IMG/VR virus record: IMGVR_UViG_3300037484_000776 | Span: 1-64,000 of that record | Reading direction: 5' to 3' (one strand) | DNA length: 64,000 nucleotides | Source: a virus | Taxonomy: Duplodnaviria > Caudoviricetes | Part shown: positions 1 to 64,000 of the stretch, in pieces | Numbering within the stretch: position 1 is the stretch's first letter | How the letters are laid out: every line of letters starts with the position of its first letter | The notes under the pieces: generated by a model | Seen by the model: only the letters and a program-made list of their open reading frames with translations | Databases searched by the model: none | What the model was told of the DNA's origin: nothing | Translations under genes and position numbers: made by a program

Positions 1-18
1 TACAACTAAATAGTAACG

Positions 19-45
19 AAAAAGGCCCCTGCTCGGGGCCTTTTT
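19..45. terminator. Bidirectional intrinsic terminator
   Basis: AAAAAGGCCCC-TGCTC-GGGGCCTTTTT: GC stem flanked by A and T runs. Confidence 0.8.
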
Positions 46-56
46 CATGTCTGGAA

Positions 57-133
57 CGCGCCTATACCGCGCCTATACCGCGCCTATACCGCGCCTATAC
101 CGCGCCTATACCGCGCCTATACCGCGCCTATAC
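57..133. repeat. Perfect tandem repeat, 7 x 11 bp (CGCGCCTATAC)
   Basis: Counted directly: units start at 57, 68, 79, 90, 101, 112, 123. Confidence 0.97.
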
Positions 134-536
134 CGGAGCCTAAAAAGCCCAGGTTTAGTTGGGACGGTCTTCGAGAACCGCGTATATCGCATAGATAAGG
201 GTGAAGGCACTAAGTGCCGTGAGGATAAGGGTCAGCGCTTGCATGAAATTACTCCAAAGTTAGGGTTGAGATTTGGAATGTTAAAATTAAAATAAAATTT
301 TAATTTTCCAAATAATTTTAGCCCGTATATAAAATAAGGGCAAGTGTCGCGCCTATAAAAGGTTAAGTGTAACGGTATAGGTGCGCGGAAACCCCCCGTC
401 CAGCAGGGCGTTCTAGGTGCGCCTATGGTGTTACGTTGATGGCGGTTTTATGGGCGCGTTAATCCGCACTGAAAAGAAGGCTTTCTAGGCGCGCCTGTAA
501 CCTCATGTCAAGTAAGGTTTTCTAGGCGCGCGGAAA

Positions 537-560
537 CCTCCCGCCCTTACGGGCGGGAGG
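537..560 (-). terminator. GC-rich hairpin, probable terminator of the leftward unit
   Basis: CCTCCCGCCC-TTAC-GGGCGGGAGG perfect 10-bp stem just past the stop of ORF 564-800; only a short U run. Confidence 0.55.
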
Positions 561-563
561 GTG

Positions 564-800
564 TCAGTAGCTAAAGGGGTTGGCGCGCTTGGACGGGGTG
601 CCTAGACTCGACGAATGCTTTACAGCATCGCTAGAGCTTAGTTGCACCCCTACTCCCCGGCCTTGGGTGGCGTATACACCAGCACACGTTGCCGTGTAGT
701 GCCATGACTTCCATCCCTTGCAATGCCCAGGCGGGAGAACGGTCACGGTAACGACGGGTGCACGGTAGGCAACCTTCCATTCTTCGCGTTTCTTTTTCAT
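564..800 (-). CDS. Hypothetical protein
   Basis: 78-aa ORF between the 893-1582 gene and a hairpin; no recognisable motif. Confidence 0.4.
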   Translation of the reverse strand: MKKKREEWKVAYRAPVVTVTVLPPGHCKGWKSWHYTATCAGVYATQGRGVGVQLSSSDAVKHSSSLGTPSKRANPFSY

Positions 801-892
801 CTGTGTTGGTCTCTGTTAGGCAAACAAAAAAGCCTACAGATTAGGCAGGCTTTGTTGCTTGCCCTGCCGTTGCGGGCAGGGCAGGGAGAGGG

Positions 893-1582
893 TTAGGCGG
901 CCTTGCGGGTCTCGGTGTCGGTCTCTACGCTTTGGAGCGCATCAAACGCGGCCTCAACTTCATCCGCATCCTCTGCGTTAAACTCAGCCGCACACCCTGC
1001 GTTAAACAGGGCCGCATACTCTGCGTCAGCCGCATCCTCTGCGTCAATCTGTGCCTTGTAATCTTGTGCTTCCTTTAGAAGTTTGGTCGCCAAGTCAGAG
1101 ACGTCCGCGCTGTACGTACGATTACCGCGCTTTTTGCCTTCCGCGGGATTCTTGAGCAACTTCAAAAGTTCCTCAAGGCCAAACTCGGTCTCTTCTCCAA
1201 CTGGCTTGTAATCAAACCAGGGGTTGGAGATTAGGGACGCGATGTCCCAATTTTCGCGACCGCCCATCGCATCCTCAGAGTCGCTATCGATGAAAGCCTT
1301 GTAAGCCTTGGTTTTTACGTTCTGAGTCAGACAGAGCGGGGCGTACGCTTGCATCCAAGCGGTCAGCTTGGTAACGCGGCTGCCCTTGGGCATGGCGGAG
1401 ATCAGACGGCCGACATAACCGCAGTCACCATACTGCTGCGCATGGGAGACCGCGGATGCGGCCGCTTGCCAGATACTGTTGTCCAGCTTGGCACCGCGGT
1501 TACCGATACTAGTGATCGCGGAACCAATCAGTTTGCCTTGGGAAGCGGCGGAATCGGAAACGATCAATTCGATGTTAGACAT
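893..1582 (-). CDS. Conserved phage hypothetical (early-gene type) protein
   Basis: 229 aa, AGAAGG RBS. Motifs IGNRGAKLD, RLISAMPKGSR and NPWFDYKP resemble a family I recall from early regions of lytic proteobacterial phages; acidic Ala-rich tail. Confidence 0.8.
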   Translation of the reverse strand: MSNIELIVSDSAASQGKLIGSAITSIGNRGAKLDNSIWQAAASAVSHAQQYGDCGYVGRLISAMPKGSRVTKLTAWMQAYAPLCLTQNVKTKAYKAFIDSDSEDAMGGRENWDIASLISNPWFDYKPVGEETEFGLEELLKLLKNPAEGKKRGNRTYSADVSDLATKLLKEAQDYKAQIDAEDAADAEYAALFNAGCAAEFNAEDADEVEAAFDALQSVETDTETRKAA

Positions 1583-1623
1583 GGGATTTTACCTTCTTAC
1601 ACGTTGGTTTATGGTTTGCTTCG

Positions 1624-2660
1624 ATTGAAGCTAGATAATCTTTAAGATAAAGATTATTTAGCTTAAATCAACTGCTAAACAACTGCTTAGCAAGGCGTAC
1701 CCTGCTAAGCAGTTGACCGTAACAGGGTGCTAAACCTGTTACGTGCACTACTTATTAAATCCATTTACATTTTTGGCGCTGTACGGACCGCATATCCGAT
1801 TAACCAGGGATTCTCACATCGCCCACGTGGTGCCTTTTCAATGTACACTTCCTGTGTACAGTCTCCCCCGCATTCTGGGGGCAAACCCTTAGCAGTCGAT
1901 CGCCTTGGGTCTGAGGCATACCATCAAGCTAACAACTTAGCTTGACCACTAGCTTACCTATGCTTTTGACCTTGCGGCCTTAGTCCAGATTCGCTAGCGT
2001 GCGTGGTACTTAGAGGTGACCTTACCTTTGCCCATCTGTTGAGCCGAAATTTTGCTGTAACCGGTCTGCGGGACGCGGGCTGCGCTTGGAGTCGGAAAGG
2101 TAGGGCAACCTTGCGAGCTTACTCGCCACTCCAATGGACCTTAGGTTTGTCCTCACAGTCCCCTAGGAAAAGAGACTGTAGGGGCGGCCTATCTGATGTA
2201 TGTATGTTATATGTTAGAGACTATCTAATGTGTGACCGGGTTCTCAAAAATCAGATACTATGATAAAGGAGGTATCCAAACCCGATCAGCGCGAACCATA
2301 CACACAAGGCCATCTGGAGCAAGGTGTCGAGATTCGGTAGTAGGGTAGCGGTCATCTTCTTATCCTCTTTGGGTTAGTGGTCTGAACGCTATTAAGAATG
2401 CAGCGTATATGCCAGTATGCTCGCGCCTAGGCCATCCCATTGTTTACTATAGTATACCCGCTGACGAACGGTAGTGTAGCGGTTTGGCCTAGGCTGGCAC
2501 GGGGTGAAAGTGACAGGTTTCTTTACAGTCTGTCCGTACTTTCACCTACAACAGGGACATGTACACGTGTTGTGACTGTAAAGAATACAAACAGACTAGA
2601 TAACAACAGGTTAGCTTGGTTTATGCTTACTCTTGTCCCATATAGAGGACAAGGGGTGTA
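1624..2660. ncRNA. Candidate large structured non-coding RNA or hairpin array
   Basis: About 1 kb without a convincing ORF, with at least 10 stems of 7-15 bp (see finding); no known RNA family recognised. Confidence 0.35.
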
Positions 2661-3013
2661 AAGAATCCTGACATGACATGACCCCATTGGTCGCGCCTAG
2701 ACCTGGCACGGCACGTGCTATTCGTGCGCGCGCCCGCTTCTTTATATACACCCGCTTTTAATAGCTTAAGGCTATCTACTATTGTTAGGCGTCTTGGTAT
2801 AGGTTAAGGCTATGTACTATTATTAAGGATAGTGGTATAGTTAAAGTCTATGGGGGAGGAATCCGTTCATGCGTGTACGTTTAGTGTACAGCCCGGACGT
2901 TTTTACGGGGCTCGACCCCTACCACACTTTTTATAGGGTTATTACGGCAGTCAGGGTGGACAGGCCCCTTTTAGAAACAACCTCAATTTCTAAACCAATA
3001 TGTCGTATGTTAT

Positions 3014-3307
3014 CGCGCCTAGACCGAGTAGATAACCGAGTAGATAACCGAGTAGATAACCGAGTAGATAAAAGGGAACCTAGACCGAGTAGATAAAAGG
3101 GAACCTAAACTTCGCGCCTAGACCGAGTAGATAAAAGGGAACCTAAACTTCGCGCCTAGACCGAGTAGATAAAAGGGAACCTAGACCGAGTAGATAAAAG
3201 GGAACCTAGACCGAGTAGATAAAAGGGAACCTAGACCTGGCACCTGAGGCTAAGAAATTATCGCGCCTAGACCGAGTAGATAAAAGGGAACCTAAACTTC
3301 GCGCCTA
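3014..3307. repeat. Nested direct-repeat array (12, 25 and 38 bp units sharing CCGAGTAGATAA)
   Basis: Ten copies of CCGAGTAGATAA at 3024, 3036, 3048, 3060, 3085, 3123, 3161, 3186, 3211, 3272, interleaved with AAGGGAACCTA and CGCGCCTAGA. Confidence 0.95.
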
Positions 3308-3473
3308 GACTGGTGGTAGAACGTAGGTAGTAATTTTTATAATTTTAAGGTATACTTTTATTAAACCGGCGAAAGATAATTTTTAAGTTAGCAACTAGTA
3401 GTTAGTAGTTAGTAGTTAGTTTTGGAGGTTGAGATGGAGACGGAGATAACGGTGGAGATAGCGGAGCGGGCAA

Positions 3474-4286
3474 ATGAATACTTACCTTGCTAGAAGGACT
3501 GTTGAAGGTGAAGTACCACCTGTCCGCAAGAGGGCACGGGCACGGGGGCCGGCATGGTCGGGTGGAGAGGTCGGCGGTAGTAGGGGTAGTGGTAGTGGTA
3601 GTGATATGGGCGTGGGTGGCGGTATGAGTGGCGGTATAGGGGCGGGATCAGGGGTCGAGATGATCTCCGACGAAGAGGTACGCCCTCTGGTAGGGAGCTT
3701 CATAGCTCTCTTGCCGAACTACAGCCGAGAACTGTTGGTGGAGGTAATAGGGCTTGTCGAATCTGAAAGGGCTTCTCGTAACGCTCTCTTTGCCGACTAC
3801 GGCATTGGCGAGGGCCATATAAAGGGTGCGGGCGTGGTCGAGGGGGTTGGAGGGGTTGGAGGGGTTGGAGGGGTTGGAGGGGTTGGAGGGGTTGGAGGGG
3901 TTGGAGGGGTTGGAGGTAGGGAGTTGGTCAGGGGGGAAGGGGCGGGTGCGGGTGTGGTTGGAGGCGGAGGCGTGGACTTGTCTGATTCCGGGCTCGTGCG
4001 CGAGGTCGAGGATCTGATAACGACAATCCGTGCTTTGCACAAACACTTCATGAGCGGCCCTGGAGGAGCTCCTAGGGAGGACATGTTAGCCCGAGAGGCT
4101 GTTGCCTTGATTTCTGCTGCATCTTCTGCTATATCCAACCTTGTAAAATTTAGGGAGCGAGTGCATAATGTGACACGAATCGCTGCTCTAGAGCGAGCTG
4201 TTGTTGAGGTTTTGAGGTCGGAGGATAGCGACCTACAGGACAGGGTTATGGCAGCCTTTGAAAGGGAACTGTCTAATTTAGGTTGA
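3474..4286 (+). CDS. Gly-rich protein with helical C-terminus; possible terminase small subunit
   Basis: 270 aa. Low-complexity N-half with GGV repeats; amphipathic helical C-terminal ~100 aa; first gene of the rightward unit, downstream of the repeat array. TerS identity is inference. Confidence 0.55.
   Translation: MNTYLARRTVEGEVPPVRKRARARGPAWSGGEVGGSRGSGSGSDMGVGGGMSGGIGAGSGVEMISDEEVRPLVGSFIALLPNYSRELLVEVIGLVESERASRNALFADYGIGEGHIKGAGVVEGVGGVGGVGGVGGVGGVGGVGGVGGRELVRGEGAGAGVVGGGGVDLSDSGLVREVEDLITTIRALHKHFMSGPGGAPREDMLAREAVALISAASSAISNLVKFRERVHNVTRIAALERAVVEVLRSEDSDLQDRVMAAFERELSNLG
3843..3914 (+). repeat. In-frame VNTR, 8 x GGGGTTGGA (encodes GVG/GGV)
   Basis: Counted directly. Confidence 0.95.
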
Positions 4287-4344
4287 GGTTCTGTTAGTAG
4301 AATTTTATTGGTTGGTGTTTTGTGGTTTTTAGGAGGAGAGAGGA

Positions 4345-5391
4345 ATGGCTTTAACAATACTTGCTGGAGACAGCTTTCTGACTTATGCGGAAGAGGGAGA
4401 TCTATCTCGCTATTACGATGCCGCGGACGGGGTTAAGTATACTTTTGCCACTACTGGAGGGGTGTTTAATGGCCCTTATTTATTTGGGGGCGCAGCCGGG
4501 TTGAATGTCAATCAAGATGTTACAATCCTGTCTAAAAATATACCAGCAACTCAAAAACTTATTGCTGGAGTATGGGCCATTGGAACTTACACTGGGGGTG
4601 CTCAAAGCCCTTTTCTTTGTTTAAGGGCATTGGGAGCGACCCAGTCGCAAATTAACTTAGTGTACTCTAATGGGGTTGTTCACGTTTATAGCCAGACTAC
4701 TTTACTAGGTTCGGCTGCTTGTAGTTTATCGTCTTGGGGCTTTTTGGAATTATACGCAAATATAGACCAGTCTCCCAATGGGCAGATAAGCGTATTTTTG
4801 AATGGTGATGAAATACTTACTTTAACTGGAATAGATACTCAAAGTCATGCTTCTATAAATACTGCCAGTTCTATAGACATAAGACCTACAGGATCAACCA
4901 GCGCTGGTGACGTATTCGTAGGACCTTGGTATTGCGGCAGTTGCACAGCTAAAACGGACAGGCTTGGACCTATTAAAGGTGTACTGTTAAAGCCAAACGC
5001 AGATACCGCGGATGCTGATTTTACTTTGTCAACTGGGGTCAATGGTTATGCTTTAATAGACGATGTGCCGGATACGGACGATACAGATTATATACACGGT
5101 AATGTGAGTGGGGATAAGTCTATATTCGATTTGGAAAGTATACCGGCAGGGACATTCGGGACTATTCACTTTGTCAAAGGCTTTGCTATTGCTAAGGCGG
5201 AGAACTTTACCGGACATAAATTAAAGGTAGGGGTTAAGTCTGTTGCATCTTCTACTTATAGTGCAGATGCCTTGCCTAAATTGGTTTATGAGAATAGGAT
5301 TGCTTTGGCGCAAACAAATCCTGATGGGGGTGGGGCTTGGACGGAGAGTGCTCTGAATGCGGCGCAGATTAGTGTTGAACTTACGACCTAA
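4345..5391 (+). CDS. Virion structural protein, beta-rich (ConA/lectin-like N-domain)
   Basis: 348 aa, GGAG RBS, beta-strand pattern; C-terminal NPDGGGAWTESALNAAQISVE typical of phage tail-associated proteins. Confidence 0.7.
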   Translation: MALTILAGDSFLTYAEEGDLSRYYDAADGVKYTFATTGGVFNGPYLFGGAAGLNVNQDVTILSKNIPATQKLIAGVWAIGTYTGGAQSPFLCLRALGATQSQINLVYSNGVVHVYSQTTLLGSAACSLSSWGFLELYANIDQSPNGQISVFLNGDEILTLTGIDTQSHASINTASSIDIRPTGSTSAGDVFVGPWYCGSCTAKTDRLGPIKGVLLKPNADTADADFTLSTGVNGYALIDDVPDTDDTDYIHGNVSGDKSIFDLESIPAGTFGTIHFVKGFAIAKAENFTGHKLKVGVKSVASSTYSADALPKLVYENRIALAQTNPDGGGAWTESALNAAQISVELTT

Positions 5392-5409
5392 AGGGATGGA
5401 GTAAGTATC

Positions 5410-6159
5410 ATGGGTACGCGAGTTCTATATAATTGGGAGCAAGATCAGTCGGTTACGGGATGGACGTATACCGGCGGGGCTGGAGCGGGCGATTGGGGGA
5501 CAAGTGTCACCCCTTCGTGTGCGGCGGGCACGTTAGAGGTTAGGGGCAGCAATACTTGGTGGTTGTCGGCTGCTAATGGTGCGATCAGCGCAGACTCTAC
5601 CCTATATAAAGACTTTTCTGTTTCTTCTTTTGCTACTGACATTGATGCAGGGAATGCTACTTATGTAGGTGATGTTTGGATTGCTACTTATTCTGCCAAT
5701 AATGATAAAGGAAGACTATCATTAGAGTTTTACGATGGGTCTAGTGTAATAATAGGTTCGCGCTTAAGTGGAGCTTATTTAGATCCGGGGTGTACTTGGA
5801 CACAACAGACCTTAAACGGGACAGTCCCTGCAAATACAAGGACAATTAGATTCTTATATGACGGGGACTATGTTTCTGGGTCTATGTTAAATGCTTATTA
5901 TAGCGATGGTTTTTTAAGCATCAGTGGGCCTGGGATAGCTGACGACATATATAATAAGGTTACTGCTGCTGGTCTGGAAACTTTTTACGGCCCTGATACG
6001 GATGAGTATGTTAGGGTTACTGCGGGCGGGGTTGAAGTATTTTATGGGCCAGATACCGATGAATATGTTAGAGTTACTGGATTGGGGATAGAGGTTTTTG
6101 GCTCTATTTACGTTCCTATAGCGTATAATTACCCTATAATAAGTGGAATAATTTGTTAG
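5410..6159 (+). CDS. Carbohydrate-binding-module-like virion protein with C-terminal 20-aa repeats
   Basis: 249 aa, galactose-binding-fold-like pattern (LEFYDGSS...WTQQTLNGTVPANTRTIRF); repeats of VTAxGxExFYGPDTDEYVR. Confidence 0.65.
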   Translation: MGTRVLYNWEQDQSVTGWTYTGGAGAGDWGTSVTPSCAAGTLEVRGSNTWWLSAANGAISADSTLYKDFSVSSFATDIDAGNATYVGDVWIATYSANNDKGRLSLEFYDGSSVIIGSRLSGAYLDPGCTWTQQTLNGTVPANTRTIRFLYDGDYVSGSMLNAYYSDGFLSISGPGIADDIYNKVTAAGLETFYGPDTDEYVRVTAGGVEVFYGPDTDEYVRVTGLGIEVFGSIYVPIAYNYPIISGIIC

Positions 6160-6170
6160 GATTATTAAAA

Positions 6171-9095
6171 ATGATAGACCTTCTAATACCTTCGGTAGTT
6201 GACGCCTCCTCTAATTTTGCTAGGGCAGTGGTTTCTGTTGTCCTGGTAGATGGGGATGGAGAGGAACGAGTCGGTTGGCAGGTGTCAACTGGTGTCGGTA
6301 TTGTGCAGCATAAGGAGATAGTGTTGCCGGAAGAAGGGATTACCTTGTCGTTGGTGCCACAAGATGATATAGCTATAGATGCTTTGGGTGGGGCGACTTA
6401 TTATAAGATTATAATTAGTTCCTCTAATAAGTCAGAAAGCTATATGGTTGCTCTTCCTAGTGATGAAGAGTCGTATACTTTATTTGAGTTGGTTGGTTTA
6501 AGTGGAGTTGTTCCAGGCTCTTTACTTTATGGAAGGCTTTTGACTTCGGCCGAGAGGGCTGGCATGGATGCAGTTAGTGAGCCAATAACAGCTCTAAATC
6601 CCTTTGCCACTATGGCAGACGTTGTGGAAGGAACGGCAGGGGTTGTTACGTTTGAAGGTAGGAGCGGAGCTGTTGTTGCCACGGCCGGAGATTACACGGC
6701 AGCCGAGGTCGGGGCTGAGCCTGCTGGCACTGTTGCTACGCACGCAGGGAATGCTTCGGCGCACCATGCGTTGGTAACGGTATCTGGAACTCCCGACTAT
6801 ATTACCCTTAGTGGGCAAGACCTGGTTCGCGGGTCGGTAGATTTAGCAGCTGATGTGACTGGGGATCTGCCTTTGGCGAATTTGGCCCAGGCGGCAGCGG
6901 CATCTACTTTGTTGGGTCGCGGTAGTGCTTCGGGTGCGGGAGATTGGCAGGCTTTGGCGCTTGGCACTAATCTCAGCATGTCAGGGACTACGTTGAATGC
7001 TGCTGATGGAGTGGGGGTAACGAACCTAAGTATTGCGAACGCTGGAGTATCCACGCTTGATATAGCGTCGGATACTGGTACTGACGCCACTATTCCATCT
7101 GCTACAGCATCTGCTGCTGGATTGGCTACTGCTGCTCAGATAACGAAGCTGGACGGTATTGCAGCAGGGGCGACTGTTGAAGGGGCCGCTGGCGATGCTT
7201 TTGCTTCTTCTCATCCTGGGGGAAATTCCCATATTGACTGGGCTTCGGATCAAGGGGCTACTGATATTCATTCTGGTAATATTCCTGATTTATCAGGTAC
7301 TTATGCAGTAGTCGCAAATGGGGTTACTGGAGGGGATAATCACGACCATAGTGGTGGGGATGGGGCACAGATTTCGTACACGGCTCTTGGCAGCGTACCT
7401 TCACCATCCTTTGGTGTTATAGCTGTTGCGGGACAAGACAATGTAGTTGCCGATACCGATCCTGATACCTTAACTTTGGTTGCTGGCACCAGTATAGAGT
7501 TACTGACTAACGCTACGTCTGATTCTATTACTATTAATACCCCTAGACTGGTATCTGGCTTTATTAATCGCACCGATACCACACTTGGCTTTGCCTCTAA
7601 TACTTTTACACTTGGTAAAGTAAATAATTACAGGGTTTGGTCTAATTCCGAGCCATTTGATTATACTGCCAGTGAAGCTATTGCCATTCCTGATGTAACC
7701 GGGTTTTACTTCTTATATATAGATGAGAACGGAGAGCTTATACTTGATGAGATTCCGTTTGATTTCTCTTCGGCTGATGGTTTTATTGCATCCTTATATT
7801 ATAATTCCACAAATCCAACTGAGTATGTCTTAGGGGAGGAGAGGCACAGTTATTTTAGGAACCCTCTTGCTCACGCTGTGGCTCACGGCTCGATTGGATC
7901 TTTCTGGAAGAATGGGCTTGTAGGAACTTTTGGTGATGTTAACGGCAGTATGTCTATTTCTGCCGGACAGTTTAATGATGAGGATTTAGCACACGTATTC
8001 TCAGGCGCAACTACCCAAGCCCGAATAGTTTATCTGGATGCCAGTGGATGGCGCTGTGAAGCTTTAAGTTCTGATATAAGGAAGACTTCTGGCGGTATTA
8101 TCCAATGGAATAACGGTACGGCTCTAGCTTCCCCGGCGGCAAGCGATTACGTGTGTTACTGGGTTTTCGCGGCTAATACAGGGCAAATTCATGTTGTAGT
8201 TGGGCAACAGACCCATACTACCAGTGCAGCGGCCTTAACAATTGTTCCAGACTCCCTTACTTTGCCCCCCTGGTTAAATATAGAGGGCCGCCTTCTCTAC
8301 AAGATAATTTATCAAAGGACGGCTGGCACCCCTACTGGAGACATCTTCCAGACTCCTATTGATTATCGTAGGGTAACTATCGTAGGTGGAACAACCCTTG
8401 CCAGTAGCTTCCTGTCATCGGTTTTGCCCAGCAGCCAGATCCTAGTCGGTAGTGCCAGCAATATAGCTTCTCCTGTTGCTATGAGTGGCGCAGCTACCAT
8501 AACTAATGCAGGAGTAGTAGACCTAGTAGCTGGTACTGTATCTCTTTCTGAGATGGCCAACCTTGCTCAAGACCAGTTTATTGGGCGCACTACAGCCAGC
8601 ACCGGGGTTCCCGAGACAACTACTATTACTGCTGCGGCCCGCACAGTTCTTGACGATACTACTGTTTCTGGTATGGTAGATACTCTTGGAGGTGCGTCTT
8701 CTACCGGGACTGGTGGGTTAGTACGGGCCGCTGCTCCAACTATTTCCCCTCTGCTATCTACGTACACTATACAAGGGTATACTGGTCTCACGGCATCTGG
8801 TGCGGTAATCACCATACCTTTGGATGGTAGGTCCTATACCTATACACTACCTGAGAACACGACCATCGCGCTAAGTGGTGAGCCTACTCCACCGATATGT
8901 GCGGAGATAGACATCGTGCTTAAGCAAGCTGCGAGCGGTGGACCATATACCATCGCCTATCCCGCGGCCTGGAACTGGCCTGGCGGTATCGCGTCTACTA
9001 TGCCCATTACGGCGAACGCCCGTATGCGTATCGTAGTTTCCTCAGATGCCGCTGGCGTGATTGATGCATCGGCCATGTGGATGAAGACAGTCTGA
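6171..9095 (+). CDS. Long tail fibre / receptor-binding protein
   Basis: About 974 aa, Ala/Gly/Thr/Ser rich with modular fibre-like segments. Start placed at ATG 6171 (AGGA RBS); the ORF track begins at 6153. Confidence 0.75.
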   Translation: MIDLLIPSVVDASSNFARAVVSVVLVDGDGEERVGWQVSTGVGIVQHKEIVLPEEGITLSLVPQDDIAIDALGGATYYKIIISSSNKSESYMVALPSDEESYTLFELVGLSGVVPGSLLYGRLLTSAERAGMDAVSEPITALNPFATMADVVEGTAGVVTFEGRSGAVVATAGDYTAAEVGAEPAGTVATHAGNASAHHALVTVSGTPDYITLSGQDLVRGSVDLAADVTGDLPLANLAQAAAASTLLGRGSASGAGDWQALALGTNLSMSGTTLNAADGVGVTNLSIANAGVSTLDIASDTGTDATIPSATASAAGLATAAQITKLDGIAAGATVEGAAGDAFASSHPGGNSHIDWASDQGATDIHSGNIPDLSGTYAVVANGVTGGDNHDHSGGDGAQISYTALGSVPSPSFGVIAVAGQDNVVADTDPDTLTLVAGTSIELLTNATSDSITINTPRLVSGFINRTDTTLGFASNTFTLGKVNNYRVWSNSEPFDYTASEAIAIPDVTGFYFLYIDENGELILDEIPFDFSSADGFIASLYYNSTNPTEYVLGEERHSYFRNPLAHAVAHGSIGSFWKNGLVGTFGDVNGSMSISAGQFNDEDLAHVFSGATTQARIVYLDASGWRCEALSSDIRKTSGGIIQWNNGTALASPAASDYVCYWVFAANTGQIHVVVGQQTHTTSAAALTIVPDSLTLPPWLNIEGRLLYKIIYQRTAGTPTGDIFQTPIDYRRVTIVGGTTLASSFLSSVLPSSQILVGSASNIASPVAMSGAATITNAGVVDLVAGTVSLSEMANLAQDQFIGRTTASTGVPETTTITAAARTVLDDTTVSGMVDTLGGASSTGTGGLVRAAAPTISPLLSTYTIQGYTGLTASGAVITIPLDGRSYTYTLPENTTIALSGEPTPPICAEIDIVLKQAASGGPYTIAYPAAWNWPGGIASTMPITANARMRIVVSSDAAGVIDASAMWMKTV

Positions 9096-9787
9096 TGTCA
9101 CGTATACAAAGAGTGCAGCAGCCACTGATACGAGGGAGTCTCGTTGGAAGGTGGCTGTGTGGTGCGAAAGATGTAAATGACTATAGCGAGACCGGGAACA
9201 ATGGAAGCCTAGTTGGTTCCCCGACTTGGACTGACGGAAGACGCGGGCCGATGCTGACGTTAAATGGCAGTGACCAGTCTGTCAGTATTCCAGACCATGC
9301 GTCTATGGAGATAGGGGCTAGTGATTTTACAATATGTGCGTGGATATACCTGACTGGGTATTCATCCAGCTACTCAGGGGCTTATGGGGCGGCCATTTTG
9401 GCAAAGGACTCCAATATCTCGGCTGACCGCTCTTTTGCCTTTTATTGTTTTGGCACAGCCAGTTCTTGGACTAGAACTGCCGTGCAGTTATTTGATACTT
9501 CTTCGAATACAAATAATAACTTTACTGTTTCTTTGGCCCTTAATACACTGTACCTTTGTGTGGCTAGGAGAATATCAGGAGTGGTATATCAAAGCGTAAA
9601 TGCAGGAACGCCAGGTTCTGAAGCAAACACAAGAACTGTGCGAAACACTGCAACAACAGTAAAGATAGGTCAGCTTGGACACACAACATATCAATATTGG
9701 TTTCCTGGAAAACTGTATGACGTTCGCCTCTATCTTCGTGGATTATCTGATGACGAAGTAGCGGCCATTTATAGAGGACAAGGATAA
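9095..9787 (+). CDS. LamG / concanavalin-A-like jellyroll protein
   Basis: DYSETGNNGSLVG, FTICAWIY and FPGKLYDVRLYLRGLSDDEVAAIY match the LamG-like pattern; TGATG coupling to the upstream gene. Confidence 0.85.
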   Translation: MSRIQRVQQPLIRGSLVGRWLCGAKDVNDYSETGNNGSLVGSPTWTDGRRGPMLTLNGSDQSVSIPDHASMEIGASDFTICAWIYLTGYSSSYSGAYGAAILAKDSNISADRSFAFYCFGTASSWTRTAVQLFDTSSNTNNNFTVSLALNTLYLCVARRISGVVYQSVNAGTPGSEANTRTVRNTATTVKIGQLGHTTYQYWFPGKLYDVRLYLRGLSDDEVAAIYRGQG

Positions 9788-10446
9788 TGGATTATACGCA
9801 CAATCTTATCATAACCCCACTCCCAGCATGGGTGGAAATAAGTGGAGTACTCTATCAGCCTGAGGCTTTAACGGCTGATCAACTCTCTGAGCAGGGATGG
9901 CTCAGTCTTATATATGACCCAGAAGGGGAGCCACTTGGTTATGCGGCACCTGTCGCAGAGACTCGGGCTGGGGTTCTGGTTGCAGTCGCCTATGCTCTTG
10001 GAACCGTGGCCGAGAGGTTAGCGGCAAAGGCTAGAGCCCTTCAAAAAGAAAAGAACCAAGAGACAAAGGACCTTGTTCAGCGAGCACAAACAACCATAAA
10101 TGAACTTCTAGGTCTCTCAGATACATCTGATGATCTGCTCGGGAATGCCGTTCGTTCTATGGTACGGGCGATAGTTAATAAGCTCGCAACTGATGCTGGG
10201 TTGTCGGCGAATGTGACGAACGCGGAAGCTAAGGCAGCCGCTATAGCAGCGGACCCGATCTGGGATCGTCTTGACCAGACAGGCCGGGCACAAAAGGCGA
10301 TGAAACAGGAGATCGCTGCTCTGACAGATGCGGTGATAGCTGGGACTGCTACGTTGGAAGATCTTGTGAGGTATTCGGTTACAGTGGCGGCCCTTATTCG
10401 TCTTGTTCCAGAATTGGGGTTGTGGCTTAATGAAGCAGATATGTGA
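9787..10446 (+). CDS. Hypothetical protein, possible fibre assembly chaperone
   Basis: 219 aa, helical, translationally coupled to the fibre module. Confidence 0.6.
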   Translation: MDYTHNLIITPLPAWVEISGVLYQPEALTADQLSEQGWLSLIYDPEGEPLGYAAPVAETRAGVLVAVAYALGTVAERLAAKARALQKEKNQETKDLVQRAQTTINELLGLSDTSDDLLGNAVRSMVRAIVNKLATDAGLSANVTNAEAKAAAIAADPIWDRLDQTGRAQKAMKQEIAALTDAVIAGTATLEDLVRYSVTVAALIRLVPELGLWLNEADM

Positions 10447-11081
10447 AGAGCGGCAGTACCATGACTATTAGAGGAACGCTAAATAACTTATCCACGCTAC
10501 AGAAAACTATAGAGGAAGTGGTTACTGTTAGTAAAGAAAATGCTTTATATCTTAAACAAGTAGCTGAAGAAATAAAGTCTCTTCAAAAGATAAATATTAA
10601 AGCAGAATCTACGGAAATTGTAGCTGAAGCTAGGTTTATCAAGTTAGAGACGGTTGTACAAAATATAACAGAGATAGCTCATGGTCAGGCTGTAAATTTG
10701 AAGGAACTGGCGGAAGACATACAGGTATTAACAAAAGGTGTATCTGACCATGTTACATCTACAGCCAAGACTAACTGGAGTACTCTAGCTTCCTGGTCCG
10801 CAGTCGTTCTTACCTTTGTTTCACTTGCCGGTTTCGGCTTTGTACGAGACATTGGCAAGTTAGAAGACTCATATAAGACCGTGCTTTGGGAAGAAGTTAT
10901 CCCTTACTTGAGAGAGGGGCATGTCCCTGTATTGTCGGCTAAAGTAGAGGAGATAGATTCAAGATTGGCACGTATGGATACAAGGATCACTTATGAAGTG
11001 GATAAGCTAATGTCTTGGTATAAAGAGCAGAACGACTTTCTTGAAAGTCTGCATGAAAATGGGCAGCTTAAGAAACAGTAA
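10443..11081 (+). CDS. Coiled-coil membrane protein
   Basis: Heptad-rich N-part plus one hydrophobic segment (WSTLASWSAVVLTFVSLAGFGFV); start 10443 or 10461. Confidence 0.7.
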   Translation: MKSGSTMTIRGTLNNLSTLQKTIEEVVTVSKENALYLKQVAEEIKSLQKINIKAESTEIVAEARFIKLETVVQNITEIAHGQAVNLKELAEDIQVLTKGVSDHVTSTAKTNWSTLASWSAVVLTFVSLAGFGFVRDIGKLEDSYKTVLWEEVIPYLREGHVPVLSAKVEEIDSRLARMDTRITYEVDKLMSWYKEQNDFLESLHENGQLKKQ

Positions 11082-11105
11082 AACTCTGTCACACAGGAGA
11101 TTAAA

Positions 11106-11399
11106 ATGAAACTATTGGTTTACATTCCCGCGGTAGTCTTATCGTCAGCTCTTTTATTTGGTTGCGGAACTACTACTGGAGAGCGAACTGCCTCTGGAGC
11201 CTTGCTTGGTGCAGGCACTGGGGCGGCCATTGGCTCCTTTAGCGGTAACGCTGGCAAAGGGGCTGTCATCGGAACAGGTATAGGGGCTCTTGGTGGGTAT
11301 CTTTACGACCAAGATGTTAACAGTCGGTACAGGAGCTCCTACCCGTATAATAGCGGCTATGGGTATGAGAACCCTTATAGACGTTCTTATGGTTATTGA
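11106..11399 (+). CDS. Glycine-zipper lipoprotein
   Basis: Lipobox LLFG-C20, then GALLGAGTGAAIG...GAVIGTGIGALGG glycine zipper; AGGAG RBS. Confidence 0.85.
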   Translation: MKLLVYIPAVVLSSALLFGCGTTTGERTASGALLGAGTGAAIGSFSGNAGKGAVIGTGIGALGGYLYDQDVNSRYRSSYPYNSGYGYENPYRRSYGY

Positions 11400-11409
11400 G
11401 GGGTTAAAA

Positions 11410-11670
11410 ATGAAGGTTCTTACTGTCTTAGGTGTTCTAATGGCTGTGGCTATTTCCGGCTCTACGGCAATTGCTAAGGATACGGATCGCTACCCAGGGG
11501 GACGTGCACAGATCTATAAGGAGACTTGTGGTGATCTAGTACGTCGCCGTGAGAGGGAGTTGAAGCGTTATTATGAGATACAGATGGAAGCGTTGAGGGG
11601 TGAGCTTCGTCGTCCTGAGAGTCGGTATCGGGATAGGTATGATGACAGGAGGCGTGGAAGTGAAAGGTGA
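11410..11670 (+). CDS. Small exported protein, Arg-rich C-terminus
   Basis: Start reassigned to ATG 11410 (GAGG RBS); Sec signal MKVLTVLGVLMAVAISGSTAIA. Confidence 0.7.
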   Translation: MKVLTVLGVLMAVAISGSTAIAKDTDRYPGGRAQIYKETCGDLVRRRERELKRYYEIQMEALRGELRRPESRYRDRYDDRRRGSER

Positions 11671-12079
11671 TGAACCCTTTAGAGGGTTAGCCCGCCGGGT
11701 CAATGGCTGGTATAATGACCTGAAGAACAGACAGGAGGTCTACCTGCTTTTGCAGGGTTATGTTACCATGGTAGCACTTAAAGGGTAACCATCAGCAGCC
11801 TCAAATCTATCTAAATCTACGCCAATCTGTACTTTTGGCAATAGATACTAATCCATTGCTATTCAATAGCGATTCGCTTACAATAGCGTTGGTAGAGAGC
11901 TTTCATTGGGCGATAACCAAGCTCAATGCTTGAAACCTAGTCTGGACGCGCTCAAGCCGGACTTTAAACGCGCATCGGAGTCTTGTTAGACCATCAGCTT
12001 GCTGGTGGCTTAGGCGTTGATGGTGCGAATAGATTTGCCTGAGTTTAGATTTGGGCAGATTTTTATGAGCGGTATGTAC

Positions 12080-12385
12080 ATGAACCAGAAAACAAGCCTT
12101 GAGATCCTAATGGGGGATGCTCTTGAAGCAGAACCCGCTTCCACCACTCCCGCTGAAAAACGGGTTTTTGAAGAACGGCTAGACGATGTTTTAGCTCCTA
12201 AGCCTTGGTATACCTCTAAGACCGTTCTTGGGGCGGCAGCTTCCATCATCTGTGTTGTTGCCTCTCTGTCTGGTATTGTTCTGGACTCTAATGTAGTCCT
12301 TGAGATTCTCTTATTGCTGGTCAGTGCCTCTGGTTCGGCCTTCTCCATTTACGGTCGATTTAAAGCCCTGCATCCCATTGAATAG
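12080..12385 (+). CDS. Holin-like membrane protein
   Basis: KPWYTSKTVLGA...two TM segments...SIYGRFKA, a pattern common in phage holin-like proteins; start uncertain. Confidence 0.65.
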   Translation: MNQKTSLEILMGDALEAEPASTTPAEKRVFEERLDDVLAPKPWYTSKTVLGAAASIICVVASLSGIVLDSNVVLEILLLLVSASGSAFSIYGRFKALHPIE

Positions 12386-12396
12386 TAACAATTAAA

Positions 12397-12443
12397 GTAG
12401 TTTAAACTACCTCTCGACATATTTGTAGGGACTCCGTTAGTTT
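12397..12443 (+). promoter_or_regulatory. Perfect 14-bp palindrome abutting a putative sigma70 promoter
   Basis: GTAGTTTAAACTAC (12397-12410); TCGACA (12414-12419) - 18 bp - TAGTTT (12438-12443). Confidence 0.4.
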
Positions 12444-12530
12444 GAATTGTGCACTCATCCTGTGTGCAATCTGTTGAACGGCCAGATACTGCCGTTTGTC
12501 ATCCCTATGTTTAATTTGAGGGTTATGTTA

Positions 12531-12911
12531 ATGCGTACTCTTATCGTTGCCGCTGCTATCGCGGCCCTTCCTTTGGCTGCCTCTGCCGATTACCTCGACA
12601 TCTTTGCTGGTAATGCCCAGTCTGCGGCTGCTTCTGAGAGCGTTTCTGGTGGATTTGCTACTGGTGATGCTGCCGTTCTTAACGGTAACAACAGCTATGC
12701 TACTGGAGGTTCTCAGTCGGGTGTGGCTATTGACTCTCTGGGCAGTGTCAATGCGACGACCAACAACTATGCATCGTCTGGTTCCAACGGTTACACTGCA
12801 ACCCAAGAAGGCTTTGGGTTTGGTAATACCGCGGTTGGTTTCAACTTCGGCCAGGCGGCCGGCGCTGGCCAGTCTCAGGTCGGGTATATCGGCGGTGCTT
12901 GGTCCTTCTAA
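12531..12911 (+). CDS. Secreted low-complexity (G/S/A/N) protein; candidate fibre or amyloid major subunit
   Basis: Signal peptide MRTLIVAAAIAALPLAASA; 107-aa mature chain with no K, R, H, C, P or M; GAGGG RBS. Confidence 0.8.
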   Translation: MRTLIVAAAIAALPLAASADYLDIFAGNAQSAAASESVSGGFATGDAAVLNGNNSYATGGSQSGVAIDSLGSVNATTNNYASSGSNGYTATQEGFGFGNTAVGFNFGQAAGAGQSQVGYIGGAWSF

Positions 12912-12944
12912 AGAACAGGTCTGAGTTGTACTTAGGCTGAGTTC

Positions 12945-12974
12945 CAAAACCCTGTCAGAAATGACAGGGTTTTG
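12945..12974 (+). terminator. Intergenic hairpin (partial terminator or mRNA stabiliser)
   Basis: CAAAACCCTGTCA-GAAA-TGACAGGGTTTTG perfect 13-bp stem. Confidence 0.75.
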
Positions 12975-13001
12975 ACTAACTTAAATTATTTGGGGGTTTT
13001 A

Positions 13002-13664
13002 ATGAACAGGCGTCTTCTTGTAGTCATGGTTTCTTTGCTTGTGTCAGGTAGTGCTTTTGCTGGCATTTCTTCAGAGAATGACAGTATTGCGCTCTCCAGT
13101 TCTGTGTCTAAGTCAGTAGCGGCCGGGGGTAACCAGAGACAAGGGCAAGGTCAGGGTCAGGGTCAGGACCAAGGTCAAACGCAAGGGATTAACTACGCTC
13201 CTTCATCTTATGTAGAAGGTGTTGATCTAAGCAAGACTGTCCCAGCCTTTGTGCTTCCAGGTCTAACTGCTGGGTCCAACCCGTGTGCCCTTAGTGTTAC
13301 TGCTGGTGGTAGTGGAGCTGGTTTCGGGTTTGGAGTTGGCTGGGTGTATCAGGACCAAGATTGCGGCGTTCGTGAGAACATGCGTATAGTTGGTGGCATG
13401 TTGCGAGCCAACAATAATCCGAACGGGCAACTGGTCATGAAGAATATCATGTGTCAGTCATCCAGCATGTGGAAGGCTATGGAGTTGTCCTCTATAGAGG
13501 GCGGCGCTAAGAACCTCCGTTGTATCAACGAGCAACCTGGTATTGGTAGTTACGTTAAGTTGCGTAACAACGGGGAAGTTCCAGCAGTAACTTCTAAACT
13601 GCGCGGCGCTTCTTCCAAGAGTAGCGATCCTTCTTCCCCCTCAGCTGGGGCTTTTGGGTATTAA
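13002..13664 (+). CDS. Secreted protein with QG repeats and a 4-Cys domain
   Basis: Signal MNRRLLVVMVSLLVSGSAFA; QGQGQGQGQDQGQTQG; P-x-L-T-A-G-S-N-P-C...D-C...C-Q pattern that I recall from uncharacterised phage and bacterial proteins. Confidence 0.8.
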   Translation: MNRRLLVVMVSLLVSGSAFAGISSENDSIALSSSVSKSVAAGGNQRQGQGQGQGQDQGQTQGINYAPSSYVEGVDLSKTVPAFVLPGLTAGSNPCALSVTAGGSGAGFGFGVGWVYQDQDCGVRENMRIVGGMLRANNNPNGQLVMKNIMCQSSSMWKAMELSSIEGGAKNLRCINEQPGIGSYVKLRNNGEVPAVTSKLRGASSKSSDPSSPSAGAFGY

Positions 13665-13667
13665 GCC

Positions 13668-14090
13668 ATGAAGAAATCAGTACTGGTCGTCGGGCTGCTT
13701 AGCGTTATGACTTTGGCTTTGGCCGGTCAAGATGAGGTGTATTTTGCTCACGACAAGTCCACCACTTCAGACAGCGTTCCAGACCTTCGTGGTTTGGATG
13801 ATCCAGTTGTATTTGTAGGTAATACCAGTACTCCGGGGTCTGATGCTTACAACGACCGTCTCGGTACTCGCAGAGCTGTTTGGACTGCAAGGAAGAGTGG
13901 AGCCCTTTATCCGTCGGTTGTATCTCTTGGTGAAACCTATGCTACCGGGAATCAGGCGTTTGATCGTCGAGTGGATATTGTTTCTCCCTACGGATGGTGC
14001 AATACTATCAACGCTCACTTTCCCTGTACTAGTGCTTATGGACTGAGCTACATGTTTAATATTCCACAGGAAGCTCGTGTAGGAAACTAA
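13668..14090 (+). CDS. Secreted OmpA-like C-terminal (peptidoglycan-binding) domain protein
   Basis: Signal peptide, then VYFAHDKS, VGNTSTPGSDAYNDRLGTRRA, SLGET and DRRVDIV, matching the OmpA_C consensus. Confidence 0.8.
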   Translation: MKKSVLVVGLLSVMTLALAGQDEVYFAHDKSTTSDSVPDLRGLDDPVVFVGNTSTPGSDAYNDRLGTRRAVWTARKSGALYPSVVSLGETYATGNQAFDRRVDIVSPYGWCNTINAHFPCTSAYGLSYMFNIPQEARVGN

Positions 14091-14305
14091 GCTCTGTGAA
14101 ACGTGTCCACTAAAAGGACAGACTGCCAGGAACAGACTGGCATTCAGGTTCATGGCTAGGGTCGGCATAGCTGTGAGGCGGTTCGTTCTCTATAGCCGGC
14201 GTCTTCTCTTATCATGGTACCACCATGAAAAACTGTAGAAAGATTGCCGTTAATATAACGGTAGATGACTCTCTCTCCCGCAAAACCCATCGTGAGGTGC
14301 TCAAA

Positions 14306-14524
14306 ATGGCGACTAAAGTGTCTGAACTGGCGGCTGCTCTGGCATCAGTCCACAGCCTACTTGGTGAGGGTATTAATGAGGTCCTGGCCAAGATCCAGGA
14401 GTTGGAGGATGCCTTGGTTAACGCCAGCATCCCTGACGAGGCGCAGACTGCGTTGGATGCAGTGAAGGAAAGTGCTCAGGCACTGGCCGATATTGTTCCT
14501 AATGTGCCTCCAGTGGAATCCTAA
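14306..14524 (+). CDS. Small acidic coiled-coil protein
   Basis: Start reassigned to ATG 14306 (GAGGTG RBS); MATKVSELAAAL...AQALADIVP. Confidence 0.7.
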   Translation: MATKVSELAAALASVHSLLGEGINEVLAKIQELEDALVNASIPDEAQTALDAVKESAQALADIVPNVPPVES

Positions 14525-14592
14525 AGACTCCTAGAGTGTAAACAGGCCCAGAGCATATCTCACTGTATATGTTCTGGGCTCTAACTAAATAG

Positions 14593-14808
14593 GTGAATAA
14601 TGTGGAAAACGATGTAAATCTTAATATCGGCGATAATAACCTAACGGTTGTTATTATTCAAACCCAAAAAGCCCGGATGCTTTCTCGCCTTACTCTTGAA
14701 TATTTTGATTTCAAGAATGAGTTGGCAAACGAAGTAAACCTGTCGTTTGTTGAGGCTCTCACGGATGGAGTCCGTAAGTTCGCTTCGTCTAAGGCACAGC
14801 TTTCTTAG
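14593..14808 (+). CDS. Hypothetical protein
   Basis: 71-aa GTG-start ORF in operon orientation. Confidence 0.45.
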   Translation: MNNVENDVNLNIGDNNLTVVIIQTQKARMLSRLTLEYFDFKNELANEVNLSFVEALTDGVRKFASSKAQLS

Positions 14809-14894
14809 ACCTTAAGGTAAGGCATCCCTTGTCCTGCTGCTGTGTTAATAGCACAGCAGCAGCCATACACGTATACCATATTTTTAATATTCTC

Positions 14895-15284
14895 ATGAAC
14901 CTGAGAAAAGTTGTTTTTGTTTCTTGCACGCTACTTTTTGCAAGTTTTGTCGTTCAGGCAGAGGAGTTGAAGAGGTTGGGTGACTGTACCTTAACTACTG
15001 TGACCATAATCACTCAACGTTTGTCAGACAGTCAGACTGGAGAGGTGATACCAGAAAGTGGGTCAACCATTTTTCTCTCTAACGGAGTCATATTAACCGG
15101 GTATAACACGGTTCCTGGGATAGAGCATTCTCGTTTAGGAGACCCCGTTTATCTCTGTTTAGTAGGAATCCCAGAAGACTGCCCTCCAGGGGATGATCGA
15201 GGTAAGGTGTATCAGGCTACCAACCTTAGTACTAACGAGACTTGGACATTGCCTGACAGTCCACACAGTTGTGGAGGGGCTTAA
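14895..15284 (+). CDS. Secreted 4-Cys protein of a bacterial-type family
   Basis: Signal MNLRKVVFVSCTLLFASFVVQA; GDPVYLCLVGIPEDCPPGDDRGKVY...WTLPDSPHSCGGA motif, which I recall from bacterial hypothetical proteins. Confidence 0.75.
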   Translation: MNLRKVVFVSCTLLFASFVVQAEELKRLGDCTLTTVTIITQRLSDSQTGEVIPESGSTIFLSNGVILTGYNTVPGIEHSRLGDPVYLCLVGIPEDCPPGDDRGKVYQATNLSTNETWTLPDSPHSCGGA

Positions 15285-15285
15285 G

Positions 15286-15372
15286 ATGGACAGAGCCATG
15301 CGGCTTTACTTGTTATTTTTAGCTGGTATTTTAGCTTCCTCGATAATCGCTACGCTGATATTGGGAACTTGA
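15286..15372 (+). CDS. 28-aa single-TM peptide (not in ORF track)
   Basis: Hand-translated MDRAMRLYLLFLAGILASSIIATLILGT; fills the gap between neighbours. Confidence 0.45.
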   Translation: MDRAMRLYLLFLAGILASSIIATLILGT

Positions 15373-15387
15373 TATTGGAGTTATCTT

Positions 15388-15735
15388 ATGAGGAGATCGG
15401 CATCCTTCTTGGTTGTATCGGCTTTCTCTGTTGCAGCCAATTCTTCACCATTCGTGGTATCAGATTCAACTTCTTTTACTCCAGCCCCAACCAAGTGTGG
15501 TTGGACTTTGGACGCGACGGCAAAGGTCCCTATCCCTGTGGCGTTGGATTCCACGGGTAAGCCATACTGTAAGTACGATCTGGCAGCAGTTTCTAACGGG
15601 GCACACACAATCTCTGCAACCTTCCAAGTTGACGACCCTATACATGGGTTGCTGGAGAGTGCACCGTCCTCGGTGCTAAACTTTCAAATTCCGCAAGATC
15701 CTCCAGTACCGATAGGTTTAAGAGTTATTAAGTGA
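15388..15735 (+). CDS. Secreted small beta-sandwich (Ig/Fn3-like) protein
   Basis: GGAG RBS, signal-like N-terminus, 2 Cys, CKYDLAAVSNGAHTISA...PPVPIGLRVIK. Confidence 0.7.
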   Translation: MRRSASFLVVSAFSVAANSSPFVVSDSTSFTPAPTKCGWTLDATAKVPIPVALDSTGKPYCKYDLAAVSNGAHTISATFQVDDPIHGLLESAPSSVLNFQIPQDPPVPIGLRVIK

Positions 15736-15866
15736 GATATGCAAGATTAGGCGAAAGGTCGGAGGTTAGCTGTACGCCCTCAGATAAGTACTTAAACGTA
15801 AGGCTTTAACTATTTTTTAAAAGATAGTATAATCGGCCGACCGTTTAATTTATCGAGGGCCTTACA

Positions 15867-16064
15867 GTGAGGGAAGTTTATCCTTACCTTTTTGGTTTGC
15901 TGAAAGAGCCATCCACATGGAGGGCTCTTATTATCCTGCTAACTTTGTGTGGTATTGTCGTCTCACCTGAAGAAGGGGAGAAGATTATTGTTGGTGGTGT
16001 TGCTTTGGTAGGGGTCTTAGGGGCTGCCATTAACAGTAAAAAGAAAAATAGCGCAGCTAACTAG
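15867..16064 (+). CDS. Holin-like protein
   Basis: LKEPSTWRALIILL...SPEEGEKIIVGGVALVG two-TM pattern common in phage holins; basic C-tail; TATAAT at 15828-15833 upstream. Confidence 0.75.
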   Translation: MREVYPYLFGLLKEPSTWRALIILLTLCGIVVSPEEGEKIIVGGVALVGVLGAAINSKKKNSAAN

Positions 16065-16075
16065 GGAAAATCATA

Positions 16076-16645
16076 ATGTCTGATACTTCTTTAATAGAGG
16101 GGGTAGAGTTTGAAGTAGTTACCGATACCGCCCCTCATTTTGATATCAGTGTAGAGATCCATAGAATTCGTCAACGGATCGGTTACCTAGAGAGGCTTAG
16201 GTCAAATGATCAACGGAAATTTGATGAAGTGTCTGCATGGCAAGATAAATATGCCAGGTCACATCGGGACATGGTGGCTACTTTAGAGCAGTTGATAGAC
16301 CAAAGCCTGAACTTTCCGAAAGCCATAAGCACACTTAAAAACGCCATTACCGCCCTCACTAAGACGGTAGAATCCCAGGTAGAGGAGTCAGCAAAATGGC
16401 ATGTTGAGTTGTCCAGACTTTATGTTGAAATGGTAAGTGCTATTTCAAACACAAAAGATGACGTTTCTGAGACGACCAAGATAGTTAAGGAGCACGAGAA
16501 GAGGGAATCAGTTATCACCAAGACTGTTGTAGTCCTTTACTCTTTGCTTTCTGGGGCTGTTACTCTGGCACTTATAGGGCTTTGGGATGCTACGTTGTGG
16601 CCCAGAGTAAAGGGAGCAGCAATTGTGTTACTGACTGGGGTGTAA
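16076..16645 (+). CDS. Coiled-coil protein with C-terminal TM segment
   Basis: 189 aa; heptads followed by VVVLYSLLSGAVTLALIGLW. Confidence 0.7.
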   Translation: MSDTSLIEGVEFEVVTDTAPHFDISVEIHRIRQRIGYLERLRSNDQRKFDEVSAWQDKYARSHRDMVATLEQLIDQSLNFPKAISTLKNAITALTKTVESQVEESAKWHVELSRLYVEMVSAISNTKDDVSETTKIVKEHEKRESVITKTVVVLYSLLSGAVTLALIGLWDATLWPRVKGAAIVLLTGV

Positions 16646-16780
16646 TACCCATGATTATGCTATGCTCTTCATTAGACGGAAAGCCTGTAATATCAAGGAT
16701 CTGTGCTCTTCCAATTAAGAAAGTAGTCTGTAATGAACGGCGCTCTGCGTTGACAAGAAAACTTAAAGTTGTAAAAAGAT

Positions 16781-18556
16781 ATGTTAAGTGATTCACAATT
16801 CTTTTTAGACAGGGTTCGTAACGGACTGGTTGGCGGAGCTAACCTTGCCAATCTGTCTAAATGGATAGAGCTAAATACAAGGAACCCTGTCAATCCGTCA
16901 AAACACTGGTCCTTTGTTGAGCATGAGTTTCAGAAAGACATTGTTAACGATACAGCTTCTGATCAGGTCACGCAAAAGTGTGCCCAGATTGGAGTGTCTG
17001 AGATCTATGTAAGATTGCTATTAGGAATGGTTTCTATTTTGCCTGCGGCCACTGCCATCTATACTTTGCCTACTTCCATGATGGCCAGTAAATTCGCTAA
17101 GCAAAGACTTGATACAGTTATAGAGTCTTCCCCTGTGTTACATGATAGGGTTGATTCCAATACCAACAATGCTAGTCAGAAAAGGATAGGCAATAGTTTT
17201 ATTTATATTACAGGGGCTTGGACAAAATCTTCAGCCATTTCAGTACCTGCCAGAATTATTATCAACGACGAAATAGATTTTAGTTCCCCTGAGATTTTGT
17301 CCTCGTTCGACAGTCGTCTTGGGCACCAGAAAGAAGAGGATATTGTAAGGCGTAGATTTAGTACTCCTACAGTGCCTGGTTATGGGGTAGCCTCTCTTTA
17401 TCAGCGGTCTGACCAGAAGATTAGGGCAGTTAAATGCGATAGTTGTGGTACTTGGGAGACCCCAAATTTTCTCGATCATGTTGTAGTTCCCGGCCTTGAC
17501 AGAGAGCTTATAAGTTTTTGTAGGGAAGACTTGGACGATGAGAGGGTGAAGATAGCCGATGCTTTCTTAAAGTGTCCTAATTGTGGGCAGCCTTTCTCCC
17601 AAAGTAATCTAGCTGACCCAAGTAAAAGAGAGTGGGTAGCAAAATTCCCAGGGGTCCTTAGGTCAGGGTTTCTTTGCCAGAGTTTCGACCTGCCGACTAT
17701 CAACACGATGGCCCGAGTGTTGAGGTCTGTTGAGAACTACTCCAGAGTGGCAGACTGGTGGAACTTCAGGATTGGTCTGGCCTTTGAAGATTCTGAGACT
17801 TCGTTTACTGAGGAGGCTGTGGACCAAGCCTTTTGTTTGCCAACTAAGGCACCAGCCCCTAACTCTGCAAGTGGTACAGTGATAGGGGTGGACGTTGGCA
17901 AGACTTCGTGGATAACTATAGCTAAGCCGTTGGCTGTAACATCTAGCTACGTTAATATGGATGTTCTTCATGCTGAGAGGGTCCAAGTAACTGAGGCTAA
18001 GGACCTTACTGACAGGGTTAAGCAGTTGGTAGAATGGTACGGAGCTTTGTTGGTTGTTGTGGATGCTGGTCCAGACTGGAGTCTAGCCCTATCTATAAAA
18101 GAGTCTTTGCCAGCACAGAAGGGGTATGCTTGTTACTATGTAAGGAAGACTAAGACCCCTTTGTCAAACGTAGACGTTAACGCTGACGATCAGTTAGTTA
18201 ACGTAGCCCGCACTGACCTTATCAGCATGGTTGCTAAGAGTGTTAACGTAGGTAAAATCAAATATCCTAAGAACTGTCTGGAAAAGCTAACCATTAAATC
18301 CCATTTAAGGGCGATGAAGAAGGTTACGCTACCTGATTCTAAAGAAGGGGAGCACAAGGAACAGTGGATCTCTACAGGTCCAGACCATTTTGCACACTCC
18401 TTGTTTTATTCCGCAGTTGCTGCCATAATATCTAGGAAGTCTTTTGGAGTGCAGGCTATACCTGGTATTCCTATGGCGTACAGGGCACCATCAAAAGTTT
18501 TTGAAGATTGCGATTTTTATACAGGAAGAACAGGGCAGGTAGCACGTTATGGCTAA
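16781..18556 (+). CDS. terL: Terminase large subunit, lambda GpA-like
   Basis: Walker A-like QKCAQIGVSE, Walker B IIINDEID, STPT coupling motif, CxxC...CPNCG zinc ribbon, nuclease GVDVG and distal PDHFAHS. Confidence 0.93.
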   Translation: MLSDSQFFLDRVRNGLVGGANLANLSKWIELNTRNPVNPSKHWSFVEHEFQKDIVNDTASDQVTQKCAQIGVSEIYVRLLLGMVSILPAATAIYTLPTSMMASKFAKQRLDTVIESSPVLHDRVDSNTNNASQKRIGNSFIYITGAWTKSSAISVPARIIINDEIDFSSPEILSSFDSRLGHQKEEDIVRRRFSTPTVPGYGVASLYQRSDQKIRAVKCDSCGTWETPNFLDHVVVPGLDRELISFCREDLDDERVKIADAFLKCPNCGQPFSQSNLADPSKREWVAKFPGVLRSGFLCQSFDLPTINTMARVLRSVENYSRVADWWNFRIGLAFEDSETSFTEEAVDQAFCLPTKAPAPNSASGTVIGVDVGKTSWITIAKPLAVTSSYVNMDVLHAERVQVTEAKDLTDRVKQLVEWYGALLVVVDAGPDWSLALSIKESLPAQKGYACYYVRKTKTPLSNVDVNADDQLVNVARTDLISMVAKSVNVGKIKYPKNCLEKLTIKSHLRAMKKVTLPDSKEGEHKEQWISTGPDHFAHSLFYSAVAAIISRKSFGVQAIPGIPMAYRAPSKVFEDCDFYTGRTGQVARYG

Positions 18557-20000
18557 TCCAAATATTTCTAACCCGGTAGTGTTACCGAGGGCGGTGGCTC
18601 AGAAGTCTTACTCTGTATCGCCTTCGTCCAGATATACGCCTGGATCTCAGATCCCTAGGGATGACAGGTTATCTCTCGTCGATGGCAACACAGTAAGAAA
18701 CCTTCGGCAGACTAACCGCATCATAGAGGCGATGCGCCTGATGGCTCGTATAGACGGCACCCTTTCGGCTGCTGTCTACGATATGGTGCAGGTGGCTAAC
18801 TCGGGAGTGCGGGTAAAGGCATTCAACAGCGCTGACAACACGTTCTCTCCTGATGGGACGCGGGTTGCCTCAAGTATTCTGGCCTCGATGGACACCTTGT
18901 ATGACTATTCTGTAGGATATGCAGACAAGAGACCTCTCGACTTGGTTATCGAGTCCGCTCTTCGTGAGGTCATTTTGACGGGAGGCATTGCCGGTGAACT
19001 GGTGATGTCAAAGCTCCGGTTGCCAGAAAGGATAAACCTTGTGCCCATAGAAGAAATAAGGTATAAGGTACGTTTGGATGGCTCTAAGTTTCCGGTTCAG
19101 ACCGGGGTTGGTGGCAAGGACATTGAGCTTAATATCCCCAATTTTTGGGTCATGGAGTCTCACCTTGAGGCTAATTCAGCTTACCCTAAGTCTATGTTGG
19201 AGGCCGCGCTGAGCGTCAACTTCCATTATCTTGAGTTCGTCCAAGATATGCGCAGGACCCTTAGGAAGGCTGGTCACAGTAGGCCGGTCGTTATCCTAGA
19301 CCTTGAGATGGTCAATGCCTCTGCTACTGAAGAAGTAAGGAAGGACCCTGCCAAGCTCAGAGCCTACCAGGAAGAGGTCAGGGACGGGGTGGCTAGCGTA
19401 TATAGTAGTCTTGAACCTGAAGATGCTCTTATCATTTATAACGTAGCGTCTGAGGTTAAGGAGCTTGACTCTAAGGGTGAGAAGTCAGACTATACTGAAC
19501 TGCTTTACGCCTTGGCTGGTATGTTGGCAACTTCCCTTAAGACCCACCCCAGTATTCTTGGCTTGAGATTACAAGGCAGTCAAAGCCTGTCTAATACTGA
19601 ATCCTTAATTTATTTAAAGGTTGCAGAGTCTATTCAGAACCCGGTACAATGGCTTCTTAGTAGGGCGATGACTTTAGCTACACGTCTTTATGGTGTAGAC
19701 GTATATGTGCAGGTTGAGTTTAATCCTATTAGTTTAAGGCCAAAGGAAGAGCTAGAGGCGTTTGCTACCATGAAGGAGCAGCGTATACTTAACAGACTTT
19801 CTCTTGGCCTCTTAAGTGACGAAGAGGCTGCTTATGAGTTAGGACTTCCTGGGTTGCCTGCTGGATTTAAACCGTTGTCTGGAACTATGTTCCTAAGCCC
19901 TACTCAAAATAAGGCAAGCGATGTGACCCCTAACGCAGATCCCATGGGACGAGCACTTCAAAGCGATCAGCCCAAGAAAGCCGGTGGCAAGAGCCAGTAA
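18549..20000 (+). CDS. Portal protein
   Basis: 483 aa, between TerL and the prohead protease; size and synteny. Confidence 0.85.
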   Translation: MANPNISNPVVLPRAVAQKSYSVSPSSRYTPGSQIPRDDRLSLVDGNTVRNLRQTNRIIEAMRLMARIDGTLSAAVYDMVQVANSGVRVKAFNSADNTFSPDGTRVASSILASMDTLYDYSVGYADKRPLDLVIESALREVILTGGIAGELVMSKLRLPERINLVPIEEIRYKVRLDGSKFPVQTGVGGKDIELNIPNFWVMESHLEANSAYPKSMLEAALSVNFHYLEFVQDMRRTLRKAGHSRPVVILDLEMVNASATEEVRKDPAKLRAYQEEVRDGVASVYSSLEPEDALIIYNVASEVKELDSKGEKSDYTELLYALAGMLATSLKTHPSILGLRLQGSQSLSNTESLIYLKVAESIQNPVQWLLSRAMTLATRLYGVDVYVQVEFNPISLRPKEELEAFATMKEQRILNRLSLGLLSDEEAAYELGLPGLPAGFKPLSGTMFLSPTQNKASDVTPNADPMGRALQSDQPKKAGGKSQ

Positions 20001-20009
20001 GGAATTATT

Positions 20010-21533
20010 ATGAAATTTCAAACAGTTAGTGATATGCTTACAAACGTCAGCAACTCTAGGGAGGGTGCAGTTGACCTTTGGTTGGGTAGGGACGATACTT
20101 CTTACAGTAGGTACATACAAATTGAAGAGGGCGCCCTCCTTTCTCCTGATCTGGAGGATGAAGGGGTTAAGGCTAGGATTGACGCCCTTGACGAGGATGA
20201 TGGGTTCCACGGCTACGGAGACATGATCTCCCTTATTGAAGATAAGGGCATTGCAGTGGTTCATGTTGAAGGGACGATGGGCGAGAAGGAGTCCATGTGG
20301 ACCAGGGTTTTCGGAATACCTACCTACCAAGGGATCTCCAACGCTCTTGTTGCTGCCGCCCTTCACGACGATGTTAAGGGAATCTTGATTGATTGGGATT
20401 CTCCGGGCGGCCCCTCTAAGGGGGTGTCTGGTCCGACCAACACTATCAAGCAGTTGTCTGCAAGTGGCATCCCTATCCACTCCCACACTTCTGGTGTTAT
20501 GATGAGCGGAGCGATGTGGATTGCCTCCGCCTCGGAAAGAATATCTGCTTCTACTGATGGGGAAGTAGGGTCTATAGGTGTTTTAGCAATCCATAAGGAC
20601 ATAACTAAGGCTTTGGAAGAGTCTGGAGTTAAGGTAACTATACTTAGGGCTGGTAAATATAAGGCCCTGGTAAACCCTTACGAAAAACTTTCAGATACTG
20701 CTAAGCAACTTATTGACAAAAAACTTTCTATTACTTACAATAATTTTATCGGAGAAGTAGCCAGCAACCGTAAGCTGGACGAGGAGTTCGTTAGGAGTAA
20801 TGCGGCGGAGGGAAAAGAATTTACAGCAGACGAAGGAAAAGCTGTTAAACTTATAGATAATGTGTTATCTTTTGATGAGGCCGTAAATGCTCTATCTAAG
20901 CGTATTGAGCGCAAAAATAAGGCAGATGGCGCGCCTTCTAACTTTAGTGGAGGATTTATGGCTAAGAAACTTGGAACCGAGGCGGTTGCTTCTATCATTG
21001 AAGCATCTGGCCTGACGATCGAAGCGGCTGCGGCGGCCATGTCTGCTCGTGGCATGGTTGATGAACCGGAACAGGAAGTGGCCGGAGTTGTCGAAGAGAA
21101 GGAGGAAGAAGTTAAGGAAGAGGCTGTCGAGGTGGTTTCGTCTAAGCAGGAGAAGGCTGAATCTCCTGAGACTACCATTCTGGCCGGCATGATTAAGGAT
21201 CTTCAAGGACAGGTCACTTCTATCTCTGTTGAGCTTTCTGAGACGAAGAAGGGAAAGGAGGAGTTGGAGGTAGCTGCTACCGGCTACAGGAATCTTGTTG
21301 TTGAAGGGATTGGTAGGTTGCGTGTTGGCCTTGGTCGGCCTGGTAGCGTTGAGGATTTGGACCAAGCCTCTCATTTGACTGTCATCGCTGCACATTCCCA
21401 GTTGGTGGGTGAAGTGATGAGGGTTTTTCCAAGCTCCCAGGTGTCGGCCCCAAGGATCGAGGAAGGCACGAAGGTGGAAACTAACTATCTGAAGGAAACC
21501 TTGGATAAGGTAACGTCCTTCTCTCGCAGGTAA
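20010..21533 (+). CDS. S49 (SppA/ClpP-like) prohead protease with C-terminal scaffold
   Basis: WDSPGG, MMSGAMWIAS, VGSIGV and RAGKYKA S49 motifs; acidic coiled-coil C-half. Confidence 0.92.
   Translation: MKFQTVSDMLTNVSNSREGAVDLWLGRDDTSYSRYIQIEEGALLSPDLEDEGVKARIDALDEDDGFHGYGDMISLIEDKGIAVVHVEGTMGEKESMWTRVFGIPTYQGISNALVAAALHDDVKGILIDWDSPGGPSKGVSGPTNTIKQLSASGIPIHSHTSGVMMSGAMWIASASERISASTDGEVGSIGVLAIHKDITKALEESGVKVTILRAGKYKALVNPYEKLSDTAKQLIDKKLSITYNNFIGEVASNRKLDEEFVRSNAAEGKEFTADEGKAVKLIDNVLSFDEAVNALSKRIERKNKADGAPSNFSGGFMAKKLGTEAVASIIEASGLTIEAAAAAMSARGMVDEPEQEVAGVVEEKEEEVKEEAVEVVSSKQEKAESPETTILAGMIKDLQGQVTSISVELSETKKGKEELEVAATGYRNLVVEGIGRLRVGLGRPGSVEDLDQASHLTVIAAHSQLVGEVMRVFPSSQVSAPRIEEGTKVETNYLKETLDKVTSFSRR
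20958..21533 (+). CDS. Nested in-frame scaffold protein (lambda Nu3-like)
   Basis: Internal in-frame ATG (MAKKLGTEAV) preceded by GGAGGA at the protease/scaffold boundary. Confidence 0.65.
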   Translation: MAKKLGTEAVASIIEASGLTIEAAAAAMSARGMVDEPEQEVAGVVEEKEEEVKEEAVEVVSSKQEKAESPETTILAGMIKDLQGQVTSISVELSETKKGKEELEVAATGYRNLVVEGIGRLRVGLGRPGSVEDLDQASHLTVIAAHSQLVGEVMRVFPSSQVSAPRIEEGTKVETNYLKETLDKVTSFSRR

Positions 21534-21559
21534 TTTTTTGGCCTAACAGGTAAACTACA

Positions 21560-22021
21560 ATGGCTACTTTCAATTTCACTCTTCCTGTCCAGTCTCCTGA
21601 GGAGATGGGCATTTTCTCTACGGCTCTTGGTGCTAGCGGCAATGCACCTCTTACCGCTGCCGATCTTGGCAAGGCCGTTAAGCTCAGTGCCGCCAACACT
21701 TATGGTGTTTGCGCTACGACCAACGAGCTTGAGGGTATCTTGGATTCTGTCAGTGCTGAGACCGTCAACTCTGGTTACGGTTTTGGCGGTGTTCAGCGTC
21801 GTGGTTATGCGCTGGCTTATGTCGGTGCCAATCAGGGTGGTACTGCGATGGCTGTCGGTGACTTGGTTACGGCTGACACCCAGGCTGCTGTTGGTACTGC
21901 CAACACTATCCAGGGCCCCGCCGTTAAGACTGGCACTCCGGCTAGCTTCAAGTGGCGCTGCATCCGCCATGTTACCGGCACTGGTGTTGCTGGCGACACG
22001 GTTCTTATCGAGCGGGTCTAA
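21560..22021 (+). CDS. Head decoration / cement protein
   Basis: 153 aa, Ala/Gly/Thr rich, between protease and MCP, high-expression codon bias. Confidence 0.75.
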   Translation: MATFNFTLPVQSPEEMGIFSTALGASGNAPLTAADLGKAVKLSAANTYGVCATTNELEGILDSVSAETVNSGYGFGGVQRRGYALAYVGANQGGTAMAVGDLVTADTQAAVGTANTIQGPAVKTGTPASFKWRCIRHVTGTGVAGDTVLIERV

Positions 22022-22063
22022 TCGGCCAGCTTAACTTATAACAAACTTTTAGGAGTTAATTCA

Positions 22064-23275
22064 ATGGCCGATCATGACGCCTCTGGTACTTTTAACTTTG
22101 TCGATGCCTCTGGGCAGCGACAGGACCTTACTATCCATGTGACCGATTATAAGGAGGCTGGTGAGCAAGGTCTTTCCTTGTCTCAGCACCTTCAGCGCAA
22201 GTATCCGTCTGATCCTCAGCACGGCTCTACATTCGCACAGTGTATGCAGAGCGCTGGTCTGTACGTTCGTGCTGACCGTTCTCTCGGTATTCAGCCCCCT
22301 ACGATGAAGCAAGTCCTTGATGGTAATGCTTTTATTTTGGGTGTTGACACTCTTCGCCGTAATGACGGTACTGACCGTAACACGGTTTCTGGGCGTATTC
22401 TGTATCCCCAGGTTATGCTTGAAATCATGGAAGCTCAGCTCCGTGAGAACCGCGAGGATTATCTTCAGCGTTATGAGCAGTTGATCGCTATCGATACGAC
22501 TGTTACCAGTCCACGTGTTGATCAGCCCCTGATTACCACCACGGCTCCTGAAGCCAGCGCGGCGATGAATATCGCTCAGCTTGCTGCGCCGCCGATCATG
22601 GTGTCGATCACGGTGTCTGAGCAGAGCTTCCGTATTCCCACCAAGTCTGTTGGTCTTATGATTTCTGACGAGGCTCTTCAGGCTACCACGCTTGATCTCG
22701 TTGGTTTGAGCATGACTAACCAGGCCCGCGGTGAGCGTATTCGGATGGTCGAGGGTCAGCTTGGTGCGATGATCAATGGTGATAGCGACTTCGGTGAGTC
22801 GGCTATTAGCTTTATCACCGCCCAGTCCCTTGATGCTACGATTGACGCTGATGGTGAGATCACTCAAAAAAGCTGGGTTCACTTCTTGCGTGACAACTAT
22901 CGGACTATCAATATCGACTGGTTGCTGATGAATATTGATACAGCCATTGCTCTTGAGAACCGTGCCGGTAAGCCTAACGTTACCACCGATAATCCGACCT
23001 CTCCTCGAATTGATACGCTGTTTACCATCGAGAACCTTGGTCTTCCTACTCCTAAGGTCCTGCTGATGGATACTGCGTTCATTGGTGCCAACACCGTTGT
23101 TGGTATTGACAGCCAGTACGCTATTCGCCGGGTGACCAACGTTTCGGCGGCCTACTCTGCTATTGAGCAGTGGGTGCTTCGCCGGGCGACCGCCTTCCGC
23201 ATCGACTATGGCATGTTGAGCAAGAAGCTCTATTCGTCGGCTTGGAAAGGGCTAACGTTAACTGTGGAGTCGTGA
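22064..23275 (+). CDS. Major capsid protein
   Basis: 403 aa, AGGAG RBS, strong T/C-ending codon bias, synteny, followed by a strong hairpin. Confidence 0.9.
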   Translation: MADHDASGTFNFVDASGQRQDLTIHVTDYKEAGEQGLSLSQHLQRKYPSDPQHGSTFAQCMQSAGLYVRADRSLGIQPPTMKQVLDGNAFILGVDTLRRNDGTDRNTVSGRILYPQVMLEIMEAQLRENREDYLQRYEQLIAIDTTVTSPRVDQPLITTTAPEASAAMNIAQLAAPPIMVSITVSEQSFRIPTKSVGLMISDEALQATTLDLVGLSMTNQARGERIRMVEGQLGAMINGDSDFGESAISFITAQSLDATIDADGEITQKSWVHFLRDNYRTINIDWLLMNIDTAIALENRAGKPNVTTDNPTSPRIDTLFTIENLGLPTPKVLLMDTAFIGANTVVGIDSQYAIRRVTNVSAAYSAIEQWVLRRATAFRIDYGMLSKKLYSSAWKGLTLTVES

Positions 23276-23284
23276 TAAACTTGG

Positions 23285-23314
23285 TAACCTGTCCGGCTAG
23301 CGCCGGACAGGTTA
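23285..23314 (+). terminator. Hairpin downstream of MCP
   Basis: TAACCTGTCCGGC-TAGC-GCCGGACAGGTTA perfect 13-bp stem. Confidence 0.75.
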
Positions 23315-23344
23315 TCAAATTAACCTATGTAATTGAGATAGTAA

Positions 23345-23907
23345 ATGTCAAGCAAAGAGAGTTTGTTAGGCTTTGAAGACGCCAAGGCGTTGTTCTTGTA
23401 TGAGGAGGAAACCGGGTTTCTGTACTATAAGTCTCGCCCTTTGAGTTGTTTTAAAACTGTCAGGGGCTATAAGATATGGCATGTTAAATGTTCTGGGAAA
23501 AGGCCGGCTCTTTAACGACACTTGGTTATTGTGAGATAGGTCTAGGTGGAGAACGATATTACGCCCACAGAATAATTTGGTTATTAAAAACTGGGTCCTG
23601 GCCTAAGGGACAAGTTGACCATTTGAATCATGATAAGTTCGATAACAGGTTTGAGAATTTGCGGGAAGTGCCCCATCAAAGTAACTGTAAAAACTTAGGT
23701 TTAAGGGTGGACAATATTTCAGGTATTACCGGGGTTACTTGGCATAAACAAGGTAAGAAGTGGATGGCTAATGTAGGCGTTGATGGCAAGACGGTTTATT
23801 TAGGTCTTTATACAGACATCACTGATGCAGCCGCCGCAGTCCAAAAGTTTTACGACGATAACAATTTTCACGAGAATCACGGCAAACAATTGAGAGCCGT
23901 TAGCTAA
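23345..23907 (+). pseudogene. HNH-AP2 homing endonuclease split by a 1-nt frameshift
   Basis: 23345-23515 encodes the typical N-part (LFLYEEETGFLYYKSRP...); the HNH core (HRIIW, VDHLNHDKFDNRFENLR) and AP2-like tail lie in the -1 frame (23488-23907); junction at GGGAAAAGG 23495-23503. Confidence 0.8.
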
Positions 23908-23923
23908 ATTAGGAGAATATACA

Positions 23924-24178
23924 GTGGCACTTCCAGGCGTTCAAAAGAGAGCTTATGTCCGCAGACAGCCCCTCATTACTGAGGAGATTGTTCTGTCTCC
24001 TGTTGTGATTGAAGAGGTTGTTAAGCCTGTAAGAAAGGAAGTAAACGTTCGTTCTAAGACCATCCAACGCTGGCACCCATTTCTTAAGGTCACTATCCCG
24101 TTGGATGGCTTTGTCTCTATCCCACGCGATAATTGGCTGGACGTTCAGCTTAAGGCCGGCATCGTAGAGTTGCTGTAA
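23924..24178 (+). CDS. Hypothetical virion-module protein
   Basis: 84 aa, AGGAG RBS, coupled to the next gene. Confidence 0.7.
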   Translation: MALPGVQKRAYVRRQPLITEEIVLSPVVIEEVVKPVRKEVNVRSKTIQRWHPFLKVTIPLDGFVSIPRDNWLDVQLKAGIVELL

Positions 24179-24666
24179 TGGTTACTATTCTCTACACAAA
24201 TTCTGATGCAGTCCGTGCCGCACTCGGCATAGAGACTGATGATCTTCAGAAGGAACTGCCTGACCACATGTTCGTTAATCAGAACATGGAGCGTCAACTT
24301 AGGGCGGCCCTTTACGCTTGGTTGCCTACTTATGCCAGTATCGTAGCCGCTGCCGATGCAGTCGATCCTGATGAGTCAGGCGACACCGATTTCGCTACCC
24401 TTTATCAAGGAGATTTGGTCAGGAATTATTGTCTTTTCTGGGCCGCTTGGCGTGCTGCCGAGATGGCTTATTTTGCGCGTCGTAAGGTAAGCGACGGTCG
24501 GTCAGAAGTTGAGAGGTTCTCTATTGATTGGGAAGCCCTTGCTGACCGCATGAAGTCTAGGGCAGAGGAGCAACAATCTCTTTTGCAAGCTACCTTTACT
24601 CCCTCTCTTCTAACTGTTTTTGCTAAGCGTTCGATCCCAGATTACGACCCGGTTGCGAATATTTAA
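24178..24666 (+). CDS. Head-tail adaptor (putative)
   Basis: 162 aa, helical, first neck gene by synteny. Confidence 0.65.
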   Translation: MVTILYTNSDAVRAALGIETDDLQKELPDHMFVNQNMERQLRAALYAWLPTYASIVAAADAVDPDESGDTDFATLYQGDLVRNYCLFWAAWRAAEMAYFARRKVSDGRSEVERFSIDWEALADRMKSRAEEQQSLLQATFTPSLLTVFAKRSIPDYDPVANI

Positions 24667-24667
24667 C

Positions 24668-25234
24668 ATGGACGTTTCAGAAGCTACTAAGTGGTTTGTC
24701 AGTACTCCTCTCAGCGGGTACAACGGCATAGCCTGGGTATCGAACATCTCTAAGGGAGATTTCAACGCCTCAGAATTGCCTACTGTAGAGAGGGAGTTCC
24801 TTGCACCAAAGTCTAAGGCTTTCAATGCTGTTACTTATCCTTTAGTTAAAACCCCAGACGGAACTATTTGGGTTGTAGATAACATCAAAAAGGACTATCT
24901 TGATACTGATATTAATGCTACTTATTTTCTGGTAGAGTCTACTGGTGTAGCGCAGATTTATTCTAAGGCCACTGTTACCCGCGCTTCTGGAGCTGCTGGC
25001 ACTGTTACAGAGACTCTTCAGAAGACCACTTGGTGTAGAGCAGAGAGGTATGGGTCGAAGGACTCAAGTGAGTTTACTGATGTTAAGAGAGGGTTGTTTG
25101 AGATTACTCTCCCTCACGGGACCACTGTAAATTCTGACTGGCTGATTAAGACCGGTGGTAGGTCTTATGAGATAGATGAAGTATATGAAGAGATGTTTTC
25201 AGTACATTTAAGGACGAGACGTTACGATGGCTAG
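24668..25234 (+). CDS. Head closure / neck protein (putative)
   Basis: Start reassigned to ATG 24668; beta-rich C-end (ITLPHGTTVNSDWLIKTGGRSYEIDEV) like head-closure proteins. Confidence 0.6.
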   Translation: MDVSEATKWFVSTPLSGYNGIAWVSNISKGDFNASELPTVEREFLAPKSKAFNAVTYPLVKTPDGTIWVVDNIKKDYLDTDINATYFLVESTGVAQIYSKATVTRASGAAGTVTETLQKTTWCRAERYGSKDSSEFTDVKRGLFEITLPHGTTVNSDWLIKTGGRSYEIDEVYEEMFSVHLRTRRYDG

Positions 25235-25718
25235 CTCCCTTTCTTTTGTTATGGCGGTCAAATCTACTATAGACAAGATCGCATCTGATGCTGCAACTGA
25301 ACTTGGTTGTGCAGTTATAGACTTAGACAACGCTGTTAATATTCAAGAGCTTGTTAATAGCCCTGATCCTGCTATAATAACTAGGTTCATGTCTCTTGAT
25401 GAAGATCCGATCGACCCTTTGTGGACTGTCCAGTTTTATATTGGAGCCAAGACAGCGCAAGATCCAGGTAACTATGCCCTTATCCAGATGATAGAGAGTT
25501 TTAGATCTCTCATCAGGAAGGGATCTTATATAGATTGTTACGATTACAGCGGAGTTACAGCATCTTCAAATAAGGTCGGGTTGGCAACTGTAGCGGACTG
25601 TACTGTAGAGCCTCACATGTTTGAGGGGATGGCTGGAGTTAGGCTTTATCAGGTTAGAGCTAGAATTATAAATACGACTATGGAAAGGGTTGGCACAAGT
25701 GTCTCTCAAGGTTCGTAG
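25227..25718 (+). CDS. Neck / tail terminator protein (putative)
   Basis: 163 aa; synteny only. Confidence 0.55.
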   Translation: MASSLSFVMAVKSTIDKIASDAATELGCAVIDLDNAVNIQELVNSPDPAIITRFMSLDEDPIDPLWTVQFYIGAKTAQDPGNYALIQMIESFRSLIRKGSYIDCYDYSGVTASSNKVGLATVADCTVEPHMFEGMAGVRLYQVRARIINTTMERVGTSVSQGS

Positions 25719-26511
25719 TGTAAGGGGTAGGACTGGTAAGGGATTCGAGGTCTTGCAGTGGTTAAAGGCACCTGATAAAACTAAGCTGGATTTAGCCGCT
25801 GCTGAAAAAACAAATAAAGCAGTATCTGATCTTTTAAGGAAGTCTTATAGACATACAATATCTGAAGTTGCTAAGGCAATGTCTGATAGTATGCCAGCAG
25901 CAGTGATAGAGACAAAGGACGAATATGTGGAAAGGGTCGGTAGTGGAATAACTGAGTTTGCAGCGTCTTCAGGATCTAAAAGGATACAGTATAGCCATTT
26001 ACCGGACGAACAGGGGAATATGTCTGCTGGTAGATTGGCCACAGATAATTGGAGGAAGCTGTCTTATCTTTATGGGAAAGGGGGACCTAAACATTGGACA
26101 AAAAAGAATACGGGAACCCCGTTTTGGAAAAACCAAGGAGGAATGTCAGCAGGGTTTAGAGCCTTAGTGTCTGCTAATCCAGGAGTAAGGAAAGGTAAAA
26201 CTGAAATAGTTAAGACACGAGAAAGTGGAAAGTTTATACTTACTACACATTGGACTTTTGAGCCAGTCGGTGATAAGGTAGCGGATAATCTAATCCGGCT
26301 TCCTTTCGTAGCTGGTAGTGAGGATGCGGCGCCACGGTCGGCAACCGGCCTCGGAGTTTCGGTAGGACAGGGACTGTGGAAACTAGGGATTAACGAGGTT
26401 GGTAGAGTCAGTGGCCAGTATCCTTATGAAGGTAGGCCATGGGTAGCTAGGATGGCAGCCACTCTTGGTAGGGACTTACGTTCGCGGGTATGGAAACTCG
26501 GCAAGAAGTAA
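25690..26511 (+). CDS. Tail completion / neck protein (putative)
   Basis: 273 aa, basic; synteny before the major tail gene. Confidence 0.55.
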   Translation: MAQVSLKVRSVRGRTGKGFEVLQWLKAPDKTKLDLAAAEKTNKAVSDLLRKSYRHTISEVAKAMSDSMPAAVIETKDEYVERVGSGITEFAASSGSKRIQYSHLPDEQGNMSAGRLATDNWRKLSYLYGKGGPKHWTKKNTGTPFWKNQGGMSAGFRALVSANPGVRKGKTEIVKTRESGKFILTTHWTFEPVGDKVADNLIRLPFVAGSEDAAPRSATGLGVSVGQGLWKLGINEVGRVSGQYPYEGRPWVARMAATLGRDLRSRVWKLGKK

Positions 26512-26573
26512 CTTATCACACCCACGCTAAACAAAGTGTGGATTATTTAATAGACTCTAAGGAGTAAATTCCC

Positions 26574-27422
26574 ATGGCACAACTTGGTTCTCCAGTAACT
26601 AACCTGTTTGAAATCGGCACCGCCGAAGTTCGCGTTGGTCCGTTGTCGATGGCGAATAAGCTGACCCAGGCTTATTCGGTCGGCCTTATTGACAGTGTTT
26701 CGGTCGAGGTCTCCCAGGACACCGTTACACTTGAAGGTGGCTTCCCCCGCCGGACGGTTGACTCTGCTATCGTCCGTCAGAACGCTTCGATCACTTGTCA
26801 GGCCCACGAGTATTCTCGTCGCAACCTGAAGGTTCAGCTTGGAGAGGGTATTGATGCATCTCCCCCGGTTGACTTTGAGACTCTCTTGGTCAGCAACGAG
26901 GCCCTTGGTGCTACCGTTATTACCGTCACTACCGGTGATGGCGATGAATTTGCTGAAGACGACATTATTGTTATCTACCCGGATGGACAGCCTGAGAAGG
27001 TTTCTGTCTGCCGAGTTGCTAGTGTCGATGGTGACAACGTTACGCTCGATAGCGGTACTCCGACCCTGTTCGCTTATGACGGCACTGTCGATACCATCAA
27101 GATCTTCCTAGGCCATTCGGTTGCCATCGGCGGTTCTCCTGCTACCCAGTACTTTGCTGTTTCCGTTATCAGCCAAGAGCGTGGTCGTGACGGTCGTCCT
27201 CGTGTGTGGAACTTCTGGAAGGCTTCCGTTGCCTCTGGTCTTTCGTTCTCCACCAACGCCGAGAACTTTGCTGGTACTGAGCTTAAGTTCAACGCTCTTC
27301 AGCCCGCGGTGTCTGAATACTCCAGTGGCGGTGACCTGTTCCATCTTGCCAACATCATTCCGACCCACCCGGTTGGTATGCTTATTGCCGGTGGTGACTT
27401 GAACTCTGAACTGACCTCATAA
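26574..27422 (+). CDS. Major tail tube protein
   Basis: 282 aa, TAAGGAG RBS, high-expression codon bias, followed by a terminator. Confidence 0.85.
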   Translation: MAQLGSPVTNLFEIGTAEVRVGPLSMANKLTQAYSVGLIDSVSVEVSQDTVTLEGGFPRRTVDSAIVRQNASITCQAHEYSRRNLKVQLGEGIDASPPVDFETLLVSNEALGATVITVTTGDGDEFAEDDIIVIYPDGQPEKVSVCRVASVDGDNVTLDSGTPTLFAYDGTVDTIKIFLGHSVAIGGSPATQYFAVSVISQERGRDGRPRVWNFWKASVASGLSFSTNAENFAGTELKFNALQPAVSEYSSGGDLFHLANIIPTHPVGMLIAGGDLNSELTS

Positions 27423-27443
27423 GGGTTTGGTTTAGTGGCAATA

Positions 27444-27476
27444 GAGAAGGGGCCTTACAATGGCCCCTTTTCTTTT
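27444..27476. terminator. Intrinsic terminator between the convergent major tail and Rha genes
   Basis: AAGGGGCC-TTACAAT-GGCCCCTT followed by TTCTTTT. Confidence 0.85.
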
Positions 27477-27483
27477 GTGCTGG

Positions 27484-28272
27484 TTAAAAGTTCATCTCTT
27501 CAGACACCAAATCCAGCACTATCATAGAGTAGCTAAAAGGAGCGTGAGTCCTATCTACAGAAAGACCAAGCTCTTCACTAAACCTTACAGCGTATTTACT
27601 GGCTTTCACCTTTTGTCCGTTCGATAACTCTATACCATGAACAGCCCTGTAATAAACGGCTATCGTCATATACCGCTCTCTCCTCTTTATTTTTACGGCG
27701 GCTTCTATCTTCTCCTCTAGTTCTGCCTTATGTTGCTGTTGCTTCTCTTCAAGCTCACATATATCGAGCTTTAGCTCTTTTTGCTCATCGCTTAATTCTT
27801 TTTGTCCCTCCCTCAATTCTTTTTGGCCTTCGTCAAGATTTACTATTGCTCCAGTAATTCCGTGAAGTAGTTGTGGAAGGGCGGGGATTTTTGTAGCCTC
27901 TAAGGAGTAGGAGTTAGGCTTGTGGTCTCGGTAGTGAAGAAATCCATCAACCAACTTGGTTTGCCCATCAAGAGAATTTTCCCCTCCTACATAGGGCATA
28001 GCTATCAGAGCGTTCCTTTCGTTAAGCCCGAGCATAGGCTGCTCTTTTCCTTGGGAGTCTAAATAGGTCTGCGCAGTAGCGCGCACAGCCTCTTTTTCAA
28101 CGAGTTGGCGGAGGCTGCGCATTACCTCTTTATGTGGCCGGCTAAAAACCTTAGCCATTGTAAGGCTAGAGACCATGGGCTCGCCGTTGACAATCTGAAC
28201 GATGTCAAGCGGGCTGGTGGAAGAGGCGGTAGCAGCCGCGGAGACTGGGAACGGAATAATATCTGTAGACAT
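27484..28272 (-). CDS. Rha-family phage regulatory protein
   Basis: VSSLTMAKVFSRPHKEVMRSL...TYLDSQGKEQPM...ALIAMPYVGG Rha-like N-domain, coiled coil, C-terminal domain. Confidence 0.8.
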   Translation of the reverse strand: MSTDIIPFPVSAAATASSTSPLDIVQIVNGEPMVSSLTMAKVFSRPHKEVMRSLRQLVEKEAVRATAQTYLDSQGKEQPMLGLNERNALIAMPYVGGENSLDGQTKLVDGFLHYRDHKPNSYSLEATKIPALPQLLHGITGAIVNLDEGQKELREGQKELSDEQKELKLDICELEEKQQQHKAELEEKIEAAVKIKRRERYMTIAVYYRAVHGIELSNGQKVKASKYAVRFSEELGLSVDRTHAPFSYSMIVLDLVSEEMNF

Positions 28273-28277
28273 AGAAA

Positions 28278-28405
28278 AACCCTTAAATTTTCAGGGGCGG
28301 TTGATAGCCGCCCTACGTGTTAGGCCACGCACAAACCTAACCCGTAGGAATACCCTGAAAATTTAAGGGTTCTGAGTGTACGTGACTGTCCCGCATCACC
28401 AGGAC
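28278..28405 (-). promoter_or_regulatory. Multi-stem 5' leader of the Rha gene, closed by a perfect 19-bp inverted repeat
   Basis: AACCCTTAAATTTTCAGGG (28278-28296) and CCCTGAAAATTTAAGGGTT (28353-28371), with internal stems. Confidence 0.7.
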
Positions 28406-28411
28406 CCGATC

Positions 28412-28440
28412 AGTTTATCCCCTCGAAAATCCCCAGTCAA
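28412..28440 (-). promoter_or_regulatory. Sigma70-type promoter for the Rha gene
   Basis: TTGACT-17 bp-TAAACT on the minus strand. Confidence 0.7.
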
Positions 28441-28508
28441 GTAGCCTAGCAAAAAATTTTGGTCCCGGTATAATACTACTATCAACAACTACATCAGAGG
28501 GGAGCCTG

Positions 28509-29099
28509 ATGTCCGAACAATCCGTTTTCTACAAGTCGGCCAGCCGTCCGGTGGCTCTAACTTTTCTTGCCTTGGAGCATCTAAGTCTCCGCAGGCAGCA
28601 GTTAGAAGAAACACAGAACACCTCCATTACTCTTGCTCAAGTTCTCAAAGAAGCTATAGCTTTGTGTGGCTTTCCTGAGCCCTCAGACCCTGACCTCGTG
28701 TATCTCATTAGCAGGATAAACAGCACTGCTGAAGAGAGAAAGGAGCATGGAGATAAAGTTAAGCTCCAGGCTAACAAGCACTTTGCTGGTGCATTGTCAG
28801 AGTGGCTTGTCTCCCTTACCCCAGATAAAGCTGTTATCTGGCTTAGCAATTATGATATAGACTTGGCTAGACAACTATATTACACTACTGATGTTGAGGA
28901 GGTCTCTGCCTTGATTAGCATTAAGATGGAAGAGACCTTCCAGTTGGCTAAGGTAAGATATGAGGCAAGTTTATTTGGGTTTGGTGGCGGATATGGTAAA
29001 TCTCACGGACCCAACACTACTGTTCATAATCTTCGTGCTAACGCTTCTCCTGAAGAAGAAGCCGATGCGTTGCAATCTCTTAAAGCTCTTGGATTTTAA
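28509..29099 (+). CDS. Tail assembly chaperone (putative)
   Basis: 196 aa immediately before the tape measure; TATAAT at 28469-28474 upstream. Confidence 0.65.
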   Translation: MSEQSVFYKSASRPVALTFLALEHLSLRRQQLEETQNTSITLAQVLKEAIALCGFPEPSDPDLVYLISRINSTAEERKEHGDKVKLQANKHFAGALSEWLVSLTPDKAVIWLSNYDIDLARQLYYTTDVEEVSALISIKMEETFQLAKVRYEASLFGFGGGYGKSHGPNTTVHNLRANASPEEEADALQSLKALGF

Positions 29100-29101
29100 T
29101 A

Positions 29102-32100
29102 ATGGCTACTCCAAATCTTACGCTTGAAGCCTCGGTTGATGTTCTCTTAAAGGGGGGCCGTATTGACGAGGGTGCCTTGATTAAGGCTATTTCCCATCGT
29201 CTCGAATCTGCCAAGATACCTGACTTCTTAATAAACACTAAGTTTGCTGTAGGTGGTAAGGCAGTCTCTAGGGAGCAGGTTTTAAAGGAGATCGAGGATT
29301 TTCAGCTTAGGGCGGCTAAAGTAATAGATAAGGCAAACTCTAGATTAAGTGTTACTGGGATAAGCGACCTAAGAAAAAACGAACTGTTAGAGAGGAATAG
29401 AAATCTTACTGCAATAAGAGAGTATCTTAACCAGGTTAAAAATCTTTACAACTCAGCTACGGTTGGTCCAAAGACGGCTGTTGCTGGTGCTGAAGAAGCT
29501 ATAAAAGGACTGCTTGCCGGTACGCATGACCTGTCTAAGGTAACTAAGGCGCAGGCTGCCGCTGCCAAAGAAGCTGCACGCGCTTGGCTGGATGAGGCCA
29601 ATGCTATACAGCAAGTAATAAACAAGGTAAATAAGTTAGGAAGCCGGGCGGCAGTGTTTGGTAAAGGAGTGCAAGGCAATATAGAGGATGTATCTCGCTT
29701 ATCTTTTCCTGCCCTTCAGCAACAGCGTGCCACTCTTCAAGAGAATGCCCGTTTGTTGCTGGCCCGTACTAATGAGGAGACTGCCAGAAAGGCGGCAGAA
29801 AGGCAGCGTAAAGAAGACATCGCAGTCTTAGCCAGGCAGTCTGAAGTCATAAGAAAGGCGGCAGAAAGGCAGCGTAAAGAAGACATCGCAGTCTTAGCCA
29901 GGCAGTCTGAAGTCATAAGAAAGTCGGAAGAGGCTAGGGAAATAAAGGCCAGTAGGGAAGCTGAGAAGTTACGGGCAGATCAGGAGAAGAGAGCCACAAA
30001 GTCTTACGGAGTTAGTGCGGCTGCCAGCCCTGGCCTTGATGTGTTGGAAAAGCAGGCTGCCTATGGTAAGGAGGCTTTAGAGCGCGGAGGTGGTTTAGGG
30101 GATACCAGAGGAGCAGTACTAGCTGCTGCTAAGCATGATCTTCCCTATATTATTCGCTATCTTGAAGTTGTAAAGGCCAGGGCTGACGAAGCTGCTAATG
30201 CCTTACTTACTACCTCTGGAGGTTCGACAAAACAGTTTAAAGATGCTGCTAAAGAGGTTCACTCTTACGGACAGGCTTTAGACACTGCTAAAGAGCGTCT
30301 TAGCGGTCACAACACTCTACTAAGTCAAGCCGGAAAGCTGCTGCAACAGTTCGGTAGATATGGACTTGGGTATGCCGCGTTGTACCAAGCACTTGCTGGA
30401 TTTAAACAGCTAGTCACTGGTATTGTTAATCTTGATGATGAGCTTAAAAGCATTCAAGCCATCTCTCAGGCTACCGCTGAGCAGATGCAGACGATTGAGA
30501 CGGTTATCAAGCGCGCCTCTCTCGCCACTAAGTTTAGTACCCAAGAGATTGCTGCTGGCGCTAAGACCTTAGCACAGGCGGGCGTAAAGCCCGAAAACTT
30601 TTCAGAGGCCCTGGGGGCTTCGGCAGAATTTGCTACTGCCGCTGGCACTACTATGGACATTGCGGCTGATCTTCTCACTACGATGAGAACAGTCTACAAG
30701 GAAGTTAATGACACTACTCTTGCCAACCAGCTTACTCGTGCTCTTAACATTTCCAAGCTGACGGCAGAAGACCTTAAGGTTGTGCTGTCCTTGTCAGCTC
30801 AGATGGCTGAGAGTTTTAACCTTTCATCCGAGCAGTACCTCTCTGCTGCCGCTGTCTTAAGGAATGCCGGTCTTAAAGCCAGTACTGTTGCTACTGGTTT
30901 CCGTCAAGCCCTTATTGAGGTTTTTAGCCCTGACGACAAGTCTATAAAGATTATTGCCAAGCGTTATGCTCAACTTGGTGAGTCCATAGATATAAAGGGC
31001 ATCAGAGCCAAGTTCTTTTCTTTTACTCAAGAAGAGAATCCACTGCTTGCCGGTCTTAATGAACTTCGTCGGCTGGGAGTCGGTGGGACTGGCGCTAGTA
31101 TTTTCGGTCGAGCTTTCGATGTAAGAACGGAGAATGCCCTTAAAGCCCTTATTGCTAATTTCGAGGAGTTACAGAAAGCCGAGTCCAAGATAACGTTTGG
31201 CAATGCCGCGGCAGAAGCCGCTGCAACCCAGATGGAATCTCTTGCTAATAGCCTGAAGAACTTAGGCTCGGCTATTCAGATTACCTCTTACGAGATGGTG
31301 TCAGGAGCTTTACCTGGCATTGAGGATCTTACTGACTCTCTTACAGATGCAATAATTAAGCTAGGAGACCTTAATACTGAGCTTAAGACTTTAGGGGGTC
31401 CTGGGATAGAAGGCACTGCTCTTAATGCATTATTGGCAGGGGGTGCTGCTGCTGTTAGGGCTCCTGGAGGGGCTCTTGGAAAGGCAGGTGCCTTTGTTGG
31501 AGGGACCCTTATCGGAGGTACTGCTTCTGTTGGAACTTCTTATACTGGTACTCAGGCCGGCCTGCCTCCTGCTGTCACAGAAGCGATAGCCACCATAGTA
31601 TCCATTCTGGGAGGGGCTTGGATCGTAAAGGGGGCCAAATCTTTAAAGAGGTTGGTCTCTCCTATTTTAACGGCGGCAACTACAGGAGCTACCGCTACTG
31701 CGGCAGCAGAGACAGCCACTGTTTTAGGTTCCCTTTCTTTGGGGCTTAAAGGTATCTTGCCCGGCATTAAGCTGATAGGTAAAAGGCTTGCTTCTATTTT
31801 TGGGCCGGTTGGGGCTTTTCTTGCGGCCATATTTACTGTCGTAGATTTGTTTAAAGCGTTTACTACAGATAAAACAGACGAGATAAAAAGGAGAGCCGAG
31901 GCTGCTCAGAAAGGATCGAAAGATGCTCAAGCTGCTTATGAAGAGCAACTTAAGGGTATTAAGACCTATACCCGTAGCAAGCCTGGTAAGCCTGCTGAGA
32001 AAGGATCTACCGCTGCCAAGTTTGAGGAAGCCGAACGTGATTATCAAGATGTACAGAACGAGATAATCACTACTTTTGGAGTAAAGACTACTGAGGAAGG

Positions 32101-35100
32101 CAAGGCTATTTATGAGTTGCTTCTCAGGATTGATGGAGAAGCGGCAGACAAGGCTTCAGGGGTTAGAAAAACCCTGATACAAACCCTTGAGAAGATGACC
32201 GGGGGTGATTGGAAGTACAAGGAAGCCAACGACGCTGAACTAGGACGCCTAGCGGCTGCTGCTGCCGGAGTTCAGAGCAGGCTTGCTGGGTTTGTAGAGG
32301 GACTTAACGAAGAGGTATTGGCCCTTGAAGCCCGCGGTAATAATCTTAGCGATACTGAAAAAGCCCTTCTTAATGCAGCTAAGGAAATTATTCATGCTCA
32401 AGATGCGTATGACATGTTGGCTGGTCGTGCTGAAGCTATACCTGAAAAGGTTATATCTCTGTTTGACTCGCTTCTGTCAGCTTTTGAGAGTGCGGGAAGC
32501 TCAGTAGACGCTATACAAAAAGCAGGAGAGCTAGCTAAAAAGACTGCGGATATTGCTCAAAAGGCGATAGTAGAGAGGCTTGCCCAAACCGAGGACACGT
32601 TTGCTGCTAAGGCTGAAGCTCAGAGATATGTTTCTACTATAGGTGGGACAGATGAGGAAAGGATAGCCAGGTTAAAGCAGTTCCAAGACGATATTGATGC
32701 GTTAAGGAAAAAGAACGAGAGTGGATCTATCTCTAAGACCGTCTCTTTTAGAGGGGAGATTTTTCCCGAGAGACCTGGAATTGAGAAGTCTCCCGCTATA
32801 GATGAGAGGTTACAAGCTGGTGGCGATGTAGTTCAAGGTGAGATACTTTCAATACAGAGGAAGCAAGCTGAGAATAACCTTAAAACTCAGGAGCAGGTAG
32901 AGCAGCTTGTAAAGGATCTGAGAGAGGTCTCTAGCGGTGCCGACGAGAGAAGGAAAGCTGCTTTTGATGCTCTTGTAGCGAGCGGTAAAGAATCAGGAGT
33001 ATTGCTAGGTCAGTTAAAGGCAGGCAATCCTGAAGCTATAGCCAGTCTTACCGAAACTGCTGGAGGGTCTACAAAGTTAAGTGAGAAAGGTGTTGCGGCC
33101 CGTAAGACCATTACCAATATTGTAGAGACTTACCCGACTCCAGAGCTACCTGATGAGGCTTTCCTTGCCGACCTAGAAACTAGGAAGCAGCTCGCCATAG
33201 CAGAGGTAGAACTCGACAGGCAGAAAAGTAGAAAGCTCTTTACTGAGGCACAGACCACTGCGTCAGAAATAACTGAACTTAGTCTAAAATTAGTTAAAGA
33301 TGAATTAATAGATATTGAAGAGAAGTTAAAGGCTGGCCCTAACGAGTCTGAAACTCAGACGCTTTACAAAAGAAGAAACGATCTTCAAGTTGAGGAGATT
33401 AAATTAAGGGAGAAATTTAACGCGGATACTCAACAGTTCCAGGCTGATGAGCTTGAGAAGATGCGTAGAAGTCTGGACGCTTCCCTTGAGAGGTTGAAGC
33501 GTCGGGCTGAACTCCTTATGAAGAGAGACCCTCTTGGGCGTGGGGGTGCTGGAGGTATTGAGGATGTTCTCGGTGAGAAGGGGACCCCTTACGGGGACAC
33601 TATACGTGCTGCCGCTGCTTCTAGAGGTATAGACGCAAGGCTGCTCGCTGCTCTGCTCAAGCAAGAGAGTGGCTTTAACCCTAGTGCTCGTAGTGGTGCC
33701 GGAGCTGGTGGCATTGCGCAGTTCATGCCTGGGACGGCTGCTCAGTACGGCCTCACCCCAGAGGAGAGGTTTGATCCAGAGAAAGCTATTCACGCAGCGG
33801 CAGCTCACCTTGCTGACCTTCTGAGAATGTTTTCAGGAGATGTTGAGAAGGCTCTTGCCGGATATAACGCCGGACCTGGGGCTGTTAAGAAGTACGGTGG
33901 TGTTCCACCTTATGCTGAGACCCAGGATTACGTAAAGAAGATCACAGGAATTTACGGTCAGGGGGGTGGCAGTAAAGCTCAGATAACTGAAGGAATGGAG
34001 CTTGAGTACCAGGCTCTCCAAGCTCAGCAGATTGAGATAGCCAAGCGTCAAGCTGCTTTGGATAATCTATCTGTTGATGAGACATCGGACCTGATTCAAG
34101 GTATTAAAGACCGTGGTGATTCTGTCCGTGAAGCTATTAAGGCTGACAAGAAGGAGATTGAAGCCAAGCAAAGGTATATACAAGCGGTTTCTGAGATTGC
34201 TAGGATCGGAACGTTTACCGGTCCTGATCAAGTTCAGGCTGAGATTTATCGCAGCTCTCTTGGTTTTGGAAGAACTGCCGAGCAGAGGTTGACTAGTGTA
34301 GGGGACGAAGTTAAAGCTAAGCAAGAGCTTGTTAATCTTCTTCTCAGGGAGCAAGACGACCTTCTCAAGAAAATTGCGGCTGACCAAAACGATGCCAAAC
34401 TGGTAGATAGTCTAGCTGCTAACCAGAGAATGCTTGAGGATAACATAGTTGCGCTTGGAGATCTTAGGCAGCAGGCGATAGGTATTACGCAGGATATAGG
34501 TACTGCATTACACGACGCCTTTGATCTTACGCTTTTAGTTGAGGACTTTAACCGGGTATCTGAGGAAGGTATTGCCACTCTTGCTAGGGATATTAGAGAG
34601 ACTATTACTGGCGGCTTCCACGATGCCGGTCTTGAAATAGCCGATGCCCTATTCAACCCTGAAGCAGAGAAGAACATAGGAGAAAGGCTAGATAAAGTAT
34701 TCCAGAAGCTGTTCCAAAGCCTGGCGGAGAGAATCTTTACAGCCTACTTTGATAAAGCTACTGCTGGTATCTTTGGTCTTCTGCCAGGTCTTGGTGGTAA
34801 GCCTGGCGCACCTGCTGCTGGTGCTGCGGTCTCTGGCGCTCCAGTTGCAGATGCCGTTACCGCCACTGCGACTGCCATAAAGGATGCTGGAGTTACTGCT
34901 GCCAAGGGATCTAAGGGTATTTTCAGTGACTTGTTCTCTGGGATAGGGAGTATCATTGGCTCCTTCTTCAGTGGTTTGAAAGGGGCAGGCAGTAGTATTA
35001 TAGGTGGCATAGCCAGTGTGTTTGGGTTTGCACAAGGCGGGATTATCAGCGGCAAGAAGGGGGTTGATAAAATTCCCGGTTATGCTGTAGGGTCTGCCGG

Positions 35101-35455
35101 TGTCTCACCCATTATGGTTAGCGACGGTGAGGCTATCCTTACCAGTGCTGCTACTTCTATGTTGGGGGCACCTATGATTAACTCCCTTAACAGTGACCCA
35201 GCTAGGTTCCTTAAAACCAGCAAGCAAACGACCAGGGTAAGTAATTCTATATCTAGCATGTCTCAAAATACTGTTGGGGCTAGCTATAGGGATAGTGCTT
35301 ATGGTACACTTGAGGCTCTTGGGGGGCTAGAGACTGCTGTAAGGCAGAGTTCTGCAAAGGGTGTTACTCGCATAGAGGTGCATAAGGACGCTATAAACAT
35401 GACACTCAGGGACTTCCTTGCTGAACATTTTGACGACTTAATCGCTACAAGATAA
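29102..35455 (+). CDS. Tape measure protein with internal lytic transglycosylase (Slt) domain
   Basis: 2117 aa, Ala-rich helical; TP901-type TMP core; Slt motifs QESG, GIAQFMP and AGYNAGPGAV at about 33590-33943; FAQGG...DGEAIL C-terminal motif. Confidence 0.95.
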   Translation: MATPNLTLEASVDVLLKGGRIDEGALIKAISHRLESAKIPDFLINTKFAVGGKAVSREQVLKEIEDFQLRAAKVIDKANSRLSVTGISDLRKNELLERNRNLTAIREYLNQVKNLYNSATVGPKTAVAGAEEAIKGLLAGTHDLSKVTKAQAAAAKEAARAWLDEANAIQQVINKVNKLGSRAAVFGKGVQGNIEDVSRLSFPALQQQRATLQENARLLLARTNEETARKAAERQRKEDIAVLARQSEVIRKAAERQRKEDIAVLARQSEVIRKSEEAREIKASREAEKLRADQEKRATKSYGVSAAASPGLDVLEKQAAYGKEALERGGGLGDTRGAVLAAAKHDLPYIIRYLEVVKARADEAANALLTTSGGSTKQFKDAAKEVHSYGQALDTAKERLSGHNTLLSQAGKLLQQFGRYGLGYAALYQALAGFKQLVTGIVNLDDELKSIQAISQATAEQMQTIETVIKRASLATKFSTQEIAAGAKTLAQAGVKPENFSEALGASAEFATAAGTTMDIAADLLTTMRTVYKEVNDTTLANQLTRALNISKLTAEDLKVVLSLSAQMAESFNLSSEQYLSAAAVLRNAGLKASTVATGFRQALIEVFSPDDKSIKIIAKRYAQLGESIDIKGIRAKFFSFTQEENPLLAGLNELRRLGVGGTGASIFGRAFDVRTENALKALIANFEELQKAESKITFGNAAAEAAATQMESLANSLKNLGSAIQITSYEMVSGALPGIEDLTDSLTDAIIKLGDLNTELKTLGGPGIEGTALNALLAGGAAAVRAPGGALGKAGAFVGGTLIGGTASVGTSYTGTQAGLPPAVTEAIATIVSILGGAWIVKGAKSLKRLVSPILTAATTGATATAAAETATVLGSLSLGLKGILPGIKLIGKRLASIFGPVGAFLAAIFTVVDLFKAFTTDKTDEIKRRAEAAQKGSKDAQAAYEEQLKGIKTYTRSKPGKPAEKGSTAAKFEEAERDYQDVQNEIITTFGVKTTEEGKAIYELLLRIDGEAADKASGVRKTLIQTLEKMTGGDWKYKEANDAELGRLAAAAAGVQSRLAGFVEGLNEEVLALEARGNNLSDTEKALLNAAKEIIHAQDAYDMLAGRAEAIPEKVISLFDSLLSAFESAGSSVDAIQKAGELAKKTADIAQKAIVERLAQTEDTFAAKAEAQRYVSTIGGTDEERIARLKQFQDDIDALRKKNESGSISKTVSFRGEIFPERPGIEKSPAIDERLQAGGDVVQGEILSIQRKQAENNLKTQEQVEQLVKDLREVSSGADERRKAAFDALVASGKESGVLLGQLKAGNPEAIASLTETAGGSTKLSEKGVAARKTITNIVETYPTPELPDEAFLADLETRKQLAIAEVELDRQKSRKLFTEAQTTASEITELSLKLVKDELIDIEEKLKAGPNESETQTLYKRRNDLQVEEIKLREKFNADTQQFQADELEKMRRSLDASLERLKRRAELLMKRDPLGRGGAGGIEDVLGEKGTPYGDTIRAAAASRGIDARLLAALLKQESGFNPSARSGAGAGGIAQFMPGTAAQYGLTPEERFDPEKAIHAAAAHLADLLRMFSGDVEKALAGYNAGPGAVKKYGGVPPYAETQDYVKKITGIYGQGGGSKAQITEGMELEYQALQAQQIEIAKRQAALDNLSVDETSDLIQGIKDRGDSVREAIKADKKEIEAKQRYIQAVSEIARIGTFTGPDQVQAEIYRSSLGFGRTAEQRLTSVGDEVKAKQELVNLLLREQDDLLKKIAADQNDAKLVDSLAANQRMLEDNIVALGDLRQQAIGITQDIGTALHDAFDLTLLVEDFNRVSEEGIATLARDIRETITGGFHDAGLEIADALFNPEAEKNIGERLDKVFQKLFQSLAERIFTAYFDKATAGIFGLLPGLGGKPGAPAAGAAVSGAPVADAVTATATAIKDAGVTAAKGSKGIFSDLFSGIGSIIGSFFSGLKGAGSSIIGGIASVFGFAQGGIISGKKGVDKIPGYAVGSAGVSPIMVSDGEAILTSAATSMLGAPMINSLNSDPARFLKTSKQTTRVSNSISSMSQNTVGASYRDSAYGTLEALGGLETAVRQSSAKGVTRIEVHKDAINMTLRDFLAEHFDDLIATR
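29786..29923 (+). repeat. Perfect 66-bp tandem duplication within the TMP gene
   Basis: 29786-29851 identical to 29852-29917; encodes RKAAERQRKEDIAVLARQSEVI twice. Confidence 0.95.
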
Positions 35456-35682
35456 TGTTACTTTCCAGATCGCAATATGTAAGGGAAGGTGCGGATTGCT
35501 GGGTTACTTTTACCGGCACTCCGCATCTTCAAGTAACCTGGGGTTTGACCGGAGGTCCAGGAGTATTGTTCTTTTCTTCCGAGTACACTGATGCCAATGG
35601 TATTGCTTATGCTATGTATAGGCCAGGAGCGTCTACAGCAGGCCAAGTGGCGACCATAACAGTTTCTTACAGAGAAATTTAA
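35455..35682 (+). CDS. Small Ig-like (Big-1-like) tail protein
   Basis: VTWGLTGGPGVL...TDANGIAYAMYRPG pattern. Confidence 0.6.
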   Translation: MLLSRSQYVREGADCWVTFTGTPHLQVTWGLTGGPGVLFFSSEYTDANGIAYAMYRPGASTAGQVATITVSYREI

Positions 35683-36225
35683 ATGCCTACTGTCTCTAAT
35701 AGCACTACCTTTGATGTGACCTCTGCTGCCGATGTGATAGTGGAAGAGGTAACCATACCCATTATTTCTGCTCCTTTAGCGGCCCCTGATGGCACTGGTA
35801 AATTAGTGCACCCTACTCTCGGTACTTATATTTATGAGTATGCTCCTACTAGTTGGACCAATATAGATACTGATATTATAGTTAAACCCGAGTGGATGAC
35901 TGAGAAGGTACTGACGGGCCAGAAGTTCACGCTTTGGCGTGGATATGATAGAGATGTGGTGGTAAAGGAGAAATGGGCAGCGAAAAAGGGTGACGCTGCT
36001 ATGCTTAACGGGCAGATACGGCAGTTGCTTGACTTTTATCAGAACCCTCCTACGCCCCCCAGTTATGTAGCATGGTATCCAGATTATACGACTAACCTGG
36101 GCTTCTATGTAATTATGCTTTCTCTTACCGCTGGAGGCGACGGCATCACTTTCGATTATTTCACAAGGACGGGTATGTTTATCGGTGAAGTTGAACTTAC
36201 AATGCAGATAGCGGCTAGAATCTAA
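35683..36225 (+). CDS. Distal tail protein (putative)
   Basis: 180 aa after the TMP; synteny. Confidence 0.55.
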   Translation: MPTVSNSTTFDVTSAADVIVEEVTIPIISAPLAAPDGTGKLVHPTLGTYIYEYAPTSWTNIDTDIIVKPEWMTEKVLTGQKFTLWRGYDRDVVVKEKWAAKKGDAAMLNGQIRQLLDFYQNPPTPPSYVAWYPDYTTNLGFYVIMLSLTAGGDGITFDYFTRTGMFIGEVELTMQIAARI

Positions 36226-37208
36226 TGGCTCTTTATAAAGTTTTAGATAATCCCGTAGTGAGGTTCGACAACGGACTTCCTATGGCGCCGTTTGGCGGTG
36301 ATGATGCTGTAGTATGGATAGAGGGAGTGGGTCTTGTAGGTTATGTTTATAACTCAGCTTACGGTAGCGACTGGTTTTACGGGACCATATCTTTAGACGG
36401 CAAGTGCTTTATGGTGCAGCAAACTTTGTCTGCTTTGGAGCCTAAGTCTATACGAAACGATGAGATGAGGAACGACGCATTATTGGAGATATATGGGTCT
36501 GGAGCCTTTACGGAGTTTGACGCAGCTAACGGATTTTACGGAGACTATGCCTCTGCTGTTCCTGTCAGCATTTATTTTAGTATGCGTGGTAAGTCTAAGA
36601 TATATGGGACTAATAGCACCCGAGTTATTAGCTGGCCTTTAAACTCTACAAGCCTCGCCACCCCTACTAACGAAGGAGCCTATGTTCACAGTATAATGCA
36701 GACGGGGTACGCCCACTTTATGTACCCTAGAAGCGACGGCTCTTACTACGTTTGTAACAAGAGTAACGGCTCTATACAGGCTTACAACCCCAAGACCCAA
36801 ACCTTCTTCGGACCTCTGTTGCGTCTGGAGTCTAAGGCTTACCAGTCCATAGGGTACAGTAAAAAGTACAATATATTTATAGCCGTCTATAATTACATCA
36901 CCTCTCCGGCTCAAGCGGCTGTTGCAGTTTATACCGTTGATACAGTTCCAAGTGTAGTTAGCGAAGTAGAGAGGGTTGTAGTAGGTGACATGGCAGGAGG
37001 AGTACTTAACCAAGTTAAGGTCAGGGTAACAGGGGACTTGGATGAGGGGGTTTATAATTTCCCGGTAAACTGGGAGATAAGTGCTGGGGATGGTACATTA
37101 CTTAATGAACAAAGTATGACTGATGAGGATGGCTACGCTTTTAATTATTTAATCCCTGGCCTAGCCCTGCCTAACTCTACGACTATACAAGCTACGATAG
37201 ATTATTAA
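36225..37208 (+). CDS. Tail-tip protein, beta-propeller-like plus C-terminal Big-1-like domain
   Basis: Short beta repeats; C-terminal VNWEISAGDGTL...TDEDGYAFNY. Confidence 0.6.
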   Translation: MALYKVLDNPVVRFDNGLPMAPFGGDDAVVWIEGVGLVGYVYNSAYGSDWFYGTISLDGKCFMVQQTLSALEPKSIRNDEMRNDALLEIYGSGAFTEFDAANGFYGDYASAVPVSIYFSMRGKSKIYGTNSTRVISWPLNSTSLATPTNEGAYVHSIMQTGYAHFMYPRSDGSYYVCNKSNGSIQAYNPKTQTFFGPLLRLESKAYQSIGYSKKYNIFIAVYNYITSPAQAAVAVYTVDTVPSVVSEVERVVVGDMAGGVLNQVKVRVTGDLDEGVYNFPVNWEISAGDGTLLNEQSMTDEDGYAFNYLIPGLALPNSTTIQATIDY

Positions 37209-37221
37209 CTAAGGAACTTAA

Positions 37222-38361
37222 ATGAGTCTCAAGCGAGTCTTTTCTTCTGATACTCTTCCTCTTCTACCGAATGAGTCTTGGTCATCTATATACGGGTTTA
37301 ATATTGTAGCGGTTAAAGAGGATGTCGTTGGAGCCCACTCTGTAATTTATGTGATGGCCTTTGTACCTGGCACGGCATCGAGAGGCAAGGTTTGGAGGGT
37401 ACACCCTGTAACGGGAGAAATTCTTTCTACTTTTTACACTGGCTGGTATACAGCTGGATTTACTACGGTCCTCTATGATCCGAGTGGTTCTGGTATGTAT
37501 TGGGTGTATAATACTCCAGCCATGAAGTTTCATCAGTTCGATATCTCTACGTTTGCTACAGTTCCAGGAGGGGAGACTGTCCCACTTTATCATGTTGATC
37601 AAGATTGGGTTGATGAAGATGATAACCCTATTATAATGTCAGTCGGTTACTCTATTATTAGGGATAGGGATATTATAGTTGCTCGGGATAACGGATTGAA
37701 CCAACACACTCTAGGTGTTTACTCTATTTCTCAGCACAAGAGACTTTATAAAATTGCCGTTCCTGTTTCTGCTAATAACTACAGGCAAGTGAGTAACATG
37801 ACGAAGGACTCTGCCTTTGTTATGTCAGTCGATGGTGTTATTGTTCCCATAGATTTAACGTTCGGCTCCAAGGCTGGAAGGTCTCTATCTGTTGGTGGTT
37901 TTTATGTTCCGCCTTTATCTGAACGCGGCAACGTCGCTACTGCAAGGTTTGTAGTTTGTTTTGACGAAACCTACAAGCGTATGCACTTGTTCTTCCCTAA
38001 TCCAGTGTCTGGTGGGAGCACTTACCAAGGGCCTAAAGGAGTATCAACTGCCAAAGTGCATTCTTTTACGCTGACATCTTCTCCTCGTCATGTTACTAAA
38101 CCTATACCTTTGTCAATGCCAAGAAAGAATCAAAGGACAAAGATAGCTAGCTTTTTACACTGTGACGGAGGTAGGCCATGCTATGACTGGCCCTACACAG
38201 CAGAAGAAGTTGGTGATGGCACTTTAACCTCCACCTCCTTTACAGGAAGATCTAACAAGGATGGGGCTGTTATTTTGAATTTTAACGCAGGTGCTACTGG
38301 TGAGTATGAGCAGTCGGTTACAGTATCAGTAGATCACGAGGAGAATTATTATGAGGTCTGA
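37222..38361 (+). CDS. Tail-tip protein, beta-propeller-like plus C-terminal Ig-like domain
   Basis: Blade-like aromatic beta segments; C-terminal GDGTLTS...SNKDGAVILNF. Confidence 0.6.
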   Translation: MSLKRVFSSDTLPLLPNESWSSIYGFNIVAVKEDVVGAHSVIYVMAFVPGTASRGKVWRVHPVTGEILSTFYTGWYTAGFTTVLYDPSGSGMYWVYNTPAMKFHQFDISTFATVPGGETVPLYHVDQDWVDEDDNPIIMSVGYSIIRDRDIIVARDNGLNQHTLGVYSISQHKRLYKIAVPVSANNYRQVSNMTKDSAFVMSVDGVIVPIDLTFGSKAGRSLSVGGFYVPPLSERGNVATARFVVCFDETYKRMHLFFPNPVSGGSTYQGPKGVSTAKVHSFTLTSSPRHVTKPIPLSMPRKNQRTKIASFLHCDGGRPCYDWPYTAEEVGDGTLTSTSFTGRSNKDGAVILNFNAGATGEYEQSVTVSVDHEENYYEV

Positions 38362-39835
38362 CGTTGGGTATTACGATCCAACAGATATTGACAGAGATGT
38401 AGTGGTCTATCTGTGGAAGGGGGCTAGGGTAAAAGATATTATCCTTAAGACTGGTTCTCCCACTACCAATTTATCAGGTATGGTTAGTTCTTTGTCTGTG
38501 TCCAGCAGTAAGGTATCTCTGATTTTAGTTTGGAGCGATGAATTTTTAACGTGTTCTGCTCAACCTGTTTATGGTGATTTTATTTCTGTAGAAGTTGATG
38601 GGTTGGTTAGGATGATCGCCATGGTAGCTACTATGGACTCTATCGAGGAGTCCCGGGGGGTAAGACGCATCTCTTTGACTGCTCGTACATCGGACGGCTT
38701 GGCAGGATGGAAGGACTATAAGGCAAGCAGCAGCGTATACCCGATTGGCATAGCTTTATCTACCATTGCCGAGGATGTATTGAAGAGGTTGTTTGGGTTG
38801 GACCAGTACGGTTATGAGTACTCTATTCCTGCCAGCCCTTATGTTGTGGCCCATTCTAACGCCCAATTGTCAGAGCTATCTCCCTGGGAAATGCTGGAGA
38901 CTCTATACTTACCCCTGGGCTACAAGCCCATGATGAACGCCCTTAATCAGGTAAGCTACGTCAGTAAGGACTTGATAGGCAGAGATACCGATGTTGTTGT
39001 GGAATCTGAGAACCTAGTTAAAATATCTGGATCTCGTTCTGAACAGAGGACTGACAGGATACAGATTTCTTGGTTAGATCCTAATTTAACCAAGTCTTTA
39101 CAAGCTGATCAAGTTCTTAATTCTGCTACTATAACTGCTGGGTTTTTCGATTGGCACCAAACTCAAGAAGTGTTTTTTAGTTCTGATAGGACGCAAAGAG
39201 CGCAAGACACTTATATGGTTATCAAGGAGTCTTGTAATTCAGGTTTGGTGCCTGTAGCGGACGAGGATTATGAAGAGAGGGATGAGTATCACGGCCATAT
39301 AGAACTGACTTCTACCGGCTGGGTGCCAGCCCTAGCTACAGCATCTCTTGCTACTAGGCTTGCCGCGGCTTCTCAAGAAGATGGAGTACAGACGGTTCCT
39401 GCTACTGGGACTGGTGTAACTATACCTATAGGTAGGATTGTTGAGGCAGCAGCTGATGTTGGTATTATGTTGGCGATGATGAGCATTGGGACTGGGATGT
39501 ATGAAATTTGGGGTCGTCCCTACACTATGGTCCACGCCAGGAATAAAACTCTTATCGTAGCGGCAGGGGCCTCGCCTTGGATGCGCAATGTTACTGAGTT
39601 AGAGAATGATTTTATTAGTTCTGAAAGTCATGCTCAGGAAGTTGGCATAAGGGAGCTTACTTATCAGGCTTTGGAGGCAAGTAGTTGGGGAGCAGATGTT
39701 GTCGATGATCCGAGGATTGAGGTAGGGGATATTGTTCAGATTGGGGATTATGGGCGGCTCTATGTGAGCGGATGGAGTTTAGAACTTGCAAGAGGGTCTA
39801 AGGCGACCCTCTCACTCCAGGGCTTTAAGTGTTAA
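38351..39835 (+). CDS. Baseplate hub / central tail-tip protein
   Basis: 494 aa; C-terminal DDPRIEVGDIVQI typical of hub proteins. Confidence 0.7.
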   Translation: MRSDVGYYDPTDIDRDVVVYLWKGARVKDIILKTGSPTTNLSGMVSSLSVSSSKVSLILVWSDEFLTCSAQPVYGDFISVEVDGLVRMIAMVATMDSIEESRGVRRISLTARTSDGLAGWKDYKASSSVYPIGIALSTIAEDVLKRLFGLDQYGYEYSIPASPYVVAHSNAQLSELSPWEMLETLYLPLGYKPMMNALNQVSYVSKDLIGRDTDVVVESENLVKISGSRSEQRTDRIQISWLDPNLTKSLQADQVLNSATITAGFFDWHQTQEVFFSSDRTQRAQDTYMVIKESCNSGLVPVADEDYEERDEYHGHIELTSTGWVPALATASLATRLAAASQEDGVQTVPATGTGVTIPIGRIVEAAADVGIMLAMMSIGTGMYEIWGRPYTMVHARNKTLIVAAGASPWMRNVTELENDFISSESHAQEVGIRELTYQALEASSWGADVVDDPRIEVGDIVQIGDYGRLYVSGWSLELARGSKATLSLQGFKC

Positions 39836-39845
39836 GGGGAATGCT

Positions 39846-40358
39846 ATGGGATTACAAACTTATCTTAAGGCAGCAGATACCTCTAAAAAGAAGGGGGTTG
39901 TAGAAGGCAAGATCTTGTCTGCCCCTGCGCTGGTCTATTCCGACGGGACTAATGTAACGTATGCGTGCGATGTAGACATCGGCCAGGTAGGAGTTATAGA
40001 CGAGAACGGTACAGAAGGTACTCTTCCAATGTACGGGGTTCCTCTTGCTGCTGGCAACAACAAGTTGCTTTACGCACAAGTAGGAAACGCTGTCCTGCTC
40101 AGGCTGACGGGTTCAGGTACATGGGAGATCTATGCTTTCTCTACCATGCAGCCAGGAACTCTTACTATCGTTACCATATCTCTTCCAAACCTGTGCGATG
40201 ATTTCCCTGCTATCGAAGTGCAAAGCACAGTTCAGATGGGCTTCACAGTCGTTGCCCTAACTCTGGAAGAATTAGGAACTTTCCGACCATTCGGAACCTT
40301 GCCTCTTGGCTCCTCAGCCCGCTACCTGAACAACAGGCTTTACGATATAGGTGTTTAA
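39846..40358 (+). CDS. Tail-tip protein
   Basis: Start reassigned to ATG 39846; synteny. Confidence 0.6.
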   Translation: MGLQTYLKAADTSKKKGVVEGKILSAPALVYSDGTNVTYACDVDIGQVGVIDENGTEGTLPMYGVPLAAGNNKLLYAQVGNAVLLRLTGSGTWEIYAFSTMQPGTLTIVTISLPNLCDDFPAIEVQSTVQMGFTVVALTLEELGTFRPFGTLPLGSSARYLNNRLYDIGV

Positions 40359-40631
40359 GTGCGTTACTGGTCTGAAAAAGAGACTTTGAAACTCCTAGCC
40401 TTGCTTGAGTCAGGGATGACTGATGCTGAGATTAGTGATAGAATGGAGAGGACAAAGGATTCTGTTACATACAAAAGAAAGCAATTTAGGGTTCCAGCAG
40501 TCAGGGCATCTGGATGTCCTGTAGTAGGGATGTCAGCAAGTGCCGCATCTATACCTTGGGGGCCTTGCTCTAAACCAGGTGCCGCGCATGCTTGGCATTT
40601 AGGAAGAGATAGACTAGTGGTTTATATTTAG
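40359..40631 (+). CDS. Small Myb/GcrA-like HTH protein
   Basis: YWSEKETLKLLALLESGMTDAEISDRMERTKDSVTYKR fits a W-led three-helix HTH. Confidence 0.55.
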   Translation: MRYWSEKETLKLLALLESGMTDAEISDRMERTKDSVTYKRKQFRVPAVRASGCPVVGMSASAASIPWGPCSKPGAAHAWHLGRDRLVVYI

Positions 40632-40644
40632 AGAGCTTATATAA

Positions 40645-42222
40645 ATGAGTACAATTTTAACAGACTTCTCCAATGGCGAGACTTCTTACGTTGCGCATTT
40701 AAATTTGGTGGTAGATGCGATAGAGGAGTTGCAAGTTCTAACTGAGGAGCAAGAGAGCTTTGCTACCGTTTTGGAGTCTCTATACGGAGGTCTCTTCGGA
40801 ACTGGAAATCCTACCAGGATAGGGCTGGACTCTTATACTTTCACTTATCTTGATGCAGTTTTTACTGTATCTTCGGGATATATTTATCTTCCTGACGAAC
40901 AGACTGTAGCAACTAGTGAGTCAGACACTGATATAGACCTTACTGGTCTAGGGTCACACACCTTCTATATACATGTTAACTCAACTACAGGGGTGCCTTA
41001 CGCAGACTTAGTAAGCGGCACCCCTTATATCGCTACTGTTGTTTTTAACGGTACTGCGATTACTAGTTATGTTGACCAGGCTATGTCTACACCTGGTATC
41101 AATGACTGGATTGGTATCAACACCGGATCTATATGGGCACCTGTCTACAACTCTCTTGGTGAGCGTCTTGATGCTGTAGAAGCAGCGGCTGCTAATCTAA
41201 AGACCCTTACCTTCTCCTCCGCAACTTATACCGCTACAGAGGCAGAAGCTCTTCAGCAAAATGGCCTGGTCCTAGCCGGCACTCCTGGCGGGGCCGCTAC
41301 TCTTGTCGTTCCAGATTTGGTTAGATCCTATACCATCTTTAACAACACTGGAGAAGTCGTAACGGTAGAGGCTGGGGCATCTGCTGTTGATACTGTAGAT
41401 ATTCCAGTAGGCCATTACGCCCTGGTCTATACCAACGGTGCTGACGACGTTCTGCCTGTATTCGTGGCAGAGATGACGGCTACCCCCAACGGAAGTGGCA
41501 CAGGTGGCGGTGGAGGTTCTGGAGGGGCTTCCTCAGACTACTCCATCATGCTGTTCCAACCCAGCCAGCAGAGCGAAGATGCCTTGATGTATCGGATGGT
41601 TTTCCCTCATACTGTGACCTTTCCGGCTAACCTTCCAGGCTCCTATGCTACCTCTGTTGTTGGCGCTCTCGCAGATTCCACCTTCACAATTAAGAAGGAT
41701 GGCTCTTCCATCGGCACCCTTACCTATGCAGCCGGACAATCCGACGGCACCTTCACCTTTGCGTCTGAGCAAACGTTCACTGAAGGTACTAATGTATTTT
41801 CTTTACACGGTCCGGCAACCGTAGATGACAACCTGTCGGACATAAGTATTTCTTTTAGAGGTATAAAGCAGACAGCCCTATCCTACGTCTTGCAGGTCTT
41901 TATGCCGACCGTGCTGACAAACGAGCAGTTGCTCTTTAGGGCTAAGCCTACCAACACTTTCTCTATTGTTCAAGATGCAGTTGGCTCGTATGCTATCGCT
42001 GTTACAGCGGCAACTGCTGAAGCTGTGTTTTCTTTGCAGAAAAACGCAGTCGAGTTTGGTACAATTACCTTTGCTGCTGCCGGCAGCACCGGGACTTTTG
42101 CTGTTGCTGCTGAGACTGAGTTTAACCAGGGGTCAGATATTATTTCTATCGTAGGTCCAGCTACCGCCGACGCTACGTTGGCTGGGGTAAGCATTGCTGT
42201 TCTTGGAGCCAGAGAGGCATAA
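40645..42222 (+). CDS. Tail protein with two tandem C-terminal beta-sandwich domains
   Basis: 525 aa; Gly linker (GSGTGGGGGSGG), then two ~110-aa homologous domains (GS-Y-A...F-x-I/L-x-K-x-x...GT-x-T...GPAT-x-D-x-x-L). Confidence 0.75.
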   Translation: MSTILTDFSNGETSYVAHLNLVVDAIEELQVLTEEQESFATVLESLYGGLFGTGNPTRIGLDSYTFTYLDAVFTVSSGYIYLPDEQTVATSESDTDIDLTGLGSHTFYIHVNSTTGVPYADLVSGTPYIATVVFNGTAITSYVDQAMSTPGINDWIGINTGSIWAPVYNSLGERLDAVEAAAANLKTLTFSSATYTATEAEALQQNGLVLAGTPGGAATLVVPDLVRSYTIFNNTGEVVTVEAGASAVDTVDIPVGHYALVYTNGADDVLPVFVAEMTATPNGSGTGGGGGSGGASSDYSIMLFQPSQQSEDALMYRMVFPHTVTFPANLPGSYATSVVGALADSTFTIKKDGSSIGTLTYAAGQSDGTFTFASEQTFTEGTNVFSLHGPATVDDNLSDISISFRGIKQTALSYVLQVFMPTVLTNEQLLFRAKPTNTFSIVQDAVGSYAIAVTAATAEAVFSLQKNAVEFGTITFAAAGSTGTFAVAAETEFNQGSDIISIVGPATADATLAGVSIAVLGAREA

Positions 42223-42333
42223 TCTGACCCGCCTTCCTACGTTATCGCCTCCCCCTTTGACGTAGGAAATATCGCGCCTGGCCCTGGCGCGTTAAAATAG
42301 TAAGGGCCGCTATTTTTTATCGAGGGTATTTAA

Positions 42334-42444
42334 ATGCCATATAACCGTAAACAATGTAGATTGTTTTATGCTAAGGCAAAGAAAGGTCAGAAGGTGCCGG
42401 CTGATTTCAGGCGGCATTGCGGAGAGGGGAAGAAAAAGAAGTAG
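42334..42444 (+). CDS. 36-aa basic peptide (not in ORF track)
   Basis: Hand-translated MPYNRKQCRLFYAKAKKGQKVPADFRRHCGEGKKKK; GAGGG RBS. Confidence 0.55.
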   Translation: MPYNRKQCRLFYAKAKKGQKVPADFRRHCGEGKKKK

Positions 42445-42472
42445 TTTTATCTAACTTTAGAGGTGAAGTATC

Positions 42473-42703
42473 ATGAATATTAGACTAATGCCTTGGAGTT
42501 TGGCGGTTATCCTTGGATGCGGCGTTACTTACGCTGCGTACAAGTACACTCCGCTTGGCCCTTCTTATCCTGATGCAGACCGGATCGCTCAGGAGCACAG
42601 GATTGACCAGATTCGAGAGAACCAATGGTGCACTAAGCATCCCAATCACGAACACTGCGAGAGATGGCGTGAGATGAACCTCGGTCAGGATTCGCGCAAG
42701 TAA
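42473..42703 (+). CDS. Small protein with N-terminal membrane anchor
   Basis: GAGGTG RBS; hydrophobic N-segment; CxxHPNHxxC. Confidence 0.6.
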   Translation: MNIRLMPWSLAVILGCGVTYAAYKYTPLGPSYPDADRIAQEHRIDQIRENQWCTKHPNHEHCERWREMNLGQDSRK

Positions 42704-42732
42704 ACCTGCCAGTCGCCTAACCCAAGGTAAAG

Positions 42733-42759
42733 AAAAGGGCCTCACTAGGAGGCCCTTTT
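42733..42759. terminator. Bidirectional terminator at the convergence of the two genome arms
   Basis: AAAAGGGCCTC-ACTAG-GAGGCCCTTTT. Confidence 0.9.
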
Positions 42760-42775
42760 CGTTCGGACTTACTGT

Positions 42776-43291
42776 TTACTCTTGATCGACAGAAGTCATG
42801 TTAAGGTGGTTTAGCCTAAAGGTAACCTTATCGGCTCCATTGTTTGGGTCCAACCCAAGAGACACCATCTTCTCCTTGTACCAAGTCGGGAATGGTCCAC
42901 GAGTATAGGTGTTCTCGGGGTTGTCCTTATCAGACCAGACAGTAATCCTAGAACTGCGAGGGGACTCAGGAGTCGAGGATTCAGCAGACCCCTCCCCAGC
43001 CTCAAGCATTTCCTTCTTAGTCCTACGGGTACGCTTCTTAGGGGCACCCTGTTCCACAGCCTTTCCCTTGGGCTGTGCCGGTAGCAAGGGAAGAAGGATC
43101 TCTTCCAACGTGTATCCACGGTTCAGGATAGAGTCCTTAATACTCTGAGTAAAAGCACCCTTCTCTACAGAACGGCGCTCAGACAACAACTTCTCAACGT
43201 TTGCCAGTTGTTCCGCTGCGATTGCACGAATTTGCGCAAGAGCCTCGGTGGACTGATCTTCAAGATTATCAACCATATCGGTATCGTTCAC
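42776..43291 (-). CDS. H-NS-like nucleoid-associated protein
   Basis: N-terminal coiled coil ending GYTLEEIL, basic linker KKRTRRTKK, C-domain DNPENTYTRGPFPTW (variant of the H-NS DNA-binding motif). Confidence 0.7.
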   Translation of the reverse strand: MNDTDMVDNLEDQSTEALAQIRAIAAEQLANVEKLLSERRSVEKGAFTQSIKDSILNRGYTLEEILLPLLPAQPKGKAVEQGAPKKRTRRTKKEMLEAGEGSAESSTPESPRSSRITVWSDKDNPENTYTRGPFPTWYKEKMVSLGLDPNNGADKVTFRLNHLNMTSVDQE

Positions 43292-43325
43292 TAATTTTTC
43301 CTCTGTAAGGTTTGTTCGATCGAGT

Positions 43326-43334
43326 ATTATAGCA
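43326..43334 (-). promoter_or_regulatory. Extended -10 promoter upstream of the H-NS-like gene
   Basis: TGCTATAAT on the minus strand, 35 nt upstream of the start. Confidence 0.65.
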
Positions 43335-43344
43335 TCTAAGATTT

Positions 43345-43707
43345 TTAGGCTGCTGCCTTTTTAAGTAGTTTGTTAGCCTCTACTCGTAGCCTTCCAAGCG
43401 CAAACTGTAAGCCTGGAAGCTCGTGTCCATATTCAAAGAGTAGATCATTCATCCTATCTATAAAGTCTCCATGTGCCGAGCAGAAGCACGGAACCCTAGC
43501 CTCTATCATATCCCTCTGGGCTAGGCAGCAAGGGCAGGTCCTATGTAGGCTCCAGTACCCGTCCATATGACCCCTTGCCCATTCATACCTATCTCCTGGA
43601 TTTATCGGTCCCCCACACTCTTGACATTCATATTTTTTACGTGAAATTGGCCTTATTGCCTTATATCTGCTGTACATTTCATAGCCGCAGTAACACTCAA
43701 TAGTCAT
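43345..43707 (-). CDS. Cys-rich hypothetical protein (CxxC pairs)
   Basis: CQECGGPINPGDRYE...TCPCC. Confidence 0.7.
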   Translation of the reverse strand: MTIECYCGYEMYSRYKAIRPISRKKYECQECGGPINPGDRYEWARGHMDGYWSLHRTCPCCLAQRDMIEARVPCFCSAHGDFIDRMNDLLFEYGHELPGLQFALGRLRVEANKLLKKAAA

Positions 43708-43925
43708 GATTTGTCTATCCCACTAAGTTTATATCTATTGACTACCCACGCCCTACCAAAGGTCTGCGCAGATCTATAAGAGCCGTAGATTCCTTCAGCA
43801 GCCTTTTGTTCTTTCCCCTTAAAGCCCCATACTATTACCTTATAGTTTCCTTCCTTGGTTATCTTTATTTCATACCTTAAGTTTGATGTTTCTTTAGCTT
43901 TGAGGTCATGTCTTAAGGTGGTCAT
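43704..43925 (-). CDS. Hypothetical protein
   Basis: 73 aa, overlapping its neighbours in operon style. Confidence 0.55.
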   Translation of the reverse strand: MTTLRHDLKAKETSNLRYEIKITKEGNYKVIVWGFKGKEQKAAEGIYGSYRSAQTFGRAWVVNRYKLSGIDKS

Positions 43926-44100
43926 ATTCTAGTTTCTCCATCTGCTTTGGGCTAAAGATGTGTAACATTCCAGGATAAATATCAAACTCAAATACGCACC
44001 TTTCGTCCCCTGCCAAGGTATAGAAACAGGAAACTATCGTTCCTGTTGCTTGATACCCGCCGCCAACTTTCTTTACTTTTTGTCCGCGTTCAAAGGTCAT
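43906..44100 (-). CDS. Hypothetical protein (SH3-like beta pattern)
   Basis: 64 aa, GGAGG RBS. Confidence 0.6.
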   Translation of the reverse strand: MTFERGQKVKKVGGGYQATGTIVSCFYTLAGDERCVFEFDIYPGMLHIFSPKQMEKLEYDHLKT

Positions 44101-44119
44101 TTTTATATCCTCCGGTAAA

Positions 44120-44135
44120 GGGGGCCAAGGCCCCC
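44120..44135 (-). terminator. Hairpin after the RNR gene
   Basis: GGGGGC-CAAG-GCCCCC, short U run on the minus strand. Confidence 0.5.
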
Positions 44136-44145
44136 CAGTTCTAAG

Positions 44146-46896
44146 TTAAATCCCACAAACCCCGCTCACGCATGCACGGTCTGAATTTTCCTCGTAGACC
44201 ACTCCTATACCTCCCTCAATGGCTTCAGCATAAGGCACACTTACTAAGGGCTGCCCTCCGCGAGATCCGTCAGGATACGACGTAAGACCTCTAAGTCTAG
44301 GAGCGTACTTTGCAACGATCTTTGCAAACTTATCTACATGCCCATTATGGTTGCCTTCAGTGTCCCACCCAGGAAGATTCAGTGTGGAAGATATTCCCAT
44401 ATCAACATAGTCTTGCACATCGGCTTGAAATTTAATCCTGCGTTCAGGGTCCTTGGCAAGATCTATCGCCGTCTCTATCTTGTCTGGATCAATCCCGTAA
44501 CGTGTCATCAGATCCTTTGCTGCCTGGTCCACATAGTACTGGAACTTCCTTACCTCTCTACCAGTTTCACGATCACCTTCCAGATAACGCCGCTTATAGG
44601 CTACAGCAAAGATAGGCTCGATACCGGTAGTAGTTCCGGCGATTGTCCCGATAGTGCCTGTCGGTGCAACCGCCCTGTAAGCAACAGGTTGTGATATATA
44701 AAACCGATCACAATGCTCCCTAGCTGCTGCTTCTCCGTTAGTGGCATAGACCTTCAGCCATTCGTGCAGTTCTGGGGTAATTTCATAACGGTAGTTGCGC
44801 TGAAGAAGCCACTCATGAACTCCCATAATTCCAAGCCCAATGCGGCGATTCTTCTCCCTGACTAGGCGCGTTTTTTCATCAGGGAGTATTCCCCTGATAG
44901 TTCCACAGACTAGGAACTTAGATGCCAACTCGACAGCCGTTTTAAACTGTTCCAGGTTTTCACATGCTGCCATGTTTACACTTCCAATGTTGCACATGTC
45001 TGAGTCATCTGCGCTAACCACCTCCGTACATTGCCCTAGTACGTGCCCTTCAAAGGTTCCCCTATGCGTCTTGGGTTCGGTAAAGCAGAAGGTCTCTTCC
45101 ATTATAGGAAGTTCGGTCACTGACCTTACAGTTACAAACCTCCTGGCGTCTCTCTGAGGTAGGCTATCTTTTGATACACCCAGCCTGGAAAATCTAGTTC
45201 CAAGAGACAGTAGTTTTACAGTGTCAGTGTTACCTATCAAAAGCCTCTTAGTCTCTTTGCAGTTATACCCAGACAGGCTCCCTTTACCGTTGGGCATATC
45301 TCTTGTACCTTTATCATTAGCATGAACTACCTTGGCTTTTACACCTAATGTAGTCAACATTAGCTTCACTTCTTTTAGGAACCCGTGGTCTATACTGGCT
45401 ATCTGTATCCCATTGCCGTTCTTATCCTTAGTTACACATCCGTCCCCATCAAGAAGGCCTGCCAACCAGTTAAGTCTGTATTCTAGGGAGGAGTCTAACG
45501 GCACCCAATTTTTAGGTAGCATTGTCCCATGCTTCCAGGTTTTCTTGAGTTCTGCAAACGGGCCTGTCGTGTCCTTAATGGTCCCACACAGCCTGGGTGT
45601 ACAAGGATACTTAGGCTTATATACCCAAGAATGCTTTAAACCTTTATTACCTTCAGCAGAGTAAAATCCTTGGCTGTAAGCGTCAGGGGCTCCATCTACG
45701 TCTTCCCCTCCCTCTACTACAGGCATGTCAAACTTAGCCAACCTTTCCCCTATCTGAAGCTCGTCCGCTGGGACAAACTCTGGAGGGTTGTTCCATCCTT
45801 TCAAACCTACCGTTACAAACTTATGGTAGGGTGTGCAGCGCAAGGAAGACCCGTCTGATAATTCAACATTTACCAGGCTATTCCACCCAGTAGAAAATGG
45901 GGTTACCGGAGCCCATTCTTCTCCGTTCCATATTTCAACCTCCTTTCCAACCAGGTCACCAATAGCCTTGTAACCAGTCTTTGTAAGAATCCTTGTGTCT
46001 TTTGTACAGCAAGCATTACGTAATGTAGAGCCCTCTTGATCAAAGAAGTTGAAACTAAATCCTGGCTCACCATTACTCATCGCCATTTCAACATTCTTTA
46101 TGAAGGTGGAAGGCAGTGGGTTAGTGTCTACTACTGTGTGCCATGCTGCCTCATCTTTTACCAGCTTCTCCAACTCTACTATAGATCTAACTCCAGACAC
46201 CTCAGACAAGAAGGCGTTGTCATAGTTAAGGGAGATATTGGTGAAGTCTAGCGGAGCCTGGGCATCGAAGTTATTACTCTTAGCTTGAGCAAAACTAACG
46301 TTAGTACCAGGTATCTTAAGATTTCCCCAATCCTTTACTGTTAGCCAAGAGGTGGCATCCCCATGTTGCCAGTTAAGAGAGCCATAAATAGCAGAGCGCC
46401 TAGACCCTCCTTGCATTACATTGCGTCCAATCTCGTTTATTGAGTTAGCCAAAGGTATGGGTCCAGATGCCACCCCTCCTGTGCGGCGCAGGAGAGTTCC
46501 CCTGGCCCTGAATATCGAGTAATCAACCCCTATGCCTCCGCCTGACATCAAGGCATTTGATGCTGAGTGCACCAACCTACCCCACTCCTCACGAGTATCT
46601 TGCTCTCCAGCAAACAAATAACAGTTGTTATAGTAGCTAGCCGGCCTTCCACCGTAATACAGATACCTCCCTCCCGGCAAGAACCTGAAGCCGTGCATAA
46701 TCTGAACGAGTTCGGCCCGCTCAGGCTTTGACATGAGGGGGTGGGTGATACCGCCGCGAGTTCCACAGACGTCATCAACCACGGCCTGGCATCTTTGCAG
46801 CCAAGTCTCGTCAGGATACAAGGCATACTTAGCCTTAAATATCGCAGCTCCTAGATCTGTACGGAAATTATTAGGTCTATCTGAAACGTAAGTCAT
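44146..46896 (-). CDS. nrdJ: Ribonucleotide reductase, probably class II (B12-dependent), intein-containing
   Basis: FLPGGR, NNCY, SGGGIG, GGSRRSA, reconstituted N-A-C-T-E, APTGTI and C-terminal CVSGVC; no ATP cone and no adjacent nrdB. Confidence 0.88.
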   Translation of the reverse strand: MTYVSDRPNNFRTDLGAAIFKAKYALYPDETWLQRCQAVVDDVCGTRGGITHPLMSKPERAELVQIMHGFRFLPGGRYLYYGGRPASYYNNCYLFAGEQDTREEWGRLVHSASNALMSGGGIGVDYSIFRARGTLLRRTGGVASGPIPLANSINEIGRNVMQGGSRRSAIYGSLNWQHGDATSWLTVKDWGNLKIPGTNVSFAQAKSNNFDAQAPLDFTNISLNYDNAFLSEVSGVRSIVELEKLVKDEAAWHTVVDTNPLPSTFIKNVEMAMSNGEPGFSFNFFDQEGSTLRNACCTKDTRILTKTGYKAIGDLVGKEVEIWNGEEWAPVTPFSTGWNSLVNVELSDGSSLRCTPYHKFVTVGLKGWNNPPEFVPADELQIGERLAKFDMPVVEGGEDVDGAPDAYSQGFYSAEGNKGLKHSWVYKPKYPCTPRLCGTIKDTTGPFAELKKTWKHGTMLPKNWVPLDSSLEYRLNWLAGLLDGDGCVTKDKNGNGIQIASIDHGFLKEVKLMLTTLGVKAKVVHANDKGTRDMPNGKGSLSGYNCKETKRLLIGNTDTVKLLSLGTRFSRLGVSKDSLPQRDARRFVTVRSVTELPIMEETFCFTEPKTHRGTFEGHVLGQCTEVVSADDSDMCNIGSVNMAACENLEQFKTAVELASKFLVCGTIRGILPDEKTRLVREKNRRIGLGIMGVHEWLLQRNYRYEITPELHEWLKVYATNGEAAAREHCDRFYISQPVAYRAVAPTGTIGTIAGTTTGIEPIFAVAYKRRYLEGDRETGREVRKFQYYVDQAAKDLMTRYGIDPDKIETAIDLAKDPERRIKFQADVQDYVDMGISSTLNLPGWDTEGNHNGHVDKFAKIVAKYAPRLRGLTSYPDGSRGGQPLVSVPYAEAIEGGIGVVYEENSDRACVSGVCGI
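45031..46011 (-). mobile_element. 327-aa intein with LAGLIDADG endonuclease, Gln-terminated
   Basis: RNA/CCTKDTRILT...QGFYSAEG...LAGLLDGDG...TFCFTEPKTHRGTFEGHVLGQ/CTE. Confidence 0.93.
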
Positions 46897-46916
46897 TTCT
46901 ACTATCTCTATTAGGT

Positions 46917-47117
46917 TTAAAGTATCTTAACTTTGGCCTGACGATCCATTCTTTTCTGTTCTTTAAGGGCTTGCTTGTAAGTCATACCAAACCCAATACC
47001 GCCCTTCCCCTTATCTACCCACCACCATCCTTCCCCATCTGTAGACCAGCCAGGGTTTCTGCTCTTTAAAGTCCGAGCCTCTTCTACAGTTTCTATATAT
47101 CTTACATACCTACTCAT
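46917..47117 (-). CDS. Hypothetical protein
   Basis: 66 aa, operon context. Confidence 0.55.
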   Translation of the reverse strand: MSRYVRYIETVEEARTLKSRNPGWSTDGEGWWWVDKGKGGIGFGMTYKQALKEQKRMDRQAKVKIL

Positions 47118-47304
47118 AAAGTTCCCCTATGGAAGCAAGCTGCGCTTGAGAATACCTCCTTGGCGGATTACAGTTGCAACTGGCAAGCACCCAGTTGCCG
47201 TCCTTATCTACCTCAATAATCTCCATCCTCCAGGTTCGGTTACCCATACTCCATCTCCTTATGGTAAACAGCTTTTGCCCTTCATACATCTCCTCTATTT
47301 TCAT
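47110..47304 (-). CDS. Hypothetical protein
   Basis: 64 aa, GGAG RBS. Confidence 0.55.
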   Translation of the reverse strand: MKIEEMYEGQKLFTIRRWSMGNRTWRMEIIEVDKDGNWVLASCNCNPPRRYSQAQLASIGELYE

Positions 47305-47355
47305 GTCTACTCCGTCTTTAGCCCTGTCTCTAAAGGGCAGGGATTTAAATTAAAG

Positions 47356-47559
47356 TCAAACGAATGACCAAGTTCCGTTCTTAATCTGACTTGCGGTTTT
47401 CCATATCCAGTGCTCTTTGTCGTTAAGCCATTTCTCCTCCCCTAAGAAGTTAATACACTTTTCTGTAACCAGTTCCTCAGTCATTTCAGGAGTATGGCTA
47501 AGCGCCTTTTCTATAAAAAAGAACGCCTGCATTTTTAAATAGTGCTCTAAATTATTCAT
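47356..47559 (-). CDS. Hypothetical protein
   Basis: 67 aa, operon context. Confidence 0.55.
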   Translation of the reverse strand: MNNLEHYLKMQAFFFIEKALSHTPEMTEELVTEKCINFLGEEKWLNDKEHWIWKTASQIKNGTWSFV

Positions 47560-47568
47560 GTCTTGCCT

Positions 47569-49740
47569 CTAATCTAAGTTAATATGAACACCGGCCAAAG
47601 AACTCTCCATCGACCGATGGGAGATCATCACCAACTGCGTGCCTGCTTCTGCCAAAGCCTGGGTAACAACTGCGGCATGGTTGTCGTCCATTTCTGCGCT
47701 GGGTTCATCGAGAATCAACGTTGGAAAGGAGCCTGGAACCAACCTATTCAATGCCATCAACAACCCCAACGCCATAATTGACCGTTGAGCGCCACTTGCC
47801 TCCACTACGCTGTCCTCGACCCCTGCCTCGGTATAGAGGAAGTCACCTCCCTCAGAACGCCTCACAGCCGTTATGGTGCCTCCCGTGCAGACTGAGGCGA
47901 ACTCAGATGCCATGCTCATGATCCCAGTCCAAATATCCTCCATGAACCTATCCCTGTTCTTGCGCAAGAACTTTTGGAGATTGGAGGCCACTTCCCTGTC
48001 CTTTATCTTTTCTTGCAGAGCAGAGACCAACTCTTCTTGTTTAGTTATGACAGCACACCAGCTCTCCCACTTATTAAACTCTACGCTGTAGTATCCCTGC
48101 CATTCCGATAAACGGCCTTTAATTTCGTTCAAACTAGCTGACAAGGTTTTAAACTCATCCCAAGACTCAACCTCTTCCTTTTCCCTTAAAACCCCAGGCT
48201 TCTTAGATAAGACCTTCTCCTTGGCAGATAGGGAACGGGTTAGAATGGCTGCTTCTTTCACTATCCTGTCTAAGATAGCCTTTGCCGTGGCAGCCTTAGA
48301 CCATTCTAAATTAAGAACCCTCTCATCCTCTCTGTAATTAAAGCCTAGAGACTTTTCTATATTGGCAAGTTCTAGTGCTGTATCTGATAGCTCGTTAGAT
48401 TCGTTAGCTTCCCATTCAGACAAGACTTTTAAATCTAGGGTCAGCTTTCTCTTAATAGTTTCTAGCTCCCCGGTCTTCTTAGCCAACTTCCTAACAGCTT
48501 CCAAATCTGAAGCCATTATCCTGCACGCTTCCTTTTCCCTCTCCAACAAAGACACTGCTTCCTCCCTTTCCGTATTCAACTTAACGGCATCATGTCCATT
48601 GAATGGCCTGTGACAGGTAGGGCACTCTGCATCTCTACAGGCTTTTATCAGGTCGTCTGCCCTAGCCTTTGCTTCCCCACACTTCCTCGTGTAGTTAGAA
48701 TACTCAACTTCCAGAGCAGATAAGTTCTCAGGTCTGTAGGAATACTTTACCAGCTCTTCAGCTATCTTATCCAACTCCTTTTGTAGGCTAGAGGACGTTT
48801 CTTTTGTCTTTTTAGATGACAGCTCTTGTTGTTCCTTTCTTACCTGTAACTTTTTAAGGGAGCTTATAGAATTTCTAAGTGCAGCCAAGGCGGCTCCTAG
48901 CTCTAATTCTGGTTCAGCCTCCTTAACTTTGTCAGGAACCTGATCCTCAAGGTCTTTTAGTCTATACTGTATATCTTCTATCTCCTTGACGGCACGATCA
49001 TACGCAGCGTACTGGAGCCTTGCCTCCTTGTTGTACTCCCTTAGGTTAATATACTCCTCCTCCTTAAGTGAGTAAGTTGAACTTGCTATTTCTACTTCTT
49101 GCATCAAAGAGGTTATGGACGCATACCACTCTACAAGGTTAGCAGACAACTCGTCCCTATCTGCCTTTAACTTTTCAAGGTCCTCCGTAGGCTTACCCAT
49201 GCTCTCTATGACGCTGGTAAAGTTGCTTATCCTTTCAGACAGTTTTTCTATGACCTTGTTAACTAGGGCGGCCCCGCTCAACTCCTCTAGCAAGGAGTGT
49301 AGTTTGCTAGCTCCTAGAGTTAGTAGGGCTTGGGTAGTGCCTTGCTGGACATGTTTTAACAAGTTAAAAGTAGCCTTATTTACTCCCAGCAGTTTTTCTA
49401 TCTCAGAATTAACCGCAGTGTTTCCGGTAGCAACAAGCTCGTTTTCTTTAAATAACTTAGCTCCAGATAAGGTGCGCTCTATTGTATAAGCAGCGCCCTG
49501 AAACTCCAGGTTGAGCGTGACTTTCGTGGAAGTCTTCTTCTCTCCACGAGTAGGTATAGAGTCTGCCCGACCAGACATGAACTGGACGCCACCTAGAGCA
49601 AAAGCCACCCCCTTTATTAAACTGGTTTTGCCTCTCGCGTTGGCACCTGTAACCAGCGTAAGTCCTTCTGAAAACGAAATCTCAAGGTTTCTGTGTTGTT
49701 TGAAATTAACTAGGCTTAATTTACGCAACATTTTCGCCAT
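47569..49740 (-). CDS. sbcC: SbcC/Rad50-like ATPase (gp46-like)
   Basis: Walker A GANARGKT, coiled coil with CPTC zinc hook, signature ASGAQ, Walker B LILDEPS, H-loop ISH. Confidence 0.93.
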   Translation of the reverse strand: MAKMLRKLSLVNFKQHRNLEISFSEGLTLVTGANARGKTSLIKGVAFALGGVQFMSGRADSIPTRGEKKTSTKVTLNLEFQGAAYTIERTLSGAKLFKENELVATGNTAVNSEIEKLLGVNKATFNLLKHVQQGTTQALLTLGASKLHSLLEELSGAALVNKVIEKLSERISNFTSVIESMGKPTEDLEKLKADRDELSANLVEWYASITSLMQEVEIASSTYSLKEEEYINLREYNKEARLQYAAYDRAVKEIEDIQYRLKDLEDQVPDKVKEAEPELELGAALAALRNSISSLKKLQVRKEQQELSSKKTKETSSSLQKELDKIAEELVKYSYRPENLSALEVEYSNYTRKCGEAKARADDLIKACRDAECPTCHRPFNGHDAVKLNTEREEAVSLLEREKEACRIMASDLEAVRKLAKKTGELETIKRKLTLDLKVLSEWEANESNELSDTALELANIEKSLGFNYREDERVLNLEWSKAATAKAILDRIVKEAAILTRSLSAKEKVLSKKPGVLREKEEVESWDEFKTLSASLNEIKGRLSEWQGYYSVEFNKWESWCAVITKQEELVSALQEKIKDREVASNLQKFLRKNRDRFMEDIWTGIMSMASEFASVCTGGTITAVRRSEGGDFLYTEAGVEDSVVEASGAQRSIMALGLLMALNRLVPGSFPTLILDEPSAEMDDNHAAVVTQALAEAGTQLVMISHRSMESSLAGVHINLD

Positions 49741-50374
49741 TCCTCTTCATCCCGACCGGGGTTAGTAAAGCGTCTTCAACTGTCCACCCATACCTTAACC
49801 TATTGTGGATGTTGTACGGCTTTAAACACAGATGCCTGCTCCATTCTGCAACCGTTTTAGTTTCACCGTGCAACGTTAAAAACCGGTTGCTTCCAGTGTT
49901 ATTTTGTTGTTCTTCCGATGTAGCCCACCTGCAATTTGCTGGTTCATAGTTCCCGTTATTATCAATGCGGTCAAGAGTTTTTCCAATCGGTTTTTCTCCC
50001 ATGTCTTTTATAAAGTTAGCAAAGTCTAACCATTCCTCACAACACTTAATTCCTCTTCCACCATATCTACCGTAACGCTCTGTATTTTTGTTTAAACATC
50101 TATTTTTCATGTTGATCCATGACATGTATGTTGGAGAATGCCCTCCAGACGCATGACCATGAACTATACACTGAAAGGCTATCTTTTCTTTTCTTAAGCA
50201 CCCACATGATAGCGTGTTCCCGCTTCTTAGACTGCCTACGAATACAACGGTTCTATCTCCGCAGTCACACAAGCACTCCCAAATACTTCCGCCGAATTTA
50301 TTTACTGAGTTAAACTTAGTAACCATTAGTCTACCAAACCGTTGTCCGACTAAATCAAGTCTTTTCCCGTTCAT
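49721..50374 (-). mobile_element. HNH homing endonuclease gene
   Basis: GQRFGRLMV, CLCDCG, W-x-NMKNRC, RYGGRGIKC and TLDRIDNNGNYEPANCRWAT. Confidence 0.9.
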
Positions 50375-50384
50375 TTTTAATGTC

Positions 50385-50648
50385 CTAAATAAGGTTAGAG
50401 GCTTTCGCCAACACCCCTATAACAAGAGTGGTCTGAAAGAAACCCATCCCGACAACCCAGCGAATAATCTCGGCCTTGGTTTCGGCTAATCTCAGTTCTA
50501 GTCTAAGAATGTCCTGCTCTGTTGCCAGTTCGGAACCGGACAAAGCCTCGGCAAGGGCCTGCGCCCCTGCCTTGGCTTGAACGGTAGGAACGCCAGACGC
50601 TTCCAACTGCTCGGCGTATTTCAGGGTATCGAAGGTAACGGCTGTCAT
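50385..50648 (-). CDS. DUF1640/CCDC90-like coiled-coil membrane-anchored protein
   Basis: FDTLKYAEQLEASGV..QA...LAT..D...LE...K.EII.W.VG pattern. Confidence 0.8.
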   Translation of the reverse strand: MTAVTFDTLKYAEQLEASGVPTVQAKAGAQALAEALSGSELATEQDILRLELRLAETKAEIIRWVVGMGFFQTTLVIGVLAKASNLI

Positions 50649-50657
50649 TGAATATCT

Positions 50658-50831
50658 CTAAACTTCCTTATCTTTGGTGAACGCCATCTTTATCTTTTCT
50701 AGTAAAGCCTCATGTTGCTCTGCTCTATTCCGCCAAAAACACACATCGCATAAGTCTAGGGACTCAGTGTCGTTACGGCCGTGCGACCTTACATTGATAG
50801 CATACGATCCGCATCTCTTACATTTATTCAT
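50658..50831 (-). CDS. 57-aa CxxC zinc-finger protein (not in ORF track)
   Basis: Hand-translated MNKCKRCGSYAINVRSHGRNDTESLDLCDVCFWRNRAE... Confidence 0.7.
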   Translation of the reverse strand: MNKCKRCGSYAINVRSHGRNDTESLDLCDVCFWRNRAEQHEALLEKIKMAFTKDKEV

Positions 50832-51897
50832 TACCTAAATCCTTTATCAGAGACTTCCACAAAGATAGCATACCGCTGTTGCTTGCTAAGTCTTGAGAGA
50901 TCCTCTCCCTTAGCCCCAGGATAGTAGGCGTAGATTCACTAATATCCCTAGAGAACATCTTGCCATCAGACTTAACGCTCATCTTAACAGCCAGCAAGTT
51001 GGGAGACTTCTCCCAACAAGAAGATACAGCCTTCATGAAGTTCAGCATACCAACAGCTGGCACCTCTCCTTCCAACTCAAGAAACTGGATGTCAGAGCTA
51101 AAGCCTGTAGGCAACTCAGAAGCATCCAACTTCCTGTAACTTGTTGTCTTATCCCAGACCTTTACCAAAGATTCTTCTCCATCCCCACTAAATTGCCATA
51201 TAAACTTATCCTCCATGTTATCGAACGCAGTTGGGAATGTACTACCCGGCAGAATTACTTGGCTACCCAGAGCAACTCTGGGACTGTGTTCATGCCCTAT
51301 AATTATCCTATTAATTCCTTGTGCCAATATCCACTCAGCGGTTTCCTCGTCTAGGTTCAAGGTAGTTTCGCTGGCAAGCCAGGTCTCCGGCGCTCCATAA
51401 TTACAGTGTAAGAAAACAACCCTCGGCTTATTTGGATAGCTGTAGACGTGCCTTGGAACCTCTTCCTTTATTGCTCTAATAAACAGCTCTTGCGTCCAGC
51501 AATGGGGTATAACTAAGACAGCTGCTGGAAGACTAGTAGAGGAGAAAGACTCAGGCGAGAATATAACTGGATTAACCCTGTCCTTAATCCTGTCAAGCCA
51601 GGAACTACAAAGGCTAAGAGAGCTTACTGAGTTGGCGATATTTTTAACGTCATGGTTACCGGCAATACAGAGGTTAACTTTCTCCAATACATTAAGTCCC
51701 TGCTCTATGGTCTCTTCAGTGTTGCTATGGCGATCAAACAGGTCTCCTCCATGGACTATGAAGTCTTCTCTAGCACTTTTCACAATGCGCATGGTCTGCT
51801 CATACACGGCCTTCCGGTAAAGCCGGGCTGAAGATGCTGTAGTATGGGTTGAGCGGTTAATCCCAAGGTGGGAGTCGGTCAGGTACGTAATATTCAT
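50824..51897 (-). CDS. sbcD: SbcD/Mre11-like metallophosphoesterase nuclease (gp47-like)
   Basis: TDSHLG, GGDLFD, AGNHD, FLH and IGHEH motifs. Confidence 0.92.
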   Translation of the reverse strand: MNITYLTDSHLGINRSTHTTASSARLYRKAVYEQTMRIVKSAREDFIVHGGDLFDRHSNTEETIEQGLNVLEKVNLCIAGNHDVKNIANSVSSLSLCSSWLDRIKDRVNPVIFSPESFSSTSLPAAVLVIPHCWTQELFIRAIKEEVPRHVYSYPNKPRVVFLHCNYGAPETWLASETTLNLDEETAEWILAQGINRIIIGHEHSPRVALGSQVILPGSTFPTAFDNMEDKFIWQFSGDGEESLVKVWDKTTSYRKLDASELPTGFSSDIQFLELEGEVPAVGMLNFMKAVSSCWEKSPNLLAVKMSVKSDGKMFSRDISESTPTILGLRERISQDLASNSGMLSLWKSLIKDLGNE

Positions 51898-52349
51898 GCT
51901 AACTCCAAACAGTTTCTAAATTTAACCCTTAATTCTTTTATCGGAAACACGTAAGCATCCTTTATATCAAGCTGCTTACCTTCTTGCCTTGCCTCTATTA
52001 CTGCCTTAGCAGGCCATGCTTCACAGAGACCGGTAAGCTCTGAATAGAATAGGACCAACCCATATCCTCCACTAAGTAACCAAGTATGAAGGCTAGCTAC
52101 CTGGTGATTTTTTACCATATCAGAAAAGCAAGATTTCAATGAGGTCTGAGATCCGCTTGCCTTACACTCCACCAGGTAGGCGTTCCCCCTCCAGGAGAAC
52201 AGGAAGTCAGAGGGAGCTTGGTTTGTCTTGTCCGTTCCAGCTGCTCCAGAGTCCTTGAAGTGGTGTCTGTATAAAAAATCTGATCCCATACAACCATACG
52301 TCTCATCCCACACAATCTTTTCAAATCTTTTTCCTATGTTAAGTGTCAT
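51894..52349 (-). CDS. Holliday junction resolvase (PD-(D/E)xK, RecU/Hjc-like)
   Basis: GKRFE...PSDF...LVECK...HQ. Confidence 0.75.
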   Translation of the reverse strand: MTLNIGKRFEKIVWDETYGCMGSDFLYRHHFKDSGAAGTDKTNQAPSDFLFSWRGNAYLVECKASGSQTSLKSCFSDMVKNHQVASLHTWLLSGGYGLVLFYSELTGLCEAWPAKAVIEARQEGKQLDIKDAYVFPIKELRVKFRNCLELA

Positions 52350-52350
52350 C

Positions 52351-53082
52351 TTATACTCCCAAACTCTCTAAAGTCGCCTTCATATCCTCACTTATATCGG
52401 CCCAGGTGTTACGAATCCAAGTAATGTACGTCTTAGGCACCTCCTTCCACTCCTTTCCTCTGTGCTTTCCAAAATGGCAAACAGAGAGTACTTGAGGAGT
52501 AGCACACCAAGTCTGCAAATCGGCAAGAGACACTCCATATTGCTCTTTAATATAAGATATAATTTGCGCCACTAAATAACAATCGGCAATCGCATCGTGT
52601 GCTAGTCTCCTGAACTGCTCACTAGCTTCATCAGGGAATAGATGCTTATTCACGGTCCCTAGCTTGTGATTCTCCAACAAAGGGTATACTCTTTGTGCAA
52701 AGCATACGACATCTAGCTGACCCATTTCCGTGAACCCTGCCTCTGGCATAATCCTGTCAGCGATTGGCACGTCATATCTGGAACTATTAAACCCTCCAAG
52801 AAATACCCTATTCCCTTGCCTCTGGTAATCATCTATCAACAATTTAAATTGCCTAAGCACCTGTCCTTGTGATGGGCTAAGCCAATATTTATCCTTCCCA
52901 ATACCATGAACCTTAAGTGCTTCCTCTGAACACTCTCTATCTGGCATCACATAAGTTTGCATAACAGGTAGCGCAGTGCCGTCCTCCTCCATGAGGACGG
53001 CTCCGAACTGCACTATATCTGCTATGTTTTTATCGTTGGAGGTTGTCTCCAAGTCGAAAATCATAACAACATCTTTATTCAT
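52351..53082 (-). CDS. DEDDh 3'-5' exonuclease (DnaQ/ExoX-like)
   Basis: FDLETT, GFNSSRYD and HDAIAD; C-terminal FGKHRGK domain. Confidence 0.9.
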   Translation of the reverse strand: MNKDVVMIFDLETTSNDKNIADIVQFGAVLMEEDGTALPVMQTYVMPDRECSEEALKVHGIGKDKYWLSPSQGQVLRQFKLLIDDYQRQGNRVFLGGFNSSRYDVPIADRIMPEAGFTEMGQLDVVCFAQRVYPLLENHKLGTVNKHLFPDEASEQFRRLAHDAIADCYLVAQIISYIKEQYGVSLADLQTWCATPQVLSVCHFGKHRGKEWKEVPKTYITWIRNTWADISEDMKATLESLGV

Positions 53083-53100
53083 CTAATTATTTGTCCGTTA

Positions 53101-53319
53101 TCAGTCAACATTCAAATGTCCGCTGAAGGCGGCAGTCTTCATTCTCTTGCCACCCTTCCCACCTATCTCAATAAAGCCCCAAGTCCCGTCGGTAAAGACC
53201 TTTACCCTCACCCCTTGCCACTTTACAAGGATAAAGTCCTCAGTTGTTTCCAGGACTTCAACCTTCTCTTGAGTTACGTTAAAAAGCCAACTCACCCTTT
53301 GCTGTTGCGCTTGGTTCAT
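53101..53319 (-). CDS. Hypothetical protein
   Basis: 72 aa, coupled to the polA stop. Confidence 0.55.
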   Translation of the reverse strand: MNQAQQQRVSWLFNVTQEKVEVLETTEDFILVKWQGVRVKVFTDGTWGFIEIGGKGGKRMKTAAFSGHLNVD

Positions 53320-56300
53320 TCTGTTACCTCTTCATCAATGTCATCTATAATAGTTTCCTCTGGTTCAGAAACCTGAACCAACTCTTTGGATTTCTCCAAG
53401 GCTTCCTCTACCTGCTCCTTAGTAAAGCTACCTCCTATTTCTATTTGCCTACCCCAAGAATCAGAACTAACAGAAAAGTCAGCAGACATTGGCACCGTAT
53501 GACCAGGAGGGGTGACGGACATGATCTCTTTCAACATACAACAATAATCGTAAGCAGCCGCTCTTGGCACACTGGAAGCTAGCTCATCATAGACCGGGGC
53601 TATCATATATGAATCTGTCATAGTAAACAGCTTACGCCTATATGCCTCACTCATAGTCACCTTCAAAATATCAGCAGCACAACCTTGAATCGTGTAATTG
53701 ATTGCCTGCCTCTCGTTACGCATCCTCACACCGTCATCCTTGGAGAAGATGCCGTTACCGATATGCCTTCTGTTACCGTAGGCCGTCTGCGTGTAGCCAT
53801 TCCTCTTTGCAAACTCTATAGTCTCCTGTTGCCAAGGCTGTAGACGGGAGTACTTAGCAAAGGTAGCGTTCATGAACATCTTCGCTTGTTCTGCCGGGAT
53901 CATAAGCCGACGGGCTAGAGTAGTATGCCCTCCCCCATATATCATAAGGAAATTCAAAGCCTTAGCCATCTTCCTTGCCAACTTGGCTAGCTTCGCCACT
54001 TCAACATCCTCTCCATTCAACAAGCCAAGGTAACTGTAGTAGTCAACACTACTGACCCCTAGCTTACCAAGCATCTCAGGATAACGGGTCCTTACTACAT
54101 CCATAAAAATAGCCGAAGCTGTAACTGAGTGGATGTCCTTTCTATCTTCACTAAGATAAGCATCAAGCATTGCCGGGTCCTTAGACTCGCTTGCCGTCAA
54201 CCTAATCTCTTGACCATTGAAGTCAGCCGAGATAATCACATGGTCATCAAGCCGAGGTCTAACACAGCTACGGAAAGCCCCTCCATCGTTCTTTGTCAAC
54301 TGCAATAGATTGGGAGAACTACTAGTCGGCCTCCTGGTCACCGTCCCGTCGTTTATAATACTTCCATGTATACATCCATCAGCAGGGTGAACCCACAAAG
54401 GGTAGGGTCTGTAGAACAGGGACTGAGCCGTGGTACAGCGCTTAATCGTTCTATAATTTGATAAGGCTGCGTGCCTCCAATCATCTTCACTTGTGATGTC
54501 TTCAGCGAACGCCATGGCGATTGCATCTGCATCTGTACTAGGGGAACCAGACAGCCCAAACTTCTCCCTGGTGGAACCGTGAGCTACCTTTGAGCGAACC
54601 CTGATCGGCAAGCCCAACATAGAGTACAGGAAGGCTTGCATCTGCTGAGGAGATCCTATATTAAGGTCTGACCCCACAACTTCTTCCTTGTCCTGAATCC
54701 CTAAGAACCCTTTGCACCAAGCTACGAACTGATCGTAAGCAGCCCCTTCTCTCTTTAAGATGGCGTTCGAATGTGTCCCGACCATCTCGAAGAACCTTGC
54801 CATTTCTGTAAGGTTAGGGACTTGCTTAAGATCCGCGTCAACTATGGTGTCGTTATTTATCGCACACCACTCCATAAGATCCTTCTTCGTCACCTTCTCT
54901 ATCTTGGTAAATCCCAACCTGTCCGTTATCTTGGCAAGCATAGTTGCGGTTGGCTTAAAGTCTGCCGGGGTTACCTTTACCTGTTTCGTAGTATAAGCAC
55001 TATTAGCAAAGGTCTTTTCCCAGAAGACCTTCATCTTGTCAGCCAAGCCTTTCTTCTCTTCTTCGTCAAGCTCGTTAAGATTACGGTCCTTGAGCAGCTT
55101 CTTTTCTTCCATGAGCCACTGGTCCTGAAACAATTCTGTGGCCCTTTCAGCAGATGGAGTTTGGCAATTCTTTTCAAGCAACTCCCTTAGCTCAGCATCA
55201 GCCATTTCCTTGCTCTCAGCATCTCTCTTGGCAAGAACCTGCATCCGCTCTACATCGAAGTTGATGCCAGACAAGAACTGCCTTGCCTGCTCATGCACAA
55301 ACTCGAAGTCCCTATCCCTGGTAAATTCCCAAGTGCCCTCCAAGGCTTGAACGAACCACATAAGATCAAAGAGATGGGCAGTAGCTAGAGAGTCCTCTGT
55401 ACCGTAAGACAGCACTTGGCTTGCCTTACAACCTGCCATATCCTCAGCGCCAGCTGACTTCAACGTATCCTCATAAGAGGACTGGTAAAACCCCAGATGA
55501 CCCTTGCTTTGGCTCTTCAGCCCCAACTGCTCATCTTCCCAGCAAGCTGATGCCATCAGTTTGGTATCGTAGATGGTAGGAATCTCTTCCAGAACTCCGT
55601 TAATCAGGGTAACTAGGTATTCAAACGCAGCGTTATGGGCAACTAGGGGCTTTCCTGCTGCAATAGCGGTCTGTAGTATCCATCGGATGTAGGATAAAGG
55701 AGCATTGTCACTATCCTTGTGGTCAACGGTTACGTAAGCCACCTTCTCGTGGTTAGCTCCCCAAGTAAAACTCATCCCTGTAATTTCTTGAGACAGTACA
55801 TCAACGAACTCTCCACCGGAACGCTTGGCCTCCAGGAAAGCCTTGTGCTTTAGCTTGTCGGTAGATTCATAGTCAAAGGCTATGAACGGAGTTTCTTCCA
55901 AAGTACTCTTAAAATCTGCCAAGACTTCCTTTGCGTCAGCCATGCCCACCAACTTGGGTAGCGCTATGAACTTGCTGACCTTCTCCCTAAGTTGCTTAGA
56001 ATTGCTCAGGTTACGTAGAGCCTCACTCAGCGTACCGAAACTAGGAACCTGCTTGGTCCACTCAAGTTCAACTGTTTTGCTGCCCTTTACTCCCTCAGCA
56101 AGTTCCGGGTGCAGCTTAGCCAACAGATACTGCAACTCCCACTCAGCCTTCTGAGTTAGCAAGGTTGATAGCCACTCATCCTCTGTAGCCTTCGCCGCTT
56201 GCTTTAGAGTATCCCAGTCCCTCGTTCTTACGATGGCGTCCAGCTGCTCCATTCCATCCAACCCATAGGTGGATGCCAGCTTCTCCCAAGCCTTTGGCCC

Positions 56301-56909
56301 AAAGCCTTGGACACCTGGGTAACCGTCACTAGTATCGCCAACCAAAGATTTATAAACCGTAACTAAATTATCTGGCAGGCCCTTGAAAGCCTTTTCTGAA
56401 TCTCCGTTTATAGACACGCTGATGGTGTCTCCCAACGTGCGGCAGGCGATCAAGTCGTTGTCAATAGAGTGGACAACTATTGGACACTGCTTAGATAGTT
56501 TGATAGCAAGGTAAGCCACCAAATCGTCAGCTTCTTGCCCCTCAAGTCTAACCTGAGTAACACCTATAGAGGTGAGAAACTTCTCAACCCTTGCCAAATA
56601 CTTCTCCTTGTCTTCCTTAATACCCTCTTCTTCCTTATCGTGAGCATCGGTACGACGCTTCTTGTAATCAGTGTAAAGATTCTTGCGGTACTCGTTACCG
56701 GCATCCCATACTGCTATCATGTCCCTTGGGGCGGACTGATAAGCCTCTAGGATAGGGGATATAAACTTATCGAAAATTGCACTTAGCCCATTTTCGTGAT
56801 TGATAGTCTTGTCTTTTTCTCCGTTAGCAAGAATACCAGTATTAGGTGTAGAGTACGCCGAGTTAAGGGCTAGGCCCTTAATGTCCAACAGATGAATTAT
56901 TTTGTGCAT
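53316..56909 (-). CDS. polA: Family A DNA polymerase with 5'-3' and 3'-5' exonuclease domains
   Basis: EADD and GDTSDGYPGV (5' exo); FDYES, HNAAFE and YGTED (3' exo); motif A DFNGQEIR, motif B RKMAKALNFLMIYG, motif C VYDE. Confidence 0.95.
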   Translation of the reverse strand: MHKIIHLLDIKGLALNSAYSTPNTGILANGEKDKTINHENGLSAIFDKFISPILEAYQSAPRDMIAVWDAGNEYRKNLYTDYKKRRTDAHDKEEEGIKEDKEKYLARVEKFLTSIGVTQVRLEGQEADDLVAYLAIKLSKQCPIVVHSIDNDLIACRTLGDTISVSINGDSEKAFKGLPDNLVTVYKSLVGDTSDGYPGVQGFGPKAWEKLASTYGLDGMEQLDAIVRTRDWDTLKQAAKATEDEWLSTLLTQKAEWELQYLLAKLHPELAEGVKGSKTVELEWTKQVPSFGTLSEALRNLSNSKQLREKVSKFIALPKLVGMADAKEVLADFKSTLEETPFIAFDYESTDKLKHKAFLEAKRSGGEFVDVLSQEITGMSFTWGANHEKVAYVTVDHKDSDNAPLSYIRWILQTAIAAGKPLVAHNAAFEYLVTLINGVLEEIPTIYDTKLMASACWEDEQLGLKSQSKGHLGFYQSSYEDTLKSAGAEDMAGCKASQVLSYGTEDSLATAHLFDLMWFVQALEGTWEFTRDRDFEFVHEQARQFLSGINFDVERMQVLAKRDAESKEMADAELRELLEKNCQTPSAERATELFQDQWLMEEKKLLKDRNLNELDEEEKKGLADKMKVFWEKTFANSAYTTKQVKVTPADFKPTATMLAKITDRLGFTKIEKVTKKDLMEWCAINNDTIVDADLKQVPNLTEMARFFEMVGTHSNAILKREGAAYDQFVAWCKGFLGIQDKEEVVGSDLNIGSPQQMQAFLYSMLGLPIRVRSKVAHGSTREKFGLSGSPSTDADAIAMAFAEDITSEDDWRHAALSNYRTIKRCTTAQSLFYRPYPLWVHPADGCIHGSIINDGTVTRRPTSSSPNLLQLTKNDGGAFRSCVRPRLDDHVIISADFNGQEIRLTASESKDPAMLDAYLSEDRKDIHSVTASAIFMDVVRTRYPEMLGKLGVSSVDYYSYLGLLNGEDVEVAKLAKLARKMAKALNFLMIYGGGHTTLARRLMIPAEQAKMFMNATFAKYSRLQPWQQETIEFAKRNGYTQTAYGNRRHIGNGIFSKDDGVRMRNERQAINYTIQGCAADILKVTMSEAYRRKLFTMTDSYMIAPVYDELASSVPRAAAYDYCCMLKEIMSVTPPGHTVPMSADFSVSSDSWGRQIEIGGSFTKEQVEEALEKSKELVQVSEPEETIIDDIDEEVTE

Positions 56910-56914
56910 TCTTT

Positions 56915-57307
56915 TTACACCGTCTGTAAATTATCTATGAAGTCGGACAATTCCTTAACTTTACTATAGGGGAGCTCCCAGATAGTTTTGTAATTGTCCC
57001 CCTCTTTTTTATTCTCTGAAAGCTTTCTCAGCTTTTTAGATACTAAGTTTCTAGTTCTTTCTTCTCTCATAGAATCTAGCTTCTCTTTAGTAGCTTCTTC
57101 CAAGTAATCACTGTAGTACCTGCTGCCACCTATCATTCTTCCTGTTTGCCTATTGAACTTACACTCTTGTTTTTCAAGAACTATTTGAGTCTTAGTTACA
57201 CGCTCAACTTTACACACCCTTTGACTTTTTCCTGTTATAACTAGATCGCCTATCTCTAGGCTCTCTAACCACGTGCCCATATTATTCTCCCCTTCTATAG
57301 ACAGCAA
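56915..57307 (-). CDS. Hypothetical protein
   Basis: 130 aa; probable start at the internal MGTWLE (GAAGGGGAG RBS). Confidence 0.6.
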   Translation of the reverse strand: MLSIEGENNMGTWLESLEIGDLVITGKSQRVCKVERVTKTQIVLEKQECKFNRQTGRMIGGSRYYSDYLEEATKEKLDSMREERTRNLVSKKLRKLSENKKEGDNYKTIWELPYSKVKELSDFIDNLQTV

Positions 57308-57335
57308 AAGGCCAGGCAGCTTTCGCTGCCTGACC
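57306..57335 (-). terminator. Intrinsic terminator after the SSB-like gene
   Basis: Minus strand CAGGCAGC-GAAA-GCTGCCTG-GCC-TTTTG. Confidence 0.8.
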
Positions 57336-57351
57336 TATCTAACTTCCCTTG

Positions 57352-58362
57352 TTACAGACCGAAATCGCTCAACTTAGCGACAAAGCTAAAGTTCCAAGGC
57401 TCAAACGGCCACTTGCCCGAAGTGATCTTGGCACCAACAGAGATGCGGGTAACCACTTCGCTACTGGAAGACCGACGGGACAGCTTAACCCCGGCAAGAT
57501 AGCCCGAGTAACGGCTGATCGAGGTCTGAGGGATGGACAACAGAACCATCTGCTCAAGCTCTGGGGTCCAGTTACCTTGGCCGTCCTGCACCCACTTAAC
57601 CATCTGGGCCGGAACATCTATGTACTTGCGATCAACCGGCTTAGACCAGCCCTTGGAAGTCCACTCTGCAAGGATTGCGTCAACCGGCTTTCCAGTGGTC
57701 GTCGTAACCTTGTCATAGGTGTAGAAGAACTCAGGGGCGTTTTGCTCATCGTTGCACTTCACGATGTACTTCACCTTGCTGGGGTAGCAAACGGCGTCAA
57801 AGGAAGTCCCGTACTCATTTCCATCGGAAGACTGGAACCGACCGCGGTCCAGCTTCAGGTAGGGAAAGCTACCATATCCCATCTCCAGCCCTTCGTGACC
57901 ATCTTCCTCAAGGGCCGACATAACGTCGCCGGACTGCAAGGACATCTGGGTACTAGGGGCGTTGTAGCGAGCCATTGCGGCCGCCGGAGGGGGAGGAGGG
58001 GTAGACGCCTGCTGCTCTTCAACAACAACCTCTACAGGCTTCTCAGGAGCCGGAGCAACAGGAGCCTGCTGCATGGGGGCCGGAGCAACAGGCTGCTGCT
58101 GGGGAAGCCCCTTCGGAGCACTGGGGGCGGGGCCAGCAGCAGGCCGGGAAGGAGGAGGGGAAACGGCACCAGGGCCTCCGACGGGGGCAGGGCCTCCAAG
58201 TCCGCGGGGAGCAGCATTAGGTAGCTTAGGCGGAGTGGAAGGAGCTGGGCCGATCGGGGGCTTAGGGGCACCGTTTCCCATCGGAAGGGACTCGATAGCG
58301 TCACCGGTAAGAGGATCAATGTCTTGGATTTCGGACTTACGAAGACCAGGAATAAGGCTCAC
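57352..58362 (-). CDS. Pro-rich N-terminal protein, possible ssDNA-binding or recombination mediator
   Basis: 336 aa; ~135-aa P/A/G-rich arm and an aromatic beta-rich C-domain; lies between helicase and polA; high-expression codon bias; own terminator. Confidence 0.6.
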   Translation of the reverse strand: MSLIPGLRKSEIQDIDPLTGDAIESLPMGNGAPKPPIGPAPSTPPKLPNAAPRGLGGPAPVGGPGAVSPPPSRPAAGPAPSAPKGLPQQQPVAPAPMQQAPVAPAPEKPVEVVVEEQQASTPPPPPAAAMARYNAPSTQMSLQSGDVMSALEEDGHEGLEMGYGSFPYLKLDRGRFQSSDGNEYGTSFDAVCYPSKVKYIVKCNDEQNAPEFFYTYDKVTTTTGKPVDAILAEWTSKGWSKPVDRKYIDVPAQMVKWVQDGQGNWTPELEQMVLLSIPQTSISRYSGYLAGVKLSRRSSSSEVVTRISVGAKITSGKWPFEPWNFSFVAKLSDFGL

Positions 58363-58437
58363 AATATTTACCTATATAGTTGACAATTTGGTTGATGGTT
58401 AATTGGGATGGTTGGTTGGTTAAAACGATCATTTACT

Positions 58438-58536
58438 TTACTTTCTGGCTAATCTCCTGGCGATTACTATTCTCTTAACTGTGCGGCTCTGCTTCTTAGC
58501 AGCCTTGCGTGTATTGCTTCGTGTATATGTCTTCAT
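58438..58536 (-). CDS. 32-aa highly basic peptide (not in ORF track)
   Basis: Hand-translated MKTYTRSNTRKAAKKQSRTVKRIVIARRLARK. Confidence 0.4.
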   Translation of the reverse strand: MKTYTRSNTRKAAKKQSRTVKRIVIARRLARK

Positions 58537-58547
58537 AGTGTTACTCT

Positions 58548-59075
58548 TTAAATCGTTTTGGATTTTCCGTGGCGTTCCGTAAAGATGCCAGTTTCTTCTT
58601 GAGCTTGTTGGCGGGCTTTGATGGCTTCTTCAAGAGAGTCAAAACAGCCGATATATCTCAGCTTTCCATTTTGTCTTATACTGGCCTGCCATCTATTGTC
58701 GCCTTTATGCCAAGAAACTCCCGTGCACCCAGATTCATTGTTACTATACATTCTCTTATTGCAAACATTTTCTCGGTGAGTTATATCCCTCAGATTGTCC
58801 CACCTGTTATCGTCCTTAACTCCGTTAAGGTGGTCTATCTCGTGATCAGGCCATTTCCCAGTAACTAGGAACCAAATCAAACGGTGGGTTGAATTTTTGC
58901 GACGCCCTATCGTTACTTGCCTATAGCCGTTAGGATTCAGAGTGCCTACTTCCTCCCCTACCTTATGATAGGCCCTTCCAGTGCCCATAGTATGCCGGGC
59001 TACCAGCTTCCCAGTCTCAGGAAAATAAACAAAGAGTTCGTTCAACAACTCAGCAGTCAATTTCTCTATATTCAT
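58548..59075 (-). mobile_element. HNH-AP2 homing endonuclease gene
   Basis: THRLIW, IDHLNGVKDDNRWDNLR and SGCTGVSW...WQASI AP2-like tail. Confidence 0.9.
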
Positions 59076-59079
59076 TATC

Positions 59080-61869
59080 TCATTCTCCTAGAAGCTCTTT
59101 GAGCATGGTGCTCTTATCTCCCTGGACTTCTTCGTTAACTTTGAACCTTCCTAACATAGTGTCAATGCGTTTCGGCAAAACTGTTTCAACTACCTCCGGT
59201 AAATAAATACTTACCACTTTCTTTTGCCCCTTTCTATGGACCCTGCCGCAAGCCTGGATGAAGGAGCCAGGTATTGATGTAGGCTCCAAGAAAGCGATAT
59301 ACCTACAAACTCCCTGGAGATTCAGCCCAGTTCCCCCTGACCTTGGATGAGCAATCATCACACTGCAATTACTATCGCTCAAGAACTTTGCTACTTCTTC
59401 TGTGGTGTTTGCCGTAGAGTTCACAACCGCGACATCGTATTCCTTTAACCAATTCTTTCGGACGTGATCTATGGTCGCTATAAAATGAGCAAAGATGACT
59501 ATCTTTTCGCCGTGGCCTATACCTAAACTTTCTAGCAATGTCATTAACCATTCACGAACTGTGTTTTCAGCCTTGAAATCTGGGTCTACCACTTCCGGGA
59601 CAACAGCCATCTGAGCAGCCATCATACGTAATCTTTGTTGACTCGAAAAGTCCAGCACCATTTCTTCTGTGGCTATTACCATTTCCTTAATTATCTTCTT
59701 ATATGCCTTTAAATGCTCTTGCCCTAAGATTATCCTTGACCTTATTATGTGTGGCTTATCTAATGGGAAAAGCTGCTCAACTCTTAATCGTCTTGAATTA
59801 ACGTATAAATTATGATTTAGTAAACCAAGTTCCTTATACCCGATGATTGTCTCGAACTGGTATGATCTTCCGTCTGCGCTTTCCTTCCTAAACTCGACCG
59901 TATCCAAATGAATTTTCCTAAACGCTTGGTTATCCGTATATGCTCTTGGGTTGGTCAGTGAAATTATTCCGTAAAGGTCTGCTATGTTATTACTGGCTGG
60001 CGTTCCAGACATGCACAATAGCCCTGCTCCACCGTTTTCCGCGTCGTTATACTTAACAAAAGTCTTTACTTTCTTATACAACTTACTTGTTGAGTTCGAG
60101 ATTCCTAATAGATGACACTCATCAATAACCATTGCCCGATAGTGTTTAACTAGCCTATCCGCAACACCAAGATACCGAGCCGCGGATAATAACAGGATGT
60201 CTGGAAATCCGCTAGCGTTCCACCCATCAAACAGGTCTTCCAAGCTATTGCATTTTCTAATCGCAGAGACCGCTCCGATAGAGCAACCGTAAAGCTCTGC
60301 TATCCTAGACATTGACATTTCGCCCGGAGCAAGCGCCCTTATAGCCTGCACTTCCTTTGGCAAAAAAGGAACGTCCTCTAGCCTCTTCATCTTTATGCAG
60401 GTCTGGTACAAAGACTCCGGTATCTTTTGCTCCCTCAAAGTAACCTCTTTGCTAATCTTTGTGTGGTAATCCCTTAACACAAGTTGTGCTTTCTTCTTAC
60501 CGATCTTTATAGGCAAAGGAGAAGCCGTTAGGGTGTGAATATTAAACCGATCGGCTACCCCCGGAAAGAATACCTCAAACGCATCCCTTAGTTGTGCCAA
60601 CAACACCGGAGGCATGATGGCTATGCACTTATTTCCGAAGGCTGCGTTTGCCAACATAAATCCCATAGCCGGGAGGGTTTTGCCACAGTTCCCAGTTACA
60701 AAAATATACCCGTTCCTTCTAAGTACTAAATAGCCTTTAGGCACTGTAAAACAATAAACGTCAGCCTCTCCTTCTATCTTAGTTATATTTTCTTTCCTTG
60801 GCATTACATAAGGAGATTGGGTCCCTCTTGATTTAACATCATAAGTTGCATTACCCTTATCTGGTCTGTCACTCTTTGACAAACTCGACGCTATTCCTTG
60901 AGTAGCAATAACAAACTGTATGAAGTCGGAGCTTTCCTTTGAGGTTGAGCAAAAACTACTACCTCTTCCATTTACTGCCTTAGATCCATCCCAATGAGGA
61001 AACTCCTCAAATACCACAGTCCTTTGTTTACTGCTTATACCCCAGTAGTCAGACCCAAATTTCTTTTCTCTTCTAGGAGCAGAAAAAGACACTCTGAAAA
61101 ATCCCTCCGGTAAGCAGGGTCTACAAGTGTAAGGTATTTCTGCCTTATCTAAAAGTTCCTTTATTCTCGTCAGTTTCCGTTCCTTTTTAAGTCGCAATAT
61201 CACAGTGTTGCAGTTGTTAGGGAAATATCCATCAGCTATTACGGCTACCATAATCCTTAGTTGGTCGTCTGTTAGAAACTCTTTTCCTTCCATTGGTAAA
61301 TTAAATACAGTTGGTATTCTACGATCTATCTTATATCCATCGTCCAACAATGATTCAGCTAACATTGTTTTCCAATATGTCCTATCTCCTAATCCTCTTC
61401 TATCGTCTCTAGCTTTATTAGCTAAGTTTACTTTTACTAATACCTTATGATCCGGACTAAGAAGTTGATCTGTACCCCTCGACCCTTTTATAGATACCAA
61501 ATAAGGTGCCCTTTCCTTTACATATCTAAAAGGTCTACAAAAAGAGGCGGTGTCCGTTTCTATATCATACTGGCAAACCAAAACTCCCTCTTCATATTGG
61601 TCTATTCTCTTCCAACCAGTTGGAGATAAATATTCGGTATCTCCAGATACACAGCCGCACTCGTCTAACAGCCCGAACTTCCCCTTCAGCAAAGCCCCGT
61701 TTAATGCTGTGATCTGATGAGGCATAATATGAAAGGGCTCGCCGAACATCATGTCCGGCATCTTGATGCCCTTGAGAATGGCGGGCACATCCGGTATGCC
61801 CGCCGCCTGTAGATAGCCCTCCAGCGTCCATGCTGGAGAAATATCTTCCGCAAGGTTACTATTGACCAT
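59080..61869 (-). CDS. SNF2/SF2 helicase, intein-containing
   Basis: Reconstituted Walker A DECG/CGKT, DECH, SGTP, GGTGLNL and QACGRVHRKGQ. Confidence 0.92.
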   Translation of the reverse strand: MVNSNLAEDISPAWTLEGYLQAAGIPDVPAILKGIKMPDMMFGEPFHIMPHQITALNGALLKGKFGLLDECGCVSGDTEYLSPTGWKRIDQYEEGVLVCQYDIETDTASFCRPFRYVKERAPYLVSIKGSRGTDQLLSPDHKVLVKVNLANKARDDRRGLGDRTYWKTMLAESLLDDGYKIDRRIPTVFNLPMEGKEFLTDDQLRIMVAVIADGYFPNNCNTVILRLKKERKLTRIKELLDKAEIPYTCRPCLPEGFFRVSFSAPRREKKFGSDYWGISSKQRTVVFEEFPHWDGSKAVNGRGSSFCSTSKESSDFIQFVIATQGIASSLSKSDRPDKGNATYDVKSRGTQSPYVMPRKENITKIEGEADVYCFTVPKGYLVLRRNGYIFVTGNCGKTLPAMGFMLANAAFGNKCIAIMPPVLLAQLRDAFEVFFPGVADRFNIHTLTASPLPIKIGKKKAQLVLRDYHTKISKEVTLREQKIPESLYQTCIKMKRLEDVPFLPKEVQAIRALAPGEMSMSRIAELYGCSIGAVSAIRKCNSLEDLFDGWNASGFPDILLLSAARYLGVADRLVKHYRAMVIDECHLLGISNSTSKLYKKVKTFVKYNDAENGGAGLLCMSGTPASNNIADLYGIISLTNPRAYTDNQAFRKIHLDTVEFRKESADGRSYQFETIIGYKELGLLNHNLYVNSRRLRVEQLFPLDKPHIIRSRIILGQEHLKAYKKIIKEMVIATEEMVLDFSSQQRLRMMAAQMAVVPEVVDPDFKAENTVREWLMTLLESLGIGHGEKIVIFAHFIATIDHVRKNWLKEYDVAVVNSTANTTEEVAKFLSDSNCSVMIAHPRSGGTGLNLQGVCRYIAFLEPTSIPGSFIQACGRVHRKGQKKVVSIYLPEVVETVLPKRIDTMLGRFKVNEEVQGDKSTMLKELLGE
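60688..61653 (-). mobile_element. 322-aa intein with LAGLIDADG-type endonuclease in the helicase Walker A
   Basis: DECG/CVSGDTEYLS...VIADG...PHWDG...VYCFTVPKGYLVLRRNGYIFVTGN/CGKT. Confidence 0.93.
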
Positions 61870-64000
61870 AGAAATAAGACGGCTCCACTCCCTTTGCCTT
61901 TAGCTTTTCCATGTCCAGCATACAAACTGAACGAGGAGTCCTACCGTCAGGATGCTGTCCCTGATAAGAGATAAAATAATCCTCGTTCTCCAGGTCCCTG
62001 TAGACTTGCTCTGCCTTGATATAGATCGGCGGTTCTGAGAGATCCCTCATCCATCGCTTATACAAGAAGATGACCATATGTATGTCGATGTGTAATCTCC
62101 CATCTATGGTCGCATAGTGTACGTTTTGCTGTAAGCCGTTATCTCTCCAATGACCTCCAGAATAGTAGGCTTGAGCCATCTCTCCAAGGGTAGTTATAAA
62201 GATGTCCATCTCTGTACGACTCTTGGTCATAATAATCTCCTCCTTGTGCTGATCAAGCTCTGAATCCAATGCCGCTTTAAGCTCCTCGAACTTCTCTCTT
62301 AACTCCTCCAACCCAAGGTGGTCTACCAGCTGGTTCTTTAAAAACTCCAGACCGACATACAGGCAGGCATAAGCAAACTTGGGCCTGTCTGGCAAACCAT
62401 ACGGGATCTTCTCTAAGTACTCCTCGATCTTTTCCTTGGTCCAGCTTGTAGGCGTTCTCAAGGCCCTCAAGGTTAGAAACTTGGCGGCCTTTAAGATCAG
62501 GTCCTGCCCTTCGGTCGCCACCTTGTAATGCTTATCCCTGCCGGCCTTTCCTCTTACTGCCATACAGACCGAAACAGTTCTCTCTTGTAGAGCCGGAACT
62601 TCAGGTATCTGCTCCGAGCAATAAATCAAAGGAGAAGTGGTCTTCAAAGAAGCCACGTCCGCCCCTATCTGTCCTTGTTGCTTCCCGCTGCTTAGCATTC
62701 CTCTAGGAACTGACATCCCGTTCCATGCCGACTTTAAGATCTCCGTAACAAAAGAGAACATAGAGTGGACTGAGAACTTACTCTTGTTGAACTCTTCAAA
62801 TATCCTAGGGATAGTCGTAGTTGTCGCAGCCACCTTTACAATGGGAAACTTTGTGGATAGCGTGACCACTACCGGGTCCATATTCTCTCCCCCATACCTT
62901 ACTCCGTTCAGCAAGCAGAACAATAAGCTCGTTGCTGTCTTCCCAGACCCCCTGACTCCCCACATATTTAGCAGGGGGAACTGAATATAATCTGCCATGA
63001 TGTGTGCCTTAAGATGGCAAGCTCCGTGCCAGGCCAGAAGATGTGCTACTGTCTTAGGGTTGTTGACTTCCATGAGACTAAATAATACGTCGCTTATCTC
63101 TGGTTTTTCGTTCTCAACAATGTCTTCTACATGCTTTAGACAGGGCGATCCCTCTACTTTACCAAGCGTTTGGTGGGTATCTTGCATCTGGTATTGGCTG
63201 ATAGACCACCCCGGTTCCACGTAAGTCATAACCCTGTGCTTCTGTCTCACCGTATTTATCACGATCCCGACAACATTTGAGTACATTATCTGGTCGAGAT
63301 TATCGGACGATGCAAACACAAACTGCTTCATCCTCTGCACATCAGTATCTGTTCCTACAAACGTTGCGTTGCTGATCCCCTCGAAGGTTTTGATCAGCTC
63401 ACTCCTTGATCTAAATGCAGTTTCAGGAACTATCCTGTCACCTATATCAAGTCCTTCAACTCTCACGCTCATCTTCGTCCCCATTCTACTAGTTGTACTT
63501 GTGTTAGCATCCTCTTCAAAGTAGCACTCTACCGGGGTAAAGGTAAAATTACTTATAGCTCTCGTCGGCAACCCTTCCTCGTCAGTTGCCATGTATCCTG
63601 TGTCTTGAAGCAGGATAGCAGTCCTTAGTGTTGCATCGGGTTCGACTCCATTTACCTTGCTAACTGCCTGCAAGGGGCATCCCTGGCAAGGCGCGCCCCC
63701 GACTATCTTCCTCATCGCTGCACAGGAGAACTCATACTTCTGAGTAGACCTCATATATGAGGTTTGCATCAGTAGGTGTTCTCTCTTCTTCTGTACAGTA
63801 GGGTAGCTGCCGCTATCTATCGACTTCGCTGCCCGATCTATCAAAGTATTGGCAACCGCTGGTTGGCATCCTGCCCGGCTTATGAAAATCCCCAGATTCA
63901 TAGCTATCTGGTTAAAGTTAGATTGCTGCTCCTTTACCTTTCCATCGCAAACCATCTCTATGCAAGCTGGTGGCGTCTCAGTAAACGGCTGTAGATCCTT
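61859..64000 (-). CDS. Primase-helicase, C-terminal part (5' end beyond the window)
   Basis: Frame is open to the window edge (KDLQPFTETPPACIEMV...); primase C-terminal-like Cys motifs, then P-loop WGVRGSGKT and Walker B-like IFEE. Confidence 0.8.
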   Translation of the reverse strand, partial: KDLQPFTETPPACIEMVCDGKVKEQQSNFNQIAMNLGIFISRAGCQPAVANTLIDRAAKSIDSGSYPTVQKKREHLLMQTSYMRSTQKYEFSCAAMRKIVGGAPCQGCPLQAVSKVNGVEPDATLRTAILLQDTGYMATDEEGLPTRAISNFTFTPVECYFEEDANTSTTSRMGTKMSVRVEGLDIGDRIVPETAFRSRSELIKTFEGISNATFVGTDTDVQRMKQFVFASSDNLDQIMYSNVVGIVINTVRQKHRVMTYVEPGWSISQYQMQDTHQTLGKVEGSPCLKHVEDIVENEKPEISDVLFSLMEVNNPKTVAHLLAWHGACHLKAHIMADYIQFPLLNMWGVRGSGKTATSLLFCLLNGVRYGGENMDPVVVTLSTKFPIVKVAATTTTIPRIFEEFNKSKFSVHSMFSFVTEILKSAWNGMSVPRGMLSSGKQQGQIGADVASLKTTSPLIYCSEQIPEVPALQERTVSVCMAVRGKAGRDKHYKVATEGQDLILKAAKFLTLRALRTPTSWTKEKIEEYLEKIPYGLPDRPKFAYACLYVGLEFLKNQLVDHLGLEELREKFEELKAALDSELDQHKEEIIMTKSRTEMDIFITTLGEMAQAYYSGGHWRDNGLQQNVHYATIDGRLHIDIHMVIFLYKRWMRDLSEPPIYIKAEQVYRDLENEDYFISYQGQHPDGRTPRSVCMLDMEKLKAKGVEPSYFYGQ

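What the first reader, a model, noticed from the sequence alone, without database searches (positions are those of the whole stretch)
12397..14152. Self-contained three-gene cassette resembling a secreted fibre/amyloid system with a peptidoglycan anchor
Seen: (A) 12531-12911 has a signal peptide and a 107-aa mature chain with no K, R, H, C, P or M. It is built of about four imperfect G/S/A/N/Q-rich segments (GNAQSAAASESVSGG, GNNSYATGGSQSG, TNNYASSGSNG, FNFGQAAGAGQSQ) and has the same T/C-ending codon bias as MCP. (B) 13002-13664 has a signal peptide, an N-terminal SIALSSSVSKSVAAGGN segment resembling A's first repeat, a QG tract and a 4-Cys globular domain. (C) 13668-14090 has a signal peptide and an OmpA-like PG-binding domain. 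The cassette has its own putative promoter, a perfect 14-bp palindrome and two leader hairpins, a perfect 13-bp GAAA hairpin between A and B, and further hairpins after C. Known: curli (csgBA) and Fap operons pair an abundant G/S/N/Q-rich subunit with a related nucleator and envelope accessory proteins. Inference: the A-B hairpin sets A >> B, C stoichiometry, and the phage makes the infected cell build an extracellular or periplasmic polymer (aggregation, receptor shielding or a virion-trapping matrix). I know of no described phage system with this composition.
Basis: partly seen in the sequence, partly recalled or inferred. Interest (0 to 1): 0.85.

Follow-up and report, generated by a model that had tools for sequence, protein, structure and literature searches.

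The report
Conserved phage exported envelope-protein trio
Three neighbouring phage genes encode exported proteins: an abundant, uncharged glycine/serine-rich chain, a four-cysteine protein of an unstudied family, and a cell-wall-binding OmpA-type protein. The set recurs in unrelated phages and, partly fused, in bacteria, so it is a real but uncharacterised cell-envelope module, and I found no evidence that it is a curli-like amyloid system.

Summary
The three genes, their Sec signal peptides, A's extreme composition and the perfect 13-bp GAAA hairpin between A and B are all present.

The cassette is a conserved module. In five further IMG/VR phage contigs, a B homologue follows a signal-peptide, 71-76% G/S/A/T/N/Q protein wherever the upstream DNA is present. 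In three of the four loci with such a gene a stable hairpin lies between the two genes. B is followed closely by an OmpA-family gene in three loci and by an OmpA remnant in one.

In Novosphingobium humi an A-like gene precedes a single B-OmpA fusion protein.

- **B** belongs to PHROG 20531, with over 1,300 clusters, including Achromobacter phage JWAlpha gp25. Its core models confidently and matches no solved fold.
- **C** is a divergent OmpA-like protein that has lost one of the two diaminopimelate-binding residues.
- **A** is an orphan. Its codon usage matches the major capsid protein, its "repeats" are not significant, and its single-sequence model is disordered.

The phage has no curlin repeat and no CsgG channel.

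Best reading: a periplasmic, wall-associated B-C complex with A made in excess. What it does there (exclusion, envelope remodelling or lysis) is unknown.

This scan has noted the same family before on other DNA. I found no paper on it.

The parts
12386..12530 (+). Leader of the cassette. It holds a perfect 14-bp palindrome (12397-12410), two stem-loops, and a GAGGG ribosome-binding site 8 nt before the ATG of A.
   Evidence: Sequence. The palindrome is unique in the window. The fold gives z -2.89, with no shuffle of 200 as stable. No sigma-70-like promoter was reported here.
12531..12911 (+). Gene A: a 126-aa precursor with a 19-aa Sec signal peptide and a 107-aa uncharged low-complexity chain rich in G/S/A/N/T/Q. 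The chain ends in W-S-F. Its sequence is an orphan.
   Evidence: no homologue; composition, repeats not significant; no predicted structure; capsid-like codon usage.
12918..12974 (+). Two stem-loops after A: a 9-bp stem at 12918-12938 and a perfect 13-bp stem with a GAAA loop at 12945-12974, whose 3' arm ends in UUUU. Probably a leaky terminator or a 3' mRNA stabiliser that keeps A above B and C.
   Evidence: (-35.1 kcal/mol, z -7.4). Equivalent hairpins lie in the same position in L007, L009 and, more weakly, L008.
13002..13664 (+). Gene B: 220 aa, with a signal peptide, a low-complexity S/A/G/Q region containing a QG tract (about residues 21-70), and a conserved four-Cys domain (about residues 75-180). 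It belongs to PHROG 20531.
   Evidence: 1,343 clusters at E<=1e-3; conserved Cys; core pLDDT 85-96; no solved fold matched; JWAlpha gp25, hhalign probability 98.8%.
13668..14090 (+). Gene C: 140 aa with a signal peptide and a short, divergent OmpA-C-like domain. It reads GNTS where the family has G-H/Y-T-D, and it keeps RRA. It starts 3 nt after B's stop codon.
   Evidence: E 3e-13 to the L008 OmpA protein; subfamily profile against Pal/OmpA structures. Below Pfam detection.

Best explanation
The cassette is one copy of a conserved but uncharacterised envelope module of proteobacterial phages and some Proteobacteria.

All three products are exported by Sec. The cassette has no gene that looks like an outer-membrane export component, and the phage has no CsgG, so they most likely stay in the periplasm.

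B is a disulfide-bonded four-Cys domain carrying a flexible low-complexity arm. C is an OmpA-like domain. B and C act as one unit, equivalent to the natural B-OmpA fusion proteins of bacteria, and sit at the peptidoglycan.

A is a low-complexity chain of the same general composition as B's arm. Capsid-like codon usage and a hairpin after the gene make it far more abundant, so it is the bulk component that the B-C unit binds, organises or holds at the wall.

Shown: the genes, the export signals (read by eye), conserved gene order, the gene fusion, the hairpin, the codon bias, and C's kinship to OmpA.

Inferred: periplasmic location, B-C contact, A-B contact, and any polymer.

The physiological effect is a guess. 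The most likely effects are a change of the infected cell's envelope that shuts out other phages or alters wall-to-outer-membrane coupling.
For: Gene order, A-like then B-like:
- Seen in the window, L007, L008, L009 and L010, which is every phage locus with upstream DNA present.
- Also seen in Novosphingobium humi.
- In the bacterial metagenome contig L003 the two genes are adjacent in the reverse order.
- GC3 supports the reading frames in both bacterial loci.

B then OmpA:
- An OmpA-family gene follows B after 3-19 nt in the window, L006, L007 and L008. The three relatives score 36-43 bits against Pfam's cut-off of 27.2.
- L009 has a remnant of the same gene (C_L008 against C_L009, E 2.7e-8).

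Fusion:
- P0134 and the N. humi protein carry the four-Cys domain and a canonical OmpA domain in one chain (E 6.8e-41).

A in excess:
- Hairpins between the two genes.
- CAI 0.623 for A against 0.45-0.49 for B and C.

Other points:
- C is OmpA-like.
- B's four conserved Cys fit an oxidising compartment.
- No CsgG channel was found in the complete phage.
Against: - No interaction, location or expression was measured.
- The A-like proteins are alike in position and composition only. The best pairwise E-value is 0.006, and hhalign gives a probability of 1.9%.
- C has Ser where the family has the Asp that binds diaminopimelate, and it fails the Pfam model.
- L010 has no OmpA gene and L009 only a stump, so wall anchoring may be dispensable.
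- JWAlpha gp25 has no A-like or OmpA gene directly beside it.
- A ends in W-S-F, a typical outer-membrane-protein C-terminus, so it could leave the periplasm.
- Cognate A and B-arm compositions do not co-vary significantly.
Confidence: 0.5

Rival explanations
1. One reading: a curli/Fap-like functional amyloid. A is the secreted fibre subunit, B nucleates it, and C anchors the fibre. The result is an extracellular matrix for aggregation, receptor shielding or virion trapping.
For: - A is N/Q/G/S-rich, uncharged and abundant.
- A hairpin sets the ratio of major to minor product, as in fimbrial operons.
- B carries a low-complexity arm of similar composition.
- Many family members have Gly-rich repeat arms.
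- A single-sequence model cannot rule out cross-beta assembly.
Against: - No curlin repeat and no CsgG in the complete phage or in four related records.
- The cassette has no gene that looks like an outer-membrane exporter.
- A's repeats are not above chance.
- B is not homologous to A.
- The AF2 model of A shows no beta structure.
- OmpA-like domains are periplasmic, so the proposed anchor would be on the wrong side of the outer membrane for an external fibre.
Confidence: 0.12
2. A lysis-associated module. The proteins act late, next to the holin, either weakening or timing the break of the wall-to-outer-membrane connection (a spanin-like or lysis-delay role), for example by competing with host OmpA, Pal or Lpp for peptidoglycan.
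For: - The ORF directly upstream (12017-12385) has two apparent TM helices (by eye) and hits a PHROG holin family (E 2.8e-5).
- The cassette lies between the tail-fibre genes and the terminase, a common place for lysis genes.
- In L008 a protein with an N-terminal TM segment and coiled coil, resembling an i-spanin, lies just upstream.
- A's capsid-like codon usage suggests late, high expression.
Against: - No endolysin was found nearby.
- In JWAlpha the B homologue lies among early or middle genes.
- Bacterial chromosomal copies are not next to lysis genes.
- Nothing in A, B or C resembles a spanin or a known lysis regulator.
Confidence: 0.15
3. A is a small outer-membrane or beta-barrel-type protein, or a mimic of an unassembled one whose C-terminal aromatic-x-Phe triggers the envelope stress response. 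On this reading it is only loosely linked to B and C.
For: - A ends in W-S-F and has alternating aromatic and small residues in its last 35 residues.
- The nearest ESM Atlas cluster is auto-named 'YfaZ family outer membrane protein' and is mostly viral (score 0.91, 168 of 256 features).
Against: - The Atlas recognition value is below its reliable range.
- The Pfam models for YfaZ and DUF6322 find nothing in the phage or its relatives even at E<=10.
- 107 residues is short for an 8-stranded barrel.
- AF2 predicts no strands.
- The A-like proteins of other loci end differently, in ...TP or ...LP.
Confidence: 0.06
4. Three unrelated exported accessory ('moron') genes that merely lie side by side, with no joint function.
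For: The window packs seven exported small proteins into 11106-15735, so adjacency alone means little. A and C have no close homologues.
Against: The same order recurs in divergent phages, B and OmpA are fused in bacteria, B and C are 3 nt apart, and the hairpin position is conserved.
Confidence: 0.05

Closest known systems
PHROG 20531 (function unknown), e.g. Achromobacter phage JWAlpha gp25 (JJJB_0025, KF787095)
   Same: B matches the PHROG profile (E 1.8e-6). JWAlpha gp25 matches the B-family profile (hhalign probability 98.8%, E 9.6e-17). Both have a signal peptide, a low-complexity arm and a four-Cys domain.
   Different: gp25 has a G/N/Q-rich arm of about 150 aa and no separate A-like or OmpA gene directly beside it. 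No member has a tested function.
OmpA C-terminal-like / Pal peptidoglycan-binding domains (Pfam PF00691; PDB 4g4v, 2mqe, 3td3)
   Same: The C subfamily profile hits these structures at E 1e-11 to 1e-7. C keeps the G-S-x-x-Y-N-x-x-L-x-x-R-R-A core. The Atlas model aligns to a Pal cluster with TM 0.61.
   Different: C itself is below Pfam detection, its first helix region is shorter, and it has Ser where the Asp lies. That Asp, with the conserved Arg, binds diaminopimelate in A. baumannii OmpA (Asp271/Arg286, as cited in PMC5974059). Placing the Ser at that position rests on my alignment and memory of the motif. C is neither a lipoprotein nor joined to a barrel.
Curli (CsgA/CsgB with CsgG/E/F) and Pseudomonas Fap amyloid systems
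   Same: An abundant exported N/Q/G/S-rich subunit is encoded next to a less abundant partner and envelope proteins.
   Different: There is no curlin repeat, no CsgG, no significant repeat in A, and the partner is not a paralogue of the subunit. I did not test Fap models.
Fimbrial operons with a stem-loop after the major subunit gene (pap, fim)
   Same: A stable hairpin after the first, most strongly expressed gene, followed by genes for minor components. This comparison is from my own knowledge of these operons.
   Different: There is no chaperone, usher or pilin fold here, and the effect of the hairpin on RNA levels is untested.
Periplasmic superinfection-exclusion and DNA-entry blocks (T4 Imm/Sp; bacterial HXS system, PMC13128918)
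   Same: These are exported proteins that act in the periplasm against incoming phage. The HXS effector is a periplasmic repeat protein (abstract seen).
   Different: There is no sequence or composition likeness (A has no His), and no exclusion phenotype has been tested.

Membership tests
Curli (Csg) system | Major subunit built of curlin repeats (Pfam PF07012) | tested here: not met
   hmmscan of A and B found no curlin match at E<=1. A six-frame search of the whole phage and four related records found no match at E<=1, while the E. coli control was positive.
Curli (Csg) system | Dedicated outer-membrane channel CsgG (PF03783) | tested here: not met
   No match in the complete 86,950-bp phage or in four relatives. 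Four control genomes scored over the cut-off.
Curli (Csg) system | Nucleator is a paralogue of the major subunit | tested here: not met
   B is a four-Cys domain protein of a separate family. The composition of its arm is not specifically matched to A.
Functional amyloid in general | Subunit forms cross-beta or beta-solenoid polymers | tested here: inconclusive
   The single-sequence AF2 model of mature A has pLDDT 46.8 and no secondary structure. Internal repeats are not above shuffles. Oligomer modelling and biochemistry were not possible.
OmpA C-terminal-like domain (PF00691) | Match to the family model above the curated cut-off | tested here: not met
   C gave no Pfam hit at E<=1 or at E<=10 in the own-genome search. 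NCBIfam OmpA-type models gave only E 0.02-0.15.
OmpA C-terminal-like domain (PF00691) | Homology and fold shown through intermediates | tested here: met
   C against the L008 protein gives E 3e-13, and that protein scores 38.9 bits against Pfam OmpA's 27.2 cut-off. The subfamily profile against Pal/OmpA structures gives E down to 1.1e-11. The Atlas structure match to a Pal cluster has TM 0.61.
OmpA C-terminal-like domain (PF00691) | Asp and Arg pair that binds diaminopimelate | tested here: inconclusive
   The Arg of RRA is kept. The Asp position reads Ser in C (GNTS), against GYTD or GHAD in the L006, L007 and L008 homologues. The roles of the residues are as cited in PMC5974059. I mapped them by motif, not by a structure alignment.
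PHROG 20531 / B family | Profile match, signal peptide, low-complexity arm and four conserved Cys | tested here: met
   phrog_20531 E 1.8e-6. Profile search found 1,343 clusters at E<=1e-3 and 162 at E<=1e-10. C121 is invariant and C95, C151 and C174 are at least 90% conserved.
Intrinsic terminator or attenuator after gene A | GC-rich stem followed by a U-tract; step-down of transcript | tested here: inconclusive
   The stem is very stable, but the four U's form part of the stem and the terminator scan did not call it. RNA levels cannot be tested here.

The most novel reading that the evidence does not exclude
A widespread, undescribed three-part periplasmic system of proteobacterial phages and some Proteobacteria. 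A low-complexity protein made at capsid-like levels is organised by a four-Cys adaptor and an OmpA-type wall anchor into a gel or polymer layer at the peptidoglycan. Phages use it to seal the infected cell against other phages or to re-engineer the coupling between envelope layers.
Probability: 0.25. Interest if true: 0.8.

Novelty: categorically new. Interest (0 to 1): 0.62.

Why it matters
If the module works as one unit, it is a large family (over 1,300 sequence clusters) with no tested member, no Pfam family and no matching solved fold for its core domain. Phages as different as N4-like, T4-like and this 87-kb phage carry it, and so do soil alphaproteobacteria. A protein exported at capsid-like levels during infection must have a strong effect on the periplasm. 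Finding that effect could reveal a new way in which phages defend or remodel the infected cell. The natural B-OmpA fusion and the conserved hairpin give direct, cheap experimental handles.

Tried and rejected
- **Close relatives.** A, B and C had none in IMG/VR by single-protein scans, in deposited phages or in plasmids. A and C were orphans in the 5.8-billion-protein search.
- **Pattern scans for B.** Scans of 185,579 species genomes found nothing. Further IMG/VR scans with other subfamily alignments found nothing new.
- **Nearest terminase relative (L002).** It lacks the cassette.
- **Taxon-wide search.** The genome search could not be centred on a virus or plasmid record, so no taxon-wide census was possible.
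- **Fold of B.** Foldseek against the PDB gave no match at E<=0.001. VIA-wide gave a best Z of 4.2, which is in the noise.
- **Atlas leads for A.** YfaZ and DUF6322 got no HMM support.
- **Homology of A to the A-like proteins.** Not supported.
- **A/B-arm co-variation.** Not significant.
- **Flanking proteins.** The two coiled-coil/TM proteins on either side of the exported-protein cluster are not paralogues.
- **Literature.** Searches for a phage OmpA-like or amyloid module found nothing relevant.
Full report
**What is in the window**

The window is the first 64 kb of a complete 86,950-bp IMG/VR phage record. It encodes a terminase, portal, protease and HK97-type capsid gene just downstream of the finding.

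- By eye each begins with a typical Sec signal peptide ending in an AxA-type site. None has a lipobox. No signal-peptide predictor was available.
- Mature A is 107 residues with no K, R, H, C, P or M, and about 73% G/S/A/T/N/Q.
- B has a QG tract followed by a four-Cys region.
- C starts 3 nt after B's stop codon.

**Non-coding features**

- The stem-loop between A and B is the strongest inverted repeat in 5.8 kb. It is a perfect 13-bp stem with a GAAA loop at 12945-12974, with a 9-bp stem beside it. Together they give -35.1 kcal/mol (z -7.4).
- The leader is more structured than chance (z -2.9) and holds the 14-bp palindrome, which is unique in the window.
- No sigma-70-like promoter was reported in the leader.
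- The hairpins after C are no better than shuffles (z -0.96).
- The terminator scan did not call the A-B hairpin, because its U's are part of the stem.

**Gene A**

- No homologue was found among 5.8 billion proteins, in Pfam, PHROGs or NCBIfam, or in the PDB.
- The claimed four repeats are not above chance: 20 of 100 shuffles score as well.
- A single-sequence AlphaFold model has pLDDT 46.8 and no secondary structure. This neither shows disorder nor excludes assembly.
- ESM Atlas neighbours ('YfaZ outer membrane protein', DUF6322; score 0.91, recognition below its reliable range) were not borne out by the Pfam models.
- A's codon usage follows the major capsid gene. Its CAI with the MCP as reference is 0.623, second of 28 genes, and its third-position pyrimidine fraction is the highest. 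B and C are average.

**Gene B**

- B has three relatives in the word-indexed search. A profile built from them finds 1,343 clusters at E<=1e-3 and 162 at E<=1e-10.
- Members share a signal peptide, a variable low-complexity arm (S/G/A/N/Q/T-rich, sometimes GGX-like) and a domain with four conserved Cys.
- None of 48 members has a Pfam or NCBIfam name for this domain. B hits PHROG 20531, function unknown.
- With the 48-sequence alignment, AlphaFold models the core (residues about 75-180) at pLDDT 85-96 as a Gly-rich beta-hairpin plus three helices.
- Foldseek against the PDB gives no match at E<=0.001. An exhaustive VIA-align search gives at best Z 4.2.

**Gene C**

- C fails Pfam OmpA.
- Its five best PDB hits are all OmpA-like domains matched on the same motif (E 0.35-1.1).
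- Four NCBIfam OmpA/Pal models give E 0.02-0.15.
- The Atlas holds a model of C that aligns to a Pal cluster (TM 0.61 over residues 11-109).
- Decisively, C is homologous to the gene in the same position in L008 (E 3e-13), which passes Pfam's OmpA cut-off. A profile of this subfamily hits 41 PDB sequences, nearly all Pal or OmpA domains (best E 1.1e-11).
- C reads GNTS where its relatives read GYTD or GHAD. That Asp, with the conserved Arg, is reported to bind diaminopimelate (PMC5974059). C's wall binding may therefore be weakened. I mapped the residue by motif only.

**The module recurs**

A subfamily alignment (A4) retrieved five IMG/VR loci. My ORF reading of them gives the following.

| Locus | A-like gene | B-like gene | After B |
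|---|---|---|---|
| L007 | 133-aa signal-peptide protein, 75% GSATNQ | present | OmpA |
| L008 | 361 aa | present | OmpA, 3 nt after B |
| L009 (144-kb phage) | 360 aa | present | 78-aa remnant matching only the tail of the L008 OmpA protein (E 2.7e-8) |
| L010 | 124 aa | present | no OmpA |
| L006 | cut off by the contig end | present | OmpA |

- The OmpA genes score 36-43 bits against Pfam's cut-off of 27.2.
- Hairpins lie between the A-like and B-like genes in L007 (z -5.2), L009 (17-bp stem, z -4.9) and, weakly, L008 (z -1.9). Their sequences are unrelated to one another.
- The A-like proteins share position, signal peptide, composition (71-76% GSATNQ, no Cys) and little else. The best pairwise E-value to A is 0.006, and hhalign gives 1.9%.

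**Bacterial copies**

- P0134 joins the four-Cys domain to a canonical OmpA domain.
- In Novosphingobium humi (NZ_CP117418.1) an A-like secreted G/S/A/T-rich ORF directly precedes such a fusion. The fusion matches the B profile at E 6.8e-41.
- On an alphaproteobacterial chromosomal contig (L003, between glnE and rimM/rpsP) a B-like gene is followed by a secreted G/S/T-rich ORF.
- Third-position GC supports these reading frames.
- The fusion is a Rosetta-stone argument that B and C work together.

**Cultured phage**

Following a lead from earlier notes of this scan, I confirmed that Achromobacter phage JWAlpha gp25 (an N4-like phage) is a family member (hhalign probability 98.8%). It has a long G/N/Q-rich arm and no A-like or OmpA gene directly beside it. 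I found no paper on its function.

**How it most likely works**

- *Shown:* export signals (read by eye), conserved order, the fusion, the conserved hairpin position, A's codon bias, and C's kinship to OmpA.
- *Inferred:* the products stay in the periplasm, because the complete phage has no CsgG and the cassette has no gene that looks like an outer-membrane exporter. B and C form a wall-associated unit. A, made in excess, is what that unit binds or organises.
- *Unknown:* the physiological outcome. The options I can see are exclusion of other phages, changed coupling of the envelope layers, or a role in lysis.
- The lysis idea rests on a holin-like ORF directly upstream (12017-12385, PHROG holin E 2.8e-5) and on the position between the tail-fibre genes and the terminase. 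The early-region position in JWAlpha and the bacterial copies argue against it.

- The 'self-contained cassette', the stoichiometry idea and the wall anchor are supported.
- The curli-like amyloid idea fails the three curli membership tests I ran and remains an open but minority possibility.

**Earlier notes in this scan**

The scan has noted the same family at least four times on other DNA. Those notes agree with what I had already found independently. They are AI notes and do not count as independent evidence.

**Limits**

- No genome-wide census could be centred on a virus record.
- Only two structure jobs were available.

Noticed in passing
window 12017-12385 (+): The ORF directly upstream of the cassette has two apparent TM helices near its C-terminus and hits a PHROG holin family (phrog_34682, E 2.8e-5). 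It is a possible holin, but no endolysin was found nearby.
   Followed up: partly
window 11106-11399 (+): A 97-aa lipoprotein (lipobox LFGC) with a glycine-zipper domain (Pfam Gly-zipper_YMGG, E 1.4e-10) and a Tyr/Arg-rich tail. It is the first of seven exported small proteins packed into 11106-15735.
   Followed up: partly
window 11410-11670, 14892-15284, 15388-15735 (+): Three further small ORFs with signal-peptide-like N-termini and no family match. The first has an Arg-rich coiled-coil-like tail.
   Followed up: no
window 10443-11081 and 16076-16645 (+): Two coiled-coil proteins, each with a TM segment, bracket the exported-protein cluster. They are not detectably related to each other.
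   Followed up: partly
window 9077-9787 (+): A Laminin_G_3 / concanavalin-like domain protein (E 2e-11) at the end of a run of large structural genes. It is probably a tail-fibre or receptor-binding part.
   Followed up: no
L014 4131-5783 (Novosphingobium humi NZ_CP117418.1, about 1076033-1077685): A cultured bacterium carries an A-like secreted low-complexity gene followed by a single protein that joins the four-Cys domain to a canonical OmpA domain. The record held here is almost unannotated.
   Followed up: partly
L009 8655-8891: In a 144-kb phage the gene after B is a 78-aa exported stump that keeps only the C-terminal tail (motif ...HLQY-x-TIP...) of the OmpA-type protein. A similar tail motif (...Y-M-F-N-I-P-Q...) ends C in the window.
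   Followed up: partly
P0094, P0114, P0149 and L003 7902-8720: Alphaproteobacterial B-family members carry long C-terminal extensions with a repeated G-C-x-x-E-Y-Q-x-x-G-G-W-Y-x-x-C motif of unknown meaning.
   Followed up: no
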